The position numbers and the translations under genes are program-made. From NCBI GenBank assembly GCA_028279595.1, contig JANQNK010000020.1, positions 341,711 through 405,710 on the forward strand: a stretch of DNA of 64,000 bases, given 5' to 3'. The notes beneath the pieces are model-generated. The model was not told where the DNA came from. It made no database searches and worked only from the letters and a program-made list of their open reading frames with translations. Positions 1 through 64,000 of this stretch are shown piece by piece. How positions within the stretch are numbered: position 1 is the stretch's first letter; every line of letters starts with the position of its first letter. Origin of the DNA: Thermoplasmatota archaeon (GTDB lineage Archaea; Thermoplasmatota; JAKEGO01).

Positions 1-2595
1 AGGATATCCCTCACCGTAAGGGCCACTGGAGGGATATGGTCAGTTCCGAAGAAGAGGACACTGATAGTCCACGAGAAGCCCATCGCGGTGATCGACTCGA
101 TCCATCCAGACCCAGGCCTCGAGGGCGACCCCGCCTACTTCGCGGGGCACGGGATCGATGACGATCCCATCCTGCGCTACGTATGGAGCAGCAGTATCGA
201 CGGAGAGTTCCTCAATGGTTCCGAGGATAACCAGACGACGTCCATGCTGTCCTTCGGGAAGCATACGATCCTGTTCAAGGTCCTCGATAACAACGGCGCA
301 TGGAGCGACAAGGTAAGTATGACCTACTGGGTGAACGCCATGCCCATCGCCAGCATCATCACTATAGACCCGGACCCAGCGATCTTCGGCGAGAACACCA
401 CCCTCACTGGTGAGGGGAGCCACAGCAACGGGTCGATCGTCGGATCGAAGTGGACATCCGACCTCGATGGACTTCTGGATCGTGGAATGGAGATCACACT
501 TGCGAACCTGACGAAGGGATATCACAATATCTCGTTCAGCGTTGTTGACGACAAGGGTATATGGTCGCGTGAGAAGTCGTACATACTGCCTGTCTTCAGC
601 AGACCATCGGCCAGCATCGAGAGGATATCCCCGAATCCCGCAATGGATGGGGACATGATAACGTTCAACGGATCCGGCACAGGCGAACGTCCCATCTCGG
701 CCCTCCAGTGGTGGCTGGACGGCGATTACCTGAGCTCGAATCCCGAGATCAAGGTACCTGACCTGGACGCAGGTGAGTACACTGTCCGATTCAGGGTCGT
801 CGACAATGCGGGTGTCTGGTCCGATGACGCCACCGAGACCCTCGTCATCAACGGGATCCCCAAGGCTGTCGTCGTATCCATCTCGCCCGACCCGGCCAAC
901 GCCGGCGAGGTCGTCGAATTCACAGGCGGATACATCGACCTCGAGGACAACGTAACAGGCTTCCGATGGGAGTCGAACCTGGATGGTCTCCTGAGCGATC
1001 AGCAGGTGTTCAACACGACAGGACTGTCCAATGGGACTCACCGGATCACGCTCAGGGTCATGGACCATCATGGCGCGTGGTCGCCCACGGAGATCTCCAA
1101 CGTCACTGTCAACGGATTGCCCTTCGCGAGGATCGTCTCGATAATCCCTTCCGTGGCGAACGAATCGCAGAAGATCAACTTCACCGGAGATTCCATGGAC
1201 TTCGAGTACGACATCGATGAGTGGAGATGGGTATCCAACTTGGACGGTCCACTCAGCGGAGAGATGTCGTTCACTACCGGCGAGCTCTCCAACGGGACCC
1301 ATGTCATATCCCTGAGTGTCTTGGATGGCTACAATGTCTGGTCAGAGAACGTCACCAGGACCGTCATGGTGAACGGCCGTCCCCTTGGTAGGATAGGATC
1401 GATAACGCCCGAGGTCCCTAACGAAGGAGACAACGTGACGTTCTACGGCGGCTATCTCGACCACGAGGACCATGTGGCTGGATTCCATTGGGAATCCGAT
1501 ATCGACGGGGAGCTCAGCGATGCCGCCCATTTCAGTACCTCCAACCTATCCGCCGGTATTCACAACATCACCTTCCGGGTGATGGACGGGAACGGTCTGT
1601 GGTCAACGAACAAAACACGATCGCTCGAGGTCAACGGTCTACCCACGGCCCGTATCATCAACATCGATCCGTCCCCGTCCAGCGAGGGCCAGACAGTGAA
1701 CCTGACCGGTGGATACACTGATCTCGAGAATGACGTTGTCGATTTCGAATGGGTCTCGGACATCGACGGTACCCTCGGCGACCTTCAGAATGTCTGGATC
1801 GATGGCCTATCGAACGGGACTCACAACATCTCCTTCCGTGTCATGGACCATCGGGGCGAGTGGTCGGAATACGTTACAGATACATTGACCGTCAATGGGA
1901 TCCCAAGGGCGAGCCTCACGGTGAACGCCCCGAGTCCGACCTACCGGAGGGATCTGATCGGGTTCATAGCCACGTATTCGGACGACGGGGCTGTCGTCGA
2001 ATTCAAATGGCGGTCGGACATCGACGGTATGCTCAGCGAGAACCCTTCCTTCGAAACGGACGACCTCTCCGTCGGGACCCATACCATAGTTCTGAGGGTC
2101 AGGGATGACATGGGAGACTGGTCGTCTGATGCAACGATCTCGTTGCAGGTCCTCGAACGCATCTACGAGGTCGAGATCACCGGGCTCGATTACCCACTGA
2201 CCGCGAGAGTTGGTGATATCGTCACCGTGTCGGCTACCATCGAGAACACGGGTGAATTCACCATCGACGAACTCCGCCTTAGATTGACTGTGGGTGAGTC
2301 CACGATAACCGTCATCAAAACGGATCCCGTGCTTTCGGGGAATTCGACCGTGGCGACCTTCGAATGGACGGCAGTCCAGGGGAACCACACCCTGGTGGCG
2401 CGTGCCGATGTCAACGGGGAACTGCTTGATATGGAAACCTCATCGGGCAGGCTGGTCGTGAAGGAGGCGAAGACTCCGACCGGAGATGGTGATGACGAAT
2501 TCTCACCGGTACTGATGATCATCATCGGGGTCATCGTTGCCGAGGTCGCCCTTATCGCGTTCGTCGCCGTTCGGTGGATGAACATCAAGAAATGA
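1..2595 (+). CDS. 5'-truncated membrane-anchored surface protein with about 8 tandem PKD-like Ig repeats, a CARDB-like domain and a C-terminal TM helix
   Basis: The frame is open from base 1 (RISLTVR...), so the true start lies left of the window. About 87-aa repeats with W-x-S-[DN]-[IL]-D-G and L-S-x-G-x-H-x-I motifs; ends in a hydrophobic helix plus basic tail (VLMIIIGVIVAEVALIAFVAVRWMNIKK). Confidence 0.85.
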   Translation, partial: RISLTVRATGGIWSVPKKRTLIVHEKPIAVIDSIHPDPGLEGDPAYFAGHGIDDDPILRYVWSSSIDGEFLNGSEDNQTTSMLSFGKHTILFKVLDNNGAWSDKVSMTYWVNAMPIASIITIDPDPAIFGENTTLTGEGSHSNGSIVGSKWTSDLDGLLDRGMEITLANLTKGYHNISFSVVDDKGIWSREKSYILPVFSRPSASIERISPNPAMDGDMITFNGSGTGERPISALQWWLDGDYLSSNPEIKVPDLDAGEYTVRFRVVDNAGVWSDDATETLVINGIPKAVVVSISPDPANAGEVVEFTGGYIDLEDNVTGFRWESNLDGLLSDQQVFNTTGLSNGTHRITLRVMDHHGAWSPTEISNVTVNGLPFARIVSIIPSVANESQKINFTGDSMDFEYDIDEWRWVSNLDGPLSGEMSFTTGELSNGTHVISLSVLDGYNVWSENVTRTVMVNGRPLGRIGSITPEVPNEGDNVTFYGGYLDHEDHVAGFHWESDIDGELSDAAHFSTSNLSAGIHNITFRVMDGNGLWSTNKTRSLEVNGLPTARIINIDPSPSSEGQTVNLTGGYTDLENDVVDFEWVSDIDGTLGDLQNVWIDGLSNGTHNISFRVMDHRGEWSEYVTDTLTVNGIPRASLTVNAPSPTYRRDLIGFIATYSDDGAVVEFKWRSDIDGMLSENPSFETDDLSVGTHTIVLRVRDDMGDWSSDATISLQVLERIYEVEITGLDYPLTARVGDIVTVSATIENTGEFTIDELRLRLTVGESTITVIKTDPVLSGNSTVATFEWTAVQGNHTLVARADVNGELLDMETSSGRLVVKEAKTPTGDGDDEFSPVLMIIIGVIVAEVALIAFVAVRWMNIKK

Positions 2596-2657
2596 GGACC
2601 GCGTGATAGGGAACAGTTATTACCCTGGCCTCGATTCTATCCTCGATAGGTGGTCGT

Positions 2658-3098
2658 ATGTTCGGTAGGAAGAAAAAGGCCAAGGGGCACAAGAAAATCC
2701 CCGGCGAAAAGCTACGTCCACGGGTCAACTACTTCATCGACGGCGAGAAGGTCGTGTTCCGGCTGAACGGCCTCGATTTCACCTTCGAATCCTTCTATCT
2801 GGCCTACAGCGACGAATGGATGAGGATATTCATCCTGGAGGAGGCGCCGATGAACCTCATCATGATATCCGACGTTGCCCACGAGGAGGTGGAGGTCGAC
2901 CGTGAGGAGGTCATCAACGCCGACACGGTCTCGTTCACGCTACAGCTCAAGGACGAGGACTTCGTCAACGTGATCGACCGCCTCCGCGAGGTCACGGAAC
3001 CCCACGAGGCTTTCGATGTGGGCGGTGACAGGCTGAAGGACCCGTCGAAGTACAACATTAGGCGATGGGGCATGAAGCAGGTGCTCTATGATGAATGA
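2658..3098 (+). CDS. hypothetical protein (146 aa)
   Basis: ATG preceded by SD-like AGGTGG; host-like codon usage; no recognised motif. Confidence 0.7.
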   Translation: MFGRKKKAKGHKKIPGEKLRPRVNYFIDGEKVVFRLNGLDFTFESFYLAYSDEWMRIFILEEAPMNLIMISDVAHEEVEVDREEVINADTVSFTLQLKDEDFVNVIDRLREVTEPHEAFDVGGDRLKDPSKYNIRRWGMKQVLYDE

Positions 3099-3146
3099 GT
3101 GCATCCCAACAGCTCGGTCGTATTTCAGATTCCTGGAATATCCAGC

Positions 3147-3917
3147 CTAGTCCGGCCTTAGTGTGCCAGCGAAAACCTGCCAGGCGAGCGCCGATTTCGC
3201 TACAAGGCTCAGGATGACATACATCCTCTCACCGTAGAGATAGTCCTTCCACTTGCCAACCCTGCGGTACTGGAGCATCATGTTGAGGGCGAAGCAGTTG
3301 AAGAATATCGCTATCGAAACGTAGATCCCGTACACGAAATCAGGAGGGCCTCCGTCCCCTCCTCCTGCACCGAGCAGATGGATCGCAATGACGATCCAGG
3401 GGATGATCCCGGCGATCGACCCGATGATGAAAGGCGTCCAGTTGACCTTCTTCCTTTTGTGGTTCATCTGCTCCATGAGAAGGCCGAAGTAGATCATCGT
3501 CGCGTTCACGAAGAAGAGGAGGAGCAGTGTGCCGACGTCGTAGATCCCGGTCAGCATGGCGATCGCGACTATCATGATGGAAGCGCTGACGGAGTACTCG
3601 TACCAGCGGTACGGGTTCATCCTCTTCTTGAGGTTAGCAACATACTTGTCGTATAGTACCGTTGCGATCAGGAAGTGAGCGATCGCCGATATGAAAAGGA
3701 ATAGTGCGATCAGGTAGCCCAGGCGGACCTCGGCGATCGTCACGGATTCGTGGACGAGCCTTTCCGTCGTCTCGTCCAACTTCAGGAAACCCCTGGTAAT
3801 CGGCAGTGTGAAATCGTTGCTCAGCACCACCATCAGCATCCCCTGGATGGTGTGCAGGAAGCCCATTATCAGGTTGAACCTCTTCAATTTCTGGTATTTC
3901 ACCTCGTCGCCTTTCAT
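3147..3917 (-). CDS. heR: heliorhodopsin
   Basis: 7 TM segments. HeR signatures FN-x-x-MG-x-x-H-x-x-Q, SAIAH, NPYRWYEYS (counterion Glu), and LSLVAKSALAWQVF with the retinal-binding Lys. Confidence 0.96.
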   Translation of the reverse strand: MKGDEVKYQKLKRFNLIMGFLHTIQGMLMVVLSNDFTLPITRGFLKLDETTERLVHESVTIAEVRLGYLIALFLFISAIAHFLIATVLYDKYVANLKKRMNPYRWYEYSVSASIMIVAIAMLTGIYDVGTLLLLFFVNATMIYFGLLMEQMNHKRKKVNWTPFIIGSIAGIIPWIVIAIHLLGAGGGDGGPPDFVYGIYVSIAIFFNCFALNMMLQYRRVGKWKDYLYGERMYVILSLVAKSALAWQVFAGTLRPD

Positions 3918-4007
3918 CTTGATCCCACCGTTCGACTGAATGTTAATCGACCCCTGTGGTGTTATTAATATCCAATCCCAAATCGAGATGACCTGAAAAT
4001 GGGGTTT

Positions 4008-5798
4008 CTAAGACCCACCGTACACGACCGTCGTCGATGCCTGGAGGACATGACCTCCGGAGAACGTCCTCGATCCCACGATGGTTATCTCCATCGGCGA
4101 TCCCGAGAGGAACACCAGGATCAGGTCGATCCTAAGTAGAAGTGTCAGGATGCTGATGTCGAGGGTAGCATTGACCGTCTGGACCCCCTGTACTATGTTC
4201 GGATCGTGCAAGTAGATCTCACCGATCTGTCCACCGTTGTAGTAGGCCCGGAACTCGAAATCCGTCAGGTTTACTGTGGCAGGAAGCGTGTTGTTCAATG
4301 TCGCTGTGATCCCGATCTGCGTCGTCAGGATCCCCAGGTCGATGTTGACGTCGTCGAGGGTGAGGTCGACGCCGCCCTCCTCGCTGAGGGCCGTCTCCGT
4401 CTCGAACTCCGTCGACAATCTGGAGAGCGTCCGTCCGTTCAGGTCGACGCCGGCCACCTGAAGGGTCATCGGTACCCCAATAAGCGCGTTTGCTGCCAGA
4501 TCGTTCAGGACGTCGACGTTCTCGGCCGGGACGGTTATATTGAATTCCAGCTCGTTCGGTCCTCGGTCGAGGATACCATCGGTTGACACGGTTGTCATCG
4601 ATGTGCCATTGTAGGAGAGGTCGAAGTTCAATCCCTCCAGAGTGAGCTTCACTACTGATGGATTGTCGATGGTCGTCCTGACGTCGACGTTCAGACCGGA
4701 GTCGTCGGTCGTGACGTCGGCCATGACGATGTCGATCTCAAGGTCGTTTAGTCCTCCGAGGTCGGAGCCGCTGTCCTCGAAGTCGCTGGCATAACCTTCC
4801 GAAAGTCTCGAGAGGAGCCTGCCATTCCTGTCGATCCCCTTGATGACGATAGACGGAGGGAATCCGTCCGCGAGTTCGGAGACCAGGGGACGATACCTCT
4901 CTACATCATCCGGTCCGATGTTGAAGGCGATATGCATCGGATTGTCTCCCTTGACGAGCATGCCCTCGGTGGAATGCGAGAACAGCAATGTATCGTTGTG
5001 CATGATGTCGAAGCTCAATCCCTCAAGCGTGGATTCCAGCATTCCGGAATTGACGACCGTGGCATTGATGTCGACAGCCAACCCGCCTTCACCGTCGTCG
5101 AGGATGTCCACGAGGTCGAGCCTGGTATCGATCGTCTTTCCCTTCCCGATCTCGAATCTCCTGTCCAGGTCCATGTCGAACGTGAACGGACCCCTTGTCG
5201 AGACCTTTCCCTTCACGCGGGCGACAGCACCCTTGTCTGTGAACGTCTGCTCGGCAAGGGCGTACATACCTGCGGGATCCTCCTCCCTGAGAACGATGGT
5301 CATCGATATGTCGTTGTCTCCCGGTCCGACATGAAGCGGCGGCAGTTTGAACGATCCGACCTTCCTTCCCCAATGGTGCAATGTCAGGTCGGCCTTCTTT
5401 GTGTCGGCAGAGAAGATCGATGGGTTCTTCACGACCAGATCGACCTCCGTCAACAGGGAATGGTTACCTGTCTCGACGATCCTGACCCTCTCTATCTCGA
5501 CATCGATGTCCCCGAGGACGGAATAGGCATAGACAAGAAGTATGATGATCCCGAGGAGTAGTATCATGAGGGCCATGCAAACAGCGAGGAGCTTCTTCCA
5601 CAGCGGGACACCCTTTTCCGTCTTAGAATGGACGGGTGGAGCAGGCTTCCTACCCGGTCTCCAATGTTCTTCGGGTCGTCTTCCTCGCGGGCGATACTTC
5701 GGTGGAGGGGACGCTGCTCGTCCGTATCGAGGCCCCGACCTCACCGGAGGTCGGAAGAGTGAATCCTCGAGCCTATAACCACGACGCGCCCTTTCCAT
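4008..5798 (-). CDS. single-pass membrane protein with about 4 tandem LEA_2/DUF3712-like beta domains
   Basis: Basic Pro-rich N-terminus, one TM helix (LLAVCMALMILLLGIIILLVYAY), then repeats of V-x-x-T-[VI]-x-N-P/S...L-x-G-L-x-F-D-[IL]-x-[YH]-N-G/D. Confidence 0.7.
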   Translation of the reverse strand: MERARRGYRLEDSLFRPPVRSGPRYGRAASPPPKYRPRGRRPEEHWRPGRKPAPPVHSKTEKGVPLWKKLLAVCMALMILLLGIIILLVYAYSVLGDIDVEIERVRIVETGNHSLLTEVDLVVKNPSIFSADTKKADLTLHHWGRKVGSFKLPPLHVGPGDNDISMTIVLREEDPAGMYALAEQTFTDKGAVARVKGKVSTRGPFTFDMDLDRRFEIGKGKTIDTRLDLVDILDDGEGGLAVDINATVVNSGMLESTLEGLSFDIMHNDTLLFSHSTEGMLVKGDNPMHIAFNIGPDDVERYRPLVSELADGFPPSIVIKGIDRNGRLLSRLSEGYASDFEDSGSDLGGLNDLEIDIVMADVTTDDSGLNVDVRTTIDNPSVVKLTLEGLNFDLSYNGTSMTTVSTDGILDRGPNELEFNITVPAENVDVLNDLAANALIGVPMTLQVAGVDLNGRTLSRLSTEFETETALSEEGGVDLTLDDVNIDLGILTTQIGITATLNNTLPATVNLTDFEFRAYYNGGQIGEIYLHDPNIVQGVQTVNATLDISILTLLLRIDLILVFLSGSPMEITIVGSRTFSGGHVLQASTTVVYGGS

Positions 5799-5810
5799 TC
5801 CGCTCCCTCG

Positions 5811-5834
5811 GTATGAAAATATCCGGTTTCATAC
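5811..5834. promoter_or_regulatory. 8-bp perfect inverted repeat (GTATGAAA-N8-TTTCATAC), candidate operator
   Basis: Lies between the minus-strand TATA-like TTTTTAT (about 5835-5841) and the ATG at 5798. Confidence 0.4.
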
Positions 5835-5980
5835 ATAAAAAGCATTGTGGAGGGTTTGGACAATCGGATTTTTCTGGAGAAACACCGCAGTCTGGCACAT
5901 CCAGGATGGATGTCATCTTCCGATCCGCGGCATACCTCCTTACCAAATTCCTTAATAGTGAGGTCCAACATTCTCCTGCT

Positions 5981-6568
5981 ATGGGAGCGAAGATGAAGTG
6001 GGTCCTATCGGCCGTTCTCGTCGTGACATTCGTACTGACCATCTTATCCATGATACCGTCCGCGGAAGGTCTCGACGGTGACATCAATACACTGGAGAAC
6101 GGCACCTACTCCACCTTCGACAGGAAGTTCAAGGACGGCGACCAGCTGACCTTCGCATTCGAGACCGGCAATGACATCCCGATCGACGTCTTCTCGGTCG
6201 ACAACCTGAACTACGAACTCTACAAGGACGGTGAAAACTTCCTGTATTTCACCGGGACCTTCCTGAATGCGACAGAGGGGAATGCCACGATCGACTTCAC
6301 CTATACGGACCACTACTACATCGTATTCGACAACACCTACGTCGGAGAAGCCCAACCGCCAAACGGGTCCATCGTGATCGAGACGGAGATTTCCTATTAC
6401 ATCGCCGGTTCGAACGCGCCACCCCCGGGTGCCGAGGTGGAGGTCACGAGCGGTAACGATCCTTACTTCTACTATCCTGGATACATCCTCGTCATCATCC
6501 TGGTCCTGATGGTCATCCTGATCGCCTATCTCTTCCGTTCCGGTGACGACTACCTGGACTACCAGTGA
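5981..6568 (+). CDS. secreted, C-terminally anchored hypothetical membrane protein
   Basis: Start moved from 5636 to ATG 5981, about 24 nt after TATA-like CTTAATA. N-terminal signal-like helix, beta-rich domain with N-x-T sequons, C-terminal TM (YILVIILVLMVILIAYLF). Confidence 0.75.
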   Translation: MGAKMKWVLSAVLVVTFVLTILSMIPSAEGLDGDINTLENGTYSTFDRKFKDGDQLTFAFETGNDIPIDVFSVDNLNYELYKDGENFLYFTGTFLNATEGNATIDFTYTDHYYIVFDNTYVGEAQPPNGSIVIETEISYYIAGSNAPPPGAEVEVTSGNDPYFYYPGYILVIILVLMVILIAYLFRSGDDYLDYQ

Positions 6569-6642
6569 TGATCGCTCAGCCCATCTGACGACTGCCGAGT
6601 CCATGGACAAGTGTTTTGTAATCGATATCGGATGATACCTGC

Positions 6643-7119
6643 GTGCCAGACGAAGTGAACAGCATAAGATCGCGTTGCAACTCCAGACAGATGGCATTCA
6701 TACTCCTGGGACTAGTGGTGACGCTGATCGTCTCGGTCTCCATCTGGATTTTCATGGAGGTCGACTCGTCGGACCAGCCGTTGTACAGGGTCCTCTACCT
6801 TCTCCCGCATCTGGTCTGGCTATTTCCTATCTACCGGGCTTACAAGAACGACAAGACCATCAGTTCCATCGAGTTCTACGAGGACTATCTTACGATCAAG
6901 AGACTTGTCGAGAAGGATTATTCCGTTCACTGGATGGCCGTCAAGAAGATCAAGTACAAGGACGGACGCTCCTGCTTCTCCAAAGGCCTTGTAATAGAAT
7001 TGAAGTCCGGTAAGAGCTTCGAGATGATATGCGAGAGGGAGGTCTTCGACGCGGTCATCAAGGAGTTGAAGAAGTTCCGGGTCCTCGAGGCCGAGCGAAG
7101 GAAGGCCAAGGCACAGTAA
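6643..7119 (+). CDS. hypothetical membrane protein (2 TM plus soluble PH-like tail); start may be ATG 6691
   Basis: Two hydrophobic segments followed by a beta-rich basic domain; the PH-like call is by eye only. Confidence 0.6.
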   Translation: MPDEVNSIRSRCNSRQMAFILLGLVVTLIVSVSIWIFMEVDSSDQPLYRVLYLLPHLVWLFPIYRAYKNDKTISSIEFYEDYLTIKRLVEKDYSVHWMAVKKIKYKDGRSCFSKGLVIELKSGKSFEMICEREVFDAVIKELKKFRVLEAERRKAKAQ

Positions 7120-7122
7120 GCC

Positions 7123-7282
7123 ATGGGCCAGGGCGGATCATCGCGGAACCTTCGGTCCCGCTTGCCTTGGAATTACTTCACTACCAGAATTTATCAACCG
7201 TTATTCCAAGATCGAACTGCGTTCGAATCCGCCGCATGGCCCAACCAATGATTGATTAATTAGAATATGGGCCAGGGCGGAT
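7123..7282. repeat. 16-bp direct repeat of the tRNA-Val 3' end (ATGGGCCAGGGCGGAT at 7123-7138 and 7267-7282), plus an inverted copy at 7221-7243
   Basis: Read directly from the sequence. Confidence 0.9.
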
Positions 7283-7340
7283 TCGAACCGCCGACCACTG
7301 CCTTGTAAGGGCAGCGTCATAACCACTAGACCACTGGCCC
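7268..7340 (-). tRNA. tRNA-Val(TAC)
   Basis: Minus strand GGGCCAG...CTGGCCCA; anticodon arm CTGCC-CTTACAA-GGCAG; T-loop GGTTCGAATCC; no intron, no encoded CCA. Confidence 0.97.
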
Positions 7341-7348
7341 ATTGCTGC

Positions 7349-8734
7349 TCAATGATTACCGTAATGCGTCTCTATGAACGCTTCCTTGATGCGCTTCAGG
7401 TCCTCCTTCGGGAGGGTGCTCATCAGCTTCCATCCCAGGTTGAGCGTGTCATCTATCGACCTGTCCTCGTGTTCTGCCTGCGTCACGAGCTCGTTCTCGA
7501 AGAGGTCGGTGAACTGCAGATAGAGCTTGTCCCTGTCCGTTAAAGCCTCTTCACCGACAACAGCGATCAGTTCCCTGAAGTCCTTGCCCTCGGCATAGGC
7601 GGAGTACATCTGGTTGGATACGTCGTCGTGGTCCTCGCGGGTCCTCTCCGGTCCGATGCCGTGCTTCATCAGTCTGGACAGGCACGGAAGCACGTCGACG
7701 GGAGGATAGATTCCTCTCCTGTGAAGGTCCCTCGACAGAACGATTTGTCCTTCAGTGATGTAACCTGTCAGATCGGGAATCGGGTGTGTGATGTCGTCGT
7801 CGGGCATCGTCAGGATCGGGATCTGCGTTATGGAGCCCTCCTTCCCGAATATTCGACCTGCGCGCTCGTAGATCGATGCGAGGTCGGTGTACATGTACCC
7901 TGGATATCCCCGTCGTCCGGGAACCTCCTCGCGCGCTGCGGCGATCTCGCGGAGAGCCTCGGCGTAGTTCGTCATGTCCGTCAACACGACGAGCACGTGC
8001 ATGTCGAGATCGAAGGCTAGGTACTCCGCCGCTGTCAGGGCCATCCTCGGAAGGATGATCCTCTCGATGGCGGGGTCGTCGGCGAGGTTGATGAAGAGAA
8101 CGGACCTCTCGATGGCGCCGGTGTCCTCGAACTCGTGTACGAAGAAGTTCGCCTCCTCGGCCGTGATGCCCATGGCGCAGAAGACCACAGCGAACTCCTC
8201 GCCCTGACCCTTCACCGCGGCCTGCCTGGCTATCTGCGCGGCGAGGTTGTTGTGAGGCAATCCAGCACCGGAGAAGATAGGGAGTTTTTGTCCTCGTACG
8301 AGCGTGTTCATGCCGTCGATCGTGGATATTCCAGTCTGGATGAACTCCCGGGGGTACTCACGGGCCGTCGGATTGATCGGAGCGCCGTTGATGTCCTTCC
8401 TCTCGTCCGGCACGATCTCCATCCCGTCGTCCAGTGGCTGTCCCGTCCCGCCGAAGACCCGTCCGAGGATCTCCTTCGAGACCCCGAACTTGATGGTCTC
8501 TCCCGTGAAGCGGACCGCGGTGTCCTTGACGTCCACGCCCTTCGTTCCCTCGAAGACCTGGATGACGGCCCTGCTCTCGTGGACCTCAAGGACCTGTCCG
8601 TGGCGTGTGTCGCCGGTCCCGGTCTTGATCTTGACGAACTCGCCGAAGAAGACGTCGTCGACGCCCTCGACGACGATCAATGCTCCGGACGCCTCGATGA
8701 CGCTCCTGTAGTCGATGTTCTTGCTCGTGATCAT
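7349..8734 (-). CDS. atpB: A/V-type ATP synthase subunit B
   Basis: [56 protein letters not shown]. Confidence 0.98.
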
Positions 8735-10473
8735 TCCATCACCTCCAGGTTCGCCATCTCGTTCTCGAGCCTCTGCTCGATCTTCACGAACTCGGCCTCG
8801 TACTGGTCCAGCGGGATCCTGCCCATCCTGGCCAGGTCCTCACGACCCTTGACCGCCTTGATGGTCGTGATCTCGACGTTCCTGTCGAGGGCCTCCATCG
8901 CGAGGTCGTGGTACTTCATCATGATCCGGAGCATCTCGAACTGCTTCCTGTCGGAGCAGTAGGTGTCCACCGGATCGTAGGCGTGCTGCCTCAGGAAGTC
9001 CTCCCTGATGACCCTCGCGGCCTCAAGTACGACCTGGTCTGACGGCGGAAGCGCGTCCGGTCCAACGAGCTGGATGATGTCCTTGAGTTCGGCCTCCTTC
9101 TGGAGGAGCTGCATGGCCTTCTCCCTTGTGGAGTACCAGGCCGGGTCGACGTTGTCTGCCCACCAGCCCCTGACCTTCTGGAGATACAATGAATAGGATC
9201 GCAGCCAGTTGATGGACGGGAAGTGACGCCTGTCCGCGAGGTCGGCGTCGAGCGCCCAGAACACCTTGGCTATCCTGAGAGTGTTCTGCGTAACAGGCTC
9301 GGAGAAGTCTCCGCCTGGCGGCGACACCGCCCCGATGATCGAGATGGAACCCGACCGTCCCTGCACGACCTCGACCTGACCGGCCCGCTCGTAGAACTCC
9401 GCAAGCCTGGTCGCCAGGTAGGCTGGGTAACCCTCCTCGCCGGGCATCTCCTCGAGACGGCCCGAGATCTCCCTCAGGGCCTCGGCCCATCGGGACGTCG
9501 AGTCAGCCATCAGGGCGACGTTGTAGCCCATGTCGCGGAAGTACTCGGCTATCGTGATACCAGTGTAGATGGAAGCCTCGCGTGCAGCCACTGGCATGTT
9601 CGATGTATTGGCGATGAGTATCGTCCTTGCCATGAGCTTCTCGCCGGTCCTCGGGTCCTCGAGTTCCGGGAACTCGTCGAGCACCTCTGTCATCTCGTTC
9701 CCGCGCTCGCCGCATCCGACGTAGACCACTATCTCGGCGTCGCTCCACTTCGCCAGCTGATGCTGGCTGACGGTCTTGCCCGTTCCGAAACCTCCGGGAA
9801 TGGCAGCGGTCCCGCCCTTCGCAATCGGGAAGAACGTGTCGAACACGCGCTGACCCGTTATCAGCGGTAGGAATGGATCGAACTTCTTGAGATACGGACG
9901 CTCGCGCCTTACGGGCCATCTCTGAGAGAGCTTGATCTCCGTCTTGCCGACCCGCGCAACGACGTCGTCGATGGAATATTCACCGGCTGACGCGATGAAT
10001 CCTACCCTTCCGCTAACGCCGGGAGGGACCATTATCCTGTGCTCGACGACCGGTGATTCCTGGACCTTTCCGAGGATCGCATTGCCTGAGACCTCGTCCC
10101 CGACGGACGCGGACGGCGTGAAGTGCCACATGTGGTCCCTGTTCAGCGGCGAGACGTTCACACCGCGATCGATGTACTCGCCCGTCAGCTCCTTGATGTC
10201 CGCCAGCGGCCGCTGGATACCGTCATAGATCGTACCGATCAGGCCGGGTCCGAGCTCGACGGAGAGCTGTTCCCCGGTTGTCTCCACCACGTCGCCAGGA
10301 CCTATGCCGCTCGTGTCCTCGTAGACCTGTATGGTCGCGATGTCGCGCTCCAGACCTATGATCTCGCCGATGAGTCCCTGCTCACCGACCGCCACGACGT
10401 CGTACATCCTGGAGCCTGTCATTCCCTCGGCCTTCACCACGGGACCCGCGATGAACACTATCCTTCCTGCCAT
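8731..10473 (-). CDS. atpA: A/V-type ATP synthase subunit A
   Basis: Walker [40 protein letters not shown]; no intein. Confidence 0.98.
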
Positions 10474-10477
10474 GTCA

Positions 10478-10804
10478 TCACCTTGTCACATCGATGCCCA
10501 CCGCCCGGCGGATGACCTTGGCCATCCTGTCCTCCTCCTCGCCGCCCTCGTCGGGCAGCTCCAGGAGGAGCGGTAGCATCCTCTTTTGATCGTGAAATCT
10601 GTCTATGTCCTTCCTTATCGCACCGGCGGCCGACTCGGAGATCACTATCATCCCGACCTCGGCGTTGCCGATGAGCTCCTTGAACCTCGTCCGTGCCAGA
10701 TCGCCGTCGACGTTCGCTCCGTCCTGGACCTCGGTCACGTCTGCCACTCCGCCCAGCCTGAACGCCGTCGCCATGGTCCTGCTCCCTATCACGGCTATCC
10801 TCAT
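10478..10804 (-). CDS. atpF: A/V-type ATP synthase subunit F
   Basis: Start at ATG 10804 (MRIAVIGS...F-x-LGGV), ATGA overlap with the atpC stop; ends IRRAVGIDV. Confidence 0.93.
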
Positions 10805-11832
10805 GCGGCCTCCTCCGTGATGGTAGCGCGTTCGACGGCCGTCCATTCCATTCCCGCTGCCGCACCCATGAGCACCGCCCTGACATTGGCGGTCTCGAAC
10901 TCCCGGAAGAGCAGGAACCTGGTCAGCGGACCGATGGACATGAACCGTCGGGTGTAGACCCTCTCGGCCATGTCGAAGGTGGTCCGATGCAATGCCCGCT
11001 CGATCTCCACGGGGTCCTTCAGCTCGGATATCCCGTCGAGGTCGGTTCCAGCAAGCGAGCCGACGCCCTTCGATGGGTCCGACGCGATCTCGGTCAGCAT
11101 CCACGGAGCCACCGTGTCCCCCTCGGGGATATCTAGTTCAGCTAGCTTGTCTCCAGTACCATGGAGATGCATCCTTATCGCGAGGAGGACCAGTTCGGAA
11201 TCGATCCTTGCAGTAAGGATATCGCGCAGCGGGCGTCCGGATATGCCACGCAGCCTTCCCGACGCTCGGGCCATGGCCCTGAGGTACGCGGCGTCGAGGT
11301 CAGCGTCCCTGGGTTCGTCGACGACCTCGCCGATCTCCGCCAGATACATCGACATCAGTTCGCCGGCGGTCTCGCTCCTGGACATCTTGCCTGCAAGCGT
11401 GCTGTCGATCCTGCCAACCGGGTCGATGGTCACCTCGTTGCCGTCCTCGAGGGTCGCACATGCGTCCCTGACCTCGTCGATCTCGTGGGACATCATCATG
11501 ACCTGGTAGAACGGCCGTACGCGCTTGGGAACGACCTCGAGGGCCTCTCCGAGCAGTTCGCGGTTCGCCTGCTTCATCCGGGAGTCCGCTTCGTCGATCC
11601 CGGCGGCGTCCTCTATCGGGAAGTACCTGGTGGCGAGCCTCTTTGCAGCCTCCCTACGGTCGCCTGTCGCAAGCGCGTCGGCGAGCCTCGTGGAGGACAT
11701 GTTCGGGTTCCCTATGACATTGAACCTGGTGTTCAGATAGATCAGCTTGATCGAGAAGTACCTGACGAGCAGCACTATCATGACGGCGGATGGTATGCCG
11801 ATGACGGCCGCGATCGTCAGGATATCAGTCAT
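10801..11832 (-). CDS. atpC: A/V-type ATP synthase subunit C (d), with N-terminal hydrophobic helix
   Basis: Position between E and F; YLNTR motif near the N-terminus and E-x-x-N-V-R near the C-terminus. Confidence 0.85.
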   Translation of the reverse strand: MTDILTIAAVIGIPSAVMIVLLVRYFSIKLIYLNTRFNVIGNPNMSSTRLADALATGDRREAAKRLATRYFPIEDAAGIDEADSRMKQANRELLGEALEVVPKRVRPFYQVMMMSHEIDEVRDACATLEDGNEVTIDPVGRIDSTLAGKMSRSETAGELMSMYLAEIGEVVDEPRDADLDAAYLRAMARASGRLRGISGRPLRDILTARIDSELVLLAIRMHLHGTGDKLAELDIPEGDTVAPWMLTEIASDPSKGVGSLAGTDLDGISELKDPVEIERALHRTTFDMAERVYTRRFMSIGPLTRFLLFREFETANVRAVLMGAAAGMEWTAVERATITEEAA

Positions 11833-12388
11833 CGCCGCCCTCCGAGACCTGGGCCTGGATGATCTCGCGGATGCGCGGTCTCATCTCTTCGACGATCGTG
11901 TCGAAACGCAGGTCGAGGACCTTTCCGTCGCCGGTGCTGAGGAGGATCCCACCGGCCCCTTCCACCGTCCCCGTGACATGCTTTCCGAAGGATTCGAGGA
12001 GCTCGAAGTCCGCCGAACGGCAGACCGAGACCTCGTAATCGCCCAAGAGTTCGTCGCCCACGGCGAGACATCTCTCGATGTAGGCGCGATACTTCTCTTC
12101 GTGGAGGTCAGATAACCTCTCGAGGGACCTCTCAACCGTCAGCGAGAGGACCTCGTCGAATGCCCTGCTGACCGTCCTCGACGCCTCGGCCCGGGCCTGG
12201 ACGACGACGCCGCGGGCCCTCCGCTCGGCCTCGACGACGCTGTCCTCGAAGGCCTCGGCCTCGGTACGCGCCCTCTCGAGTATCTCTTCCCTCACGGAGT
12301 CGGCCGCTGTCCTCGCCTCGTTGAGGATACCATCGGCCTCCTCCCTTGCCTGCGCCTCCAGGTGCCGCTTCAGCTCATCGAGCCCCAT
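11825..12388 (-). CDS. atpE: A/V-type ATP synthase subunit E
   Basis: MGLDEL N-terminal coiled coil; GGILL...D-x-x-F-D C-terminal motif; operon position. Confidence 0.9.
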   Translation of the reverse strand: MGLDELKRHLEAQAREEADGILNEARTAADSVREEILERARTEAEAFEDSVVEAERRARGVVVQARAEASRTVSRAFDEVLSLTVERSLERLSDLHEEKYRAYIERCLAVGDELLGDYEVSVCRSADFELLESFGKHVTGTVEGAGGILLSTGDGKVLDLRFDTIVEEMRPRIREIIQAQVSEGGDD

Positions 12389-12399
12389 CTACGGCACCC

Positions 12400-13206
12400 T
12401 CAGAACAGGCCTAGACCTATGATCGCTAGCAATCCGAGCACGAAGCCGAACATCGCGACGGCCTCTGGCATCGCGGAGATGATCAGCCCGCCGGAGAAGG
12501 CCTTCTCCCTCTTGCCGATGGCGCTGAGGGAGGCGCCCGCGGATATGCCCTGCGGGATGGCGGACACGCCGGTGATCCCGACGATCAGCGCGATGCCGAA
12601 CAGCGCTACCCACGAACCCGAGTTCATGGCAACGTCCGGAGGCACGCCGGCCCCGCCGATGAGCCCGACGCCCATCAGTATGAAGAAGGCGATCGCGAAC
12701 GCGTAGATGACCTGCGTGAACGGCAGTGCGGAGAGCATGAGGATCCGGCCGAGGCCGACCTCCTTCTCTGCTGACAGCGCCATCGCGGAGGTTCCTGCGA
12801 TGGCGAGCCCCATCGCGGACGCGATGCCGGCGATCGCCATCATCAATCCGATCGCGATGAGCGACATGTTCTGCAGTTCCGTCGGTCCTGCCACCTGCAC
12901 CTCGACGACGCTCGCGTACTCGCCGGTCGCGTTTGATATCACGAGCGACACCAGGTAGGTCCCGCCCGAGGTGTACCTGTGCGTCACGGTCTCCCCAGAC
13001 GCGGTGTCACCATCCCCGAAATCCCACATGTAGGTGGCGTTCAAACCTCCGTCTGGAGCCATGAACACGACGTTCTTCTCGACATCCACTTCGATGCTGT
13101 CGACGTCCTCGGTCACTGTATCGCCGACCATTATGTCGACGGCCGCCGCAAGGGGCAGCATCATGACGAGCAACAGCGCCAGCACAAGGCATCTCAAACC
13201 CTTCAT
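12400..13206 (-). CDS. atpK: A/V-type ATP synthase c/K proteolipid (4-TM, duplicated hairpin) fused to an N-terminal signal peptide and PKD domain
   Basis: aa1-22 signal-like (ends LAAA); aa~35-106 PKD (YMWDFGDG...VTHRYTSGGTYLVSL); aa~114-268 four Gly/Ala-rich helices with LPFTQVIY, IPQG and MPEA. Confidence 0.92.
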   Translation of the reverse strand: MKGLRCLVLALLLVMMLPLAAAVDIMVGDTVTEDVDSIEVDVEKNVVFMAPDGGLNATYMWDFGDGDTASGETVTHRYTSGGTYLVSLVISNATGEYASVVEVQVAGPTELQNMSLIAIGLMMAIAGIASAMGLAIAGTSAMALSAEKEVGLGRILMLSALPFTQVIYAFAIAFFILMGVGLIGGAGVPPDVAMNSGSWVALFGIALIVGITGVSAIPQGISAGASLSAIGKREKAFSGGLIISAMPEAVAMFGFVLGLLAIIGLGLF

Positions 13207-15095
13207 TTGTTTCCCTCCTCGAATTCAACCTTGGTGTAAAGTCTCTGAGCGTGAAACGGTTCGAACTGGCGTCCCTCGCCCTCGTAGAACCGCTTGTAGA
13301 ACTCCACGAACTGGAGCCTCAGTGAATGGACACCCGCTCCCAGCGCCTGCAGGGCCAGGTTCCCCAGGTGTCCGCCTATCAAAAGGATCGTGATGACTAT
13401 CGCCGAGAGACCGATGGGAAGCATTCCCCCCATGGTCAGGGCGAAGGAGTTCAGCGCCATGGCGAGGAGCATGGTCGCCAGGCCGAGGGCCATTATCCTG
13501 ATGAACGACAGCGCGTCTCCGAGCATTCCTGTCACCTCGAACAGGAAGAAGAATGCGACGTCCACCAGTATGAGACATATCATCGCCAGTGTCATGAACA
13601 GGGCCGCCGTCTCGACAGCGGGCGGATACGACGCCTCGAACAGGAAGATGGTGATGAGCAGTATCCCCGCGGGGAGCAGCACTATCCACGAGACCCGCTT
13701 CAGCACGAAGTCCTTCCTCTTCCCGCTCCTTAGGTCGTTGATCCCGCCGAGGATGACGCTCACGTAGAGCATGATCGCCCCGATGAGTATGGACAGGACG
13801 ATGAGTCCGGTGACGTTCTCGATGAGGTCTATCGGAAGGACGATCCCGCCTATCTCCAGGTGGTAGAGCTGGTCCCGTCCGAAGACGGCGCTGTGCAGGT
13901 CTCCGAAGAAGGACCCAGTCAGGAAACCGACGATGGCCGTGGATGCCCCGAGCTCTATCCCTAGGATCGATGCGCCCTTCATCGCCGGACTGGACCTTCC
14001 GATGACCCTGTATCCGTAGATGGAGAGCCCGAGGATTATCAGGCCATAGCCCAGGTCGCCCAGCATTATCCCGAATATCAGTATGAACGTCATCGCCGTG
14101 AGGACCGTCGGGTCCACCTCGTTCCTCGACGGTGTGCCGTAGAGGCTCACGATACCCTCGAACGGTCGCGCCCATCCGGGGTTCCGTATGTAGGTGGGGG
14201 CGTCCTCCCTCTCGCTGAGGTCGACGTGAGCCAGACCCTTGCTCGCCCGCCTGACGGACCGCTCGAGGCGGTCTGCGTCCCGGGCAGCGGCCCATCCGGT
14301 TATCTCGTAAGTGTATCTCCCCTCTGACAGGGTGCCCACGGCGGCGACCTGTTTGGCGGCCATGGCGAGCTGTTCCCTGAGAGCGAGGAAGCGGCCGTGG
14401 TCCGGCTGTAGAGCCGAAAGCTCCTCCTTCAGCCTTCCGATCTCCTCCTTGGCGGACTCGATCTCCTTGGCGAGCTCCATCGCACGGTCGGAAGGAAGTG
14501 CCGGAGCGGTAGGAAACTCGAGCCGGTCGAATCCGGCCAGCGCCTTCCTGTCCCTGACAGCTATCAGCGAGACCGCGCCGTCGTCCGAGGTCCATACCGC
14601 CTCCTCAGGAACGGTCTCCCCTGGTCTTATGAATGCTAGTGAGTAGCCTCTCCTCTCACCGACCTCGGACAGCCGGACCGGCGCTCCGAGCACCGGCTTG
14701 ATGGCATCGAGCTCCTCGTCAAGCTCGCGTCGCTTCGACCTCAGCTCCTTCAGGCGCGAGTGGGCCGCAATGGCCCAGTCGAGGTCGTCGGCGACCCGGG
14801 CCCCCTGCTCGAGGACCCTGTCGGGGGTTGTGAACGGCGATCCCTTGGGTACGATGGGCTCGGGAAGCAGGATGGACCTCATGGCCTCCTTCCTGTCCGC
14901 CGGCCTGGGTCTCGATGCGTTGACGAGCGTCGCGATCCGCTTCCTGGTCTTTACAAGCTGGGAGTGGAGTTCCGGCGCCTCTCCCTCGGCAACCTCGATC
15001 TCCATGATGCCCTTCTCGTGCAGGTGCGACAGCACTGGCTGTACCTTCGAACGTGGAACGGCTATCCTGACGTAGAGCATCCTCTCCGGTATCAT
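13203..15095 (-). CDS. atpI: A/V-type ATP synthase subunit I (a)
   Basis: YGTP...EVDPT, FGIMLGDLGYG, LSFIRIMAL (essential Arg), HSLRLQFVEF. Confidence 0.96.
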   Translation of the reverse strand: MIPERMLYVRIAVPRSKVQPVLSHLHEKGIMEIEVAEGEAPELHSQLVKTRKRIATLVNASRPRPADRKEAMRSILLPEPIVPKGSPFTTPDRVLEQGARVADDLDWAIAAHSRLKELRSKRRELDEELDAIKPVLGAPVRLSEVGERRGYSLAFIRPGETVPEEAVWTSDDGAVSLIAVRDRKALAGFDRLEFPTAPALPSDRAMELAKEIESAKEEIGRLKEELSALQPDHGRFLALREQLAMAAKQVAAVGTLSEGRYTYEITGWAAARDADRLERSVRRASKGLAHVDLSEREDAPTYIRNPGWARPFEGIVSLYGTPSRNEVDPTVLTAMTFILIFGIMLGDLGYGLIILGLSIYGYRVIGRSSPAMKGASILGIELGASTAIVGFLTGSFFGDLHSAVFGRDQLYHLEIGGIVLPIDLIENVTGLIVLSILIGAIMLYVSVILGGINDLRSGKRKDFVLKRVSWIVLLPAGILLITIFLFEASYPPAVETAALFMTLAMICLILVDVAFFFLFEVTGMLGDALSFIRIMALGLATMLLAMALNSFALTMGGMLPIGLSAIVITILLIGGHLGNLALQALGAGVHSLRLQFVEFYKRFYEGEGRQFEPFHAQRLYTKVEFEEGNK

Positions 15096-15409
15096 ATCGA
15101 TCCCAGCACCTCGTCGACCACGATGTCGGACATGGTGTCAACGGCCCTGGAACCCGCGCGGACCACGGAGGATGCGGTCGACTCCCCCTTCTCGCGAACG
15201 GACCTGGCATCCTCGGAGCCGTTGTGCTCGGCCTCTGCCGACCTCTTCCTGGACGATTCGCGTGCCTGCGAGACGATCCCGTCCGCCTCCTTCTCCGCCA
15301 CGGAGCGGGCCTCCTCGATCAGGCTTCCGGCCCTCGATCGGGCCTCCTCGATCGTGCCAAGGGCGTCCTTCTCGATCATATCGACGAGCGATCCCTGTTC
15401 CTTGACCAT
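15092..15409 (-). CDS. atpH: A/V-type ATP synthase subunit H/G (peripheral stalk)
   Basis: Short charged coiled coil (IEEARS repeats), first gene of the operon; ATG 15409 lies about 21 nt after TATA-like TTTATTAA. Confidence 0.8.
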   Translation of the reverse strand: MVKEQGSLVDMIEKDALGTIEEARSRAGSLIEEARSVAEKEADGIVSQARESSRKRSAEAEHNGSEDARSVREKGESTASSVVRAGSRAVDTMSDIVVDEVLGSI

Positions 15410-15700
15410 CGAGTCCGGTAACACTATTCATTAATAAAGGATTAACCTATGGAATGGGTCCACTGAAGGTGTCCGTCAGGCACCGTCTTGATGTACCCCG
15501 AACCCACTGATCCTCACTTTCCGGGCAAGAGTTACGGACTCGATGTTCGAATGTCGATTTTCAGGCCTTTTTCGGAGGAAATCGGGCATCTGCCGGGCGA
15601 AAGGTTAAAAAACACGCTTACCATCCCTTTGATAAGGATAGCGCATCGACCAGGCGGGACTATCACTGTCCACATCAAAAATACCGGAGAGAGGGGGAAC

Positions 15701-17689
15701 ATGGCATCCAAGTCCGAGGCTAAGGAGCTTCTGAAAAAGGCCGTTGAGCACGCGAAAGCTGAGGAGTACGACGAGGCGATGGAGTTCGTGGACGAGTCGC
15801 TCGGGGTAATAGAGACCCCGGAGGGATACACGAACAAGGGCCACATCTACCGGAAACTCAAGGATTGGAAGAATGCGGCCGAGAACTATTCCAAGGCGAT
15901 CTCGCTCGACGCAGACCACGAGAAGGCGATCTCTGGCCTCGAGGCGATGAAGAAGAAGCTTCCCGAGGAGGACTGGCCCTCCGAAGGAGGCGAGGAGCCA
16001 GCGCCGGTGAAGAAGAAGGAGAAGCCGGCCAAGAAGAAGAAGGCCCCCAAACCCGAGCCAGAACCTGAACCCGAGCCAGCTCCCGCTCCCGTCAAGAAGA
16101 AGAAGAAAAAGGCGCCGAAACCGGTCGAGAAGGAGCCGGAACCGGAGCCCGAACCCGAGGAGGAACCTGAGGAGCCAGCGCCCGAGCCAAAGAAGGCAAA
16201 GGTGAAGAAGGCACCGAAGGAGCCGGAACCCGAACCCGAACCAGTACCCGCTCCGGTGAAGAAGAAAAAGAAGAAGAAGGCCCCGAAGCCCGCACCGGAG
16301 CCCGAGAAGCCTAAGAAGAAGATGGCGAAGGGCAAGCCGGTCAAGAAGGGCAAGGTCAGGAGGCCCAAGGCGGATGTGGCCGCGGTCGAGGTGGTCGAGG
16401 TCGTCGAGGAGCCGCCCGAACCCAAGGCCGAGGAGGCCGAGGACGCCCTTCAGGACATCAAGGACGTTGTAAAGGACGATCATCTGAAGGCCATCATGAA
16501 ACTGTCCCCGGACATCCTGATGGACTTCGATCCGGACATTCACAGGAAGCTCGAGATATTCCACCACATCGAGGCCATGCTCGACAACTTCGAGGAGGCC
16601 GAGGACGCTGTGAAGAAGGAGCTCGCCGCCCGGGAGGAGAACATTCTCCGGAAGGAGCGGGAGCAGGAACTCCTGGACAAGGAGCTCGAGCTCAAGAAGA
16701 AGCAGGTAACCCAGCGCGTAGAGGAGTCCGACAGGCGCTTCATGGAGGCTGAGAAGCACCTGAAGGGCATCGAGGACAAGGGCAAGTCGGTGAAGGACAT
16801 GGAGTCCGCCATCACCGATAAGTCGAAGGCGCTGGAGGACAAGCTCGAGGAACTCAAGGTGACCACTGCGGCAGTGCGGAAGCGCCAGGCAGCCCTGGAG
16901 AAGAGGGAGGCCGAGATGAAGAAGATGGAGAAGAAGCTTCGCAAGGAGTTCGAATCCGCCTCCGCAGACGTAAAGGACAAGGAGAAGGAGCTCGACACAC
17001 TTCTTTCCGCAAGGCAGATCGCCGAGCAGGAGATAGACAAGGAGAAGTCGGAGATCGAGGCCAAGTTCAAGAAGCAGATCGCGAAGCTCCAGGCCGAGCT
17101 CAAGAAGGAGCGCGAGGTCGCCAAGAAGCAGAGCGGCGTCGTCAAGAAGGCCAGGGGCGCCCTCTCGAAATCTAAGGCTGACCGCGAGGAGCTCATGGCC
17201 GCCCTCGGCAAGAGGGAGGCCGAATCGCTGCAGCTCAAGGAGAAGCTGGAGACGCTCCAGGCCTACCTCGTCGAGAACGAGAAGCTCCTGAAAGCCCGCG
17301 TCGGACGCGCGGCGGCCGACAGGGAGAAGGCCCCGGAGAGGGCGAAGGAGCTCGAGGAGGAGGAGACCGAGATCACCGAGCGCGTCAAGGAGCTCGAGAC
17401 GGCAGTCGAGGACACCATCGAGGCGCCCGAGGAGGACGACCTCGATGAGGTCGATCTCGGGGACCTCGACGAGATGGACATCGACGTCGACGACCTAGAT
17501 CTCGAGGCCGAGGCCGACGATCTCGCGGCGCAGTACGACGCCGAGGAGGCCGAGAAGGCCAAGGATGAGAAGAAGGAGGAACCCGCGGAGGACGACCTGG
17601 GAGACGTCGACCTCGGGGACCTCGACCTGGACGACATGGACCTCGACATCGAGGACATGGACGACGATCTGCTGGCAGAGCTCGAGTGA
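15701..17689 (+). CDS. TPR + Pro/Glu/Lys low-complexity linker + long coiled coil + acidic tail protein
   Basis: Start moved to ATG 15701 (SD-like GAGGGGG). TPR-like GYTNKGHIYRKLKDWKNAAENYSKAISLD; PEPEPE/KKKKKK repeats; E/K/L heptads; duplicated D/L-rich tail. Confidence 0.8.
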   Translation: MASKSEAKELLKKAVEHAKAEEYDEAMEFVDESLGVIETPEGYTNKGHIYRKLKDWKNAAENYSKAISLDADHEKAISGLEAMKKKLPEEDWPSEGGEEPAPVKKKEKPAKKKKAPKPEPEPEPEPAPAPVKKKKKKAPKPVEKEPEPEPEPEEEPEEPAPEPKKAKVKKAPKEPEPEPEPVPAPVKKKKKKKAPKPAPEPEKPKKKMAKGKPVKKGKVRRPKADVAAVEVVEVVEEPPEPKAEEAEDALQDIKDVVKDDHLKAIMKLSPDILMDFDPDIHRKLEIFHHIEAMLDNFEEAEDAVKKELAAREENILRKEREQELLDKELELKKKQVTQRVEESDRRFMEAEKHLKGIEDKGKSVKDMESAITDKSKALEDKLEELKVTTAAVRKRQAALEKREAEMKKMEKKLRKEFESASADVKDKEKELDTLLSARQIAEQEIDKEKSEIEAKFKKQIAKLQAELKKEREVAKKQSGVVKKARGALSKSKADREELMAALGKREAESLQLKEKLETLQAYLVENEKLLKARVGRAAADREKAPERAKELEEEETEITERVKELETAVEDTIEAPEEDDLDEVDLGDLDEMDIDVDDLDLEAEADDLAAQYDAEEAEKAKDEKKEEPAEDDLGDVDLGDLDLDDMDLDIEDMDDDLLAELE

Positions 17690-17701
17690 GACGGGAGATC
17701 C

Positions 17702-18373
17702 ATGGAAAACGAGAAGAGGGTCGCAGCGCACTCCGCGTGCGACCGCGTTGCGGACGGGACCGTCATCGGACTCGGAACAGGCAGCACTGTACGATTCTTT
17801 CTGGAGAAGCTTGCTGAGCGGATATCCGAGGAGGAGCTCGAGGTCATAGGCGTCCCGACGTCGCAGGGATCGGAGACCATGGCGGCCGAGCTCGGCATAC
17901 CACTGACCGACCTTTCGGAGCATCCCGTCCTGGACCTCGACATAGACGGCGCCGACGAAATATCCCCGCAACTGGACCTTATCAAGGGCGGGGGCGGAGC
18001 GCTCCTGCGGGAGAAGATCGTCGCCGACGCATCCCTCGAGGTCGTGATAATCGCCGACGGCAGCAAGACCGTCGACCTGCTCGGTGAATTCCCCCTTCCC
18101 GTGGAGGTCCTCCCCTTCGGGATCGAGCGAACGAGAAGCGAGCTCGAGAACCTCGGATGCCCTGCCACGGTCCGGGAGAGGGATGGGACAACATACTTGA
18201 CCGATAACGGTAACAACATAATCGATTGCGCGTTCGGGCGGATCGAGGACCCCCGCGGCCTGGAGGCCAGGTTGCTCGGGATCCCCGGAGTGCTCGAATG
18301 CGGACTCTTCGTCGGGATGGCCGACGTGGCCATCGTCGCCGACGGGGAAGAGGTGAGGGTCCTGGAGGTTTGA
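17702..18373 (+). CDS. rpiA: ribose-5-phosphate isomerase A
   Basis: IGLGTGST, DGADEI, IKGGGGALLREK, PLPVEV, TDNGN. Confidence 0.97.
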   Translation: MENEKRVAAHSACDRVADGTVIGLGTGSTVRFFLEKLAERISEEELEVIGVPTSQGSETMAAELGIPLTDLSEHPVLDLDIDGADEISPQLDLIKGGGGALLREKIVADASLEVVIIADGSKTVDLLGEFPLPVEVLPFGIERTRSELENLGCPATVRERDGTTYLTDNGNNIIDCAFGRIEDPRGLEARLLGIPGVLECGLFVGMADVAIVADGEEVRVLEV

Positions 18374-18378
18374 TCCAC

Positions 18379-19518
18379 ATGGAGGACAAGATCAGAGTAG
18401 GAACATCAGAGGACGTCATGACCGTAGATGTGATAACGGGCAACGAGGACGAGCCCCTTGCGTCCATAGTGGGGCGCATGGGCGCCAAGGACATCTCGCA
18501 GGTGCCCATCGTCGACGAGAAGAATCGTGTGCGCGGAATGGTAGACTATCACGTCCTGGTCAAGCACAGGCGCCATCAGGGTGGCACCAAGGCGAAGCAT
18601 GTTATGTTCGTGCCGCCGGACGTGGAGCCGTCGACACCGCTGGTCGAGGTCGCTGACCATCTGATCCAGCACGAGCTGCGAGCGCTCCCGGTAGTCGAGA
18701 AGGGACGCCTCGTCGGTATCGTCTCGAGGACGGACCTCGTCAACTTCGCGAGCAGGATAGCGGGCGTCCGGACCGTCCCCGTGGCCGAGATCATGACCCC
18801 GGAACCCAAGACGGTCTCCCCGGACGATGACATCGCGGCTGCCCTGGCGGTGATCAAGCGGCTCGACGAGAGGAACCTACCGGTCGTCGAGGACGACCTG
18901 CTGGTAGGGGTCGTCGGCGTGAAGGACATATCCTCGGCGCTCATCAGGCCCACCGAGAGGTCGCCCATACTCAGCAAGGGCAAGGAGAGCAAGATGTCGC
19001 CCCAGATCAAGGGCCTCATGAACCCGCCGATAACGGTCGCCGAGGGTGCGAACCTCGGGACCGTCATGGACCGCATGATCGAGAGCGATGTATCGATGCT
19101 CCCGGTCATGAGGAAGGAGACCCTCGTCGGCGTCATTACGCACTACGATCTCGTCGAGTTCGTGGCGAGGTACAGGGAAAGGGAGGAAGTCCTCGTCCAG
19201 ATCACTGGCATCGAGGCCGAGCCCGAGATATACGATGCGATGTACGAGATCATCGGACGTCTCATCGAGCGGATCTCGTCCTTCTCGAGACCGGAGACCA
19301 TAATCACCCATATCGGGGAGCACGGCAATCCCTCGGAGGAGGGGCACGGCTTCTACGAGGTCAGGGTCAGGCTAAACGCCGAGAGGACACTCTTCACCGC
19401 ATTCAGGTCGGGATGGAACCTGCTGGTGGCCCTCGACGAGTGCCTCGAGGCCATCGAGACTCAGGTCAGGAAGGACCACGACAAGCGCGAGGCCGACAAC
19501 CACCGCCCGCGGAGGTAG
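18379..19518 (+). CDS. 4xCBS domain protein with C-terminal HPF/RaiA-like domain (archaeal hibernation-factor-like)
   Basis: Four CBS units (VPIVD...GMV, LPVVE..RLVGIVS, LPVVE..LVGVV, LPVM...LVGVIT). The C-terminus YEVRVRL...F-x-A-x-x-S-GWNL-x-x-ALDE-x-x-E-x-IE-x-QV resembles the HPF fold. Start ATG 18379. Confidence 0.8.
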   Translation: MEDKIRVGTSEDVMTVDVITGNEDEPLASIVGRMGAKDISQVPIVDEKNRVRGMVDYHVLVKHRRHQGGTKAKHVMFVPPDVEPSTPLVEVADHLIQHELRALPVVEKGRLVGIVSRTDLVNFASRIAGVRTVPVAEIMTPEPKTVSPDDDIAAALAVIKRLDERNLPVVEDDLLVGVVGVKDISSALIRPTERSPILSKGKESKMSPQIKGLMNPPITVAEGANLGTVMDRMIESDVSMLPVMRKETLVGVITHYDLVEFVARYREREEVLVQITGIEAEPEIYDAMYEIIGRLIERISSFSRPETIITHIGEHGNPSEEGHGFYEVRVRLNAERTLFTAFRSGWNLLVALDECLEAIETQVRKDHDKREADNHRPRR

Positions 19519-19521
19519 TCG

Positions 19522-19986
19522 ATGAAGAAGTGGAAGGCTCCAGTCTCCGAACCCTCAAACGTTATGGCCCGGAAGGTCCTCCGCGTCCTCAAGGAGCTCG
19601 ACTACGAGTTCCGGCGAGACAAGACATACCAGAACTACACCCGGTTTCATGTCATACTGCCGATCCCCGAGGCCGCGTACACCTTCCGATTCTACGTGAC
19701 CAAGCCTTCCGAGATGATAATCGACGTATACGATACCAGACCATCCCATTCCGGTACGCTGCACTTCATCTACCTTCAGATGATCGAGGACCCGCAGGAC
19801 GCCAAGCGCTTCCTACGAAGACTCGTCAGGATAATGCGCAGGAAGCCCTGGGAGTTCAGATGGGGCGAGCGCGTAAGGACCGGGATAATCCTTCCGGAGT
19901 ACATGGGAGCCAAGAAGAAATGGAAGCGGGCGATCGGTCCCGATCTGAAGGGGAAGAGAGGACAGCCCCCCACCCGCGCCGGATGA
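19522..19986 (+). CDS. hypothetical basic protein (154 aa)
   Basis: SD GGAGGT; follows the CBS gene by 3 nt; host codon usage. Confidence 0.7.
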   Translation: MKKWKAPVSEPSNVMARKVLRVLKELDYEFRRDKTYQNYTRFHVILPIPEAAYTFRFYVTKPSEMIIDVYDTRPSHSGTLHFIYLQMIEDPQDAKRFLRRLVRIMRRKPWEFRWGERVRTGIILPEYMGAKKKWKRAIGPDLKGKRGQPPTRAG

Positions 19987-20110
19987 GTACAATCCTAGAT
20001 CGACGCCGGCTCCCACGTACCTGGATGGGATCCGCCGGCCAAGTGGATCTACATCCTTTGGATTACAGTCTCCCAAAACCTTTTAACGTAACAGCCGGCA
20101 TGACCTTGCG

Positions 20111-21298
20111 ATGATATCGAAGCCCCGCGGAACCAGGGACTTCCTCCCGGACGAGAAGGAGGAGAGAGTGCGCACCTACGGAGCGCTTCGCGAGACGGCG
20201 AAGCTCTTCGGTTACCGCGAGGTGGAGACACCCACATTCGAGCTCGCCGAACTCTTCATCGCCAGGTCAGGCCCCGAGGTCGTCGACCAGATGTACACAT
20301 TCGAGGACAGGGGCGGGCGGCTGCTGGCACTGAGGCCCGAACTCACGGCATCGGTGGCGCGGATGTACAGCGCCGAGATGCGCTCGATCCCGAAACCGCT
20401 CAAGCTCTTCTACTTCGGGAACTGCTACAGGTACGAGCGCCCCCAGAAGGGACGCTACCGGGAGTTCGCACAGTTCGGTGCCGAGGTTATCGGCAACGAC
20501 TCACCGGCGGCGAACGCTGACCTCATCGGAATGGCCTTCCGGAACATCGCGGCGGTCGGTCTAGACGAGTACGTCTTCCGCATCGGCGACCTGAGGGTCC
20601 TCCGAGCGATCCTCGGGGACGATGCAACGCCCGAGGTGATGCGTCTCATCGACAAGAAGGACCCCGGGCTTAAGGCCGTCCTTCCTGACAGGGCAGATGC
20701 GATCCTCGACTCACGCATCGACGAGGTCAGGAGCATCGTCGGAGACGACGTGATGGCAGAGTACGACGAGCTGACCGGCATCCTCGATGCGATGGACGTC
20801 AACTACGAATTCGATGTCGGCATCGCCCGAGGACTCGATTACTACAATGGTATCGTCTTCGAGGCCGACGCACCAGCGCTCGGAGCCGAGAAGCAGGTGT
20901 GCGGCGGCGGCTCGTACGACCTGGGAGGCGTCGTCGGGATCGAGGGCCTGAAGGCCACCGGTTTCGCCATGGGGATCGACCGTCTGATCCTGGCCAGGGA
21001 GAAGGACGATGCCGTAGGTCCGATCGCCAACGTCTACATCGCCGCGCTCGACGATGCGGCGATCCCGGTCGCGCTGTCCGTTGGCCAGAGGCTAAGAACT
21101 GCTGGCATCCCGACAGACATCGGACTTGGTTCGGCGCGTCCGAACAAAGCGATAAAGGCTGCCCTCGACCGGGGCTGTTCATCCGTGATATTGATCGGCG
21201 AGGACGAACTCGCTGCGAACACGGTCACTGTCAAGGACCTCGCGACGAAGGAGCAGACTACCGTTCCGGTGGATTCGATCGTGGATAACCTGTCCTGA
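20111..21298 (+). CDS. hisS: histidine--tRNA ligase
   Basis: KPRGTRDF, LRPELTASVAR, YRYERPQKGRYREF, RGLDYY, GGGSYD, GFAMGIDR. Confidence 0.97.
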   Translation: MISKPRGTRDFLPDEKEERVRTYGALRETAKLFGYREVETPTFELAELFIARSGPEVVDQMYTFEDRGGRLLALRPELTASVARMYSAEMRSIPKPLKLFYFGNCYRYERPQKGRYREFAQFGAEVIGNDSPAANADLIGMAFRNIAAVGLDEYVFRIGDLRVLRAILGDDATPEVMRLIDKKDPGLKAVLPDRADAILDSRIDEVRSIVGDDVMAEYDELTGILDAMDVNYEFDVGIARGLDYYNGIVFEADAPALGAEKQVCGGGSYDLGGVVGIEGLKATGFAMGIDRLILAREKDDAVGPIANVYIAALDDAAIPVALSVGQRLRTAGIPTDIGLGSARPNKAIKAALDRGCSSVILIGEDELAANTVTVKDLATKEQTTVPVDSIVDNLS

Positions 21299-21317
21299 GA
21301 AGAATTTTCCCTGTGGC

Positions 21318-21857
21318 TCAATCGTTGCGCCACTCGATCTCGACGTCGAGTGAATAGTCATTGCTGTCGTCATCGCCGATCAGCGGGTTCGGGCCGATTC
21401 CGAGCCAGGTCTGGTCACCGGCATTCACGAGGGTTATGGTAACGAGCCACTCACCCTTGTATCCCTTCTCATCGACGAAATCGATCTCGATGGCGATGTG
21501 GCCGTCATCGTCCGAGTCCTCGTCGACGGTCTCGCCGTCCGGCGCCTCCACCTTCAACGAGAATCGGTCAGGTTCGTTCTCGTGCAATGGAAGGTCGGCC
21601 TCGTCCTCCCAGGTGAGGATGAACGTCCCCATCAGCGCGGTCATGCCGTCGGGGTCGACGGGGATCTCAACACTGTCGCCCTCCTGCAGGTTGCCCGAGG
21701 TCGACGTCTCGTAGGTGGTGTCCTCCCCCTCGCCGTTGGCTCCCCCGCCGTCGGATTCCGAAAGGTCCAGCTCGCCGCCGGCCACGGCCGCCCCAAGCAC
21801 CGCTATGATGCTGATGAGGATGCCCAGATTGAATACCTGTCGGTCGGCGGAGTTCAT
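21318..21857 (-). CDS. N-terminally anchored acidic extracellular beta-sandwich protein
   Basis: N-terminal TM, then LTWED...L-x-V-x-APDG...GEW-x-V-x-I pattern typical of small jelly-roll domains. Confidence 0.7.
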   Translation of the reverse strand: MNSADRQVFNLGILISIIAVLGAAVAGGELDLSESDGGGANGEGEDTTYETSTSGNLQEGDSVEIPVDPDGMTALMGTFILTWEDEADLPLHENEPDRFSLKVEAPDGETVDEDSDDDGHIAIEIDFVDEKGYKGEWLVTITLVNAGDQTWLGIGPNPLIGDDDSNDYSLDVEIEWRND

Positions 21858-22045
21858 CTTTCAAGGCTAAGGTCTGGTCCGATTTAAATGTTGTCGTTAC
21901 GCGGTGGACCGGCGCTGGACGCCGGTCCTTTCCTGCATCAATGCGCCTCGCATGCGATGGATCGGGCCAGTAATTTTCCGTGTGTTGTCGATCGATCCAT
22001 TTTCGCAAGTAGATATTTATATCCTGAAGCGAATGAAATCGGTAC

Positions 22046-23008
22046 ATGGCGAAGAAGACTGGCAGCAAGAGTGAGCTCACTTCCAGCGAAGCCTTCAAGT
22101 TCTTCGCCAACTTCGTGATCATCCTCACTGCACTGTTCGTCGTCAATATCGGGACGCTCATGCTCGTCTCGGACGAGTACTACGACGAGAACTCGCTGCT
22201 TCCACTGCAGGCCTTCGAGACCCGCATCGTCTATGACCTCCAGAGGGCGATGGGTTACGACGTCGAGCTCCAGTACTCCGACGAGAACGTCGGCATCCAC
22301 CACAGGATAATCGTGGAGTACGACGGCGACCTCAACGGGACGCTTACCTACAATGCGTGGGAATACTTCATCGAGACCCCGATAGACAGGAACGTGACCG
22401 TCTACACCCACGAACTCCAGGTGGACGTCAGGAAGATGGATGGCGGCAATGGCAACATGACCGTGACCGTCATGCGGGGGAACAAGGTCATCCAACACGC
22501 TTATACAGGCTCGAGCGGCGTCCGGCTCGAGTTCACCATCGAGGTGGACAACAAGAGGTACCTCGACGAACCCACTGTCCTTCATTATCCGGACATGGAG
22601 GGAAACGGTGAGAGGGCCCAGGGGATCGAGATCACCGGCATCTGCGCCGGACTCAGGGAGATGGCCGTCATTGCGACGCTCGTGCTCCTCGTGGGAGGGG
22701 TCAGGTGGCGACTGAAGTTCAAGTGGGCCGGCATCCTCGTGGGACTGATCTTCCTCGAGAACCTACTGAGGATCTTCCTGATCCACCCGCTGTCCCTGGC
22801 CTTCGGCTGGGACTTCGCGTGGAACACTTTCCACCAGTTCTTCTGGGAGTTCGGTCAGCTCCTCTCCATCATGGTCCTCTTCCTTCTCTGGTTCATGTTC
22901 GTCGCGATGAGGGACCCCGTCCGCCCAGGCTGGGGCGAGCTCAACATAAAGTATCCGAAGCGCCCGCTCAGGTTCGGCCGGCTCCTTCCGATCCCCAGGC
23001 GGTCCTGA
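22046..23008 (+). CDS. archaeosortase/exosortase family transpeptidase
   Basis: EITGICAGL (catalytic Cys), ENLLRI (N-x-x-R), TFHQ (His), in a multi-TM protein. Confidence 0.85.
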   Translation: MAKKTGSKSELTSSEAFKFFANFVIILTALFVVNIGTLMLVSDEYYDENSLLPLQAFETRIVYDLQRAMGYDVELQYSDENVGIHHRIIVEYDGDLNGTLTYNAWEYFIETPIDRNVTVYTHELQVDVRKMDGGNGNMTVTVMRGNKVIQHAYTGSSGVRLEFTIEVDNKRYLDEPTVLHYPDMEGNGERAQGIEITGICAGLREMAVIATLVLLVGGVRWRLKFKWAGILVGLIFLENLLRIFLIHPLSLAFGWDFAWNTFHQFFWEFGQLLSIMVLFLLWFMFVAMRDPVRPGWGELNIKYPKRPLRFGRLLPIPRRS

Positions 23009-23051
23009 GACTCAGGATAGAGAATTTCAGTTCCAACACCAGTTACTGCGA

Positions 23052-26000
23052 TCAGTCGTCCTCACCGACGATGACGATACCTGAATCGTCGATCTCGAGG
23101 ACCTCGTCGCCGGCCTCTCCGTCCTTCTCCTTTTCTGCCGGCTCCCCCTCTCCCTCGGCGGTCTCGCCGTCCTTGGCGGCCTCCTTCTCGGCAGCCTTGG
23201 CCTTGATCTTCGGAAGGGTTATGTGTCGCCTGCCGAACAGGAGTGCGAGGATGACCACGGCGACAGCCAGGATAGCCAATGACGTCAGGTTGCTGGTTCC
23301 GTCCTCCTCGGCCTCCTCGACGTCCAGCCGTATGCCCCTCTTGTTGTTCCTCTCCGACGACTCGTTCACCTCGTCGTCCGGGTCGACGATAGCCTCAAGG
23401 TCGTAAGCACCGGCCTTCCTCGGGGTCCAGTAGAGGCTGATGGTGTCGCTCTCGCCTGCCTCCAGCTTGATCCTGTCGGAGTCGAGCTGCTCATCGGTCG
23501 CGGAATCGACAAGGACCACGTCCACGTATTCGGAGTCCACAACGCCCGAGTTCTCGACCGTCACCTGAATCTCGACCTCGCTGTCCACCACCGGGTCCGA
23601 AAGGACATCGATGTAGGTGACGTTGAAATCGGGCTGTTCCTCCACCACTCGCAGGGTGACCGAGTAGTCGTTGTTGTCCTCGTTGTCCTCATCTATCTCG
23701 TCATCCGGATCGACCGCCACCGTGATGCGGTGGGACCCGGTCTCCCTCGGGACCCAGAATACTGTCCACTGGTGGTCCGTTCCCCCGGCAACGAAGGTCC
23801 TTTCCTGGTCGGAGGACTCGTCGATCGCGTTCCCACCAGTGTACTCGGAGTCGAAGGTGATGTCGAAGAGCACGGCAAGGTTGCCGGAGTTCCTGACCAG
23901 TACGGTCACCTCGATGGTGCTGTCGACCTGGAGCATCTCGTCGGAATAGACGGTGACCACGGTCAGGTCTGCCGCCTGTACCCTGACCTTGATGCTGGCA
24001 TTGTAGGTCGCGTTTAGTGCCTCTATCGTCAGGTTGAACCAGTGATCGCCCAGCGATGTCCCGTCGGGGATGTAGGGTGTGAATGTCCAATCGAGGGAGT
24101 CGCCGTACAGAAGTAACCACTCGATGTCGTCGTCCCTCGTGAAGTTCTGCGATTCGTAACTGTCCTCGAGAACGAGCTCGAAGCTCCAGTTCCCGCTAAG
24201 GTCGGTCTCGACCGTCACCGACAGCTCCTCGTCCCCGTTCCCGTCGTTGTCACAGCTGAATTCGGAAGGGACGACGGTGCCGTTCGGAGTGAAGTGCCTG
24301 GCATCCGGCGCCTTGGTGAAGGTCAACTCGCTCCGATGCACGACGACCACGTTGAAGAGGAGTTCTATCGGCGGCCTGTCCTCCCCCCTCTCGGAACGGC
24401 CGTTGAGAAGGATGCTGTAGGGTTCGCTGTCCGACTCGGCCTCGTCGTAGACCGGGATATGCATCACGAGATCCACCGAACCCGATGCCGGCAGCGAGAC
24501 GCCGTCCACCTCGTCCCCGTCGTCCGTGATGAACGCGTCGGGCCAGGAGGCGTATCCGATGATCTGGAACGTAATGTTGTTCTCCCTGTCGTCCTCGTTC
24601 ACCACCGTGAAGTCGAACTCCACCTCGTCCCCGTTATCGGCATACTGGAGGTCGTCCCCTTCGATCTCCATGTAGAAGTAGTACTGGCTGAAGTTGAGCT
24701 CGATGGCGCCCACCCATGGGCCGTCCTCGGAGAACACGATGACCTCCACCTGCTCCGTCGTGCGGTTGATGCCGTCGCTGGCGTAGATCCTCAGGACCTC
24801 ACCCTCCCGATAGGACGAGATCACCTCCGACAGGTCTATGTCGAACTCGCCGTCCTCGTCGGCCTGGAACTTGATCTCGGTGGCGGTCCTGACCACGGTG
24901 ATGTTGACGTGGGCCTTGGGAGCGGGTTCGCTCCCTCCAGGCTGGTACACGGTACCAATAACGTGGTACTCGGCGTCCGTGTTGGACGGGATCGTCTCGA
25001 CGGTGACCGAGATGTTGTTGTCAGATTCGTGGACCTCGTGGACGTCGTCCTTGGGGTCTATCGCGACGGTGATGTTCGCGTCGCCCTCGAACGTGACCGT
25101 GAAATTGACGAGCGTCGACTCGCCGAGCTGCATGAAGGCGTCCTTGGTCTCGGTCTCGACGTCGTCGATCAAGAGCGTGACCGGCGTCCATCCGCCGATC
25201 TCTCCGCCCGAGTAGGCCGAAAGGGATATCCTCGTCTCACGTCCAGCTATCGGATGCTTCGATGTCCCCGGTCCGACGCGAACGCCGTCCTCCCTGTAGA
25301 ACCTGATCGACTCGGCCTCGAAGTCGGGGACCTGTATCTCGATATCGATGGTGGCGTCCGTGGTGCCGGACGAGAACTGCGCCTCGACACCGATGGTCTC
25401 CGTCCCCTCGTCGATGTCGGGAGCCGTGACGTCGATCACCACCTCTGCGGAGGAGAAGGCGCCTACTGTCACCACTGGCTGCTGCGCCTCGCCTTCCCAT
25501 GCGCCGGGTGCGTCCACCACTATGGTCGCGTTGTCCGGGGCATTGCCGTCGTTGAAGAGGACGAGTGTGAAGTTGCCCGTCTGGTTCGACGGAATGCCGC
25601 CCGATATGTTGGACCCGAACCGCATGTCGTAGGTCGGATCGAGGAATACGAAGGCCGTCTCGTTCTTGTTGAGAAGTGCGGTCTCGGCGCTGACGGTGAT
25701 GTTGTACAGGCCGGAGACGTAGGACTGGTCCGGCGTGATGGTGAGGTTGACCGTTGCATTCCCGCCGGACGGGATGTCCACATGGTCGTCATCGAGGTCC
25801 GTGGTCCAGTCGACCGGTCCGACCGCCGAGAGGTTGACGTTAACCTGTTCGGAACCCCTGTTCTCGAGGTCCACGGTGAGGTCCACCGAGCCCTCGGGAT
25901 CGACCGAGGCGTTCAATGGCGTCACATTGATGTAAAGGACCTGGGAGACGTCGATGGTGGTGGTCATGTTGTTGTTGCTCTCGTCCGATTCATCGATGTT

Positions 26001-27710
26001 CTGCTCCGGGTCCACTGCGATCTTGATCTCGTAGGTCCCGCTCGCCTTCGGGCGCCAATCGTACTTGACGGTCCTCCGGTCGCCTCCCCCGCCGGGTCCT
26101 ATGGTCTTGCTCTTGATCGGGTCGCCGTTCACGATGAGGTGGACCTTGACCGAGTCAGCTTCCTTTCCGCCGGAGTTCTCGATGATGGCCGTGATGTTGA
26201 CCGGGGATCCCTCCTCCGTCGTCGGCGGGTCTATCTCGATGTCGACCGGCCTGAGGTCGGCGATGTCGTGCGTGAACAGAAGGCTACCAGCCAGCAGCTC
26301 GCAGTAGAGGTCGTTGCCCATGTTGAAGACCGCCGGCTGGGCCCACAGCCTGTAGGGCAGGTCGTCCTCGAAAAGCAGGTCCCCGTTGTCACCGTCAAGG
26401 ACGAATAGCGTGTTGCTCTGTGCGCCCACGATGTCCTTGGTCCCATCCCCGTCGACGTCGATGAGTACAGGCGACGACACGGCACGCCCCTCGTCGAACG
26501 AGCTTCCCGAATAGTAGTTCAGGGTCTCCCTCCAGATCATGTCGCCATCCTCGCCGGCCCAGACGGTGACGTCGACGTTGTAGTCCTGGATGCTCCGGTC
26601 CCATGCGATGACAGCGACCTCGAGGTCCCCGTCGCCGTCCAGGTCGCTCCCCGCCGGAGTGGCCTCGAGCTGTCCGTCGATGTCGCCGCTCACGGCGGTC
26701 GTCCACATGAGGTCCATCTCGTCGTCGTAGGCATAGAGGACGCCGTTGTTGGCGCTGTCCTGGAACGGTATCGGGAAGATCACCTCCTTTCCGTTGGAGG
26801 CGTTCTTGTCGAGGTCGAGCACCGTCGGACTGGGCGGGATGTGGCCCGATCCCGCGTAATCGGTCATCGTCTTCGACTCCGAGAACTTCTCGAAGCCGGA
26901 TTTGGCGTTGAACCTGTAGAAGTATATCATCTCGCCGGTCCAGTCGACGGAGGTGGCGACGATGTCGTTGCTGGACCCGCTTGGCATGGCCGCGGGGGTC
27001 GAGACGTCCTCGCCGTCGAGCTCGAGGCTCCAGACCTCGTCCTTGTTCCACGCCTTAACTACGAATAATGTGTCCCCGGCGCCGATGGCGATCACGTCGC
27101 CGACGTCCTGCACGGACATCATGGTCGGGTTGGAGTAGTTTATGGGCAGATTGAGGTTCTTCCGCCATAGCCGGTCGTCCTGATGGTTGCTGGAGGACCA
27201 GCTGAAATCGTCACCGTCATACATGATGTAAGGGGTGTAGGCGTAGAGCGTACCCTTGTCGTTCTCGTCCGTCGTGCCGAACACGATGTCCTGCGTCCCA
27301 TCGTCGTCGACGTCCGCCACGAGGGGGCCCGAGACGAACATATCATTGTCGGTCCCGTTCCCGTCGATCTCGTCCACGTCGAGGAGCCACATGGTGTCGC
27401 CGGACCGTCCGTCGACTATGTACAGGAATCCGCCGACGCCGTAGGCGACGTGGAATGGCTGGACCCCGGACGCGTCGGACCCGTTGATGAAATCGATGTT
27501 GTCGGTGAAGTTGCCCTGGGCGACGGCAAGCCCCGATACGGGGTCGTCCTTGTCCCAGAGCTCGACCGGTTCGGGGATCGAGGTCTCGACCGAGGCGGTG
27601 GAGGTGTGCCTGCTGTCATGTCCGAAACCGGGCCAATCGACGTCGTCGATGGCCACGACCGAGGGTATCGCTGTGATCGCGAGTATCATGATGATGACGG
27701 TCCACCGCAT
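23052..27710 (-). CDS. large surface protein: PQQ/FG-GAP beta-propeller + CARDB/Ig repeats + C-terminal TM and acidic tail
   Basis: Signal peptide; WPGFGHDSRHT; D-[VL]-D-G-D-G-x-x-[DE]-[IV]-V motifs; repeated VDP-x-x-x-[IV]-x-E-x-x-E-x-NN CARDB motif; TM LAILAVAVVILALLFGRR. Confidence 0.88.
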   Translation of the reverse strand: MRWTVIIMILAITAIPSVVAIDDVDWPGFGHDSRHTSTASVETSIPEPVELWDKDDPVSGLAVAQGNFTDNIDFINGSDASGVQPFHVAYGVGGFLYIVDGRSGDTMWLLDVDEIDGNGTDNDMFVSGPLVADVDDDGTQDIVFGTTDENDKGTLYAYTPYIMYDGDDFSWSSSNHQDDRLWRKNLNLPINYSNPTMMSVQDVGDVIAIGAGDTLFVVKAWNKDEVWSLELDGEDVSTPAAMPSGSSNDIVATSVDWTGEMIYFYRFNAKSGFEKFSESKTMTDYAGSGHIPPSPTVLDLDKNASNGKEVIFPIPFQDSANNGVLYAYDDEMDLMWTTAVSGDIDGQLEATPAGSDLDGDGDLEVAVIAWDRSIQDYNVDVTVWAGEDGDMIWRETLNYYSGSSFDEGRAVSSPVLIDVDGDGTKDIVGAQSNTLFVLDGDNGDLLFEDDLPYRLWAQPAVFNMGNDLYCELLAGSLLFTHDIADLRPVDIEIDPPTTEEGSPVNITAIIENSGGKEADSVKVHLIVNGDPIKSKTIGPGGGGDRRTVKYDWRPKASGTYEIKIAVDPEQNIDESDESNNNMTTTIDVSQVLYINVTPLNASVDPEGSVDLTVDLENRGSEQVNVNLSAVGPVDWTTDLDDDHVDIPSGGNATVNLTITPDQSYVSGLYNITVSAETALLNKNETAFVFLDPTYDMRFGSNISGGIPSNQTGNFTLVLFNDGNAPDNATIVVDAPGAWEGEAQQPVVTVGAFSSAEVVIDVTAPDIDEGTETIGVEAQFSSGTTDATIDIEIQVPDFEAESIRFYREDGVRVGPGTSKHPIAGRETRISLSAYSGGEIGGWTPVTLLIDDVETETKDAFMQLGESTLVNFTVTFEGDANITVAIDPKDDVHEVHESDNNISVTVETIPSNTDAEYHVIGTVYQPGGSEPAPKAHVNITVVRTATEIKFQADEDGEFDIDLSEVISSYREGEVLRIYASDGINRTTEQVEVIVFSEDGPWVGAIELNFSQYYFYMEIEGDDLQYADNGDEVEFDFTVVNEDDRENNITFQIIGYASWPDAFITDDGDEVDGVSLPASGSVDLVMHIPVYDEAESDSEPYSILLNGRSERGEDRPPIELLFNVVVVHRSELTFTKAPDARHFTPNGTVVPSEFSCDNDGNGDEELSVTVETDLSGNWSFELVLEDSYESQNFTRDDDIEWLLLYGDSLDWTFTPYIPDGTSLGDHWFNLTIEALNATYNASIKVRVQAADLTVVTVYSDEMLQVDSTIEVTVLVRNSGNLAVLFDITFDSEYTGGNAIDESSDQERTFVAGGTDHQWTVFWVPRETGSHRITVAVDPDDEIDEDNEDNNDYSVTLRVVEEQPDFNVTYIDVLSDPVVDSEVEIQVTVENSGVVDSEYVDVVLVDSATDEQLDSDRIKLEAGESDTISLYWTPRKAGAYDLEAIVDPDDEVNESSERNNKRGIRLDVEEAEEDGTSNLTSLAILAVAVVILALLFGRRHITLPKIKAKAAEKEAAKDGETAEGEGEPAEKEKDGEAGDEVLEIDDSGIVIVGEDD

Positions 27711-27801
27711 TCCTTCACCGCACCCTCTATTGCCATTTACCTCTTAAATTATTTCTCTATGGGTTTGGACGGTTGTGACCCTTCTCATCCGATGTCCCGG
27801 G

Positions 27802-28773
27802 CTAACGGAATATCATCATCGCGTCGCCGAAGCTGTAGAACCTGTACCTCTCATTGACGGCGGTCTCGTATGCCGTCCTCAGCCTGTCCCATCCCGCGAT
27901 GGCCGCGGTCATCAGGATCGGCGCTGAACGCGGCAGGTGGAAGTTCGTCAGGAACATGTCTATCGGGGCGCTGAACTCGTAGCCGGGATAGATGAACACG
28001 TCCGCCGAACCCTGCCGTTTCCCGGTGCTCAATGCCGTTTCCAAGGCCCTCACGGAGGACGTGCCGACGCATACGAGCCGGTCACACCCCGAAACGGCGT
28101 CCAGGACACCCTCATTGATCTCGTACTCCTCGGCCTGCATCACGTGGTCCTCTACCATCTCGGACCTCACCGGAGTGAACGTGCCTGGTCCGATATGGAG
28201 CGTGATGACCCCTATCTCGACGCCCTTCTCCCTCAATTTTCCAAGGATCCCGTCCGTGAAGTGCAATCCAGCCGTCGGTGCGGCGATGCTGCCAGGCCTT
28301 TCAGCGTAGACGGTCTGGTATCCGCCGGCCCCGTCGTCGGTGTGTATGTACGGCGGCAGGGGAACGTTCCCGAGGGACTCCAGCGAACTCATGTCAATGG
28401 CTGGTTCCGTACGGACGGTCCATTCGTCCCCTTCCTTCCCGACGATCTCGAACCTGATGTCCTCGATGGACCCCGTCGCACCGATCCGCGGCCGACCCTT
28501 GATGAGGGCCGTCCAGGCGTCTCCGGTCCTCCTGTGGAGCAGGAATTCCAAGCGTCCACCGGAGTCCTTCGTCCCCTCCAGCCTGGCAGGCACTACCCTG
28601 GTGTCATTGATGATGACAAGGTCTCCGCTGTCCAGCAGGTCTACGATGTCCCTGAAAACTAGGTGTTGGATCCCGTCATCGACCACCATAAGCCTGGATG
28701 AGTCCCTCGGGGACGCCGGAGTCTGAGCTATGAACTCCTCCGGTAAATGGTACGTGAACCTATCTACTTCCAT
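27802..28773 (-). CDS. queA: S-adenosylmethionine:tRNA ribosyltransferase-isomerase
   Basis: IAQTP, NDTRVVPARL, PLPPYI, YQTVYA, GSIAAPTAGLHFT, TLHIGPGTF, TNFHLPRS, YRFYSFGDAM. Confidence 0.97.
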   Translation of the reverse strand: MEVDRFTYHLPEEFIAQTPASPRDSSRLMVVDDGIQHLVFRDIVDLLDSGDLVIINDTRVVPARLEGTKDSGGRLEFLLHRRTGDAWTALIKGRPRIGATGSIEDIRFEIVGKEGDEWTVRTEPAIDMSSLESLGNVPLPPYIHTDDGAGGYQTVYAERPGSIAAPTAGLHFTDGILGKLREKGVEIGVITLHIGPGTFTPVRSEMVEDHVMQAEEYEINEGVLDAVSGCDRLVCVGTSSVRALETALSTGKRQGSADVFIYPGYEFSAPIDMFLTNFHLPRSAPILMTAAIAGWDRLRTAYETAVNERYRFYSFGDAMMIFR

Positions 28774-28819
28774 CTGTCCGAACGACCCTGGTCAGCAGAT
28801 GACGGGATTGGCCGCCTGT

Positions 28820-29038
28820 CTACTTCTTCATTATCTTCATCCAGCCGTTGCTCTCGTAGATCGCGAGGTTCCTCTCACTCATGAAGGATTCGAACTCGCC
28901 CCACGAGATCTCCTCGAGACGCGCGTTGTTCCCGCGCGTGAACTGGATTCCGTCGGTCCCCTTGACCCTGCCGGGTTTCAGTCCCTTCTTCTGGCAGATG
29001 TCCTTTGCGTTCTCGAGCGATATTATCTCCATAGCCAT
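28820..29038 (-). CDS. small conserved-looking hypothetical protein (72 aa)
   Basis: Strong SD GGAGGT, upstream TTTAAA box, highly biased codons; P-x-x-V-x-G-T...LEEISW-x-EF motif. Confidence 0.8.
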   Translation of the reverse strand: MAMEIISLENAKDICQKKGLKPGRVKGTDGIQFTRGNNARLEEISWGEFESFMSERNLAIYESNGWMKIMKK

Positions 29039-29485
29039 ACTCTTACCTCCTCTGTGTCTTATGACTGGCTACGTAATGCGGAACAGGGGATTTAAATCTT
29101 CCGATGACTGGCCCCCCTAAATTCGACGTTCGGGAACTCTTAATTAACGGGGTCCAGGGAGGTACGAATTATGTCGAAATGAGGGTTTGTTATTTAAAAA
29201 AGACCCGGAAAACGGCTTAATTACGGTACTGGCCCACTCTTAATTACGAAATGACGGGCCTCGAAATGCCCGATCCCGGTATCGATCCAGCAAAACCATC
29301 GGTCTCGATCCGAGAATCGGACCCGAGGACCTCTGATGGACCATGATATCGGGCTGTCGTTCCACCCTCGTTCCGGCGGTTCCGTAGGATCGGCCCGGCC
29401 TTTTTATAGCCAAGGGCCGTCCGGTTTCCGTGGAAAGGTATATTTAGAGGGTCCTCTTTCATACGGCCGATAAGGAGAGATACGT

Positions 29486-30202
29486 ATGATGCAAGGAGGT
29501 CAGATGGCATATGACAGGGCGATCACGGTTTTCTCGCCCGACGGCCGCCTGTTCCAGGTGGAGTATGCCAGGGAGGCCGTGAAGAGAGGAACCACCACGG
29601 TCGGCCTGAAGTACGACAAGGGAGTCGTCCTGATAATCGACAAGAGGATCACAAGCAATCTCATCGAGCCCCATTCGATCGAGAAGATGTTCCAGATCGA
29701 CAACACCGTCGGATGCGCGACATCCGGTCTCGTGGCCGACGCCCGCGTGCTCGTGGAGCGCGCCAGGGTCGTGTGCCAGGTGAACAAGATCAGGTACAAC
29801 GAGGAGATACCGGTCGAGATGCTCGTCAAGGAGATCTGCGACTTCAAACAGTCCTACACCCAGTACGGTGGTGTCCGACCGTTCGGTATCGCGCTGCTCA
29901 TAGGCGGCGTGGACCCCGACGGTACCGTGCACCTGTACGAGACGGACCCGAGCGGTGCCATGATGGCCTACAAGGCCGGCAGCATCGGGGCCGCCCGCAA
30001 CAACGTCCTCGCGATATTCGAGGAGAAGTACAAGGACGGCATGTCCCGGGACGACGCGATAATGCTTGGGCTGGGCGCCCTGAAGGAGTCCACCGAGGCC
30101 GAAATGAACGCTGAGGCCGTTGAGATAGGCCTCGTCGAGGTCGACGGTGAGTTCAGGAAGATCACGAACGGGGAGGTCCAGACCTACCTCGATAGACTGT
30201 GA
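29486..30202 (+). CDS. psmA: proteasome subunit alpha
   Basis: AYDRAITVFSPDGRLFQVEYAREAV, QYGGVRPFG, ETDPSG. Confidence 0.98.
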   Translation: MMQGGQMAYDRAITVFSPDGRLFQVEYAREAVKRGTTTVGLKYDKGVVLIIDKRITSNLIEPHSIEKMFQIDNTVGCATSGLVADARVLVERARVVCQVNKIRYNEEIPVEMLVKEICDFKQSYTQYGGVRPFGIALLIGGVDPDGTVHLYETDPSGAMMAYKAGSIGAARNNVLAIFEEKYKDGMSRDDAIMLGLGALKESTEAEMNAEAVEIGLVEVDGEFRKITNGEVQTYLDRL

Positions 30203-30222
30203 TCGTTCAAGGGGGTGCCTGA

Positions 30223-30951
30223 ATGGTTCTGAGACCCGGTCGAGACAAGGAGTCAGGTGGACCTCTGGACGAGGCCGTCATAGCCCGTTTCGATTCCTCC
30301 GGCGAGCGCTTCGAGGTGCTCGTCGACCCCGACCTTGCGAAGGACCTCATCGAGGGTTCCGACGTGGACCTCGAGAAGGTCCTTGCGGTCGATGCCATCT
30401 TCAAGGACGTGAAGAAGGGGGACCGCGCCTCCTCCGAGGCCCTCAACAAGATATTCGAGACGGAGGAGTTCCTCGTCGTCGCAGAGCGGATCATCCGCGA
30501 GGGAGAGATCCATCTCACAACGAAGCAGAGGCGCGAGATGCTCGAGCAGAAGAGGAAGCAGATCGTCACCTACATCACGAGGAACGCGATCAACCCGAGG
30601 ACCATGACCCCTCACCCGCCGCAGCGGATCGAGAACGCGATCTCGGAGGCGAAGGTGCAGATCGATCCCTTCAAACCCGTGGAGACGCAGATCGACGCGG
30701 TGATGTCCGGGATATCGCCACTTCTACCGATCAAGATCGAATCGCTGACCATCGCGGTCAAGCTCCCGGCCGAGGACGCGGCACGCGTTTACGGCGACAT
30801 GAGGGAGTACGGCGACGTGCAGCGCGAGGAGTGGCAGAAGGACGGCTCGTGGGTCGGACTCGTCAAGATTCCAGCCGGGGTCCAGGACGAGTTCTTCGAC
30901 AGGCTGAACAGCCGGACCAAGGGCAGCGTCGAGACCAAGATCATACGTTAA
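30223..30951 (+). CDS. sdo1: ribosome maturation factor SBDS/Sdo1
   Basis: GERFEVLVDP, INPRT-x-x-PHPP-x-RIE, EEW-x-x-DGSW. Confidence 0.95.
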   Translation: MVLRPGRDKESGGPLDEAVIARFDSSGERFEVLVDPDLAKDLIEGSDVDLEKVLAVDAIFKDVKKGDRASSEALNKIFETEEFLVVAERIIREGEIHLTTKQRREMLEQKRKQIVTYITRNAINPRTMTPHPPQRIENAISEAKVQIDPFKPVETQIDAVMSGISPLLPIKIESLTIAVKLPAEDAARVYGDMREYGDVQREEWQKDGSWVGLVKIPAGVQDEFFDRLNSRTKGSVETKIIR

Positions 30952-31056
30952 TGTCAATGATGAAATGTTGAATGTTGAAATCTGGAAGAAAACTGAATAT
31001 TGAAGATTTGAGGAATATTTGAACCGAACATATATTGGAGAAACGAAGGTGAATTT

Positions 31057-32097
31057 ATGAGCAGAAGTAACAAGGATATAACCGTACCCGGGACCATCAT
31101 GAACCCGCCGGGCGAGAAGATGCAGGCGGGCAACGGGACCTTCTGGAACGGACAGGACGTCGTCGCGAACATCGTCGGCCTCCGGAACCAGAGAGGGGCC
31201 TACATGAACCTGATCCCCATGGGGGGCAGGTACGTCCCCCAACCGAGGAAGAACGACCTCATCATCGGGATCATAACCGATACCGCCCCGAGCTACTGGA
31301 CCGTGGACATCAACTCGCCGTACACGGCGATGCTCCACGTGAACGACTGCCCCTGGAAGGTGGATTTCGGAGAGACCGTCCGGTACCTAAACAACGGCGA
31401 CGTGATAATCGCGAAGATATCGGAGGTCGGAGAGCTCCGGAAGGTCTACGTCTCGTTGAAGGAGAAGGGCCTCAGGAGACTGGAATCGGGTCACATCATC
31501 ACCATGTCGCCGTCGAAGGTGCCCAGGGTGATCGGCAAGAAGGGCTCGATGCTCTCGATGCTGAAGGCCTACACCAACTGCAGGATATTCGTGGGCCAGA
31601 ACGGCCGCCTGTGGGTGGATGGCAAGCACGAGAACATCCTGGTACTCGAGGAGGCCGTCAATCGCATCGAGGCGATGTCGCACATGCCCGGCCTGACCAC
31701 GGAGATCGAGGCGTTCCTGAAGTCCCGGCTAGGAGAGCCCTCGGGCGACTACAGGGAGCACGACGACCGCCGCGGCGACCGCAGGGACGACAGGCGCGAT
31801 CGCAGGGACGACAGGCGTGACAGAAGGGACGAGCGCCCCCGAGAGGAGGCAAAGCCCGAGCCGGTCGAGGAGCCCAAGGAAGAGCCGGTCGAGGAGACAG
31901 ACGAGCCGGCACCCGTCGAGGAGCCAGCTGCAGAGACCGTCGAGGATACCGTCGAAGAGGCACCCGCCGAGGAGACGACTGAAGAACCGGTCATTTCCAT
32001 AGTCGGCGCGGACGGCGAACCCGCAGATGACATTAGCGAAGACATCAAAGAAGAAAGTGAAGTGAAAGAAGTGATTTTCGAAGAGGAAGGTGATTGA
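31057..32097 (+). CDS. rrp4: exosome RNA-binding protein Rrp4 with long DR-rich/acidic C-terminal extension
   Basis: S1 domain (W-x-VDINSPY-x-A), KH domain (KVPRVIGKKGSM, VGQNG); superoperon position. Confidence 0.95.
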   Translation: MSRSNKDITVPGTIMNPPGEKMQAGNGTFWNGQDVVANIVGLRNQRGAYMNLIPMGGRYVPQPRKNDLIIGIITDTAPSYWTVDINSPYTAMLHVNDCPWKVDFGETVRYLNNGDVIIAKISEVGELRKVYVSLKEKGLRRLESGHIITMSPSKVPRVIGKKGSMLSMLKAYTNCRIFVGQNGRLWVDGKHENILVLEEAVNRIEAMSHMPGLTTEIEAFLKSRLGEPSGDYREHDDRRGDRRDDRRDRRDDRRDRRDERPREEAKPEPVEEPKEEPVEETDEPAPVEEPAAETVEDTVEEAPAEETTEEPVISIVGADGEPADDISEDIKEESEVKEVIFEEEGD

Positions 32098-32099
32098 AA

Positions 32100-32831
32100 A
32101 TGGGAGGAGGAGGAGAAGACCTGACCTTCATCGATGATGAGGGCAAGCGACTCGACGGGCGGAAGCCGAACGAGCTCCGACCGATCAAGATGAAACTAGG
32201 CGGCGTACCCAACGCCGACGGCTCCGCTCTGGTGGAGTGGGGCGACAACAAGGTTATGGCTGCCTGCTACGGGCCAAGGGAACTTCACCCGAAGCACAAG
32301 CAGCACCCGATGAGGGCGCTCGTGCAGGTGACCTACAACATGGCCCCGTTCTCGGTCAGCGACCGGAAGAGGCCCGGACCCGACAGGCGGTCCCAGGAGA
32401 TATCGAAGGTGCTCTCGGAGGCGCTCACACACGTGACGTTCGTCGAGCAGTTCCCGAAAGCGACCATCGACGTGTACGTGGAGATCCTGCAAGCCAGCGC
32501 AGGCACGAGGTGTGTCGGACTGACCGCTGCGAGCCTCGCCATGGCCGACGCCGGGATACCGATGCGCGACATCGTGACATCGGTTGCCGCAGGCAAGGTC
32601 GGCGGCGAGATCGTCCTCGACCTGTCCAAGGAGGAGGACAACTTCGGAGAGGCCGACCTGCCCATCGGCATGGTCGTGAACTCCGGCGAGGTCGTGCTGC
32701 TCCAGATGGACGGCCACATGACGACCGCGGAGTTCGAGAAGGCCATGGGCCTGATCGAGGATGCGGCAAAGGAGATCTACGGAATGCAGGTCGATGCCAT
32801 CAAGGCCAAGTATTCGGAGGTGGGCGCATGA
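32100..32831 (+). CDS. rrp41: exosome exonuclease Rrp41 (start ATG 32100, or TTG 32094)
   Basis: RLDGR...ELRP, ADGSA, YNMAPFS-x-x-DR, AGTR, D-L-x-K-E-E-D, LLQMDG. Confidence 0.96.
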   Translation: MGGGGEDLTFIDDEGKRLDGRKPNELRPIKMKLGGVPNADGSALVEWGDNKVMAACYGPRELHPKHKQHPMRALVQVTYNMAPFSVSDRKRPGPDRRSQEISKVLSEALTHVTFVEQFPKATIDVYVEILQASAGTRCVGLTAASLAMADAGIPMRDIVTSVAAGKVGGEIVLDLSKEEDNFGEADLPIGMVVNSGEVVLLQMDGHMTTAEFEKAMGLIEDAAKEIYGMQVDAIKAKYSEVGA

Positions 32832-33610
32832 GACAGGAGGTCATCGCCGACATCGAGAGGGATTACATCTACAATCTGGTCAAGCAGGGAAAGCGCGCAG
32901 ACGGCCGTGGACTGGACGAGAACCGCGAGATATCCTACGAGATAAATCCGATAACTTCCGCGGACGGATCCGCCCGTGTCAAGATGGGCAATGCGGACGT
33001 CATCGTGGGCGTCAAGATAGGCATTGGCTCGCCGTTCAACGACAGACCGGCAATGGGCGTCATGATGACCGTGGCCGAGCTCCGCCCGTTCGCGTACGAG
33101 TACTTCGAGACCGGTCCCCCGAGGCCCCCGGCGATCGAGATCGCCCGTGTAGTCGATCGCGGTATCCGCGAGGCAGGGACAATCGACATCTCGAAGCTCT
33201 GCATCGAGGAGGGCGAGAAGGTCTGGATGGTCTTCATAGACATCCACGCGATCAACTTCGACGGCAATCTGATCGCCGCCGCAGGCCTTGCAGGAACGCT
33301 GGCTCTCAAGAACGCCACCGTCCCGGCCGAACAGTACGACGTGGGAGAGAACTTCCCGCTGCCAGTGGTCAACTATCCGATTCCGGTCACCAGCGTCAAG
33401 CTGAGGCACGGCATCGTGGTGGACCCGACAGCGGTCGAGGAGGTCGTGGCTGACGCCAGGATCACCACCACGTTCGACGAGAACGGCGACCTGAGGGCCA
33501 TGCAGAAGGGCCATGGAGGCTCCTTCACCCGCCAGGAACTGACGCAGATAATCGAGACCAACGCGAAAGTTTCAAATAACATAAGGGATTTGGTCGGGCT
33601 GAAACAATGA
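32828..33610 (+). CDS. rrp42: exosome subunit Rrp42
   Basis: Start ATG 32828 overlapping the rrp41 stop; RADGR, ADGSA-x-V, FETGPP, ARVVDRGIRE, DGN, VDPT-x-x-EE, MQK. Confidence 0.95.
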   Translation: MRQEVIADIERDYIYNLVKQGKRADGRGLDENREISYEINPITSADGSARVKMGNADVIVGVKIGIGSPFNDRPAMGVMMTVAELRPFAYEYFETGPPRPPAIEIARVVDRGIREAGTIDISKLCIEEGEKVWMVFIDIHAINFDGNLIAAAGLAGTLALKNATVPAEQYDVGENFPLPVVNYPIPVTSVKLRHGIVVDPTAVEEVVADARITTTFDENGDLRAMQKGHGGSFTRQELTQIIETNAKVSNNIRDLVGLKQ

Positions 33611-33849
33611 CCCGGAGAACCAAGAAGATAGGAAGCGCAGGGCGCTTCGGGCCCAAATACGGGGTGAAGATCCGCAAGCAGATCGCCGCTCTTGAAGCGA
33701 AGAAGGTCAAGAGGCACGCATGCCCCAGATGCCTCCACAAGTCCGTGAAACGTGTGGAGACGTCCATCTGGAACTGCAGGCACTGCGGCCTCACCTTCGC
33801 GAGCGGAGCATACAACCCCAACCTTGGCCGGGTCAAGTACGAGGACTGA
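33607..33849 (+). CDS. rpl37ae: 50S ribosomal protein L37Ae (eL43)
   Basis: AGRFGPKYG, CPRC, IWNCRHC, F-x-x-GAY. Confidence 0.96.
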   Translation: MTRRTKKIGSAGRFGPKYGVKIRKQIAALEAKKVKRHACPRCLHKSVKRVETSIWNCRHCGLTFASGAYNPNLGRVKYED

Positions 33850-33853
33850 GCAG

Positions 33854-33988
33854 ATGTATCACTGCATCAAGTGTGGATCCCCGATCACGAGCACCATACA
33901 CGTGATGGGATTCCAATGTGAGAAATGCGGATGCAAGATCTTCTACAAGGAAAGGGTCAGCACGAAGAAGATCCTTCAGGCCGAGTGA
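33854..33988 (+). CDS. rpoP: RNA polymerase subunit P (Rpo12)
   Basis: MYHCIKCG...CEKCGCKIFYKER zinc ribbon; canonical position after rpl37ae. Confidence 0.9.
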   Translation: MYHCIKCGSPITSTIHVMGFQCEKCGCKIFYKERVSTKKILQAE

Positions 33989-34200
33989 ACCGGCTCACCT
34001 TGAAGCTCGAGGACAAGGGTATCCTTGCAGCCCTGGCTGTGGAGGCGAAGACCGATGAGAGGATCTCCCTCGAGGTCGACGTCGATTCCGGTACTGTTAC
34101 TGTCTCTAGTACAGATATTACAGGGTTGAAGGCTGCGATGAACACCATGTTCAGGATGATCGAGACCGCCGAGGGCGTCTCGGACGTTCTCGGCGAGTGA
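33985..34200 (+). CDS. pcc1: KEOPS complex subunit Pcc1
   Basis: GTG start overlapping the rpoP stop (GTGA); AL-x-x-E and S-x-D-x-x-x-LKAAMNT-x-x-R motifs; canonical position. Confidence 0.8.
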   Translation: MNRLTLKLEDKGILAALAVEAKTDERISLEVDVDSGTVTVSSTDITGLKAAMNTMFRMIETAEGVSDVLGE

Positions 34201-34215
34201 AACCCCCCCAAGCAG

Positions 34216-34254
34216 GAGGGCCGTGGAGGCCCTCGGCGCCATTTTTTCTTCTTT
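34216..34254 (+). terminator. hairpin plus oligo-T terminator of the exosome superoperon
   Basis: GAGGGCC-GTGGA-GGCCCTC followed by TTTTTTCTTCTTT. Confidence 0.65.
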
Positions 34255-34363
34255 CATTGATATTCATAGGTAGGCCGAAATATACTGTTCTCTTGCGAAA
34301 ATGGGCTTATATTCAAAGAACTGAACCATAAAACCCTTTATTACCTGAATCCTAGGATTTTCA

Positions 34364-37300
34364 ATGAGGGTGTCCAAGATGAAGGGGACTTTGGCGATAT
34401 TGTTTATCGTCGTCTGTTTCGCGATGGTTCTCCCGCAAGCGGCGGGAGACACCATCGTTGTCGATGATGACGGTGGTGCGTGGGCGGATTATTCCAACAT
34501 ACAGGAGGCTGTAAACGCATCAAGTGAAGGGGATGTGATCCGGATATTCAATGGTACATATTCAAGTCACATTGAGATAGAGATAAACGTCAGCCTAATC
34601 GGGAACGGTACCAACGAGACCAGGATCGTACGAAATTGGACCAATCATGTGATATTCAACGTCAATCACCACAATGTAACGATATCCGATATGATGTTGA
34701 CAGATGTAACGGGTGATCACTCCACAGGCATATACCTGTACGGTGAACCTCCCGACGAAATCGTCAATGATCTCACGGTAGAGCGTGTCCTCTTCGAAAA
34801 CCTCACTATCGGAATAACAATTTCAGGATCGTCAAACAACCGGATCGAGAACTGTACATTCATCGATGAAGAGATCGCTGTCAACATTGACTGGTCCACC
34901 AACAACTATTATAGGAACAATACAATGATAAACTGTGGTCTGGAATTTGCTGGATACGGAGTGAAGGACCAGAAGTTCGAGTACATGGACCATGACATCG
35001 ATACCTCTAATACCGCGAACGGACGCCCTGTGGTCTATATTAAGGACCAGGTTGGAGGCTCGATCCCGACCGATCCCGGTCAAGTGATCGTCTTCAACTC
35101 TACCGATATCAAGATCGAGAACCTGAACATCACCGATGCAACCGGTGGGATCTATGTCGGTTATTCGGATCGCATCAGTATTTCGAACAACACATTGATA
35201 GACAACCGACTAGCAGGTATCTTCGTGATCACCCTCAATGATAGCCTGATACACAACAATACGATAATCGGGTCCATCGGTGTTGGGAACCGGTACGGAA
35301 CAGGATTGAAGTTGACCACATATTGTAACAACAACACAGTCTCGGGAAATACCATATCCAATTCCAATGACCAAGGACTAGCACTCACTGGCCTTGGGAC
35401 GAACAACCGTATCCTTTCGAATCACGTGTATATGAATGGTGGCGCGGGGATCGGAATTTCATATTCCCACAATAATATGATTTTCGATAACATCTGTGAT
35501 TCGAACCTGATCGGGGTCGGGATGAGTGATTCAAGCTACAATAACGCTACAAACAATACTTGTACCCATAATGAAGAGAGCGGGATCTCTGTTTTCCGAG
35601 ACGCACACTGGAATGTTGTTTTCGACAACGTAGTCATGAACAATGATCGATATGGGATCGTGATCGATGGGCTTGAGCACCTCCCCTCTGGCAACAATTC
35701 GGTGATCCATAATCAGATCTTGAAGAATCAGAATTATGGTCTCGCTGTTTTCGAAAAACCGACCAAGGAGGTATCCTTCAATTCCACGATCTATGATAAC
35801 ATATTCTGGAAGAACGGAAAACCCACTTCCCAGGGTTATGATGACGGTGTGAACAGCGCATGGGACAACGGAACCACTGGCAATTATTGGCACGATTACA
35901 AGGGTCGGGACGCAGACCACGATGGTATCGGAGATTCTGCTTACGATATCGACGGAAATGCCAACGTTCAGGACCGATATCCCCTCATGTATCCTTGGAA
36001 AGGATCGTTAATACCCTTCACATGGATCGTCGACGATAACTGGGGTTCATGGTGGGATTTCGACAGCATCCAGGATGCGGTCGATGCGTCGAGCGATGGA
36101 GATACGATCCGTGTGTATTCAGGATATTACGATGAGGCTATCGTACTCGATAACCAACTCTCTATCATTGGTAATGGATCCAATTCTACAACCATCCATG
36201 GCGATGTCAATGACGGTAACCAAACCGGCGACAACTACAACACGATAACGATTGAGGCCGACTACTGCATCCTTTCCGATCTGTTCATTTCGTATTCAGG
36301 GAGCGAGGAATATTCGGCGGGCATCGGGGTATTTGCCGATGAGATTCAACTTACTAATATCGAGTTACGTCACAATCGGTTTGGTATCTACATCAATGGA
36401 TCCAACAATGTGTCCATATCGAATTTCGATATCCAGGACAATACAGCAGCAATCCGGATTTACGATTCCTCTAATGTTACTATAGATTCGTTCCAGATAT
36501 CGATCAACCAATCCTACAACCGGTCGGCGCAAGAACAGACCATCATCATTGAAAGGAGTACGAACCTGTCAGTTATGAGTACAACCGGCCATTATCTACG
36601 CTTCGTTCGCTGCGAGGACGTATCCGTCGAAGAGTCGACTATTGAACATATGTGGCTTCAGACATCATATTGGGTAACGATCAGCCATTGTGTTCTCGTC
36701 AACGATGATGGTATCATCATGCAGGATGGAGGGATGATCGATATCGACCGTGTAACGGTACGCAACAGTATAGATGACGGAATAAGTGTTGGCGATGGAG
36801 CACGAAAGATCCGGATAACTAACTCCACCATCTCAAACTGTACAAACACCGGCATTCTGCTATCCATTGATACAGAAGATGTATCGATTATCGATTGTAC
36901 AATCTCCAAATGTGGTGATGATGGCATCAACCTCAGAATGGACGTTGTCACAATATCGAACGTCACGATATCCGACTGCAATAGGTCGATCATCAGGATC
37001 GACGGAGATGATTGTGAAATTTCGAACGGATCATTCAGCAATTGTAGTGGTACTATTCAGGTGCTCCTCGACGGTAATGGGAATATGATCAAAGACTCAG
37101 AGTTCTTTGTTGATGACTCCTATGGGATTTATCTTACCAACATCTGTGATGATACCGAGATATATCACAACAACTTCCATTCACTGTCGAACAGCACAAC
37201 CTTCGTATACCAGGAGAATGGGACATACAACCTATGGGACAATGGTTCTGCAGGTAACTACTGGTCCGACTACGACGGTAGCGATGATGATGGCGATGGG

Positions 37301-40300
37301 ATCGGGGACACGCCCTATTACATGGGGGGAACAGGGAACGGTACAGATCGGTATCCCTTGATGGATCCATGGAACGGTTCGATAGACAGATCGGGGAATG
37401 GTTCTGGGAATCAGACGCAAAATCCCGCACTAATCATCGTTGATGACGATGGTGGTAGATGGGCAGATTATACACGAGTGCCTGATGCCATAGAGAACGC
37501 AAATGAGAATGACAGGATTTTGATATACGATGGTTATTACTCGATCGATTCCCTAGAGATTAATAGAACACTAGAATTGATCGGTAATGGGTCCGCTGAT
37601 ACCATGCTATCGGGTCAGATGACATTTACCGATAATTCGATACGAGTCTCGAACCTGACAATTTCAGCAACCGGAGGACATGGCGATTACGGACTCGTCA
37701 TTCATTCAGATTCGAATATCGTTGAACATATCAGGATTCAGAAGTTCGGAAGGGGTATATATCTACTCAACGAAGCACAGGACAATGAAATCCGGGATAC
37801 CTATCTATTTGACAATAACAGGGGTGTTGTCATTTCCAGGTCCTATGGAAATCGATTGGTGAATAACACCATCGATGAATCGGTGATCGGCATCGAACTG
37901 GAGAGATCGGAACGAACGGTTATCCGTAATAACAATTTCGTCTACGGGAGTGGTATATACATTCATGGTGATAGACTTTCACACTGGAATACGCACTGGA
38001 TCGATGACTCGAACGTAGTCCAAGGTCATCGGATCCATTACATCTCAAACGCAACCAATCTAGAGATAAACGGGACCTACGGTCAGGTAATATTGGTAAA
38101 TTCCAGCCAAGTGTCAATTAAAAAATGTAAGATCAATGGGTCAAGCATCGGTATCCAACTTGGATTCTCTACCAATAACACGATCATGAAGAACGAGATT
38201 ACCTGGCAATATTACTATGACATATTCCTTTACAGATCGGATCGGAATATCATTCAAGATAACCTAATGAAGAAAAACTATCACAATGGGATCCACATCA
38301 AGGATTCTTCTGATAATCACATCAATGATAACGCGTTCATAACGTTTTACGATTTTGGATTGTGGCTCGATAATTGTACAAGCACGACAATTAATAACAA
38401 TACATTCCGACCATACGTCGATTTCGATCTAGCCATTCAATTAGAGGTCACAAACAGCTCGGTCATCACGCATAATAATTTCAAGGCCGGTTCGGGGACA
38501 GTCATAGACATCGCACCATCCTGCTATCAAAACGTCCTACATCACAACAATTTCCCGTATGGAGAATCTGTCCATGATTATGAAGGAAACTCCACATGGG
38601 ATGACGGATCTGAAGGTAATTATTGGTCTTCATACGGTGGAAAGGATTCAAATAACGACGGAATCGGCGATACTCCGTTCTATATCGATAATTCGACTGG
38701 GTCCGTGGATTACTTCCCCTTAATGGAACCGAACGGATCAAGGACCAACGTCAGCACACCAAGGACCTGGACCGTCGACGATGACAACGGATCTTGGGCT
38801 GATTTCAGATCAATTACAAATGCTGTTGCTGCTGCGAGTAGTGGCGATACCCTTCGGATATATTCTGGGATCTACAGAGAGCATTTCGTTTTAGATAGAA
38901 GTCTGAAATTAATCGGAAATGGATCGAGTTCAAGGATAATCGGATGGAAGAATGGAACGACAGTCATGATTGACGCTGATTACTGTACGATAAGTAATCT
39001 TAACTTTTCGAAGGACGAAGTGTTCTATCAAGCAACGACATTCGATACGTATGCAGACCTCCGGAGAGGTCCAGTCGGCGTGGTAAATCTGAATGTAAAT
39101 AATTGTTCAATGTCAAGTAGGAACCTCGCCGTCTTTAAATACGTAAACGAATCTCGTTTCGAGAACAACTACCTTTACGGATATACCTTCGGAATCGAAA
39201 TACAATTCTCAAACAGTTGGTTAATCCAGGATAACATATTCGTTAATGGATCAAACGGTCACGGGCCATTATATATCGAAGAATCAGAGGACATCAACAT
39301 ATATTCGAATCAGATGGATAATGTCAATACATCTGTAATCACGTTAGATAACTGCCGATCCTCATTCATTTCCTTTAACACAATTTCAAATTGTACTCGT
39401 GATGGAATTCATATTACATATGGATCAGATACGATATTGATCAGTAATAATTCGATTACTGGATCAGGAAGATATGGCATCTGGATACGATATTCATCAA
39501 ATGCCACTGTGATGAATAACATCGTCAAGAATGGTACCGGGATTGGAGTTCTCGTTACCGGAGCTAGTAATGAAAACTGGGCCCATGATAATACAATTTA
39601 CCACAATTACATATCTTCGAACAGCGGTCCAGGTATCGTATTGCATTCCCTCGGATCTAGTGCAGACTATCTATTCCATAACCAAATCTATAGGAACCTA
39701 ATCATCGATAACAATGTATCAGGGGTCCAAGCGAAATGCAACGTTGAAGACAACTACTGGGATAATGGTAGTCTAGGTAATTATTGGTCCGATTACAACG
39801 GAACCGACATCGATGGTGACGGAATCGGAGAGACACCGTATTACATCAATGGCGATGTAAATGCAATTGATAGATATCCACTCACTGAAACCTTCGCCTC
39901 CTCAAATGGGATAGATATTGAGTTGTCAAATATTTCTTTCGATGGATATCTCGTGGACGGAGAGACCATTACAGTCACTATCTCTTTAGGTACCCACTCC
40001 GGTATCCCCCACGAATCGAACATCACAATCCGTTTGAAGGTCCTTCTAGATGGCGACGAGGTCCAGAACTTCACACAGGACCTCACAATAGACTCTGGTT
40101 ATAGCAACCTGACCTTCGATCATAACATCACCCTCAACGGTACTGGCGATTTCACCTTCGAAGCCGAGATCGTTCATGATAATGAGACGATAGTGTCCGA
40201 CAGCACGTCTGTCACCACCAGTGAGGCGGTCTACTCGTTTTCCCTAGTTCTGGACCGCCTCACACCCGGTGCCGATCCGGGGGACGACATCGAGTACGAG

Positions 40301-41221
40301 CTCGAGGTGAAGAACAGCGGGAACGTGCCTCAGACGATCCGTCTATCTTGTTCGAAGGGTTGGATCAATTTCTCCAAAACGACCCTGTTCATCCACCCAG
40401 ACGGATCAGGATACTCGACCATCACAGCGTCGATCCCGTCGGACGCAACAGGGTCAGTGAACTTCACCATCGTTGCCAAGAGCTATGACAAGGACAACGA
40501 TATCGTGAACTCCGGCAATGCTCCAGTGACCATCACCCTGGATGACGAGAGCGAGGACGACGACCCAGAGCGCATCGTATGGGTCTTCGTGGGAGCTGGA
40601 ATAATGATTGGTGCCGGCATCCTCATCGGCACCGAGATAGGATTATACGCTCTCATGACACTCTTCATGCCGTTGTACTCCCGGGTGAAGGGCGAGAAGG
40701 TCCTGGACAACTTCGTACGCGGTCAGATCTACGGTTACGTTGTCGCAAATCCAGGTGCCAGCTTCAATCAGATCAGGAAGGCTCTCAGTCTCCACAATGG
40801 ACAGTTCGCCTACCACGTGCAGGTGCTCGGTCGCGAGAAGTACATCCGGATCCAGCGTGACGGCATCTACACTCGGTTCTATCCTGCACCGATGAATGGA
40901 GGAGCGATCCCTGTCACAGGGATGCGCGCCGATATCTTCCACGTCATCCGCGAGAACCCTGGCATATCCCAGAAGGAGATCGCGAAGACCCTCGGGATCA
41001 GCAATCAGCTCGTCAGCTACCATGTTATGAGGCTCCGGGAGAGGAAGCTCCTCAAGGTCAAGCAGAAGGGACGTCGGTCGCTCCTATTCGAGAGGAAGCG
41101 CCACGCGAAGGTCGTCGATGATGACATGGATTTCATGGAGGACGATATCGTCGGTGAGGAGGGGCCCGTGATGGGCTCCATCCCCGTGGACCCGCTCGAT
41201 ACTGACGAGGAGAACACATAG
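34364..41221 (+). CDS. giant surface protein: signal peptide, four NosD/CASH parallel beta-helix modules, Ig-like domains, TM helix and cytoplasmic tandem winged-helix domains
   Basis: Four modules start V-D-D-[DN]-x-G-x-W-x-D-[YF] and end WD-x-G-x-x-GNYW-x-x-Y-x-G-x-D-x-[DN]-x-DGIG...D-x-[YF]PL. C-terminus PLYSR...LDNFVRGQIYGYV-x-x-NPG...YH and IRENPGISQKEIA-x-x-LG-x-S-x-Q-x-VSYH. Confidence 0.9.
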   Translation: MRVSKMKGTLAILFIVVCFAMVLPQAAGDTIVVDDDGGAWADYSNIQEAVNASSEGDVIRIFNGTYSSHIEIEINVSLIGNGTNETRIVRNWTNHVIFNVNHHNVTISDMMLTDVTGDHSTGIYLYGEPPDEIVNDLTVERVLFENLTIGITISGSSNNRIENCTFIDEEIAVNIDWSTNNYYRNNTMINCGLEFAGYGVKDQKFEYMDHDIDTSNTANGRPVVYIKDQVGGSIPTDPGQVIVFNSTDIKIENLNITDATGGIYVGYSDRISISNNTLIDNRLAGIFVITLNDSLIHNNTIIGSIGVGNRYGTGLKLTTYCNNNTVSGNTISNSNDQGLALTGLGTNNRILSNHVYMNGGAGIGISYSHNNMIFDNICDSNLIGVGMSDSSYNNATNNTCTHNEESGISVFRDAHWNVVFDNVVMNNDRYGIVIDGLEHLPSGNNSVIHNQILKNQNYGLAVFEKPTKEVSFNSTIYDNIFWKNGKPTSQGYDDGVNSAWDNGTTGNYWHDYKGRDADHDGIGDSAYDIDGNANVQDRYPLMYPWKGSLIPFTWIVDDNWGSWWDFDSIQDAVDASSDGDTIRVYSGYYDEAIVLDNQLSIIGNGSNSTTIHGDVNDGNQTGDNYNTITIEADYCILSDLFISYSGSEEYSAGIGVFADEIQLTNIELRHNRFGIYINGSNNVSISNFDIQDNTAAIRIYDSSNVTIDSFQISINQSYNRSAQEQTIIIERSTNLSVMSTTGHYLRFVRCEDVSVEESTIEHMWLQTSYWVTISHCVLVNDDGIIMQDGGMIDIDRVTVRNSIDDGISVGDGARKIRITNSTISNCTNTGILLSIDTEDVSIIDCTISKCGDDGINLRMDVVTISNVTISDCNRSIIRIDGDDCEISNGSFSNCSGTIQVLLDGNGNMIKDSEFFVDDSYGIYLTNICDDTEIYHNNFHSLSNSTTFVYQENGTYNLWDNGSAGNYWSDYDGSDDDGDGIGDTPYYMGGTGNGTDRYPLMDPWNGSIDRSGNGSGNQTQNPALIIVDDDGGRWADYTRVPDAIENANENDRILIYDGYYSIDSLEINRTLELIGNGSADTMLSGQMTFTDNSIRVSNLTISATGGHGDYGLVIHSDSNIVEHIRIQKFGRGIYLLNEAQDNEIRDTYLFDNNRGVVISRSYGNRLVNNTIDESVIGIELERSERTVIRNNNFVYGSGIYIHGDRLSHWNTHWIDDSNVVQGHRIHYISNATNLEINGTYGQVILVNSSQVSIKKCKINGSSIGIQLGFSTNNTIMKNEITWQYYYDIFLYRSDRNIIQDNLMKKNYHNGIHIKDSSDNHINDNAFITFYDFGLWLDNCTSTTINNNTFRPYVDFDLAIQLEVTNSSVITHNNFKAGSGTVIDIAPSCYQNVLHHNNFPYGESVHDYEGNSTWDDGSEGNYWSSYGGKDSNNDGIGDTPFYIDNSTGSVDYFPLMEPNGSRTNVSTPRTWTVDDDNGSWADFRSITNAVAAASSGDTLRIYSGIYREHFVLDRSLKLIGNGSSSRIIGWKNGTTVMIDADYCTISNLNFSKDEVFYQATTFDTYADLRRGPVGVVNLNVNNCSMSSRNLAVFKYVNESRFENNYLYGYTFGIEIQFSNSWLIQDNIFVNGSNGHGPLYIEESEDINIYSNQMDNVNTSVITLDNCRSSFISFNTISNCTRDGIHITYGSDTILISNNSITGSGRYGIWIRYSSNATVMNNIVKNGTGIGVLVTGASNENWAHDNTIYHNYISSNSGPGIVLHSLGSSADYLFHNQIYRNLIIDNNVSGVQAKCNVEDNYWDNGSLGNYWSDYNGTDIDGDGIGETPYYINGDVNAIDRYPLTETFASSNGIDIELSNISFDGYLVDGETITVTISLGTHSGIPHESNITIRLKVLLDGDEVQNFTQDLTIDSGYSNLTFDHNITLNGTGDFTFEAEIVHDNETIVSDSTSVTTSEAVYSFSLVLDRLTPGADPGDDIEYELEVKNSGNVPQTIRLSCSKGWINFSKTTLFIHPDGSGYSTITASIPSDATGSVNFTIVAKSYDKDNDIVNSGNAPVTITLDDESEDDDPERIVWVFVGAGIMIGAGILIGTEIGLYALMTLFMPLYSRVKGEKVLDNFVRGQIYGYVVANPGASFNQIRKALSLHNGQFAYHVQVLGREKYIRIQRDGIYTRFYPAPMNGGAIPVTGMRADIFHVIRENPGISQKEIAKTLGISNQLVSYHVMRLRERKLLKVKQKGRRSLLFERKRHAKVVDDDMDFMEDDIVGEEGPVMGSIPVDPLDTDEENT

Positions 41222-41273
41222 TTACGCTCATCTCCCCGGTCAACTTTAATACAGACACCGCCATGCCGACGCG

Positions 41274-41960
41274 ATGAAGTACGACGCAGTCATCTTCGAT
41301 CTCTTCGGGACGCTCATCGACACGTTCACGTTCGAGGACTACCACGAGACGATAGCGGAGATGACCGAGGTCCTGGACGCCTCATTCGACCAGTTCCTCG
41401 CGGCATGGATCGAGTCCTTCATTCCCAGGACGACGGGTGCCTTCAGCTCAACGGCTGAGAACATCTGGCATGTCTCCAATGAGATCGGCCTTGAACCGAC
41501 CCAGGAGCAGGTGGACGAGGTCGTCAAACTGAGGCACAAGTGGACCAGGCATTGGATCACTCCACGTTCCGACGCGATCTCGACGCTGGCGGAACTCAGG
41601 GAGATGGGACACAGGATCGGCCTCATCACCGACTGTTCCATCGAGGTCCCGACCGTGTGGCAGGAGACCGAGTTCCCGCCGTACTTCGATTCGACGATAT
41701 TCTCCGCATCCGTCGGGATGAAGAAACCCGATCCCAAGATATACAACCTCTGTTGCGAGCAGCTCGGTGTCGAGCCGGACAGATGTCTCTATATCGGCGA
41801 CGGCTCCAGCCGTGAACTCACCGGTGCAAAGGAGATGGGGATGACACCCATACTCATAGTGGCTCCCGGTGACGACTACTTCGTCGAGAGGAAGGACGCC
41901 GTCGAGTGGACCGGACCGAGGATAGCTCATCTATCGGAGGTCCTAGACTACGTTCAGTGA
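41274..41960 (+). CDS. HAD-superfamily hydrolase
   Basis: IFDLFGTL (motif I variant), KKPDP-x-IY, YIGDG. Confidence 0.9.
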   Translation: MKYDAVIFDLFGTLIDTFTFEDYHETIAEMTEVLDASFDQFLAAWIESFIPRTTGAFSSTAENIWHVSNEIGLEPTQEQVDEVVKLRHKWTRHWITPRSDAISTLAELREMGHRIGLITDCSIEVPTVWQETEFPPYFDSTIFSASVGMKKPDPKIYNLCCEQLGVEPDRCLYIGDGSSRELTGAKEMGMTPILIVAPGDDYFVERKDAVEWTGPRIAHLSEVLDYVQ

Positions 41961-42002
41961 GCAGACGGTAATGAGTTAAATGGGAAGTTCCATAACCGTC
42001 CG

Positions 42003-43148
42003 ATGGTCTGCGCGTACGGGGGCTGCGACCGGGACGTCATGGACGGGTCCGAATACTGTATCTATCATGCATCTTCCAAGCAGAAAGTGGATCGTTGGCC
42101 AGAGGTCAATGAATCGTTCGTCGAGCTTGTCGATAGAGGCAATCTGAACTTCGACGGATTCGTACTCAAGGATGTCGATCTCTCGGGTAAGAAGATCTCA
42201 GGGAACGTGTCATTCATCAACGCGAAATTCCTTGGCCAGAGCTCGTTCAGAAACGTCGTGTTCAAGGGCTCTGCCGACTTCCACGGAGCCCGATTCGATG
42301 AGGCCGACTTCACAGGTACGTCCTTCATGGACCGTGCCTTCTTCTCACCGGACGGGGAGACGAACAAACCTACGTTCAAGAAGGCCATCTTCAGGGATGT
42401 CTATTTCGAGAAGGGCGGCTCGTTCGACGGATGCGTCCTCCCGGATGGTGACTTCTCTCATTCGACGATCCAGCATGTCTCCTTCAACGGTGTGATCCTG
42501 GACAACGTTCTCTTCACAGAATCGAGGATGGAGTTCGCCTACCTTTCAGACTCCCTCTGGAATGCACCCGAGGGGCGGACTGGACCACGACGACTCCTCG
42601 AGTGGCTTTCCGTCTCTGACGGCCGGTACATCATCCGCGAGGAGCTGGAGATCGGCGGGAAGATGGGCTCGAAGAAGCGCGTGGACGGCTACAAGGATGC
42701 GGAAGGGACCTATCGCCGTATCAAGCACAGCCTCAACAACGAGGGCGATTACGAGAAGGCGGGAGAGTTCTACATCCGCGAGATGCGCATGAAGAGGAAG
42801 CGCTATCGCGAACAGCATCGGCTTGCGAAATGGATAGCGTTCTGGCTTTCGGCGATCGTCACTGGTTACGGCGAGAAATGGCGGAACGTGGTAATGTCCG
42901 CCTTCGCCATCGTATTGATCTACGCCGTCGCGTACTATGCGGTCGGTGCGATCAGCCCGGACGGCGAGGATTACGACGCGGATTTCCGTGAAAGCCTCTA
43001 TTTCAGCGTCGTCACCTTCACCACGCTCGGGTATGGCGACTACGCACCGCTCACGGAATGGCAATTGCTGGCCGTTTCGGAGGCGTTCATCGGTGCCTTC
43101 ACGATCGCACTCTTCGTGCTCGTGTTCGGCAGGAAGATGATGCGCTGA
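42003..43148 (+). CDS. pentapeptide-repeat protein fused to a 2-TM potassium-channel pore (Ion_trans_2)
   Basis: N-terminal C-x4-C...C-x2-H; A-x-F-x-x pentapeptide repeats; YFSVVTFTTLGYGD selectivity filter. Confidence 0.9.
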   Translation: MVCAYGGCDRDVMDGSEYCIYHASSKQKVDRWPEVNESFVELVDRGNLNFDGFVLKDVDLSGKKISGNVSFINAKFLGQSSFRNVVFKGSADFHGARFDEADFTGTSFMDRAFFSPDGETNKPTFKKAIFRDVYFEKGGSFDGCVLPDGDFSHSTIQHVSFNGVILDNVLFTESRMEFAYLSDSLWNAPEGRTGPRRLLEWLSVSDGRYIIREELEIGGKMGSKKRVDGYKDAEGTYRRIKHSLNNEGDYEKAGEFYIREMRMKRKRYREQHRLAKWIAFWLSAIVTGYGEKWRNVVMSAFAIVLIYAVAYYAVGAISPDGEDYDADFRESLYFSVVTFTTLGYGDYAPLTEWQLLAVSEAFIGAFTIALFVLVFGRKMMR

Positions 43149-43336
43149 TGGGAAAGACGGTGAAGCGCGGAAGGTCGAAGACGGTCAGCCCATCGAAGAA
43201 GCCCGACACCTCGGACGAGGAGGGTCTCTGGGGACCTCTTCCACCCGAGAGATATGATTTCAAGACACGCGGATTACTTTGGCTCCTGGCACTGGCCGTG
43301 ATGGTATTGTTATCAATATACTTCTACGGTGTCTGA
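43148..43336 (+). CDS. small tail-anchored membrane protein (62 aa)
   Basis: TGATG coupling to the channel gene; C-terminal TM LLWLLALAVMVLLSIYFY. Confidence 0.6.
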   Translation: MGKTVKRGRSKTVSPSKKPDTSDEEGLWGPLPPERYDFKTRGLLWLLALAVMVLLSIYFYGV

Positions 43337-43340
43337 GGGC

Positions 43341-44261
43341 TCAGCCGAAGAATCGCTTCCTCTTCGCCTTGAAACGAAATCGGGTCTCCCATCCACACTT
43401 CGTGCACCCGAACTTGTCCCCGTCCTTGACCACGTCCTCACCGCAGCTGGGACAGATAATAACATCGGCGAACTGATCTATCCACGCTTCCCTGACGTCG
43501 TCGATGTCCTCGGACTCTATGTGGCCTATCAGCTCCTTCGCCCGCGGACCCTTGGCCAGGCGATGCAGGGCTGGAACTGAGATCACCTTCTTCCCGGCCA
43601 ATTCGCCCGCTATCATCGGGGCGAGGACCATCCCTGTCGCCAATCCGCCGACGTGGGCCATGTGGCCGATGCCGTCGGACCTGAGGGTAATGACGAGCCA
43701 TGTCTCGAAGGCTCCGTAGACGAGCACGCCCATCCAGACCGGTGCCTCGACGAGGATTATCAACGGCATGAGTATCATGTCGTTCGGGTAGGTGGCCAGG
43801 TATGCCCCCATCAGCCCGAAGATCGCACCGGATGCTCCGACGCGGAAAACGTGTGTGTCGCCGAAGATGCTGAAGGATGTGGCGGTGTCGAGGACCCCAG
43901 CTATGATCCCTGATGCGAAGTAGATGATCGCTATCTTCTTGGTCCCTATCCTCTGCTCGAACGGGAGTCCGAAGAAGACCAGGAATATCGTGTTGCCAAG
44001 TATGTGAAGCAGACTGCCATGTAGGAACATGTGCGTAACGAATGTGTAGAACTTCGGCCCAACCGCCGTCTCGGGCCTCAGTGCCAGGTCGTTGTACAGG
44101 TACCACAGCCTTCCCGGCATCATGACGACCATGACGACGAAGTACAGGAAGATGAGGAAGTTCACTATCGCGATGAAGAATATGAACGGAACCTTCTGTC
44201 TCAGGGTGTAGACTAGACTGAGAACGATGAGAGCGAGGACCGGCAGGGATACGGGGTCCAT
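43341..44261 (-). CDS. rhomboid intramembrane serine protease with C-terminal zinc ribbon
   Basis: THMFLHGS-x-x-HI-x-GN, VGASGAIFG (Ser), HMAHVGG (His); CPSC...CTKC tail; start ATG 44261. Confidence 0.93.
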   Translation of the reverse strand: MDPVSLPVLALIVLSLVYTLRQKVPFIFFIAIVNFLIFLYFVVMVVMMPGRLWYLYNDLALRPETAVGPKFYTFVTHMFLHGSLLHILGNTIFLVFFGLPFEQRIGTKKIAIIYFASGIIAGVLDTATSFSIFGDTHVFRVGASGAIFGLMGAYLATYPNDMILMPLIILVEAPVWMGVLVYGAFETWLVITLRSDGIGHMAHVGGLATGMVLAPMIAGELAGKKVISVPALHRLAKGPRAKELIGHIESEDIDDVREAWIDQFADVIICPSCGEDVVKDGDKFGCTKCGWETRFRFKAKRKRFFG

Positions 44262-44271
44262 CCGACCCCCT

Positions 44272-44616
44272 TCACCTCTTGACGTTGAGAAGCAGTTCTT
44301 CGTCCTGGACGTACTCGAGGCCGTTCTTGGCGGCGAACTCGGCCTTCTGGAGCTCACGGCCGATGTAAGCGGCGTGCTCGAGTCGGGAGACGAGTTCCTC
44401 TCGCATGATCGTGTGGCACATGGCCAGAGCTGCCTGTCCCACGACCATGGTGTCGAGCTTGCCTGTCTCGACGGTGTCGTTGGAGTGGGTCACGTTCTGG
44501 TAGTGCTCGGCGCAGATCTCGCCGTCCTTGACGTAGATCACGAAGAACCCCTTCTCGTCGAACACGAGTTTCGGGTTCCGCGTCGCTTCGATCTCCTTTA
44601 TGCTCGCCTCGTTCAT
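44272..44616 (-). CDS. DUF4346 family protein
   Basis: D-x-KGFF-x-I, I-x-AEHY, SRLEHAAYIGRELQKAE...YVQD. Confidence 0.88.
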   Translation of the reverse strand: MNEASIKEIEATRNPKLVFDEKGFFVIYVKDGEICAEHYQNVTHSNDTVETGKLDTMVVGQAALAMCHTIMREELVSRLEHAAYIGRELQKAEFAAKNGLEYVQDEELLLNVKR

Positions 44617-44617
44617 C

Positions 44618-45511
44618 TCAGGCCTCCTTCTCCACTTCTCTTGCAGCCCTCACCAGGACTTCTAGTTTTCCCCGCGCTGACGGTTCCGGCAGACCGCCGA
44701 GACCGCAGTCGGGATCGAGCACGATCCGCTCCGGCGGAAGGATGTCCAGCGCCTTCCTGATATGCGCCACGACGGCGTCGAGCGGTTCGACCTCCGGGGT
44801 GTCGGAGGCGACCGAGCCGAGCCCTATCCTCTGGGCCGGTTCGTGCTCCCTCAGAAGAGGCATGATACGTTCCTGTTTATAAAACTCGTGGTCGAGGATG
44901 TCAACGGGGTAATCGATGAGATCGGCGAATATCGGCGAGACGTCGCCGCATACGTGCAATGCCCTCTCACCCTCGAATCCGTCGAACATGATCTCGATGA
45001 GCTCCTTCGCGTACTCAGGATACTCCACCGACAGGAACGGTTCGTCTATCTGAACCGTGTCGACGACATCGCCAAGGGCGATTACCTCCTTCCTCAGCGC
45101 TTCCGCGAACGCGAATGCCATTTCCTTCCGATCGTCATAATGCTTGTCAACAACTGACATCGCCATGGTATGGGGCCCGGTGATGACGCCCTTCGCCCTG
45201 GCGTTCGAACCTTTTGCGATCGTGTCGGAAAGAACGACGTCCTCGACCGTGATCGGTCCACGGTACTCGATGTCGCCGATGACCTCCGGTCTACCCTTGA
45301 TCCTGAGTCCACCGAGCTTCGAAGCGAAGATGTTGATCATGCCCCCCCGGGTCTGGCCATCCGAGACGATGTCGATCCCAGCGTCGAGCTGTGCCTGGAC
45401 CGTGTATTCAATTCCAGTGATGAACGGGTCCGAACCGTCATGCATCGAGTCGAGCGACAGCGGTGACGGTCTGTAGGGAAAACTACCGACGACGGTCGTG
45501 GTCAGCCTCAA
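44618..45511 (-). CDS. core (folate-binding-domain-less) methionine synthase, MesA-like methylcobamide:homocysteine methyltransferase
   Basis: TTVVGSFP, Q-x-x-AGID-x-x-SDGQ-x-R, ITGP-x-T, QIDEP, H-V-C (Zn), PDCGL (Zn); single barrel of about 297 aa; TTG start overlapping the mtrH stop. Confidence 0.88.
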   Translation of the reverse strand: MRLTTTVVGSFPYRPSPLSLDSMHDGSDPFITGIEYTVQAQLDAGIDIVSDGQTRGGMINIFASKLGGLRIKGRPEVIGDIEYRGPITVEDVVLSDTIAKGSNARAKGVITGPHTMAMSVVDKHYDDRKEMAFAFAEALRKEVIALGDVVDTVQIDEPFLSVEYPEYAKELIEIMFDGFEGERALHVCGDVSPIFADLIDYPVDILDHEFYKQERIMPLLREHEPAQRIGLGSVASDTPEVEPLDAVVAHIRKALDILPPERIVLDPDCGLGGLPEPSARGKLEVLVRAAREVEKEA

Positions 45512-46425
45512 GGCATGACCCTCCGGGGATGCCCCTCGGGGGGGCCGACTCCGAAGTAGTCCTCGGCGCCCTCTGAGACCATCTTGTCGACCATCCCGGC
45601 GAGCGGGAACATGTACCTCGCGTTGTCGATGGGTCCGTAAACGAGGAAGTCGGCGCCGAAGGCCATGGGAAGGACGTTCGCGCCCATGTCGCAGATCCTG
45701 AACGTGATACCATGTTCCTTCCTGTATTCGCGCATCCAGAGCCACGACTCGACCGTGTTGTGGATGGCGCATCCGACGGGAAGTCCGAACAGGTTCTTCA
45801 GCACGGGGATCGCCCTGACGGTCTCTCCGGCCATGTGGTCGAAGGGCGTGGCGGCGGTGTCGAGCAATGGTGCCATCCCTAGCTCCCTCGCCAGGTCCAG
45901 TAGTCCCGTCTCGTGGTATCGACCACCATCGCGGATCATCGTCACCCTGCCGTCCGAGCTCATGTCGCTCGGATCGAAGCCCAGGAGTATCGCCGAAGCG
46001 GGCGTGTGTTCCCTGAACGCCTTGATCGTGTCCTCCGTCAGTCCCATGTTGAGGGAATTGGCAATGGTCCTGTCCAGTAGCCCTGAGTCGTCGATGTACT
46101 CCAGGATATCGGGCCAGAGCTCGACCTCGGGGACGTCGAGCGAGATCGGACCGTCGGTCGCTCCGACGACCGAATCGATTCGATCGGCAAAATCAGGTCC
46201 GTCAAGGAATATGTCCACGACGGACGGGTTGCCCGTGAGAGCAGCGAACCTCTCCTGTTCCTCGACCAGTTCCTTGACCTTGGAGAACGCATCGGCATCG
46301 ATGCTCTTGAACTGCTTCCTGTAGAACACGGTGCCTATGAGGACCGTTGCGGTCTCGCCAGGCTGTCCGCCGAAGCGGACGCCCGCGATGTCCATTATCT
46401 CCTGTTCCTTCGAGAATGACAGCAT
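45508..46425 (-). CDS. mtrH: MtrH-family methyl-pterin:corrinoid methyltransferase
   Basis: F-x-KEQ-x-x-x-DIAGV-x-FGGQPGE, TVL-x-GT-x-FY, NSLN, PLLDTA, GLPVGC-x-x-HN, GADFL-x-YGPI. Confidence 0.92.
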   Translation of the reverse strand: MLSFSKEQEIMDIAGVRFGGQPGETATVLIGTVFYRKQFKSIDADAFSKVKELVEEQERFAALTGNPSVVDIFLDGPDFADRIDSVVGATDGPISLDVPEVELWPDILEYIDDSGLLDRTIANSLNMGLTEDTIKAFREHTPASAILLGFDPSDMSSDGRVTMIRDGGRYHETGLLDLARELGMAPLLDTAATPFDHMAGETVRAIPVLKNLFGLPVGCAIHNTVESWLWMREYRKEHGITFRICDMGANVLPMAFGADFLVYGPIDNARYMFPLAGMVDKMVSEGAEDYFGVGPPEGHPRRVMP

Positions 46426-47018
46426 CAGGATGCCTCCAGAGGACCTGTCTCGCCGTACGGGTCCATTATAAGGGTCGCGTGGACGGCGATGGAATCATCG
46501 ACCGTGATCCCCTTGGCGCCCGCCTTCTCTATCTTGATGGCGATGTACGGCTCATCCATGGGTGGCGGACAGTCGGTGATGTTCTCTTCGATAGCATCGT
46601 TCAGGTCGTCCATGGAGGTGTTGCCGATCATATCGACGATCTGGATCTGTTCCGCATACCGCGCGACAGCATCGGAGTCGATGTTCTCGATGTACGGCAG
46701 CGCTCCACTGGACCCGAGCACCCTGTTAGCTGCGTCGATGCCGTTCTCGTTGAGCGCCTTGAGTGCGTCCCCGGACCTGTGGCCCTTGACGTCAACGCCC
46801 CAGATTATCAGCCGTCTGATGTTGGGGTTTGATATGACGTTGGCGACCACCTTCTCGACCCCTATGTTCTCCGTCCGGATCTCCCCCCATATGGCAACCC
46901 TCTCCTCGGGCAGGTCTATCCTGCAGGATAGGGTAGCGACGGCAACGCAGGAATCGGGGTTGCCGATGCGGAATTCACCGCTCCAGGGGTACATCGTTTT
47001 GCCATTCATCTCCCGCAT
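46425..47018 (-). CDS. mtrA: soluble MtrA-family corrinoid protein (no C-terminal membrane anchor)
   Basis: GNPDSCVAVATL, TENIGVEKVVANVISNPNIR, VKGH (cobalt-ligating His), GALPYIEN; hydrophilic C-terminus. Confidence 0.92.
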   Translation of the reverse strand: MREMNGKTMYPWSGEFRIGNPDSCVAVATLSCRIDLPEERVAIWGEIRTENIGVEKVVANVISNPNIRRLIIWGVDVKGHRSGDALKALNENGIDAANRVLGSSGALPYIENIDSDAVARYAEQIQIVDMIGNTSMDDLNDAIEENITDCPPPMDEPYIAIKIEKAGAKGITVDDSIAVHATLIMDPYGETGPLEAS

Positions 47019-47095
47019 AAAGAGTTTACGATGGCCGATCGCCGCCTTCTGGGACCCACCAAATGCTTTATTACCTGATATCCGGGTCCGGTCAC

Positions 47096-48286
47096 ATGGT
47101 GGCCGCCTGGGTCGGACTGCTCCTCGCCCTTGCAGTGCTGATGGTGCTGTCGAGATGGAGCCTGTGGCTCGCTCTCCTCGCCTCTGCCGGTGTCCTTGGC
47201 GTATCCAGCCTTACACCCGGAGAGATCGGAGGTGAAGTGGTCGCCACACTGTCCGACCCTTCCATTCTTCTCCTTGCGCTGGCCGTTGCCATGATCCCCC
47301 TCATCGGAGGGTTCATGGAGTCGTCGGGCATGGTGGACCAGATCGTCAGGAACCTCCGTCTGAGGCGCCGCACCTTCATGTGGTTCTCCCCGGCACTCTT
47401 CGGAATGCTCCCGATGCCGGGAGGTGCTCTTCTGTCAGCGCCCCTCGTATCCCGTGGAGGAAAGGGTGTTTCCCCACGGAGACTCACTGCCGTCAACGTC
47501 TGGTTCAGGCACGGACTGCTGCTGATCTATCCGCTCGGAGCCCTCCTGGCAACGACGAAGATGGCAGGAGTCCCACTCTTCACTGCCATACTGTTCCTGA
47601 TACCAGGTTTCCTGCTTGTCGTGGCACTCGGATACATATTCATGCTGCGGGGGATACATGGCATGATATCAAAGAGGGCGAGGACAAGGCCGAAGCGCCT
47701 CTTCGTGCCTCTTACCGTCATTCTTGTTGCACCGCTCCTCGATCTAGCCCTCCTCCTCGCGTTCCCCGAGGCCATGGCCGAAGGATTGCTCGTAATCGCC
47801 GTCGGGACCAGTCTTGGGTTGGCCTTCTTCCTTGGTGGTCTGGCCATATCCGATGTACCTGGTATAGCAAGGAAGATGCGGCCCTGGACCTTTGGGTTGA
47901 TAATCATTGCGATGTTCATCTTCCTGAACGTCTTCCAGGCGTCGGACTCCCCCGAGGTCATTGCCGAACTGGACGTTCCGAAGGCCGTGCTCCTCGTCCT
48001 GGTGGGTGCCCTGCTTGGGTTCACAACGGGCAGGATCCAGGTCCCCGTATCGATCCTCGTCCCTATACATTTCGCAAAGTACGGCGTCGACTCGATGGCT
48101 CCGGTCGCCTTCGCCATCATGTACTTCAGCGTGTTCATGGGATACATCGTTTCCCCTGTCCATCCCTGCGTATCCGTCTCGATGGATTATTTCCGTTCTA
48201 ATATCAGGGATTTCTTCCGATTGACGGTCCCGCCAGCGCTCATCGCGATCGCGGTCACCTTCGGAGTTTCGATGATGGTCCTGTGA
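47096..48286 (+). CDS. DUF401-family integral membrane protein (ion-transporter superfamily)
   Basis: PALFGMLPMPGGALLSAP, N-x-WFRH, GY-x-x-SPVHPC; start moved to ATG 47096, about 22 nt after CTTTATTA. Confidence 0.85.
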   Translation: MVAAWVGLLLALAVLMVLSRWSLWLALLASAGVLGVSSLTPGEIGGEVVATLSDPSILLLALAVAMIPLIGGFMESSGMVDQIVRNLRLRRRTFMWFSPALFGMLPMPGGALLSAPLVSRGGKGVSPRRLTAVNVWFRHGLLLIYPLGALLATTKMAGVPLFTAILFLIPGFLLVVALGYIFMLRGIHGMISKRARTRPKRLFVPLTVILVAPLLDLALLLAFPEAMAEGLLVIAVGTSLGLAFFLGGLAISDVPGIARKMRPWTFGLIIIAMFIFLNVFQASDSPEVIAELDVPKAVLLVLVGALLGFTTGRIQVPVSILVPIHFAKYGVDSMAPVAFAIMYFSVFMGYIVSPVHPCVSVSMDYFRSNIRDFFRLTVPPALIAIAVTFGVSMMVL

Positions 48287-48401
48287 GGACGATCGTTGAG
48301 CTCGAAGACACATCATTCGGTCGTCAACGCACTCAAATAGCACTGTTGATGGAAGATCCTCTCGGCGAAAACGTAAAGAGCGGGAGCGACATGGTCTGGC
48401 A

Positions 48402-49265
48402 ATGAGGATGACAGCGGAGTGCGTTCCCTGCCTGTTGAGGCGGACATTGTACGAGGCGAGGCTCGTAGACCGGTCCAAGGAGGACGAGGTCATGGCTGCC
48501 GCCCTGGAGATAATGGCCGCAGGGTTCAGGGACGATCCTTCGAGCGCTGGTCTTGCGTCAGAGGTCCACAGGTCGACCTACAGGATACTCGGGACGGACG
48601 ATCCGTACGTGGGATACAAGAGGATGGCAACGGACGAGGCAAGAGCGGTCCTTCCATTGGCCAGGTCGCTGATCAATGATTCCGATGATCCACTGGAGAC
48701 TGCAGTTCTCATCTCCATTGTCGGGAATGTCCTCGAGTACGGCATAGAGGGCGCTCTCTCCGACCCTGGGCAGCTCGAATCACGGTTCAGGGAGGTGTAC
48801 TCGGAGGGTCTGGGTGCGTCGGACCTACCTTCGATAAGGGAGCGTCTCAAGCCCGGGTCCAGCGTGGTATTCTTCACAGACAACTGCGGCGAGCTCATCT
48901 TCGACGGATTGCTCCTGGAGGTCCTGAGAGGGATGGGTGTCAACCTCACTCTGGTGGTAAAGGGAGCACCCATTCTGACCGATGCTACGATGGATGACGC
49001 CGTGGAGGCCGGTCTCGATGGGATCGCCGACAGGGTCCTTACGACCGGCAGCGACCACGTCGGTTTCGAACCGGAGACCTTCTCGGAGGAACTGGTACGG
49101 GCGATCGAGCATTCCGACCTCGTGATATCCAAAGGGATGGCGAACTACGAGGCCTTCACAGAGACCGATATATCACCGGTAGCGTTCCTCCTCAGGACAA
49201 AGTGTGATCCCGTTGCCAGGTCCGCGGGGTTCGAACGCGACCTGAACGTGGCATTCATGCGCTAG
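48402..49265 (+). CDS. ARMT1/DUF89 damage-control phosphatase
   Basis: ECVPC, DPY-x-x-x-K, GN-x-x-[ED]YG, DNCGE-x-x-FD, SKGMANYE, KC. Confidence 0.93.
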   Translation: MRMTAECVPCLLRRTLYEARLVDRSKEDEVMAAALEIMAAGFRDDPSSAGLASEVHRSTYRILGTDDPYVGYKRMATDEARAVLPLARSLINDSDDPLETAVLISIVGNVLEYGIEGALSDPGQLESRFREVYSEGLGASDLPSIRERLKPGSSVVFFTDNCGELIFDGLLLEVLRGMGVNLTLVVKGAPILTDATMDDAVEAGLDGIADRVLTTGSDHVGFEPETFSEELVRAIEHSDLVISKGMANYEAFTETDISPVAFLLRTKCDPVARSAGFERDLNVAFMR

Positions 49266-49362
49266 CTTCCAATGGTAGGAAAGGTACCATTGCCTCCGGT
49301 CGAGATGTCGAGAAAAGTGGGAAAAACCGCCGTAAACGGCAGAATTGACAGTTATGCCAAAG

Positions 49363-49614
49363 TATAAATATATCATGAGAGGTATATACCAACGCACCAC
49401 TGTGTGCGCGCGCTATTCAGCGCGTAGGAGTGGGTCAGTGAGGTAGTTGAGTGCATCCCATCCCATCTGGCAACGCTTTTTTCTGGCCCGCTCCACCTTG
49501 ATTGTTGAGACACGGGTACGTTCACTCATTCAACAGGTCAAAAGGAGCATCAATATTGGGGTCGATGAGGATCATTCCGCACATCGTTTTCACTGACCCT
49601 GGGTCGGTCCCCAA
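49363..49614 (+). ncRNA. candidate structured non-coding RNA with its own TATA box (family unknown)
   Basis: TATAAATA at 49363 with no credible ORF downstream; several stems whose mismatches are G-U on the + strand. Confidence 0.4.
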
Positions 49615-49659
49615 CATCGTTTAAATAGTAGTGCGGACTATCTATTCCCTGGTGATCCT

Positions 49660-52600
49660 ATGAGAGGATTCTTAATCGTAAGTACGTTGACGTTCGTGTG
49701 CCTGCTGGCTGTCGTTATCGGCGCCCAGGCGGCCACGATAACCGTCGCCCGCGACGGTTCTGGAGATTATCGGACCATCGGGGATGCAGTGACCAACATG
49801 GACCCCGGTGACGATATCTATGTGAAGGATGGCACATACTACGAGGCGCTTGAGATCACGAAGACCGTCGATATCGAGGGTCAATCCATGGAGGGGGTCG
49901 TGATCGACGCCAACAGGACCGATACACCCATGGTATTGAGCGGCGCTGATGGTTCCCGCCTGTCGAACCTGAACTTCACCAACAGCACGACTGGCGCGAA
50001 CGAAGGCGGACTCGTGGTCATAAACACAGATGGACTCTACATCGACAATGCTACTTTCTTCGGCAACGGTGCAGACGGGCTGTTCCTATCCGGTTCGAGT
50101 TCTGTATACGTGAACGATTCGAATCTGTTCGAGAACAATGACGGCATCGGGATAGCCTCATCCTCCTTCTTCATCTATCTCGACCGGGTCCACATTTGGG
50201 AGTCGGTCAACGACGGGATAAATGCCCGCAGCGTTAGTGATATGGTCTTCAACGAACTCCATTCGCATAACAACTCGGATGGTGTCTACCTGTCGGACTG
50301 CGTCAGGACAGAGATACACAATTCGAACATCAGCAACAACTCGGCCAACGGCGTCTACGCTCCTTCATCCCGTATCTATGTCTACAATTCAACGGTACAC
50401 GAGCCGTTGAACGACACCTATGAGTATTATTCCAGCGCTGGATTCGTTGCGATCACCAATACCACACTGTTCAGCAACTGGAGCGTCCTCGTCGGTACCG
50501 ACGGCGTTTTCCACTACAAGAACTTCGTCCACGTCGAGGTCATGCGGCAGGGTAATCCACAATCAGGTGCAGACGTGAATGCAACCGAGAACGGCACAAC
50601 TGCCTACGCTTCCGAGGGCTACGGTGGAACGGACCCGAAGACCCGTGGGAACGGCATGGTCATGTGGATACCACTCGGGTACTGGTACTTCGCGCAAGCC
50701 TCTCCAGTACAGATCTACAATGGATCCTGGGTGGGAGCATCCTACCAGTCGTGGTCAGAGGACCGTGAGGTCAATATGTCGACCACCCACACCGAGACCT
50801 TCACAGCCACCGCCGCCAATGTGATCTACGTAGACGACGACAACGCTGGGGATCCGAGCATGGATGGGACCACCGCTCATCCATACGATCTTCTATCACG
50901 CGCCGTGGACAACGCGACCGCATGGGACGAGATAGTGATCTGGGACGGCGATTACGTCGAGAACGTCACCATCAACAAGACATTGGTAATAGGTGGTAAT
51001 GGTTCATTCTCGACCGTCCATGGTTGGATCAACGTCACGACCAATGCTTCCGGGACAATGATCACCAATCTTTCGGTGAACAGCACCACGGTCGCCATCA
51101 ACATCACCGCTGACGATGTCCTACTGGACATGCTCTTCATCGAGAGCATGAGACTGGGGATCAACGTGACCGGAGAACGATCGACGGTCCGTGATTCCAA
51201 CATCACTGCGGACATGGGCGTTCGCATCAAGGTAATGTCGACGTCTGAGATCGACAACTGTACCTTAATGGTTGCAACCCACGGTATCTACATCCGGGAT
51301 ACGGGTATGGTCTACCTCAACGATTCGATCGTGACCGATTTCAACGGCCACGGAGTGGACATCGACGACTCCGCGATCAACATCACCGGAACGAACATCA
51401 GCATTGGAACCACCAATCCGGGAACGGCCGGCATCGACGCCACGTCGTCCCAGATATTCATCGAGGGATCCGAGATATGGACCGACAATGCCGAATCACT
51501 CGTCGTATCCAACGGTGACATCATAGTACTGAACTCCACGTTCGACGAGGACCTCGTCGGTGTTGATGTCACCGGGACGATAAGCGTCCGCAACTACCTT
51601 GACATCTTCATCAACAAGACAAACGATGATCCTGCAGAGGGCGCGGATGTGAACGTCACGATCGATGGCATGTCGATCTACAATACAACGTACTACAATG
51701 GGACCGACCCCCAGACAGACGTAGATGGCTGGGTCATGGGCATCATCGTCGAGAACCATCTCTACAATGGATCAAATACCCCGACCTGGAACAACGTCTC
51801 CGTCTACGCCAGATATGCACCGTCCGTCCAGACGGAATGGATGGATGCCCAGTACAATATCGACATGAACTCAAGTCGCATGGTGAACTTCACCTACATC
51901 AAGCCAGCAGTGAACTGGAAGCCGTGGACCAGGATCGTCACTCCGGACGATCAGGTCTCCCAGAACGTCCAGTTCGATTACAAGCTTTTCGACAAGGAGA
52001 GCGATCTCTGCAACGTGTACGTCGAATACAGCCTGGATAATTCCACATGGTATCCAGCCAGCCTGTCCGGCGGTGGAAGCAACATCACGGACCAGGCGTC
52101 CTCCCCGGGAGGTACCTCGCACACGGTCACATGGCGCTCCGCCGACGATCTGCCCGACGAGGACATCGACAACGTATGGTTCCACCTATGGGTCAATGAC
52201 ACGAACGAAGGCTACATCAACGGGACCGGGGGATTCCATCTCGACAACGACCTCAATGCTCCGACGATCGATATCGATCAACTCGTCGGTGAGCAGACCG
52301 ATCCGGTCTTCGTTTACTTCAACATCACCGATCCCGAGGACAGACGTTCTTCCATATACGTCGAATATGAGTACGACGGGACATGGTACGACGCGACCGA
52401 AGGGACCGGCGGCAACACATCCTCCAGCATGAAGACGAACCAGTCCGGTTGGGCGTACGTCTATCACTGGAGATCGGCGTCAGACCTCGGGGGTGTCGAC
52501 GATAACATCACCTTCAGGATCACGGCCAACGATGGGGATGATGACGACAATGGGACCCCTGATGAGATCACATTCCACCTCGACAACAACTTCGCTCCGG

Positions 52601-54969
52601 AGATCATCATAACGTCGAACTCGGACGAACTCTCGGAGGACATCGAGATCGAGTTCGAGCTCACCGACGAGGAATCCGACGACATCGACATCGTGGTCCA
52701 GTACAGCCTCGACGACGGAGATACCTGGGATGACGCTACGATGCTCGACTCCCTGGACGACCTTGAGAGCTCTCCCGGCGGCACCGACCACACCATAGAG
52801 TGGGATTCGATGACCGACATCGGCGAGATCGAGACGGACAACGCCAAGATCGCGATATTCACGTATGACATCGACGAAGGGGAGAACAAGATCGCAACCT
52901 ATCACGTCGACAACGACCTCGACACTCCGGTGATATCCGATGTCCAGCTCCCGACCGAATTGTACGGTGACATCGACATCACCTTCACGATCGCCGACGA
53001 CCAGGAGGCGGAATCCCGTGTGACCATCACCTATTCGATCGACGGAGGCATCCAAGAGGACGTATCGATCTCTTCGCCATTCGCGACAGGGAACCGCCTG
53101 CTGGGGCTCGAGACATCGTCCGGAGGCGAGGAATACACATTCACTTGGCACAGCAACGACGACCTCACTAACCTGAACGAGGAGGACGTGGTCCTCACGT
53201 TCGTGGCCGAGGACGGTTACGAGGCCCCCGATCAAAGTCCCGAGGTCGAGACCAGCTCCTTCGAGCTCATGAACCATCTCTACCTGCCCCGGATCACCGG
53301 TCTGAACACTACTGGAGAGAAGAAGGACATCGAGATCGAGTACTCGATCGCCGACCTGGACGAGGAGGACTGCGATATCAGCGTCCAGTACAAGACCGAG
53401 AACAACCCGGCATGGACGGAAGCCACCATGGGGACCGGCGGCGACGGAGACACGGACCTCGCCTCGAGCATTGCAGGCACCACACACACGTTCATATGGG
53501 ATTCATACACCGACCTCCCGGACGCTGAGGAGGAGGTGACGATACGGGTACGCGCCGAGAACACCGACCTCGGCGATTGGATCGAATCGGACATGTTCGA
53601 CCTCAACAATATCCTGAACGTCATGACCGAACTCCAGGCCCTTAGCGTCCCAGATGACCACGGAGATATTGACATCACGTTCCAGGCAAGGGACAACGAG
53701 GACTCCGCCATCAACATCACACTATACTACAACTACGGCTCATGGAACGAGGCAACGATAACCGGGAACACAACGAACGTCGCTGTGAGTTCGACATGGT
53801 CCACCTTCGCGATCGTGTGGAAATCCTTCGAGGACCTAGGTTTCGTTGACGCGTCCGGCCTCGAGATCGAAATACGGGTCTCAGATGGCACCACCGACAA
53901 CCAGATCGGCACGACCTTCGACCTGAAGAACGGCCAGATACCGAGATTGACCCTCGAGGACCCGGACCACTGGACCGGAACCGTTTACCTGAACTTCACC
54001 CTGGAGGACGATCAGAGCGACGATTGCGACCTCGAGTTCGAATACTCGGAGGACGATGGTGATACCTTCGAGGAGGCCACCCTAATAACGAACTTCCCCG
54101 GCGAATCCCCCGACGGCATGGTCGCCTCGTCCTCTGGCGAGGACCACATGCTGGTATGGGACGCCCTATGGGACCTCGATTACGGCAACCACCTCGACCT
54201 GTTGATCCGACTGCGAGCCGACGACGGGGAAAGGATGAGCGTATGGTATGAGACCGATCCGTTCAACCTGAACATCGCTGCACCTCCGAATGACGAACCT
54301 GAAGGGGATGTATTTCCACCTGGTGATATCAAGACAGGCGATGATATCTATATCCAGGTCGAGGTCACCGACGATGATGAGGACGTTACCGTCACACTGT
54401 ACTATAGGAATGGTGACAATGGATCGTGGTCAGATGTCGAGATGGACGAGGTCGAGGACACGATCTACAACGCTTCCATACCGAGTTCCTTCGTTACCGG
54501 TGAGCTTGTCCAGTACTATATTGAGATCGATGATGGCGTGAACGACGTCGTCTATGCAGAGGACAAGGACGATGACAATCCACTCACCGTTACGATATTC
54601 AAGGAGCCGAGCAGCGAAGGCGGAAAGGAGAAGAAGGAGGACTCGGGCATGATGATGATGGTGATCATCATCGTCATCATAGGAGCCGGAGGTGCCGTAG
54701 GGATGCTGCTCTTCTTCAAGAAGAAGGGTGCCGGAGGAAAGCCGAAGGGCGGCGAGGGCGATGTTGCCCAGCCCGGCGCTGGCTTCCAGCCCACACAGCA
54801 GCAGCCGCCCGGTGCGATGCCTCCCCACGGCCACGGTGCGCAGCAGCCACCGCAGGGCGGTGCGCAGATGTCGGTATGTCCCGTTTGCGGGGCACCGGTC
54901 ATGGTACCGCCGCAGCGCCCGGTCAGGGTCACCTGCAACCGCTGCCAGAACTCGTTCGACGTGAAGTGA
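49660..54969 (+). CDS. large surface protein: beta-helix modules, about 7 acidic Ig-like repeats, TM, Pro/Gln/Gly linker and C-terminal zinc ribbon
   Basis: Signal peptide; VARDGSGDYRTI pectin-lyase-like start; repeats of D-x-E-x-D...YS-x-D-x-G-x-TW...SS-x-GG-x-x-H-x-x-x-W; TM MMMMVIIIVIIGAGG; CPVC...CNRC. Confidence 0.88.
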   Translation: MRGFLIVSTLTFVCLLAVVIGAQAATITVARDGSGDYRTIGDAVTNMDPGDDIYVKDGTYYEALEITKTVDIEGQSMEGVVIDANRTDTPMVLSGADGSRLSNLNFTNSTTGANEGGLVVINTDGLYIDNATFFGNGADGLFLSGSSSVYVNDSNLFENNDGIGIASSSFFIYLDRVHIWESVNDGINARSVSDMVFNELHSHNNSDGVYLSDCVRTEIHNSNISNNSANGVYAPSSRIYVYNSTVHEPLNDTYEYYSSAGFVAITNTTLFSNWSVLVGTDGVFHYKNFVHVEVMRQGNPQSGADVNATENGTTAYASEGYGGTDPKTRGNGMVMWIPLGYWYFAQASPVQIYNGSWVGASYQSWSEDREVNMSTTHTETFTATAANVIYVDDDNAGDPSMDGTTAHPYDLLSRAVDNATAWDEIVIWDGDYVENVTINKTLVIGGNGSFSTVHGWINVTTNASGTMITNLSVNSTTVAINITADDVLLDMLFIESMRLGINVTGERSTVRDSNITADMGVRIKVMSTSEIDNCTLMVATHGIYIRDTGMVYLNDSIVTDFNGHGVDIDDSAINITGTNISIGTTNPGTAGIDATSSQIFIEGSEIWTDNAESLVVSNGDIIVLNSTFDEDLVGVDVTGTISVRNYLDIFINKTNDDPAEGADVNVTIDGMSIYNTTYYNGTDPQTDVDGWVMGIIVENHLYNGSNTPTWNNVSVYARYAPSVQTEWMDAQYNIDMNSSRMVNFTYIKPAVNWKPWTRIVTPDDQVSQNVQFDYKLFDKESDLCNVYVEYSLDNSTWYPASLSGGGSNITDQASSPGGTSHTVTWRSADDLPDEDIDNVWFHLWVNDTNEGYINGTGGFHLDNDLNAPTIDIDQLVGEQTDPVFVYFNITDPEDRRSSIYVEYEYDGTWYDATEGTGGNTSSSMKTNQSGWAYVYHWRSASDLGGVDDNITFRITANDGDDDDNGTPDEITFHLDNNFAPEIIITSNSDELSEDIEIEFELTDEESDDIDIVVQYSLDDGDTWDDATMLDSLDDLESSPGGTDHTIEWDSMTDIGEIETDNAKIAIFTYDIDEGENKIATYHVDNDLDTPVISDVQLPTELYGDIDITFTIADDQEAESRVTITYSIDGGIQEDVSISSPFATGNRLLGLETSSGGEEYTFTWHSNDDLTNLNEEDVVLTFVAEDGYEAPDQSPEVETSSFELMNHLYLPRITGLNTTGEKKDIEIEYSIADLDEEDCDISVQYKTENNPAWTEATMGTGGDGDTDLASSIAGTTHTFIWDSYTDLPDAEEEVTIRVRAENTDLGDWIESDMFDLNNILNVMTELQALSVPDDHGDIDITFQARDNEDSAINITLYYNYGSWNEATITGNTTNVAVSSTWSTFAIVWKSFEDLGFVDASGLEIEIRVSDGTTDNQIGTTFDLKNGQIPRLTLEDPDHWTGTVYLNFTLEDDQSDDCDLEFEYSEDDGDTFEEATLITNFPGESPDGMVASSSGEDHMLVWDALWDLDYGNHLDLLIRLRADDGERMSVWYETDPFNLNIAAPPNDEPEGDVFPPGDIKTGDDIYIQVEVTDDDEDVTVTLYYRNGDNGSWSDVEMDEVEDTIYNASIPSSFVTGELVQYYIEIDDGVNDVVYAEDKDDDNPLTVTIFKEPSSEGGKEKKEDSGMMMMVIIIVIIGAGGAVGMLLFFKKKGAGGKPKGGEGDVAQPGAGFQPTQQQPPGAMPPHGHGAQQPPQGGAQMSVCPVCGAPVMVPPQRPVRVTCNRCQNSFDVK

Positions 54970-54974
54970 TCCGA

Positions 54975-55973
54975 ATGGAATGCGTCAAGTGCGGTTCGCC
55001 ATCGAACCACTCCGTGATATGTCTGGAGTGTTTCATGAACTCGCACAGTCTCCTTACGGTGCCCGAGTACCTCGATCTCTTCCATTGCTCAAAATGCGAC
55101 AACTGGTCGGCGAACGGCAAGTCCTGGCTCGAGGACTCAAGAGAGGCGGCATGGGCCGGTCTCAGACATGACATCTTCTCACCCGACGAGGTCGAGAACA
55201 TCGCACTCGAGATCGATGTCCAGGTGGAGGACAGGGCGGGGACGGTGACAGTGATCCTCGACGGGACCTACGACGGAATACCGGTCCACGAGGAGGCCGG
55301 GATCAAGCTTCGGGCGCATTCACATGTGTGCCAGGATTGTTCCAGGCGCTCCGGGTACTATTACGAGGCCATAGTACAGATACGCGGGAATCGGGATTCG
55401 ACCCCGGACGAGATCGAGTCGGCACTGGAGCGATTGTTAGCGAAGGCTGGAAAGGACGCGACCCGCGTCGAGGACACCCGCGGCGGCTACGACGTCTATT
55501 TCGTCTCGAAGGACACCGCGAAACAGACCGGGAGAAGCCTTGCTGACGAACTGGGGACGAGGACCGTCGAGACGTCCTCCCACGGCGGGAGCAAGGACGG
55601 GAAGGAACTCACTCGTTCGACCGTGCTGGTGCGCCTTTCACCGTTCAAGACCGGATGCGTCGTGGAATGGCACGGACGCCCCCATATCATCCAGTCCCTC
55701 GGTAGGTCACCGTACCTGATGGACCTCACCAACGGCCAGGGAGGCTCCGTAAACATGAAGGACCTGGAGACCGCGAGGATACTCGCAAGACCGGAGGACC
55801 CGAGGGAGACCGTCGTCGTGGCGATCGATGACGCTGGAACGATGATACTCGATCCTGACACTAACAAAACAATAACCGTATTGACACCGTTCGAGGTGGA
55901 AGCCGGCGGTACCGTGAGGGCGGTCAGGGTCGAGGAACGGTGGTTTCTACTGCCCCCCGACCGGACGGGATAA
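54975..55973 (+). CDS. nmd3: NMD3-family ribosome biogenesis protein
   Basis: CVKCG..CLEC, CSKC, CQDCSR-x-x-G-x-YYEA-x-VQIR, GGYD-x-Y; start ATG 54975. Confidence 0.92.
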   Translation: MECVKCGSPSNHSVICLECFMNSHSLLTVPEYLDLFHCSKCDNWSANGKSWLEDSREAAWAGLRHDIFSPDEVENIALEIDVQVEDRAGTVTVILDGTYDGIPVHEEAGIKLRAHSHVCQDCSRRSGYYYEAIVQIRGNRDSTPDEIESALERLLAKAGKDATRVEDTRGGYDVYFVSKDTAKQTGRSLADELGTRTVETSSHGGSKDGKELTRSTVLVRLSPFKTGCVVEWHGRPHIIQSLGRSPYLMDLTNGQGGSVNMKDLETARILARPEDPRETVVVAIDDAGTMILDPDTNKTITVLTPFEVEAGGTVRAVRVEERWFLLPPDRTG

Positions 55974-56007
55974 CCCTATATAATGGGACATTTTATCCGG
56001 ACACTGC

Positions 56008-56079
56008 GCCACTGTGGCTTAGAGGTATAGCGACTCCTTGGTAAGGAGTAGGTCGTGGGTTCGATTCCCACCAGTGGCT
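56008..56079 (+). tRNA. tRNA-Thr(GGT)
   Basis: GCCACTG/CAGTGGC acceptor stem; ACTCC-TTGGTAA-GGAGT anticodon arm; GGTTCGATTCC T-loop; TATATAA about 25 nt upstream. Confidence 0.97.
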
Positions 56080-56176
56080 TCCTTTGGCCTAATGCCCATG
56101 CTATCGATTTATCATTAACTGCAATTGGTCTAGTTCCACTGGTGATTTTATATACTGGTACACTTTCATCGGAGCG

Positions 56177-56851
56177 ATGCCGATCAGCAAGCCCATCATC
56201 GACGAGATCCTCGCTCTGAACGAGAAGAACTACTGTTCCGAGACCGAGGACGGAGTCTGCGTACGCATCGCCGCGATAGCAGACTTCCCCACCCGGTTCG
56301 GTCATTTCCAGATCGTGGCTTTCTTCAACAACTGGGACGAGGAGGAGCATGTCGCTATCCTTAACGGCGATGTCCATGACAAGGAGAACGTCCCCGTCAG
56401 GCTGCATTCCCAGTGCCTGACCGGTGACGCCTTCGGCTCCCTGAGGTGCGACTGCCGAGACCAGCTGATATCCTCCCTCGAGTTCATTGCCAAGGAGGAC
56501 GAGGGCATCGTCATCTATCTCAGGCAGGAGGGACGCGGTATAGGCCTCCTCAACAAGGTCAAGGCCTATCAGCTCCAGGATATGGGTTACGATACTGTCG
56601 AGGCGAACGTCGCCCTGGGGTTCGAGGATGATGAGAGGGACTACATGATGGCGTCGCATCTCCTGAAGTGCCTCGAGGTCAGATCGATCAAGCTCATAAC
56701 CAACAATCCGAAGAAGATCGACGGACTGAGGAAGCAGGGCGTCGACGTCGTTGACCGGATACCCCTCCTGATCGAACCGAACGATCACAACAAGGAATAT
56801 CTCAGGACCAAGTTCGAGAAGTCCGGTCATTTCCTGGACGAACTCTTCTGA
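56177..56851 (+). CDS. ribA: GTP cyclohydrolase II
   Basis: PT-x-FG-x-F, EHVA, VRLHSQCLTGD-x-FGSLRCDC, YLRQEGRGIGL-x-NK, TNNP-x-K, YL-x-TK-x-x-K-x-GH. Confidence 0.96.
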   Translation: MPISKPIIDEILALNEKNYCSETEDGVCVRIAAIADFPTRFGHFQIVAFFNNWDEEEHVAILNGDVHDKENVPVRLHSQCLTGDAFGSLRCDCRDQLISSLEFIAKEDEGIVIYLRQEGRGIGLLNKVKAYQLQDMGYDTVEANVALGFEDDERDYMMASHLLKCLEVRSIKLITNNPKKIDGLRKQGVDVVDRIPLLIEPNDHNKEYLRTKFEKSGHFLDELF

Positions 56852-56956
56852 ATCCGGTCGATCCTTCATTTGGTCTATAGACCTCCTTAATGGAAATGTT
56901 AACGATAAAGGACTTAAACGTTGAATCGTTTGGGAACCCGGAACCGCGGTGATATC

Positions 56957-58519
56957 ATGAGCGAAGGTGAGGGCGAACCCGTTCCTGAAGGACAGCCAGA
57001 GGAGGTAGAGACGGTCATCGACGTTAGTGCTCCCGTGGAGGAGACTCCTGTCGGCGAGGCTGCGGCCCCTCCGCCTGCCGGGTCTCCCACGAACATCATT
57101 ACCCGATTGATGACGGACCGGAAGCTCGCCGCGATCTTCGTCGTTGCGATCGTCCTGCTGGCCGGCGTGGCCGCAGTGTCGACCGGAGTGTTCGACGACG
57201 ACGGCTCCGGTTCAACGAAGGACATCATCGATGATAACGTCACCATTCCGTTGAACCCTCTGGAACCCGTCTTCCTCGAGAGGGAGTTCCCTGCCCTGGG
57301 TCTTGGCTCACAGGACCACCCCGATTACGTCATCGGCTACGAACCCAGCCTTGCCGTGGACTCGGAAGGCAACATGTTCTACACGGCACACAAGGACCTC
57401 AGATGGGAGACTTCCTGGGACTACCTGGCTTCGTGGTGGTTCATCAGCACCGATGACGGCGAGACCTGGCGGACCCCTGACGACGCGGCATGGAACTACG
57501 AGGGCCGGTACGTCTGGGCGGGTGACGAGGGAGACATCGCCATCGACGCCTTCGACAGCATATATTACATCGACACGACCCTTCTCGATAACAATCTACA
57601 CGTATTCTCCAATGGTGGCGATTCCTACGACTGGTCGCAGCTACAGGGATCGACCCTGCTCGACGACCGTCCCTGGCTCACAGCGCACAACGACGGATGG
57701 TTGCATTATCTTGGCAACAACGGCGTTTCCGTGGTGCATCCGATATCCGGCGACGTTGGAAGGGTATGGTACTACAGGTCCGAGGACGGAGGTCTCACCT
57801 GGACCACCGGCGAGGTCATGATCGGCGGCTGGGCCACGATCGACGCCGAACGGTTCGGCGACTATGTCTACGTCACTCAGGTCTCCAGCGATGGTGGGGA
57901 CCAGAAGATCATCATGCATGCGAGCCCTGATCGTGGGTACACGTGGAGCGACCCCGTAGATGTCGGCCCTCTTGAGGGCAACGGTGTTGGCGAGGGAATG
58001 CCGACGGTATTCCACGGGGAGAACGGAACGGTCTACGTGATATGGCAGGACTCCCCGATGGGCGGCGATGCCCCTGCGACAATGTATCTCTCAAAGAGCG
58101 AGGACTTCGGGGAGACCTTCGAGTACTGGGACATCAGCATGCCCGAGGGTGCAATCTACCTCTACCCCACTATCAATGTCTGCCAGTACGGGGAGTACCA
58201 CAACAGGAACCGTGCGGGCATCTCGTTCTACGGAACGACGGACGTCCCCGTAACGTCGAACAGTTCCTGGTACCTGTATGCTGCTGTCGTCGACGATCCT
58301 AGCCCCGGCGACAAGATCCATTACGAGATCATGGACCCGGAACCCCTCTACGTTGGTGACGACCTCCATGCACTGCACGACTTCTTCGAGGTCGTGATCT
58401 CGCCGGACGGCTCGCTGAACATCGCCTACCAGCAGAACATCGGTCAGCATCCCTACGAGGCCGGCGAGGAGCAGCGCTATCTGAAATTCGTCCGTGCGGA
58501 TGTACAGGATGATGACTGA
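56957..58519 (+). CDS. membrane-anchored BNR/Asp-box (sialidase-like) beta-propeller protein
   Basis: N-terminal TM; Asp boxes STDDGETW, SEDGGLTW, SPDRGYTW, SEDFGETF; start ATG 56957 after SD GGTGAT. Confidence 0.85.
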   Translation: MSEGEGEPVPEGQPEEVETVIDVSAPVEETPVGEAAAPPPAGSPTNIITRLMTDRKLAAIFVVAIVLLAGVAAVSTGVFDDDGSGSTKDIIDDNVTIPLNPLEPVFLEREFPALGLGSQDHPDYVIGYEPSLAVDSEGNMFYTAHKDLRWETSWDYLASWWFISTDDGETWRTPDDAAWNYEGRYVWAGDEGDIAIDAFDSIYYIDTTLLDNNLHVFSNGGDSYDWSQLQGSTLLDDRPWLTAHNDGWLHYLGNNGVSVVHPISGDVGRVWYYRSEDGGLTWTTGEVMIGGWATIDAERFGDYVYVTQVSSDGGDQKIIMHASPDRGYTWSDPVDVGPLEGNGVGEGMPTVFHGENGTVYVIWQDSPMGGDAPATMYLSKSEDFGETFEYWDISMPEGAIYLYPTINVCQYGEYHNRNRAGISFYGTTDVPVTSNSSWYLYAAVVDDPSPGDKIHYEIMDPEPLYVGDDLHALHDFFEVVISPDGSLNIAYQQNIGQHPYEAGEEQRYLKFVRADVQDDD

Positions 58520-58578
58520 CGCTACGGATATGTAGCGAGTTATAACTGAGAAAAACGGGTTTTACAGAGTGGAGACGT

Positions 58579-58725
58579 TCACTTCGTGGCGACCATGCCG
58601 TCGTCCATCAACGCCTCTATCTCCTCGATCCTCCGCCTCACCCTCATGGCTATCTGGGCGTCAAGGCCCTGGTTCAGATCGTGCGGGTGGAACCCGCTCT
58701 TCTGAATCGGCTTCCTTTCATCCAT
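58579..58725 (-). CDS. 48-aa small protein not in the ORF track (MDERKPIQKSGFHPHDLNQGLDAQIAMRVRRRIEEIEALMDDGMVATK)
   Basis: SD GAGGTG 7 nt before the ATG, TTTATA box about 36 nt upstream, host-like codons. Confidence 0.7.
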   Translation of the reverse strand: MDERKPIQKSGFHPHDLNQGLDAQIAMRVRRRIEEIEALMDDGMVATK

Positions 58726-58865
58726 GGTGCGACACCTCGTGAGAACAATATGCCCTTTCGTATAAATACCTCACTTGGTTGTAACCATAGCGCAAAAAGG
58801 GTGGTTTGAGCCGGAAAACGGCCGAATTATGGCATTTTCAACGGATTCGGACGATTTTCCGAGAA

Positions 58866-60521
58866 TCACCTCACTCCGGTGATATCTCCGTCGGGTCCGA
58901 TGTCGATATCCTCCGCGATGGGGTGTGCGGGCAATCCCGGCATCAGGTTGACGTTCTCCGTGAATGCGACGAGGAAACCTGCGCCGGCGTTCACTTTAAG
59001 TCCCTGGATCGTGCAGGGCATGTCCTTCGGAGGGACTCCCCTGACCTTCGGATCGTTCGAGATCGAAAGTGGCGTCTTCGCCATGCAGATCGGGAGGTCG
59101 GCGAACCCTGCGGACTCGAACATCGCGATCCTCTCTCTTGCCTTCTTCGAGAACACCACATGGTCTATCCCGTACATGGCACCGGCTATCGTGCGGATCT
59201 TCTCCTCGACACTCGCGTCGGTGTCGTACAGGTGACGGAAGTCCGAACCACGGTCGACCGCAGCGACCACAGCTTCTGCAAGGTCCGTCGCCCCTTCTCC
59301 TCCGTTCTCGTACGCTGTTATCATGGCGAAAGGAATGTCGAGCTCGGCAGAAAGGCTCCTGACGAGGTCGATCTCGTCATCTGACTCGTTTCCGAAGATG
59401 TTCAGGGCCACGACTGCTGGTACTCCGTGCGCCGTGACGTTCTCGACATGCTTCTTGAGGTTCGGCAGCCCTGCGGCGACGCGGTCCGAGCTCTGATCGT
59501 CCAGCTCTGACCTCTTCGCTCCGCCCTGCCTTCTCAGGGCCTTGACGCTGGCCACGATGACACCGGCGGAAACGTCGAAACCGCCCGAACGGGCGACAAT
59601 GTTGAAGAACTTCTCAGCACCGAGTTCCGAGCCGAATCCGGCCTCAACGACGGCGTATCCGGCCAGACGTCTGGCCATCTGGATCGCGATGATGGATGCA
59701 GTACCATGGGCTATGTTGGCGAAGGGTCCTCCATGGACGATGGCCGGAGTGTTCTCTGTGGTCTGGACCAGGTTCGGCCTGATGGCGTCCTTGAGGAGAA
59801 GCGTCATCGCTCCCTGGACGTTGAGGTCGCGGACCCTGACAGGTTCGCCGGAGTAATTGTAGGCCACGACGGCCGATCCCAGACGCTCCTCGAGGTCCTT
59901 CAGGTCCGTCGCCAGGCCCAGTATGGCCATGACCTCCGACGCCGCGGATATAGTGAAGCTGTCGGTCCTCGCGACGCCCGATTCCGCATTGACGCCGGTC
60001 ACCACGCTCCTGAGGCCCCTGTCGTTGACGTCCAGACAGCGTCGCCAGACGACGTTGTTCTGGTCTATTAGCAGGGAGTTGCCCCTGAAGATGTGGTTGT
60101 CGAGCACGGCAGCGACCAGATTGTTCGCCGCGGCCACCGCATACAGGTCGCCGGTGAAATGCAGGTTGATGTCAAGGGTCGGGACGACCCGCGATCTTCC
60201 TCCGCCAGTACCGGCTCCCTTGACGCCGAACATCGGACCCAGGGATGGTTCCCTCAGGACGACGATGGAGGAACGGCCAAGCCTGTTCAGGGCCTCGCTG
60301 AGCCCGATCGAGACCGTCGTCTTGCCTTCACCGGACCTCGTCGGGGTCATGGCCGTTATCAGCACCAGCTTCCCTGGCTCGACGCCCTCGAGCCTCTGAA
60401 GGAGCGGGAGCTTGAGCTTTGCCATGTGCCTGCCGTAGTTCTCGATCTCGTCCGGGGTCACGCCGATCGCTCCCGCTACCTCTTCGATCGGAAGCATCTC
60501 GTCGGCCGAGGCGATCTCCAT
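58866..60521 (-). CDS. fhs: formate--tetrahydrofolate ligase
   Basis: TAMTPT-x-x-GEGKTT, LREPSLGP-x-FG-x-KG, INLHFTGD, HGGPFANIAHG, EAGFG-x-x-LGAEKF, ICMAKT, MPGLP; start approximate. Confidence 0.97.
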   Translation of the reverse strand: MEIASADEMLPIEEVAGAIGVTPDEIENYGRHMAKLKLPLLQRLEGVEPGKLVLITAMTPTRSGEGKTTVSIGLSEALNRLGRSSIVVLREPSLGPMFGVKGAGTGGGRSRVVPTLDINLHFTGDLYAVAAANNLVAAVLDNHIFRGNSLLIDQNNVVWRRCLDVNDRGLRSVVTGVNAESGVARTDSFTISAASEVMAILGLATDLKDLEERLGSAVVAYNYSGEPVRVRDLNVQGAMTLLLKDAIRPNLVQTTENTPAIVHGGPFANIAHGTASIIAIQMARRLAGYAVVEAGFGSELGAEKFFNIVARSGGFDVSAGVIVASVKALRRQGGAKRSELDDQSSDRVAAGLPNLKKHVENVTAHGVPAVVALNIFGNESDDEIDLVRSLSAELDIPFAMITAYENGGEGATDLAEAVVAAVDRGSDFRHLYDTDASVEEKIRTIAGAMYGIDHVVFSKKARERIAMFESAGFADLPICMAKTPLSISNDPKVRGVPPKDMPCTIQGLKVNAGAGFLVAFTENVNLMPGLPAHPIAEDIDIGPDGDITGVR

Positions 60522-60629
60522 CAATGACAGCCTATCACCGGCAATACGACGGTCTGGATGGATTATTAAGGTTTCCACACCGTTGCCAGTGTGGTAATTC
60601 TTGAAAATCGGACAATATTTATGGAATGA

Positions 60630-60968
60630 TCAAGCGTTCGCCTTGTCGACGCCGTTCGCCTCGTACCGGAGGAGCGCGTTCACTCCCTTGTCGGTGATGC
60701 TGTAGACACAGGTCGTCATGTATGGCCTTGCACCGGGAATGACCCTAGTGTCCTTCGAGACGAGTCCGGCCCTGTACAGGTTCTCGAGTTCGGAGGTCAT
60801 CTCCTCCCTCGGGAGCCTCATCAGGAGCTCCAGCTCGACCAGGTGCGCGGATCCCTTGAAGTGCCTCTCCAGGAGCGTTATGATCTGACGCTCCACCTCG
60901 CCCTTCAGGACGCTCTCGACGGGCCCTTCGCCCGCGTCAACCCTTTCCTCGGTCGTCACGTACATCAT
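60630..60968 (-). CDS. winged-helix DNA-binding protein
   Basis: L-x-x-L-x-x-AGLV...Y-x-IT-x-KG wing motif; directly downstream of polB2. Confidence 0.75.
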   Translation of the reverse strand: MMYVTTEERVDAGEGPVESVLKGEVERQIITLLERHFKGSAHLVELELLMRLPREEMTSELENLYRAGLVSKDTRVIPGARPYMTTCVYSITDKGVNALLRYEANGVDKANA

Positions 60969-61061
60969 CGTACCACGCCCGCGGCCGCCTTCGAGGACGG
61001 CCCTCAATATACCATTTGTCGCTTTTTCTTTATAAACGAAGCCGGGTTATCACCCGTACAC

Positions 61062-63164
61062 CTATGTTATCACCACATCGGGGTTCGGAAACAGGGTATC
61101 TACGATGCCGCCCCCTCGGGGCGGTTCGAGCACACCCGACATTATCCTGCCCCTGACGGTATCCTCGTCGGCGAAGGGCCTAAGCATCTCCACGGCGGCG
61201 TCCGCCAGCAGTTTCGAGTAGTGCCAGACGCTGTACTCGCCGTCGTCCCCCGGAAGGATCGCGTCCCCCGACCTCCCGATGATGAATCGCACGTACTGGC
61301 CGGGATGCAGGTCGACGCCCCGCTCGGACAGGAGATCGAGGGCCTGGCTCGAGTGCGTCTCCCTCAAGTATTCGTCCCTCTCCTTCGACACCAGCCTCCT
61401 GACGGCCAGCTCGCCGTGGCCCACGTTCCCCGCCAGCAGGCGGTCCCGGGCGTCGCAGAACGGCCCGAGGACGTGGTCCAGGGTCCGGCGGCCGTCCACG
61501 TAGTCGTCCATGCGCTCCAGGGCCGCCCCCTGGGCCGTCGCGGCCATCGGCGAGACGTCCCTCCTGCGCAGCGCGATCCCCCGGACCTTCAGCGTGCCGT
61601 CCTCCCTCAGGCCGTAGTACCTGTTCAGGGCGCCCACCAGGCCTGACTTGACGGGAAGGAACACTATCCACTTGAAGAGGGCCTCGTGCTTGATGTTCAG
61701 TCCCGTCGACCTGTTGATGTCGGAGATGACCTGTCCTATGTCGCCGTCCCCTGTCATCCAGAGGGAATCGACGATCCCGTGGACTATCCTGAAACCCCTG
61801 TTCTGGGCGGTCTCCGAGGCGCGGAGCATGTACTCCCGCCCGTAGGCGTTGATGGCCTCGTGCGCCTCTATCCTTCCGAGCTTGGCGTTCCTGTATCCCG
61901 TGTAGCCGAAGCAGCAGACCAGGAGCCACTTCAGGGCGTCCGCCCTCTTCAGCGACCGTTCGTCACCGCGCTGCTTGAGCGCCTCTCTCCTGGCTATGAG
62001 GGGTTCCAGGACGGCCGGTATGACCCCCCTGACGTCGGTCCTTATGGCGTAGCCCAGTTCGGGCACGACGTCGTGCCTGCCCCCCTCGGCGAAGAGGGTC
62101 TCCGGACTGATGTTGTGGGCGACCATGATGCTCGGGTACATGGCAGTAAAGTCGAGTTCGTGGACGTCGCGGTAGATCCCCGGAACGGGCGTGTAGATGA
62201 ACCCGCCGCGGTCGGCGATGAGGAGCTCCCTGAATGTCTTGATCCCCTCGGGTGTGTTCTTGTTCCAGGGCACGGGGATGCCGCTCGTGAGCATCTGGCG
62301 CACCTGCATGGCGCTGATGACCGTCCCGGGCGATGTCCGGGACGCCCTCTGTATGGAGATCTGCGAGATCCCCGCCAGCTCGACGACGCCCTCGAGGTCG
62401 GACTCGATGAACGTGAATCCGCCGGGGACGTGGACCCTCCCGCGCAGCGTCCAGGTCGCGGCCCTGAAGACCGGGCGTCCGTAGGAGTGTAGCACACGTC
62501 CCTCCTCCCTGCGCGGAGGCGCGGGGAGCCTGTCGAGACGCAGGCGGATGCCGGCGGTCTCGGCCTCCTGGCTCACTGCGGGAAGGAACTCATCGCCCTC
62601 CGGAACTATCAGTATGTCCGGGTCGGCGGAATCGAGGGCGTCCGCCAGCCCGGCTATGTCCACGCTCTCGCCGTCCACGGTCATCCCGTCGACGCCGTTC
62701 CACCGCCAGCCCTCCGGCGGGTCGACCCGCATGATCCCCACGGGCGGAAGCGTCACGTCGATGTCCCACGGATCGTCGGAGGTCCTCAGCCCCCCTTCAA
62801 GGCTGCACAGCGGGAACACGCCCTTCCTGACGAAGAGCTCCTGCACCGGATCGATGTCCGCGTTGAACATCTCGGCGTCGCCGCCGGTCCAGAAATCGGC
62901 CGCCCGGACGGTGCGCCGCAGCCTGTTGGGGGCGGTGGAGACGGCGAGGACGTCGAGGTCGTTCCCGAACAGGTCCCGCACCGTTCCCTGCTCGACCTGG
63001 ACGCCCTCGGCCTCGCCGAGGAGCCGTTCCAGCCGGCCGGTGTGCGGCGCGTGGACGTAGAACGTCGCCCTCTGCGCCACGTCCTCGTACCGGGCCCTGC
63101 TGCCGTCCGTTATGCAGACCCGCATACCCTCGCGGGTGGGCCAGGCGTCGAGGAGCCACTCCAT
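61062..63164 (-). CDS. polB2: family B DNA polymerase, PolB2 clade
   Basis: ELDFTAMYPSIM, KWLLVCCFGYTG and HGIVDS, the PolB2-type variants of motifs A, B and C; NRYYG, KVRGI-x-x-RR-x-D. Confidence 0.92.
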   Translation of the reverse strand: MEWLLDAWPTREGMRVCITDGSRARYEDVAQRATFYVHAPHTGRLERLLGEAEGVQVEQGTVRDLFGNDLDVLAVSTAPNRLRRTVRAADFWTGGDAEMFNADIDPVQELFVRKGVFPLCSLEGGLRTSDDPWDIDVTLPPVGIMRVDPPEGWRWNGVDGMTVDGESVDIAGLADALDSADPDILIVPEGDEFLPAVSQEAETAGIRLRLDRLPAPPRREEGRVLHSYGRPVFRAATWTLRGRVHVPGGFTFIESDLEGVVELAGISQISIQRASRTSPGTVISAMQVRQMLTSGIPVPWNKNTPEGIKTFRELLIADRGGFIYTPVPGIYRDVHELDFTAMYPSIMVAHNISPETLFAEGGRHDVVPELGYAIRTDVRGVIPAVLEPLIARREALKQRGDERSLKRADALKWLLVCCFGYTGYRNAKLGRIEAHEAINAYGREYMLRASETAQNRGFRIVHGIVDSLWMTGDGDIGQVISDINRSTGLNIKHEALFKWIVFLPVKSGLVGALNRYYGLREDGTLKVRGIALRRRDVSPMAATAQGAALERMDDYVDGRRTLDHVLGPFCDARDRLLAGNVGHGELAVRRLVSKERDEYLRETHSSQALDLLSERGVDLHPGQYVRFIIGRSGDAILPGDDGEYSVWHYSKLLADAAVEMLRPFADEDTVRGRIMSGVLEPPRGGGIVDTLFPNPDVVIT

Positions 63165-63446
63165 TCAATCATCGTCCTCCCAGGAGACATCGAGCCTCTC
63201 CTTGGGGTTCCTGACCCCGCGGACGCGGTCCAGCTCCATCAGTATCTCGACGAGTATGGACAGGAAGACCGGCTCCACGGGTTCCGGAGAGGCCATGTAG
63301 GACGCCTCGTGGGAGTGCCTCATGGCCATGCCGACCAGGCGGTCGACGTACTCCCTGTCCTCCACGGGCATGGCCCTCCTGAACTTGTTCCACTCCCTGA
63401 TGACCATGTCGAGCTCGTTCCTGTAGGTCGGCGTGCTCCTTCCCGT
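63165..63446 (-). CDS. small PolB2-associated protein (arCOG07300-like)
   Basis: GRSTPTYR...W-x-x-FRRA[ML]-x-x-EDR...P-x-x-x-x-FLSIL-x-E; lies between the RadA-like gene and polB2; the apparent start codon is ACG. Confidence 0.8.
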   Translation of the reverse strand, partial: TGRSTPTYRNELDMVIREWNKFRRAMPVEDREYVDRLVGMAMRHSHEASYMASPEPVEPVFLSILVEILMELDRVRGVRNPKERLDVSWEDDD

Positions 63447-63895
63447 CAGGCCACCCCCCTCTCCCTCAGGACCTCCTGCCGGCCCGGCGGCTCCCGCGAG
63501 GGCGCTGCGGTCCTCCTGCGCGCGTCGGTCTCGACGAAGATGACCCTGGCGCCGTTGCGTGCGAGGCGCTTCCCGCTCTTCAGGACGTGCCCCCTGATGA
63601 ACGGGCGCTCGTCCTCCTCGACGTCCTCCAGGATCGATGTCATGCCCACGATGATGAGGGTGGCGGGGCTGTGCTCCGAGATCCACCCGTCGAGGCCCCC
63701 TGCCATGGTCCTGAGCTGGTGCGCGGTGAACGCTCTGGTGATATGTATCGTGTCGAGGTACGGGCGTATGCTCCCCATGGACCTGAGGCCGTACGGCTCT
63801 ATCCTGCTCAGGCAGTCGAGGACGAGGACGTGTCCCTCGTCCGCAGCGCCCCGTATGAGCGAATATATCCCGGCCATGTCCATGTTCTCAGCCAT
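63446..63895 (-). CDS. truncated, inactivated RadA/RecA-like protein of the PolB2 cassette
   Basis: VL-x-LDC...[IF]-x-PY and I-x-ITRAFTAHQL motifs; no intact Walker A. Start ATG 63895 favoured over 63934 by TATA spacing. Confidence 0.75.
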   Translation of the reverse strand: MAENMDMAGIYSLIRGAADEGHVLVLDCLSRIEPYGLRSMGSIRPYLDTIHITRAFTAHQLRTMAGGLDGWISEHSPATLIIVGMTSILEDVEEDERPFIRGHVLKSGKRLARNGARVIFVETDARRRTAAPSREPPGRQEVLRERGVA

Positions 63896-64000
63896 AGGCG
63901 TAGCGCCCCCGCTCTCTGGAGTGGAGGGAACCATTCAGAGCGTATAAACCGGGGGCGGGGAGAGTGGGGTGAAAGTGTCCTCTTCGTGACGTGTTCCTGG

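Follow-up and report, generated by a model that had tools for sequence, protein, structure and literature searches.

Few parts of cell energetics are as conserved as the c ring, which is drawn with a bare outer face. In the window analyzed here, that is, the whole stretch of 64,000 nucleotides from a Thermoplasmatota archaeon, an earlier note had read the rotor subunit gene as a fusion of an exported PKD domain to a four-helix proteolipid. Is this fusion real, where would the additional domain lie, and what could it do on a rotating ring? The gene, atpK, is part of an atp operon whose features are listed below.

15092..15424, minus strand: atpH/G, peripheral stalk subunit (Pfam match weak, below cut-off)
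13203..15095, minus strand: atpI, subunit a/I, essential Arg kept at about R533 (Pfam)
13213..13220, minus strand: Shine-Dalgarno sequence GAGGAGGG, within the atpI 3' end, 6 nt upstream of the atpK ATG
12400..13206, minus strand: atpK, signal peptide plus PKD plus four-helix subunit K, 268 aa (open reading frame and Pfam)
11825..12388, minus strand: atpE (Pfam)
10801..11832, minus strand: atpC (Pfam)
10478..10804, minus strand: atpF (Pfam)
8731..10473, minus strand: atpA (open reading frame; orthologue annotated in L164)
7349..8734, minus strand: atpB (open reading frame; comparison with L164)

The operon order, H-I-K-E-C-F-A-B, is normal, with atpK between atpI and atpE. The atpD gene lies apart from the operon, on another contig of the window's genome (G000:C11:109147-109719), and no partner gene for the PKD domain was found within the operon. 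Divergent from it, window positions 15488-17689 (plus strand) encode a protein of about 690–730 aa that is conserved in L164, with a TPR-like start, Pro/Glu/Lys-rich repeats, a long coiled coil and a very acidic tail. Further along, positions 22046-23008 (plus strand) encode a 320-aa membrane protein that has no Pfam match. Its Cys-Ala-Gly motif followed by Arg and His presumably recalls exosortase/archaeosortase, and its gene adjoins that of a 1552-aa secreted CARDB/FG-GAP protein (23052-27710, minus strand).

On the minus strand, the atpK frame runs uninterrupted for 268 codons, from 13206 down to 12400. As the earlier note had claimed, both parts lie in one chain: Pfam finds PKD (PF00801) at residues 44–105 (E 5.6e-14, 52.3 bits versus a gathering cut-off of 23.5) together with two stretches of ATP-synt_C (PF00137, E 3.6e-15, above the curated cut-offs). 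Moreover, GC3 is even across the junction of PKD and K (0.82/0.80/0.88). The proposed long start is also supported by the sequence, in which the atpK ATG (13206-13204) overlaps the atpI stop as ATGA (13203-13206) and follows the Shine-Dalgarno sequence listed above. An internal start at Met114 was rejected, because no Shine-Dalgarno sequence is present in the 20 nt before it and this Met is replaced by Trp in two homologues of the alignment. In the genome G000, which is 86% complete, atpK is the only c-subunit locus with PF00137 that we found, and likewise only one c gene each was found in the relatives G001 and G002. As the product of the sole c gene, every protomer of the ring would therefore carry PKD.

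We then mapped the parts of the product onto the window, as follows.

13141..13206, minus strand: predicted Sec signal peptide, residues 1–22, with cleavage after Ala-Ala-Ala (inferred from sequence)
12886..13140, minus strand: PKD, an Ig-like beta-sandwich, residues about 23–107, with WDFGDG core and sequons N56 and N92 (Pfam, PDB matches, AlphaFold, Foldseek)
12403..12879, minus strand: subunit K, two fused hairpins (four helices), residues 110–268 (best structural match NtpK 2BL2)
12703..12726, minus strand: hairpin-1 Na+ ligands L161, T164, Q165 and Y168, equal to NtpK L61, T64, Q65 and Y68 (alignment)
12550..12552, minus strand: Q219, equal to NtpK Q110 (alignment)
12463..12465, minus strand: E248, the single ion-binding carboxylate, equal to NtpK E139 (alignment)

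The membrane part agrees best, in both sequence and structure, with the Enterococcus hirae rotor subunit NtpK (2BL2; 33% identity, TM 0.77 by target, in the PDB and Foldseek searches). We take NtpK Y68 to be one of its Na+ ligands. With the other NtpK ligands as listed in PMC2359735, all six ligand positions are present in subunit K, and the four in hairpin 1 are invariant in the nine homologues. The hairpin-1 position that corresponds to the Glu of hairpin 2 is occupied by F163; since hairpin 1 lacks a carboxylate, the subunit counts as a V-type c, in which four helices share one ion. By alignment, then, subunit K is of the NtpK type with a single predicted Na+ site, an identity that had been missed when the proteolipid was described, correctly, as having four transmembrane helices. 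Since E248 and the essential Arg of subunit I are intact, the enzyme looks ion-coupled and is apparently a working sodium-driven ATP synthase.

The exported part is equally well defined. The N-terminus had been called signal-like, and all homologues indeed keep the pattern of a basic n-region, a hydrophobic core and small residues at -3/-1 while varying the letters. The AlphaFold model shows beta strands with pLDDT 72–85 over residues 41–100, and PKDs of collagenase and of archaeal S-layer proteins are matched by PDB sequence search and by Foldseek. The last strand runs straight into helix 1 through a linker of only 3–5 residues, in which Gly107 alone is invariant. All three sequons named in the earlier note (N56, N92 and N113) are present. 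The sequon at N56, or one two residues later, is kept in 9/9 homologues (shifted in two) and that at N92/94 in 7/9, and N113 is restricted to the three closest homologues and is unlikely to be glycosylated, because its position is the beginning of helix 1. Immediately ahead of the WDFGDG core, a sequon occurs in 9/9 PKD-bearing K versus 9% of 2194 generic PKD motifs, a purely descriptive count, as these kin are not independent. The oligosaccharyltransferase AglB is encoded in the genome; its AglB/STT3 match (G000:C4:30212-31558) lies within an open frame that, at 2441 codons, is unusually long. In line with the earlier proposal, the conserved sequons and the AglB gene point to a domain that is probably glycosylated, and conservation and topology support its outward orientation on each protomer. 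The same genome has at least 12 other PKD motifs, plus DxDxDG repeats in other proteins. The net charge of the domain (-13) and its total sequon count equal those of the other PKDs in the genome, so neither indicates a special function. For this reason a special "cation antenna" or special glycan load was rejected.

The fusion recurs in nine distinct sequences, 43–94% identical, from independent NCBI, JGI and ENA assemblies. Identities to the atpK product are 93–94% for P0172 and P0173, 84% for P0002, 69% for P0003 and P0174, 63% for P0004, 60% for a Thermoplasmata MAG (JAKEGO01) and 43% for G002. The homologous genes lie between atpI and atpE wherever the contig extends far enough, and the fusion was present in 3/3 genomes examined from the GTDB class, a small uncultured group. 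This comparison of sequences confirms that the fusion is real and not an assembly chimera. A tree built from the membrane part only unites the nine in one clade (support 98/95), which places a single fusion event at the base of the class or earlier. A profile search of 50%-identity representatives added no further fusion, its results being dominated by multi-PKD proteins, and none was among the matches listed from metagenomes, which were mostly generic PKD. The ESM Atlas gave no feature match and no PKD plus c cluster by shape, though small clusters cannot appear there.

Selection acts differently on the two parts. Against the closest relative with DNA available, dN/dS is 0.24 for PKD, close to subunits E (0.21) and C (0.17) and above K (0.01); for P0004 versus L001 it is 0.11 for PKD and 0.09 for K. 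Over the closest pairs, those with G000 and P0004/L001, PKD ranges from 0.11 to 0.33 and K from 0.01 to 0.09; in more distant pairs PKD reaches 0.5–0.8, with dS saturated. Between G000 and P0002, 50/86 residues are identical in PKD versus 158/160 in K. The invariant PKD columns are mostly fold-core residues, and no obvious conserved surface patch was found among the nine homologues. Judged from these substitution patterns, PKD is under purifying selection: its fold is kept and its surface drifts, faster than K.

We further surveyed the c/K subunits of Thermoplasmatota and found a signal peptide in many lineages, with a variable slot behind it. That slot may contain an acidic tail of 7–20 residues (33 sampled), low-complexity acidic stretches, TSP3-like DxDxDG calcium repeats (at least five families, including EX4484-6-like MAGs), PKD (in the class of the window's genome) or, on c subunits with more hairpins, a PKD-like domain (G095, four hairpins; L078:863-2191) and a beta-sandwich (Aboo_1266 of Aciduliprofundum boonei, six hairpins; L079:969-2786). 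That other Thermoplasmatota fill the same slot with other domains had been overlooked in the earlier note. In many relatives, K has a signal peptide plus an acidic tail of 10–20 residues, or nothing, so an outer domain is dispensable for Na+ K rings in general. Folded outer domains were seen solely on c subunits with two or more hairpins; among single-hairpin c the domain count was 0/36 (signal peptide 16/36), likewise descriptive because kin are not independent, and such a distribution would be predicted for domains retained on a crowded ring.

One clade of PKD-bearing and Ig-like-bearing K was rejected (p-AU 0.0002) in a test that used the last four helices only, with approximate hairpin orthology. 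Resemblance of the A. boonei domain to PKD is weak (hhalign probability 25%, Foldseek E about 0.01). As the K parts are not one clade and the domains are weakly alike, the phylogeny points to separate recruitment of PKD and Ig-like domains from a pool of surface modules. For TSP3-type K one clade was not rejected (p-AU 0.07), and several origins are therefore not claimed for that type.

The survey also gave several observations on the subunits themselves. Loci L011, L012, L015, L018, L062-L077 and L168-L196 encode a four-helix K with signal peptide and a TSP3-like Ca-binding repeat module, which is duplicated in L188; 13 residues of these repeats are invariant across several families at 40–45% overall identity. 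The first hairpin has no Glu in the c of both A. boonei and G095. Nor has it one in a 966-aa subunit c with 12 fused hairpins (L081:1546-4443; G023:C67), which probably makes up a complete rotor ring as a single polypeptide; it is comparable to the K of Methanopyrus kandleri, which has 13 hairpins. Similar multi-hairpin chains are P0066 (1042 aa) and P0134 (784 aa). Two different four-helix K genes stand side by side in L021 (G011:C11), and bacterial NtpK homologues (L204-L244; Eubacteriales/Clostridia and Brevinema) have signal peptides and acidic tails of 20–60 residues.

What would such a domain do on a ring? The c-subunit N-terminus is outside and helix 1 lies in the inner ring. We assumed the ring size and dimensions of E. 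hirae NtpK, that is, ten copies and an outer diameter of about 8 nm. On these dimensions the attachment points are estimated to be about 1.7 nm apart, whereas ten domains of 2.5 nm fit only at a radius of about 4 nm. Ten PKD have a footprint of about 67 nm2, larger than the ring face (about 53 nm2), so they cannot all enter the lumen and must splay as a crowded collar. The earlier note had considered a plug of the lumen; one made by all ten was rejected on this ground. The route we propose is as follows. PKD would be exported by Sec, signal peptidase would cleave after residue 22, and AglB would glycosylate N56 and probably also N92. Helix 1 would halt transfer and end N-out as in every c subunit. 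On its short linker, the approximately ten PKD would splay into a close-set collar that crowns the outer face, keeps clear of subunit I and turns freely with the ring. PKD may set how helix 1 is oriented as it inserts, and the collar may brace or shield the outer, lipid-filled ring face. The domain itself may have been recruited from the host's surface-protein modules into a slot pre-made by the signal peptide. We thus tentatively favor a passive, structural collar that aids insertion and stabilizes or shields the ring, with glycosylation probable, a reading whose chance comes close to even.

Somewhat unlikely, yet the most serious of the alternatives, is a near-neutral passenger: a surface module shuffled into an exported N-terminus and retained for the sole reason that its misfolding or truncation would impair the insertion of an essential protein. 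The same slot is occupied by three module types, unrelated or distantly related to each other, all abundant in their hosts' surface proteins, and the much faster change of PKD than of K and its generic charge and sequon load suit this idea as well. However, clean deletion to a short tail would be simple and would save about 9 kDa on each of about ten copies, but no PKD loss is seen among the nine PKD sequences (two families), and the TSP3 type keeps invariant Ca ligands despite its low overall identity.

An active role is quite improbable; here the collar would attach to a partner, to Ca2+ or to the envelope, and would thereby regulate the motor or transmit torque to the outside. PKD domains do mediate binding in surface proteins, some of them bind Ca2+ (4aqo), and an alternative module in the slot is a Ca-binding repeat; yet the operon has no partner gene and the surface residues of PKD drift. 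For a crown of 4–10 nm turning at 350 rev/s we estimated a drag of 0.004–0.06 pN nm, which is below the ring's own membrane drag and, even at 10 nm, less than 0.2% of an assumed torque of 40 pN nm. Such drag is negligible; on this estimate a viscous brake is excluded, and the suggested load finds no support either. The further suggestion of coupling rotation to the envelope, as a tether or power take-off, is disfavored, since binding to a fixed envelope or S-layer would stall the cell's only ATP synthase, in which all coupling residues are kept.

Very improbable is a pro-domain for biogenesis only, which would aid export or folding and then be cut off to leave an ordinary mature ring. Proteolipids with cleaved leaders are generally known. 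The luminal region of eukaryotic Ac45 is also partly cleaved (PMC12292623). Against this, the short linker shows no conserved cleavage motif, and the lack of folded domains on single-hairpin c fits retention on the ring. Last, an assembly chimera or mis-called start is of negligible probability, given the same architecture between atpI and atpE, wherever both are shown, in independent assemblies, and the start signals and non-conserved Met114 described above.

Beyond the passive collar, a bolder generalization is that Thermoplasmatota repeatedly evolved a fused, glycosylated outer rotor collar (PKD, Ig-like or Ca-binding). It could form a second, ordered ring on which wide multi-hairpin rings depend for their assembly or stability, or a sensor of Ca2+ or a partner that tunes the motor, and would be the prokaryotic counterpart of the luminal rotor parts of the eukaryotic V-ATPase; we consider this unlikely. 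In any case, an ion-coupled ring whose protomers all bear a folded domain shows the outer face to be an evolvable display site and raises testable questions about the insertion, sealing and protection of wide V-type rings. A natural folded rotor tag could also help single-molecule rotation assays or cryo-EM. The fusion is conserved and surprising to specialists, and its function may prove modest.

Compared with known systems, E. hirae NtpK likewise has four helices and one Na+ site from L/T/Q/Y plus Q plus E, but it lacks both signal peptide and outside domain, and its G63 is F163 here. Prokaryotic proteolipids with a cleaved leader, for example in Thermus and Sulfolobus, share the signal peptide before helix 1, as do some bacterial K in our survey, but retain only a short tail and no folded domain. 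V-type c subunits occur in the A1AO synthases of Pyrococcus furiosus, Thermococcus onnurineus and Eubacterium callanderi, the last of which was shown to make ATP; they too have one ion site per doubled hairpin but, in the available part of the source, no reported folded ectodomain (PMC9171764). The combination of PKD with c/K was not found in the PDB, the design goes unmentioned in a 2026 preprint on rotary ATPase evolution, and the open literature searched yielded no relevant report of a PKD, leader or ectodomain on c/K. PKD on a rotor-ring subunit is thus a design new to that literature, the K and PKD families themselves being known. Glycosylation is also known for the luminal domain of eukaryotic Ac45. 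Ac45/Voa1 and the prorenin receptor sit within the c ring, turn with it and have luminal regions (PMC12292623), but they are separate single-copy subunits anchored inside the ring and are not fused to every c. Such luminal rotor parts may be regarded as the nearest functional analogy, with no homology implied. Closest in layout is Aboo_1266 of A. boonei (ADD09074.1), for whose outer domain we found no description in the open literature. Like the atpK product, it joins a signal peptide, a beta-sandwich of about 95 residues, a short linker and c hairpins, but it has six hairpins, its domain resembles PKD weakly and its K is not in one clade with the PKD-bearing K. With a comparable design in this cultured archaeon, the question is testable now.

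Follow-up and report, generated by a model that had tools for sequence, protein, structure and literature searches.

The window analysed here, a 64,000-nucleotide stretch of a contig from a Thermoplasmatota archaeon, carries on its minus strand, between positions 44272 and 47018, four overlapping or abutting genes in the order MtrA-MtrH-Mes-DUF4346. The first encodes a soluble MtrA-type corrinoid carrier protein (46425..47018; 197 aa as the longest ORF; PF04208, 168 bits, E 2e-49), and the second an MtrH-type methyl-pterin:corrinoid methyltransferase (45508..46425; 305 aa; PF02007, 232 bits, E 1.3e-68). They are followed by a single-barrel zinc-dependent core MetE, which we call Mes (44618..45511; 297 aa with a TTG start; PF01717, 124 bits, E 7e-36), and by a small protein of the DUF4346 (PterinBD-DUF4346) family (44272..44616; 114 aa; PF14251, 90 bits, E 2e-25). 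MtrA and MtrH overlap by 1 nt in the motif TGATG, MtrH and Mes by 2 nt in TTGA, and a spacer of 1 nt separates Mes from DUF4346; we infer from the sequence alone that the four genes are translationally coupled. Pfam places all four, as well as both flanking genes, in families other than MtxX. Outside the operon, the window encodes a formate-tetrahydrofolate ligase (fhs, 58866..60578, minus strand; PF01268, 727 bits), which provides pathway context. The source genome is 86% complete, and all genome-wide absences reported below are provisional; it contains one copy each of MtrA, MtrH, Mes, and DUF4346. A look-up of sequencing runs listed no RNA run, and the only full match was a DNA run from a coral metagenome, which is probably the source.

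The true start of MtrA is probably the ATG at 46994, immediately before a conserved YPW; this start is inferred from the sequence alone, as is a TATA-like TTTAT some 26 nt before it. The protein has no transmembrane segment (the maximum 19-residue Kyte-Doolittle mean is 0.91). It aligns with the solved MtrA chains 5laa and 8q3v at E ~1e-37, its G79-H80 matching their GH, and H80, which we take to be the cobalt-ligand histidine (His84 of Harms and Thauer), is invariant among 25 orthologues. Its score with TIGR01111 is 156 bits, under the cut-off of 249. The pterin-binding methyltransferase barrel PF02007 spans residues 6-289 of MtrH, which scores 252 bits with TIGR01114, under the equivalog cut-off of 271, and 140 bits with the model of the THF-using MtgA. 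The operon copies are the sole MtrA and the sole MtrH found in the 86%-complete genome. The first-pass annotation of the window had described a four-gene operon with overlapping or abutting codons on one strand, an anchor-less MtrA that kept its histidine ligand, and an fhs gene in the same window. These three descriptions held.

The third gene is a core methionine synthase by its domain content and its residues. PF01717 spans residues 4-291 of the 297 of Mes, and the N-terminal barrel family PF08267 reaches only 18 bits, under its cut-off, so that the folate-binding barrel is missing. The position of the TTG start is that of the start of a 61%-identical homologue (P0003, MRL.TTVVGS). The zinc ligands H186, C188, E209, and C269 are invariant in alignments of 13 and of 25 orthologues; VVGS and IDEP are further invariant motifs. 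Four motifs (VVGS, IDEP, HxC, and DPDCG) are common to Mes, MesA, MesB, and the catalytic half of split MetE; in MetE structures, these motifs bind homocysteine. The identities of the genes and these key residues are shown by the data; the substrates are not, and will be discussed as inferences. With NF002119, the model of the methanogen MesA, Mes scores 249.6 bits for a cut-off of 258, and methanogen MesA proteins score 429-475. Mes is 37-39% identical to MesA of Methanocaldococcus and Methanothermococcus and 40% identical to the catalytic half of the Thermofilum split MetE, and thus misses the threshold of ~40% identity that would make it closer to characterised MesA than split MetE is. Its identity to MesB and the Dehalococcoides core-MetE is about 35-37%. 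In our trees, it forms its own clade beside the methanogen MesA and the CoFeSP-linked MesB, outside both, and the MesB clade (support 100/99) excludes it. Three assignments to known types could be rejected. Mes is not MesA proper, being under the NF002119 cut-off, outside the MesA clade, and in a non-methanogen. It is not MesB, which is ruled out by the tree and by the failure to find CoFeSP (CdhD) in the 86%-complete genome. Nor is it MesC, which is about 22% identical to MesA (Price), whereas Mes is 35-40% identical to MesA and MesB.

Conservation of the cluster reaches across deep lineages. Among 80 named species-level loci, MtrH lies beside Mes on the same strand in 62, mainly from Thermoplasmatota but also from Altiarchaeota and Undinarchaeota, and 58 of these 62 include MtrA. 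The order MtrA-MtrH-Mes-DUF4346 is retained at just 40-50% protein identity, and the flanking genes vary between loci. In 23 loci the operon begins with MetF (PF02219), immediately ahead of MtrA and mostly overlapping it by 4 bp; the same arrangement is found in Thermofilum, where MetF adjoins a classical split MetE. The linkage is specific to this clade: MtrH is adjacent in 64 of 72 rows of this Mes clade and in none of six methanogen MesA loci, and in the five MesB loci examined, neither MtrA nor MtrH nor DUF4346 is a neighbour. MtrA also co-occurs with Mes where the two genes are apart. When 41 genomes were searched (G000 and 40 relatives), MtrA was present in exactly the seven with a close Mes. 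Five further genomes have an unlinked Mes, and four of them encode MtrA elsewhere, adjoining MetF in three cases, two of which also have MtrH. Many related Thermoplasmatota lack any recognisable methionine synthase. One relative (G002) has the cluster plus a MetH-type homocysteine domain, which means that the cluster is not always the sole methionine synthase candidate; another (G016) bears MesB and has CdhD.

No alternative methionine synthase or donor of methyl groups turned up elsewhere in the 86%-complete genome. Searches of it found no MetH homocysteine domain (PF02574), no second Meth_synt_2 gene (Mes being the only one), no CoFeSP (CdhD), and no other methyltransferase-type corrinoid protein. 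The only strong match to the B12-binding family PF02310 elsewhere in the genome is a stand-alone protein of 158 aa without an adjoining methyltransferase. Searches for McrA, and for MtrE as the representative of the membrane subunits of Mtr, gave no hit here or in the other six relatives with the cluster. The genome does encode MetF and Fhs. MTHFR is found in 7/7 cluster-bearing genomes vs 6/34 of the others, and the H4MPT marker Mch in 0/7, including this 86%-complete one. The one-carbon carrier is thus likely folate, given the MetF adjacency (23 loci), the distribution of MTHFR and Mch, and the presence of fhs in the window. Two findings on the supply and upkeep of the cobamide count against a cobamide-dependent role. 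None of the seven cluster-bearing genomes, one of which is 97% complete, yielded CobS, and the cobamide would therefore need to be imported. A search of the 86%-complete genome for a reductive activator of the RACo/RamA type (with RACo_C_ter) likewise gave no hit, which leaves the route for repairing oxidised Co(II) unexplained.

The DUF4346 gene immediately follows Mes in 59 of the 80 loci, and remains next to Mes where MtrA and MtrH are located elsewhere. Its AF2 model (pLDDT 88) has three strands and two helices. A Foldseek search against the PDB gave no match at E <= 0.001, the top VIA-align hits among 48,161 chains, to ribosomal proteins and PH-like domains, had a Z of 5.8, which is within background, and the ESM Atlas returned only other DUF4346 proteins, so that the fold gives no functional lead. 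Complex prediction on the four chains with DUF4346 as partner produced no score above the control margin, and so speaks neither for binding nor against it. The literature searched makes no mention of the family. Domains of the MtrA-like and DUF4346 types are also found with thymidylate synthase, which indicates that the pair is not methionine-specific. Fusions of the two (P0241 and P0243) were considered as a link to methionine and rejected, as they adjoin ThyA and dCTP deaminase, not Mes. We regard DUF4346 as an accessory subunit that travels with Mes, a role that had been suggested at first pass and that remains an inference. As an adaptor or a cap, it might possibly sit where the corrinoid protein meets the acceptor enzyme.

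We propose that the operon most likely encodes a soluble, modular, cobamide-dependent methionine synthase, in which a methyl group of folate type would travel via MtrH and MtrA to Mes, although biochemical and genetic evidence is lacking for every member of the clade. First, MetF would reduce methylene-H4F to methyl-H4F, 5-methyl-tetrahydrofolate being the most likely pterin here. Second, MtrH would move the methyl from the methyl-pterin to the Co(I) cobamide on the anchor-less MtrA. Third, the zinc-dependent Mes would pass it from methyl-Co(III)-MtrA to homocysteine, yielding methionine and Co(I). In this scheme, MtrH, MtrA, and Mes would act as the folate, cobalamin, and homocysteine modules of MetH, two of the three being drawn from unrelated families, and the methyl relay would involve no Na+ pumping. 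The direction in which the methyl moves is inferred, as are the substrates, the contacts between the proteins, and the enzyme activity itself. In particular, the pterin specificity of MtrH and the thiol specificity of Mes are extrapolated, because both score just under the NCBI equivalog cut-offs. Previous studies are in favour of the last step. When methylcobalamin supplies the methyl for homocysteine, MesA and the Dehalococcoides core-MetE show a high Km (for the latter, roughly 240 uM free methylcobalamin is reported), so that a corrinoid protein is expected to be the real donor (PMC7857596, PMC7005905), and MtrA has been predicted to be the donor of MesA (Price 2021, PMC7857596; bioRxiv preprint 10.1101/2024.04.15.589591). 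Price & Arkin 2024 reported the two genes near each other in "a few genomes". Price 2021 and 2024 are the only papers in the literature searched that connect MtrA/MtrH with the methylation of homocysteine.

The first-pass annotation had already proposed this MetH-like relay, and every prediction that could be checked held, activity remaining an inference. It had proposed to check for the absence of metH, full metE, mtrCDE, and mcr: no MetH homocysteine domain, second Meth_synt_2, MtrE, or McrA was found in the 86%-complete genome, extending genome-wide its remark that the window lacks mtrB-G and mcr (MtrE alone of mtrB-G was searched singly). It had proposed to examine the conservation of the neighbourhood, which is the case in 62/80 loci, and the phylogeny against MesA and MesB, which puts Mes in a separate clade. 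A complete membrane Mtr would have refuted the model, and none was found in the 41 related genomes. It had favoured folate from the presence of fhs, and this has now stronger support. One reservation concerns the phrase "from methanogen parts", since the evolutionary direction that it implies is conjectural.

Four alternative explanations should be considered. The one that survives best, even if unlikely, is that the carrier is H4MPT or another pterin, as in methanogens. In favour of it, MtrH scores higher with the H4MPT-type model (252 bits) than with the THF-type MtgA model (140 bits), and archaeal pterins are diverse. Against it, Mch is found in 0/7 and MTHFR in 7/7 of the cluster-bearing genomes, MetF was added to the operon in 23 loci, and Fhs is encoded in the window. 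A second alternative, for which we see very little room, is that the system works in reverse as a catabolic demethylase: Mes would strip the methyl of a thioether (methionine, methylmercaptopropionate, or dimethylsulfide) onto MtrA, and MtrH would hand it to H4F for oxidation through MetF, FolD, and Fhs. The adjacency of MetF and the presence of fhs are compatible with either direction, and thioether-demethylating corrinoid systems exist in Methanosarcina. The source is a coral metagenome, a habitat where methylated sulfur compounds are expected. However, moving a methyl from methyl-pterin to thiol is a strongly exergonic step (about -30 kJ/mol in the case of Mtr), and methanogens can reverse it only with the help of the Na+ gradient, whereas the present system has no membrane part. 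Furthermore, Mes is the only methionine synthase candidate found in the genome and its closest characterised relatives are biosynthetic. Third, the relay might be real and its acceptor not be homocysteine, Mes methylating another thiol or small molecule and methionine being obtained otherwise. This reading, which we also deem highly improbable, draws on the placement of Mes, just under the equivalog cut-off for MesA and apart from the MesA and MesB clades, and on the many related Thermoplasmatota without a recognisable methionine synthase, which suggest that auxotrophy is common in the phylum; it is countered by the motifs shared with MesA, MesB, and the catalytic half of split MetE, and by the Thermofilum locus, where MetF adjoins split MetE in the same arrangement. 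Finally, the genes could be mere neighbours, with Mes using another corrinoid protein or free methylcobamide and MtrA/MtrH moving methyl groups into or out of the folate pool for other ends, the usual suggestion for orphan MtrAH, as could be argued from the view of MtrAH outside methanogens as a methyl funnel into the Wood-Ljungdahl pathway (PMC9635834) and from the naming of CoFeSP as the donor for MesB and MesC (Price 2021), but we consider this highly improbable given that neither CdhD/CoFeSP nor other methyltransferase-type corrinoid proteins were found in the 86%-complete genome, the inferred translational coupling, the clade-specific linkage in 62/80 loci, and the co-occurrence of MtrA with unlinked Mes.

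The methionine synthase reading matters because the role of MtrA/MtrH outside methanogens is "currently unclear" (Adam et al. 2022, PMC9635834), and genome papers have taken such proteins to be methanogenesis remnants or Wood-Ljungdahl methyl funnels (PMC6775978, PMC9635834). Their presence in a conserved operon beside a core methionine synthase, and often MetF, would provide an everyday biosynthetic function. The operon also gives the untested prediction that enzymes of the MesA type draw their methyl from MtrA (PMC7857596) its most direct genomic backing to date, and makes that prediction testable at the bench, because all the partners are here small soluble proteins. If true, the lineages bearing the cluster would depend on B12 for methionine, and MesA-like enzymes could no longer be described as exclusive to methanogens. 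Caution is due in using MtrA/MtrH as markers of ancestral methanogenesis; both have been inferred in the last archaeal common ancestor (PMC13473441). A bolder reading can be put together, which we consider improbable when its parts are taken jointly: that MetF-MtrA-MtrH-Mes-DUF4346 is a distinct, self-contained type of synthase and the only methionine route in many non-methanogenic archaea (Thermoplasmatota, Altiarchaeota, Undinarchaeota), that the Na+-pumping Mtr of methanogens was built upon an older, soluble, biosynthetic MtrA/MtrH relay, and that DUF4346 is a general adaptor coupling MtrA-type corrinoid domains to C1 enzymes (Mes, a ThyA-like synthase). Were it true, MtrA/MtrH in inferred ancestral archaeal genomes would not be a sign of methanogenesis.

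What is new here is the variant operon of soluble MtrA/MtrH with Mes and DUF4346; the prediction of MtrA as the MesA donor and the proximity of the genes in "a few genomes" were already known. Comparison with known systems shows both shared and distinct features. The canonical Mtr differs in that the operon MtrA has no C-terminal membrane anchor and is not part of an mtrEDCBAFGH operon. In MtxXAH of Methanosarcina and in the "group IV MtrA / subgroup III MtrH" of non-methanogens (PMC4632066), too, an MtrA without anchor and an MtrH homologue occur together apart from the membrane complex, but the Mes operon has no MtxX-like gene and its partners are Mes and DUF4346; no earlier paper in the literature searched ties these soluble groups to methionine synthesis. 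MtgA is an MtrH-family THF methyltransferase, whose NCBIfam name shows that tetrahydrofolate use is possible in the family. MesB and the Dehalococcoides core-MetE (PMC7005905) are likewise core single-barrel synthases for which a corrinoid protein is the expected donor, but that predicted for MesB is CoFeSP, and CdhD was found in the MesB-bearing G016, not in the source genome. The methylcobalamin:homocysteine methyltransferase MesA of methanogens (Schroeder and Thauer 1999; Price et al. 2021, PMC7857596) resembles Mes in being a single-barrel zinc enzyme of the MetE type without the folate-binding barrel, in having NF002119 as its best model, and in having an MtrA-type corrinoid protein as its proposed donor, that of the membrane Mtr in the case of MesA. 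In contrast, Mes falls in a separate clade, occurs in non-methanogens (no McrA/MtrE found), and is encoded with its soluble MtrA, whereas methanogen MesA genes are unlinked to mtr; its system probably uses folate rather than H4MPT, and has DUF4346 and often MetF in addition. MetH, including its naturally split forms, has the chemistry and module logic proposed for the operon, since it too combines a pterin methyltransferase, a cobamide carrier, and a zinc homocysteine module, and its folate domain is a remote homologue of MtrH (PMC4632066). The differences lie in the parts: the operon carrier has the MtrA fold instead of a Rossmann-type B12-binding domain with a cap, the module for homocysteine belongs to the MetE type, the MetH homocysteine domain not having been found in the genome, and the modules are separate proteins without a recognisable AdoMet reactivation domain. 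The operon thus follows a MetH-like logic without being a member of MetH.

The operon of MtrA, MtrH, a third core-MetE lineage, and DUF4346 is likely a corrinoid-dependent methionine synthase, although this activity is inferred. Four minus-strand ORFs take up window positions 44272-47018 and are, by Pfam assignment, an MtrA-like protein (47018..46425, 197 aa; PF04208, E 2e-49), MtrH (46425..45508, 305 aa; PF02007, E 1.3e-68), the core MetE, or Mes (45511..44618, 297 aa, TTG start; PF01717, E 7e-36), and DUF4346 (44616..44272, 114 aa; PF14251, currently named PterinBD-DUF4346, E 2e-25). Since their junctions are, in order, TGATG, TTGA, and a 1-nt spacer, we regard the genes as translationally coupled. 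The first-pass annotation, which proposed a split methionine synthase rebuilt from methanogen-type parts, described a one-strand operon with overlapping or abutting genes, an anchor-less MtrA with its histidine ligand, and a single-barrel Zn methionine synthase. The first description held in every checkable point (ORFs, Pfam, junctions). So did the second: no hydrophobic segment was found in the MtrA sequence, and in an alignment with the solved MtrA chains 5laa and 8q3v, G79-H80, which is invariant across 25 orthologues, falls on their GH. We take H80 to be the cobalt ligand, an identity that comes from the MtrA literature. The third is supported by the PF01717 match and the four conserved Zn ligands of Mes (H186, C188, E209, C269), whose VVGS and IDEP motifs are common to MesA, MesB, and the catalytic half of split MetE.

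The flanks of the operon are unrelated to it: upstream a divergently transcribed DUF401 gene, and downstream a gene for a rhomboid protease whose C-terminus carries a zinc ribbon (43341-44261, minus strand). The protease gene shares the operon's strand, starts only 10 nt past the DUF4346 stop, and might be co-transcribed with the operon in this genome; other loci do not conserve it as a neighbour. In soluble MtrA proteins, the membrane anchor is replaced by a C-terminal tail of ~30 residues (window 46425-46520, MtrA residues about 167-197; alignment A3), with a nearly invariant histidine, H180, in an ALH motif. This tail could be a docking peptide, a role that is only inferred.

Conservation of the neighbourhood, a further check, also held. 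A Mes alignment, run against a single genome for each GTDB species, gave 80 named loci, in which the four proteins were placed by tblastn and clustering of all ORFs. In 62 of them MtrH immediately precedes Mes on its strand; 58 of these 62 also have MtrA, some being truncated at contig ends. DUF4346 lies downstream of Mes in 59 of the 80. Linked loci occur in many MAGs of Thermoplasmata and Thermoplasmatota, among them Proteinoplasmatales SG8-5, the haloalkaliphilic Halarchaeoplasmataceae, and MAGs labelled Methanomassiliicoccales, as well as in Altiarchaeota, in Undinarchaeota, and in one MAG labelled Aenigmatarchaeota. Because the proteins are just 40-50% identical between loci and the flanking genes vary, the four genes form a conserved unit. 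Leaving out antisense overlap with the cluster genes, MTHFR is the next commonest neighbour: MetF immediately precedes MtrA in 23 loci, where the two genes usually overlap by 4 bp and the order is MetF-MtrA-MtrH-Mes-DUF4346. In Thermofilum, from the same data set, MetF adjoins a classical split MetE, which by analogy would follow the same scheme through another synthase. Split or interrupted clusters break between MtrH and Mes; DUF4346 remains directly beside Mes in most of them, and in the others it is no more than about 0.6 kb away. Separately, a small MJ1316-domain gene (PF04457) recurs beside core synthases without obvious reason: it closely follows DUF4346 in two linked loci (L030 5256-5492; L031 5586-5819) and closely precedes MesB in an unlinked locus (L116 4687-4977).

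The linkage follows the phylogeny. In a tree rooted with split-MetE catalytic halves, core synthases form one group (support 100/100), within which methanogen MesA (100/100) and MesB (100/99) are sisters (95/86). Dehalococcoidia proteins belong to MesB, as does the Mes from a relative that carries CdhD. The MtrAH-linked sequences, with the operon's Mes, form a separate clade (82/93) that excludes two unlinked sequences, both taken from MAGs labelled Nanohalarchaeota. MtrH is adjacent in 64 of the 72 rows of the linked clade in a larger quick tree; neither MtrA nor MtrH was found near MesA (0/6 loci) or MesB (0/5 loci examined). Among the loci examined, the linkage is thus specific to one Mes clade.

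The assembly (2.29 Mb, 21 contigs, 86% complete) has Thermoplasmata MAGs as its nearest named relatives, and the only sequencing run that contains the stretch in full comes from a coral metagenome. MtrA, MtrH, Meth_synt_2, and DUF4346 are each single copy and within the operon. MetF/MTHFR (252 bits) adjoins a PLP-dependent enzyme gene. A search of this 86%-complete genome found no McrA, MtrE, MetH homocysteine domain, CdhD (CoFeSP), Mch, RACo-type activator, or CobS. A strong B12-binding domain occurs in just one other protein, which is stand-alone (158 aa) and lacks a methyltransferase neighbour. Therefore, as far as such a genome can show, the organism is not a methanogen, its C1 pathway is folate-type rather than H4MPT-type, and the operon's Mes and MtrA are, respectively, its sole candidate methionine synthase and its sole methyltransferase-type corrinoid carrier. 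Elsewhere in the window, a 256-aa ORF (3147-3917, minus strand) encodes a full-length heliorhodopsin (PF18761, 351 bits), so the archaeon has a light-sensing or light-using membrane protein. A 2285-aa ORF (34364-41221, plus strand) lies in a low-G+C stretch (0.41-0.47 vs about 0.58-0.60 around), suggesting foreign origin or strong compositional bias.

Across 41 genomes (this one and 40 relatives), MtrA is present in exactly the seven with a close Mes, even though the two genes are on different contigs in two of them. MTHFR occurs in 7/7 cluster genomes and 6/34 others, and Mch in none of the seven. The fhs gene noted in the first pass as favouring folate was confirmed within the window, and folate is the likely pterin carrier. 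MtrE was found in none of the 41 genomes, McrA only in three of another family without the cluster, and strong CdhD matches only where the cluster is absent. In five further genomes where a linked-clade Mes is not beside MtrA, four encode MtrA elsewhere, three of these beside MetF, with MtrH next in two. A search for CobS found none in all seven cluster genomes, one of them 97% complete, which implies cobamide import: these lineages would need to import complete cobamides for a B12-dependent methionine synthase. In one Thermoplasmatota relative, MTHFR and a homocysteine S-methyltransferase domain of the MetH type lie side by side with the two halves of a split MetE (G021:C17:6662-10267; loci L013, L020), a different, apparently redundant methionine-synthesis cluster.

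The part played by DUF4346 is less clear. Its AF2 model is confident (pLDDT 88), with two helices predicted to pack against a three-stranded sheet, and structure searches returned no informative neighbour. In other proteins, DUF4346 occurs in fusions with DHPS-like pterin-binding barrels, with MtrA (Chloroflexota), or with thymidylate synthase, the last with or without MtrA. MtrA-DUF4346 fusions adjoin ThyA and dcd (dCTP deaminase; proteins P0243/P0241 in loci L121, L122, L123, with P0244 in the same set), and ThyA-MtrA-DUF4346 triple fusions occur in Chloroflexota and Woesearchaeota (atlas rows); the pair thus has a second, unexplained partnership with a folate-dependent enzyme. DUF4346 therefore generally accompanies pterin/C1 enzymes and MtrA-type domains, and within the operon gene order ties it to Mes. 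That it acts as an adaptor or cap is a reasonable guess, though less likely than not.

In the route we propose, MetF would reduce methylene-H4F to methyl-H4F, MtrH would methylate the Co(I) cobamide on soluble MtrA, and Mes would take the methyl group for homocysteine activated on its Zn. The last two steps rest on the established roles of MtrH (Hippler and Thauer 1999, cited in PMC7005905) and of core synthases. In vitro, MesA and the Dehalococcoides core-MetE accept methylcobalamin, but their Km for it is so high that the free compound cannot be their real donor (PMC7857596, PMC7005905). The alternative, that the relay runs in reverse, catabolically and without a membrane part, is unlikely because methyl transfer from pterin to thiol is exergonic by about 30 kJ/mol. 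The MetF to MtrH/MtrA to Mes route remains the best-supported reading and is likely, with activity inferred.

Parts of this system had been seen before. Price et al. 2021 (PMC7857596) predicted MtrA as the MesA donor, Price and Arkin 2024 remarked that the two genes are close together in a few genomes, Wang et al. 2015 catalogued anchor-less MtrA with MtrH in non-methanogens without a link to methionine, and Adam et al. 2022 (PMC9635834) considered the role of MtrAH outside methanogens unclear. Price et al., working with a sample of 321 archaeal proteomes, drew the line for MesA near 40% identity; linked-clade Mes are 37-39% identical to MesA, so this would explain why they were left out and MesA was reported as methanogen-only. 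The NCBI MesA model NF002119 gives 429-475 bits on methanogen MesA, whereas the linked clade scores 220-270 and the window's Mes 249.6, below the cut-off of 258. Relative to these known systems, the operon, the separate Mes clade, and the joining of MetF to the operon appear new: neither they nor DUF4346 are described in the literature searched.
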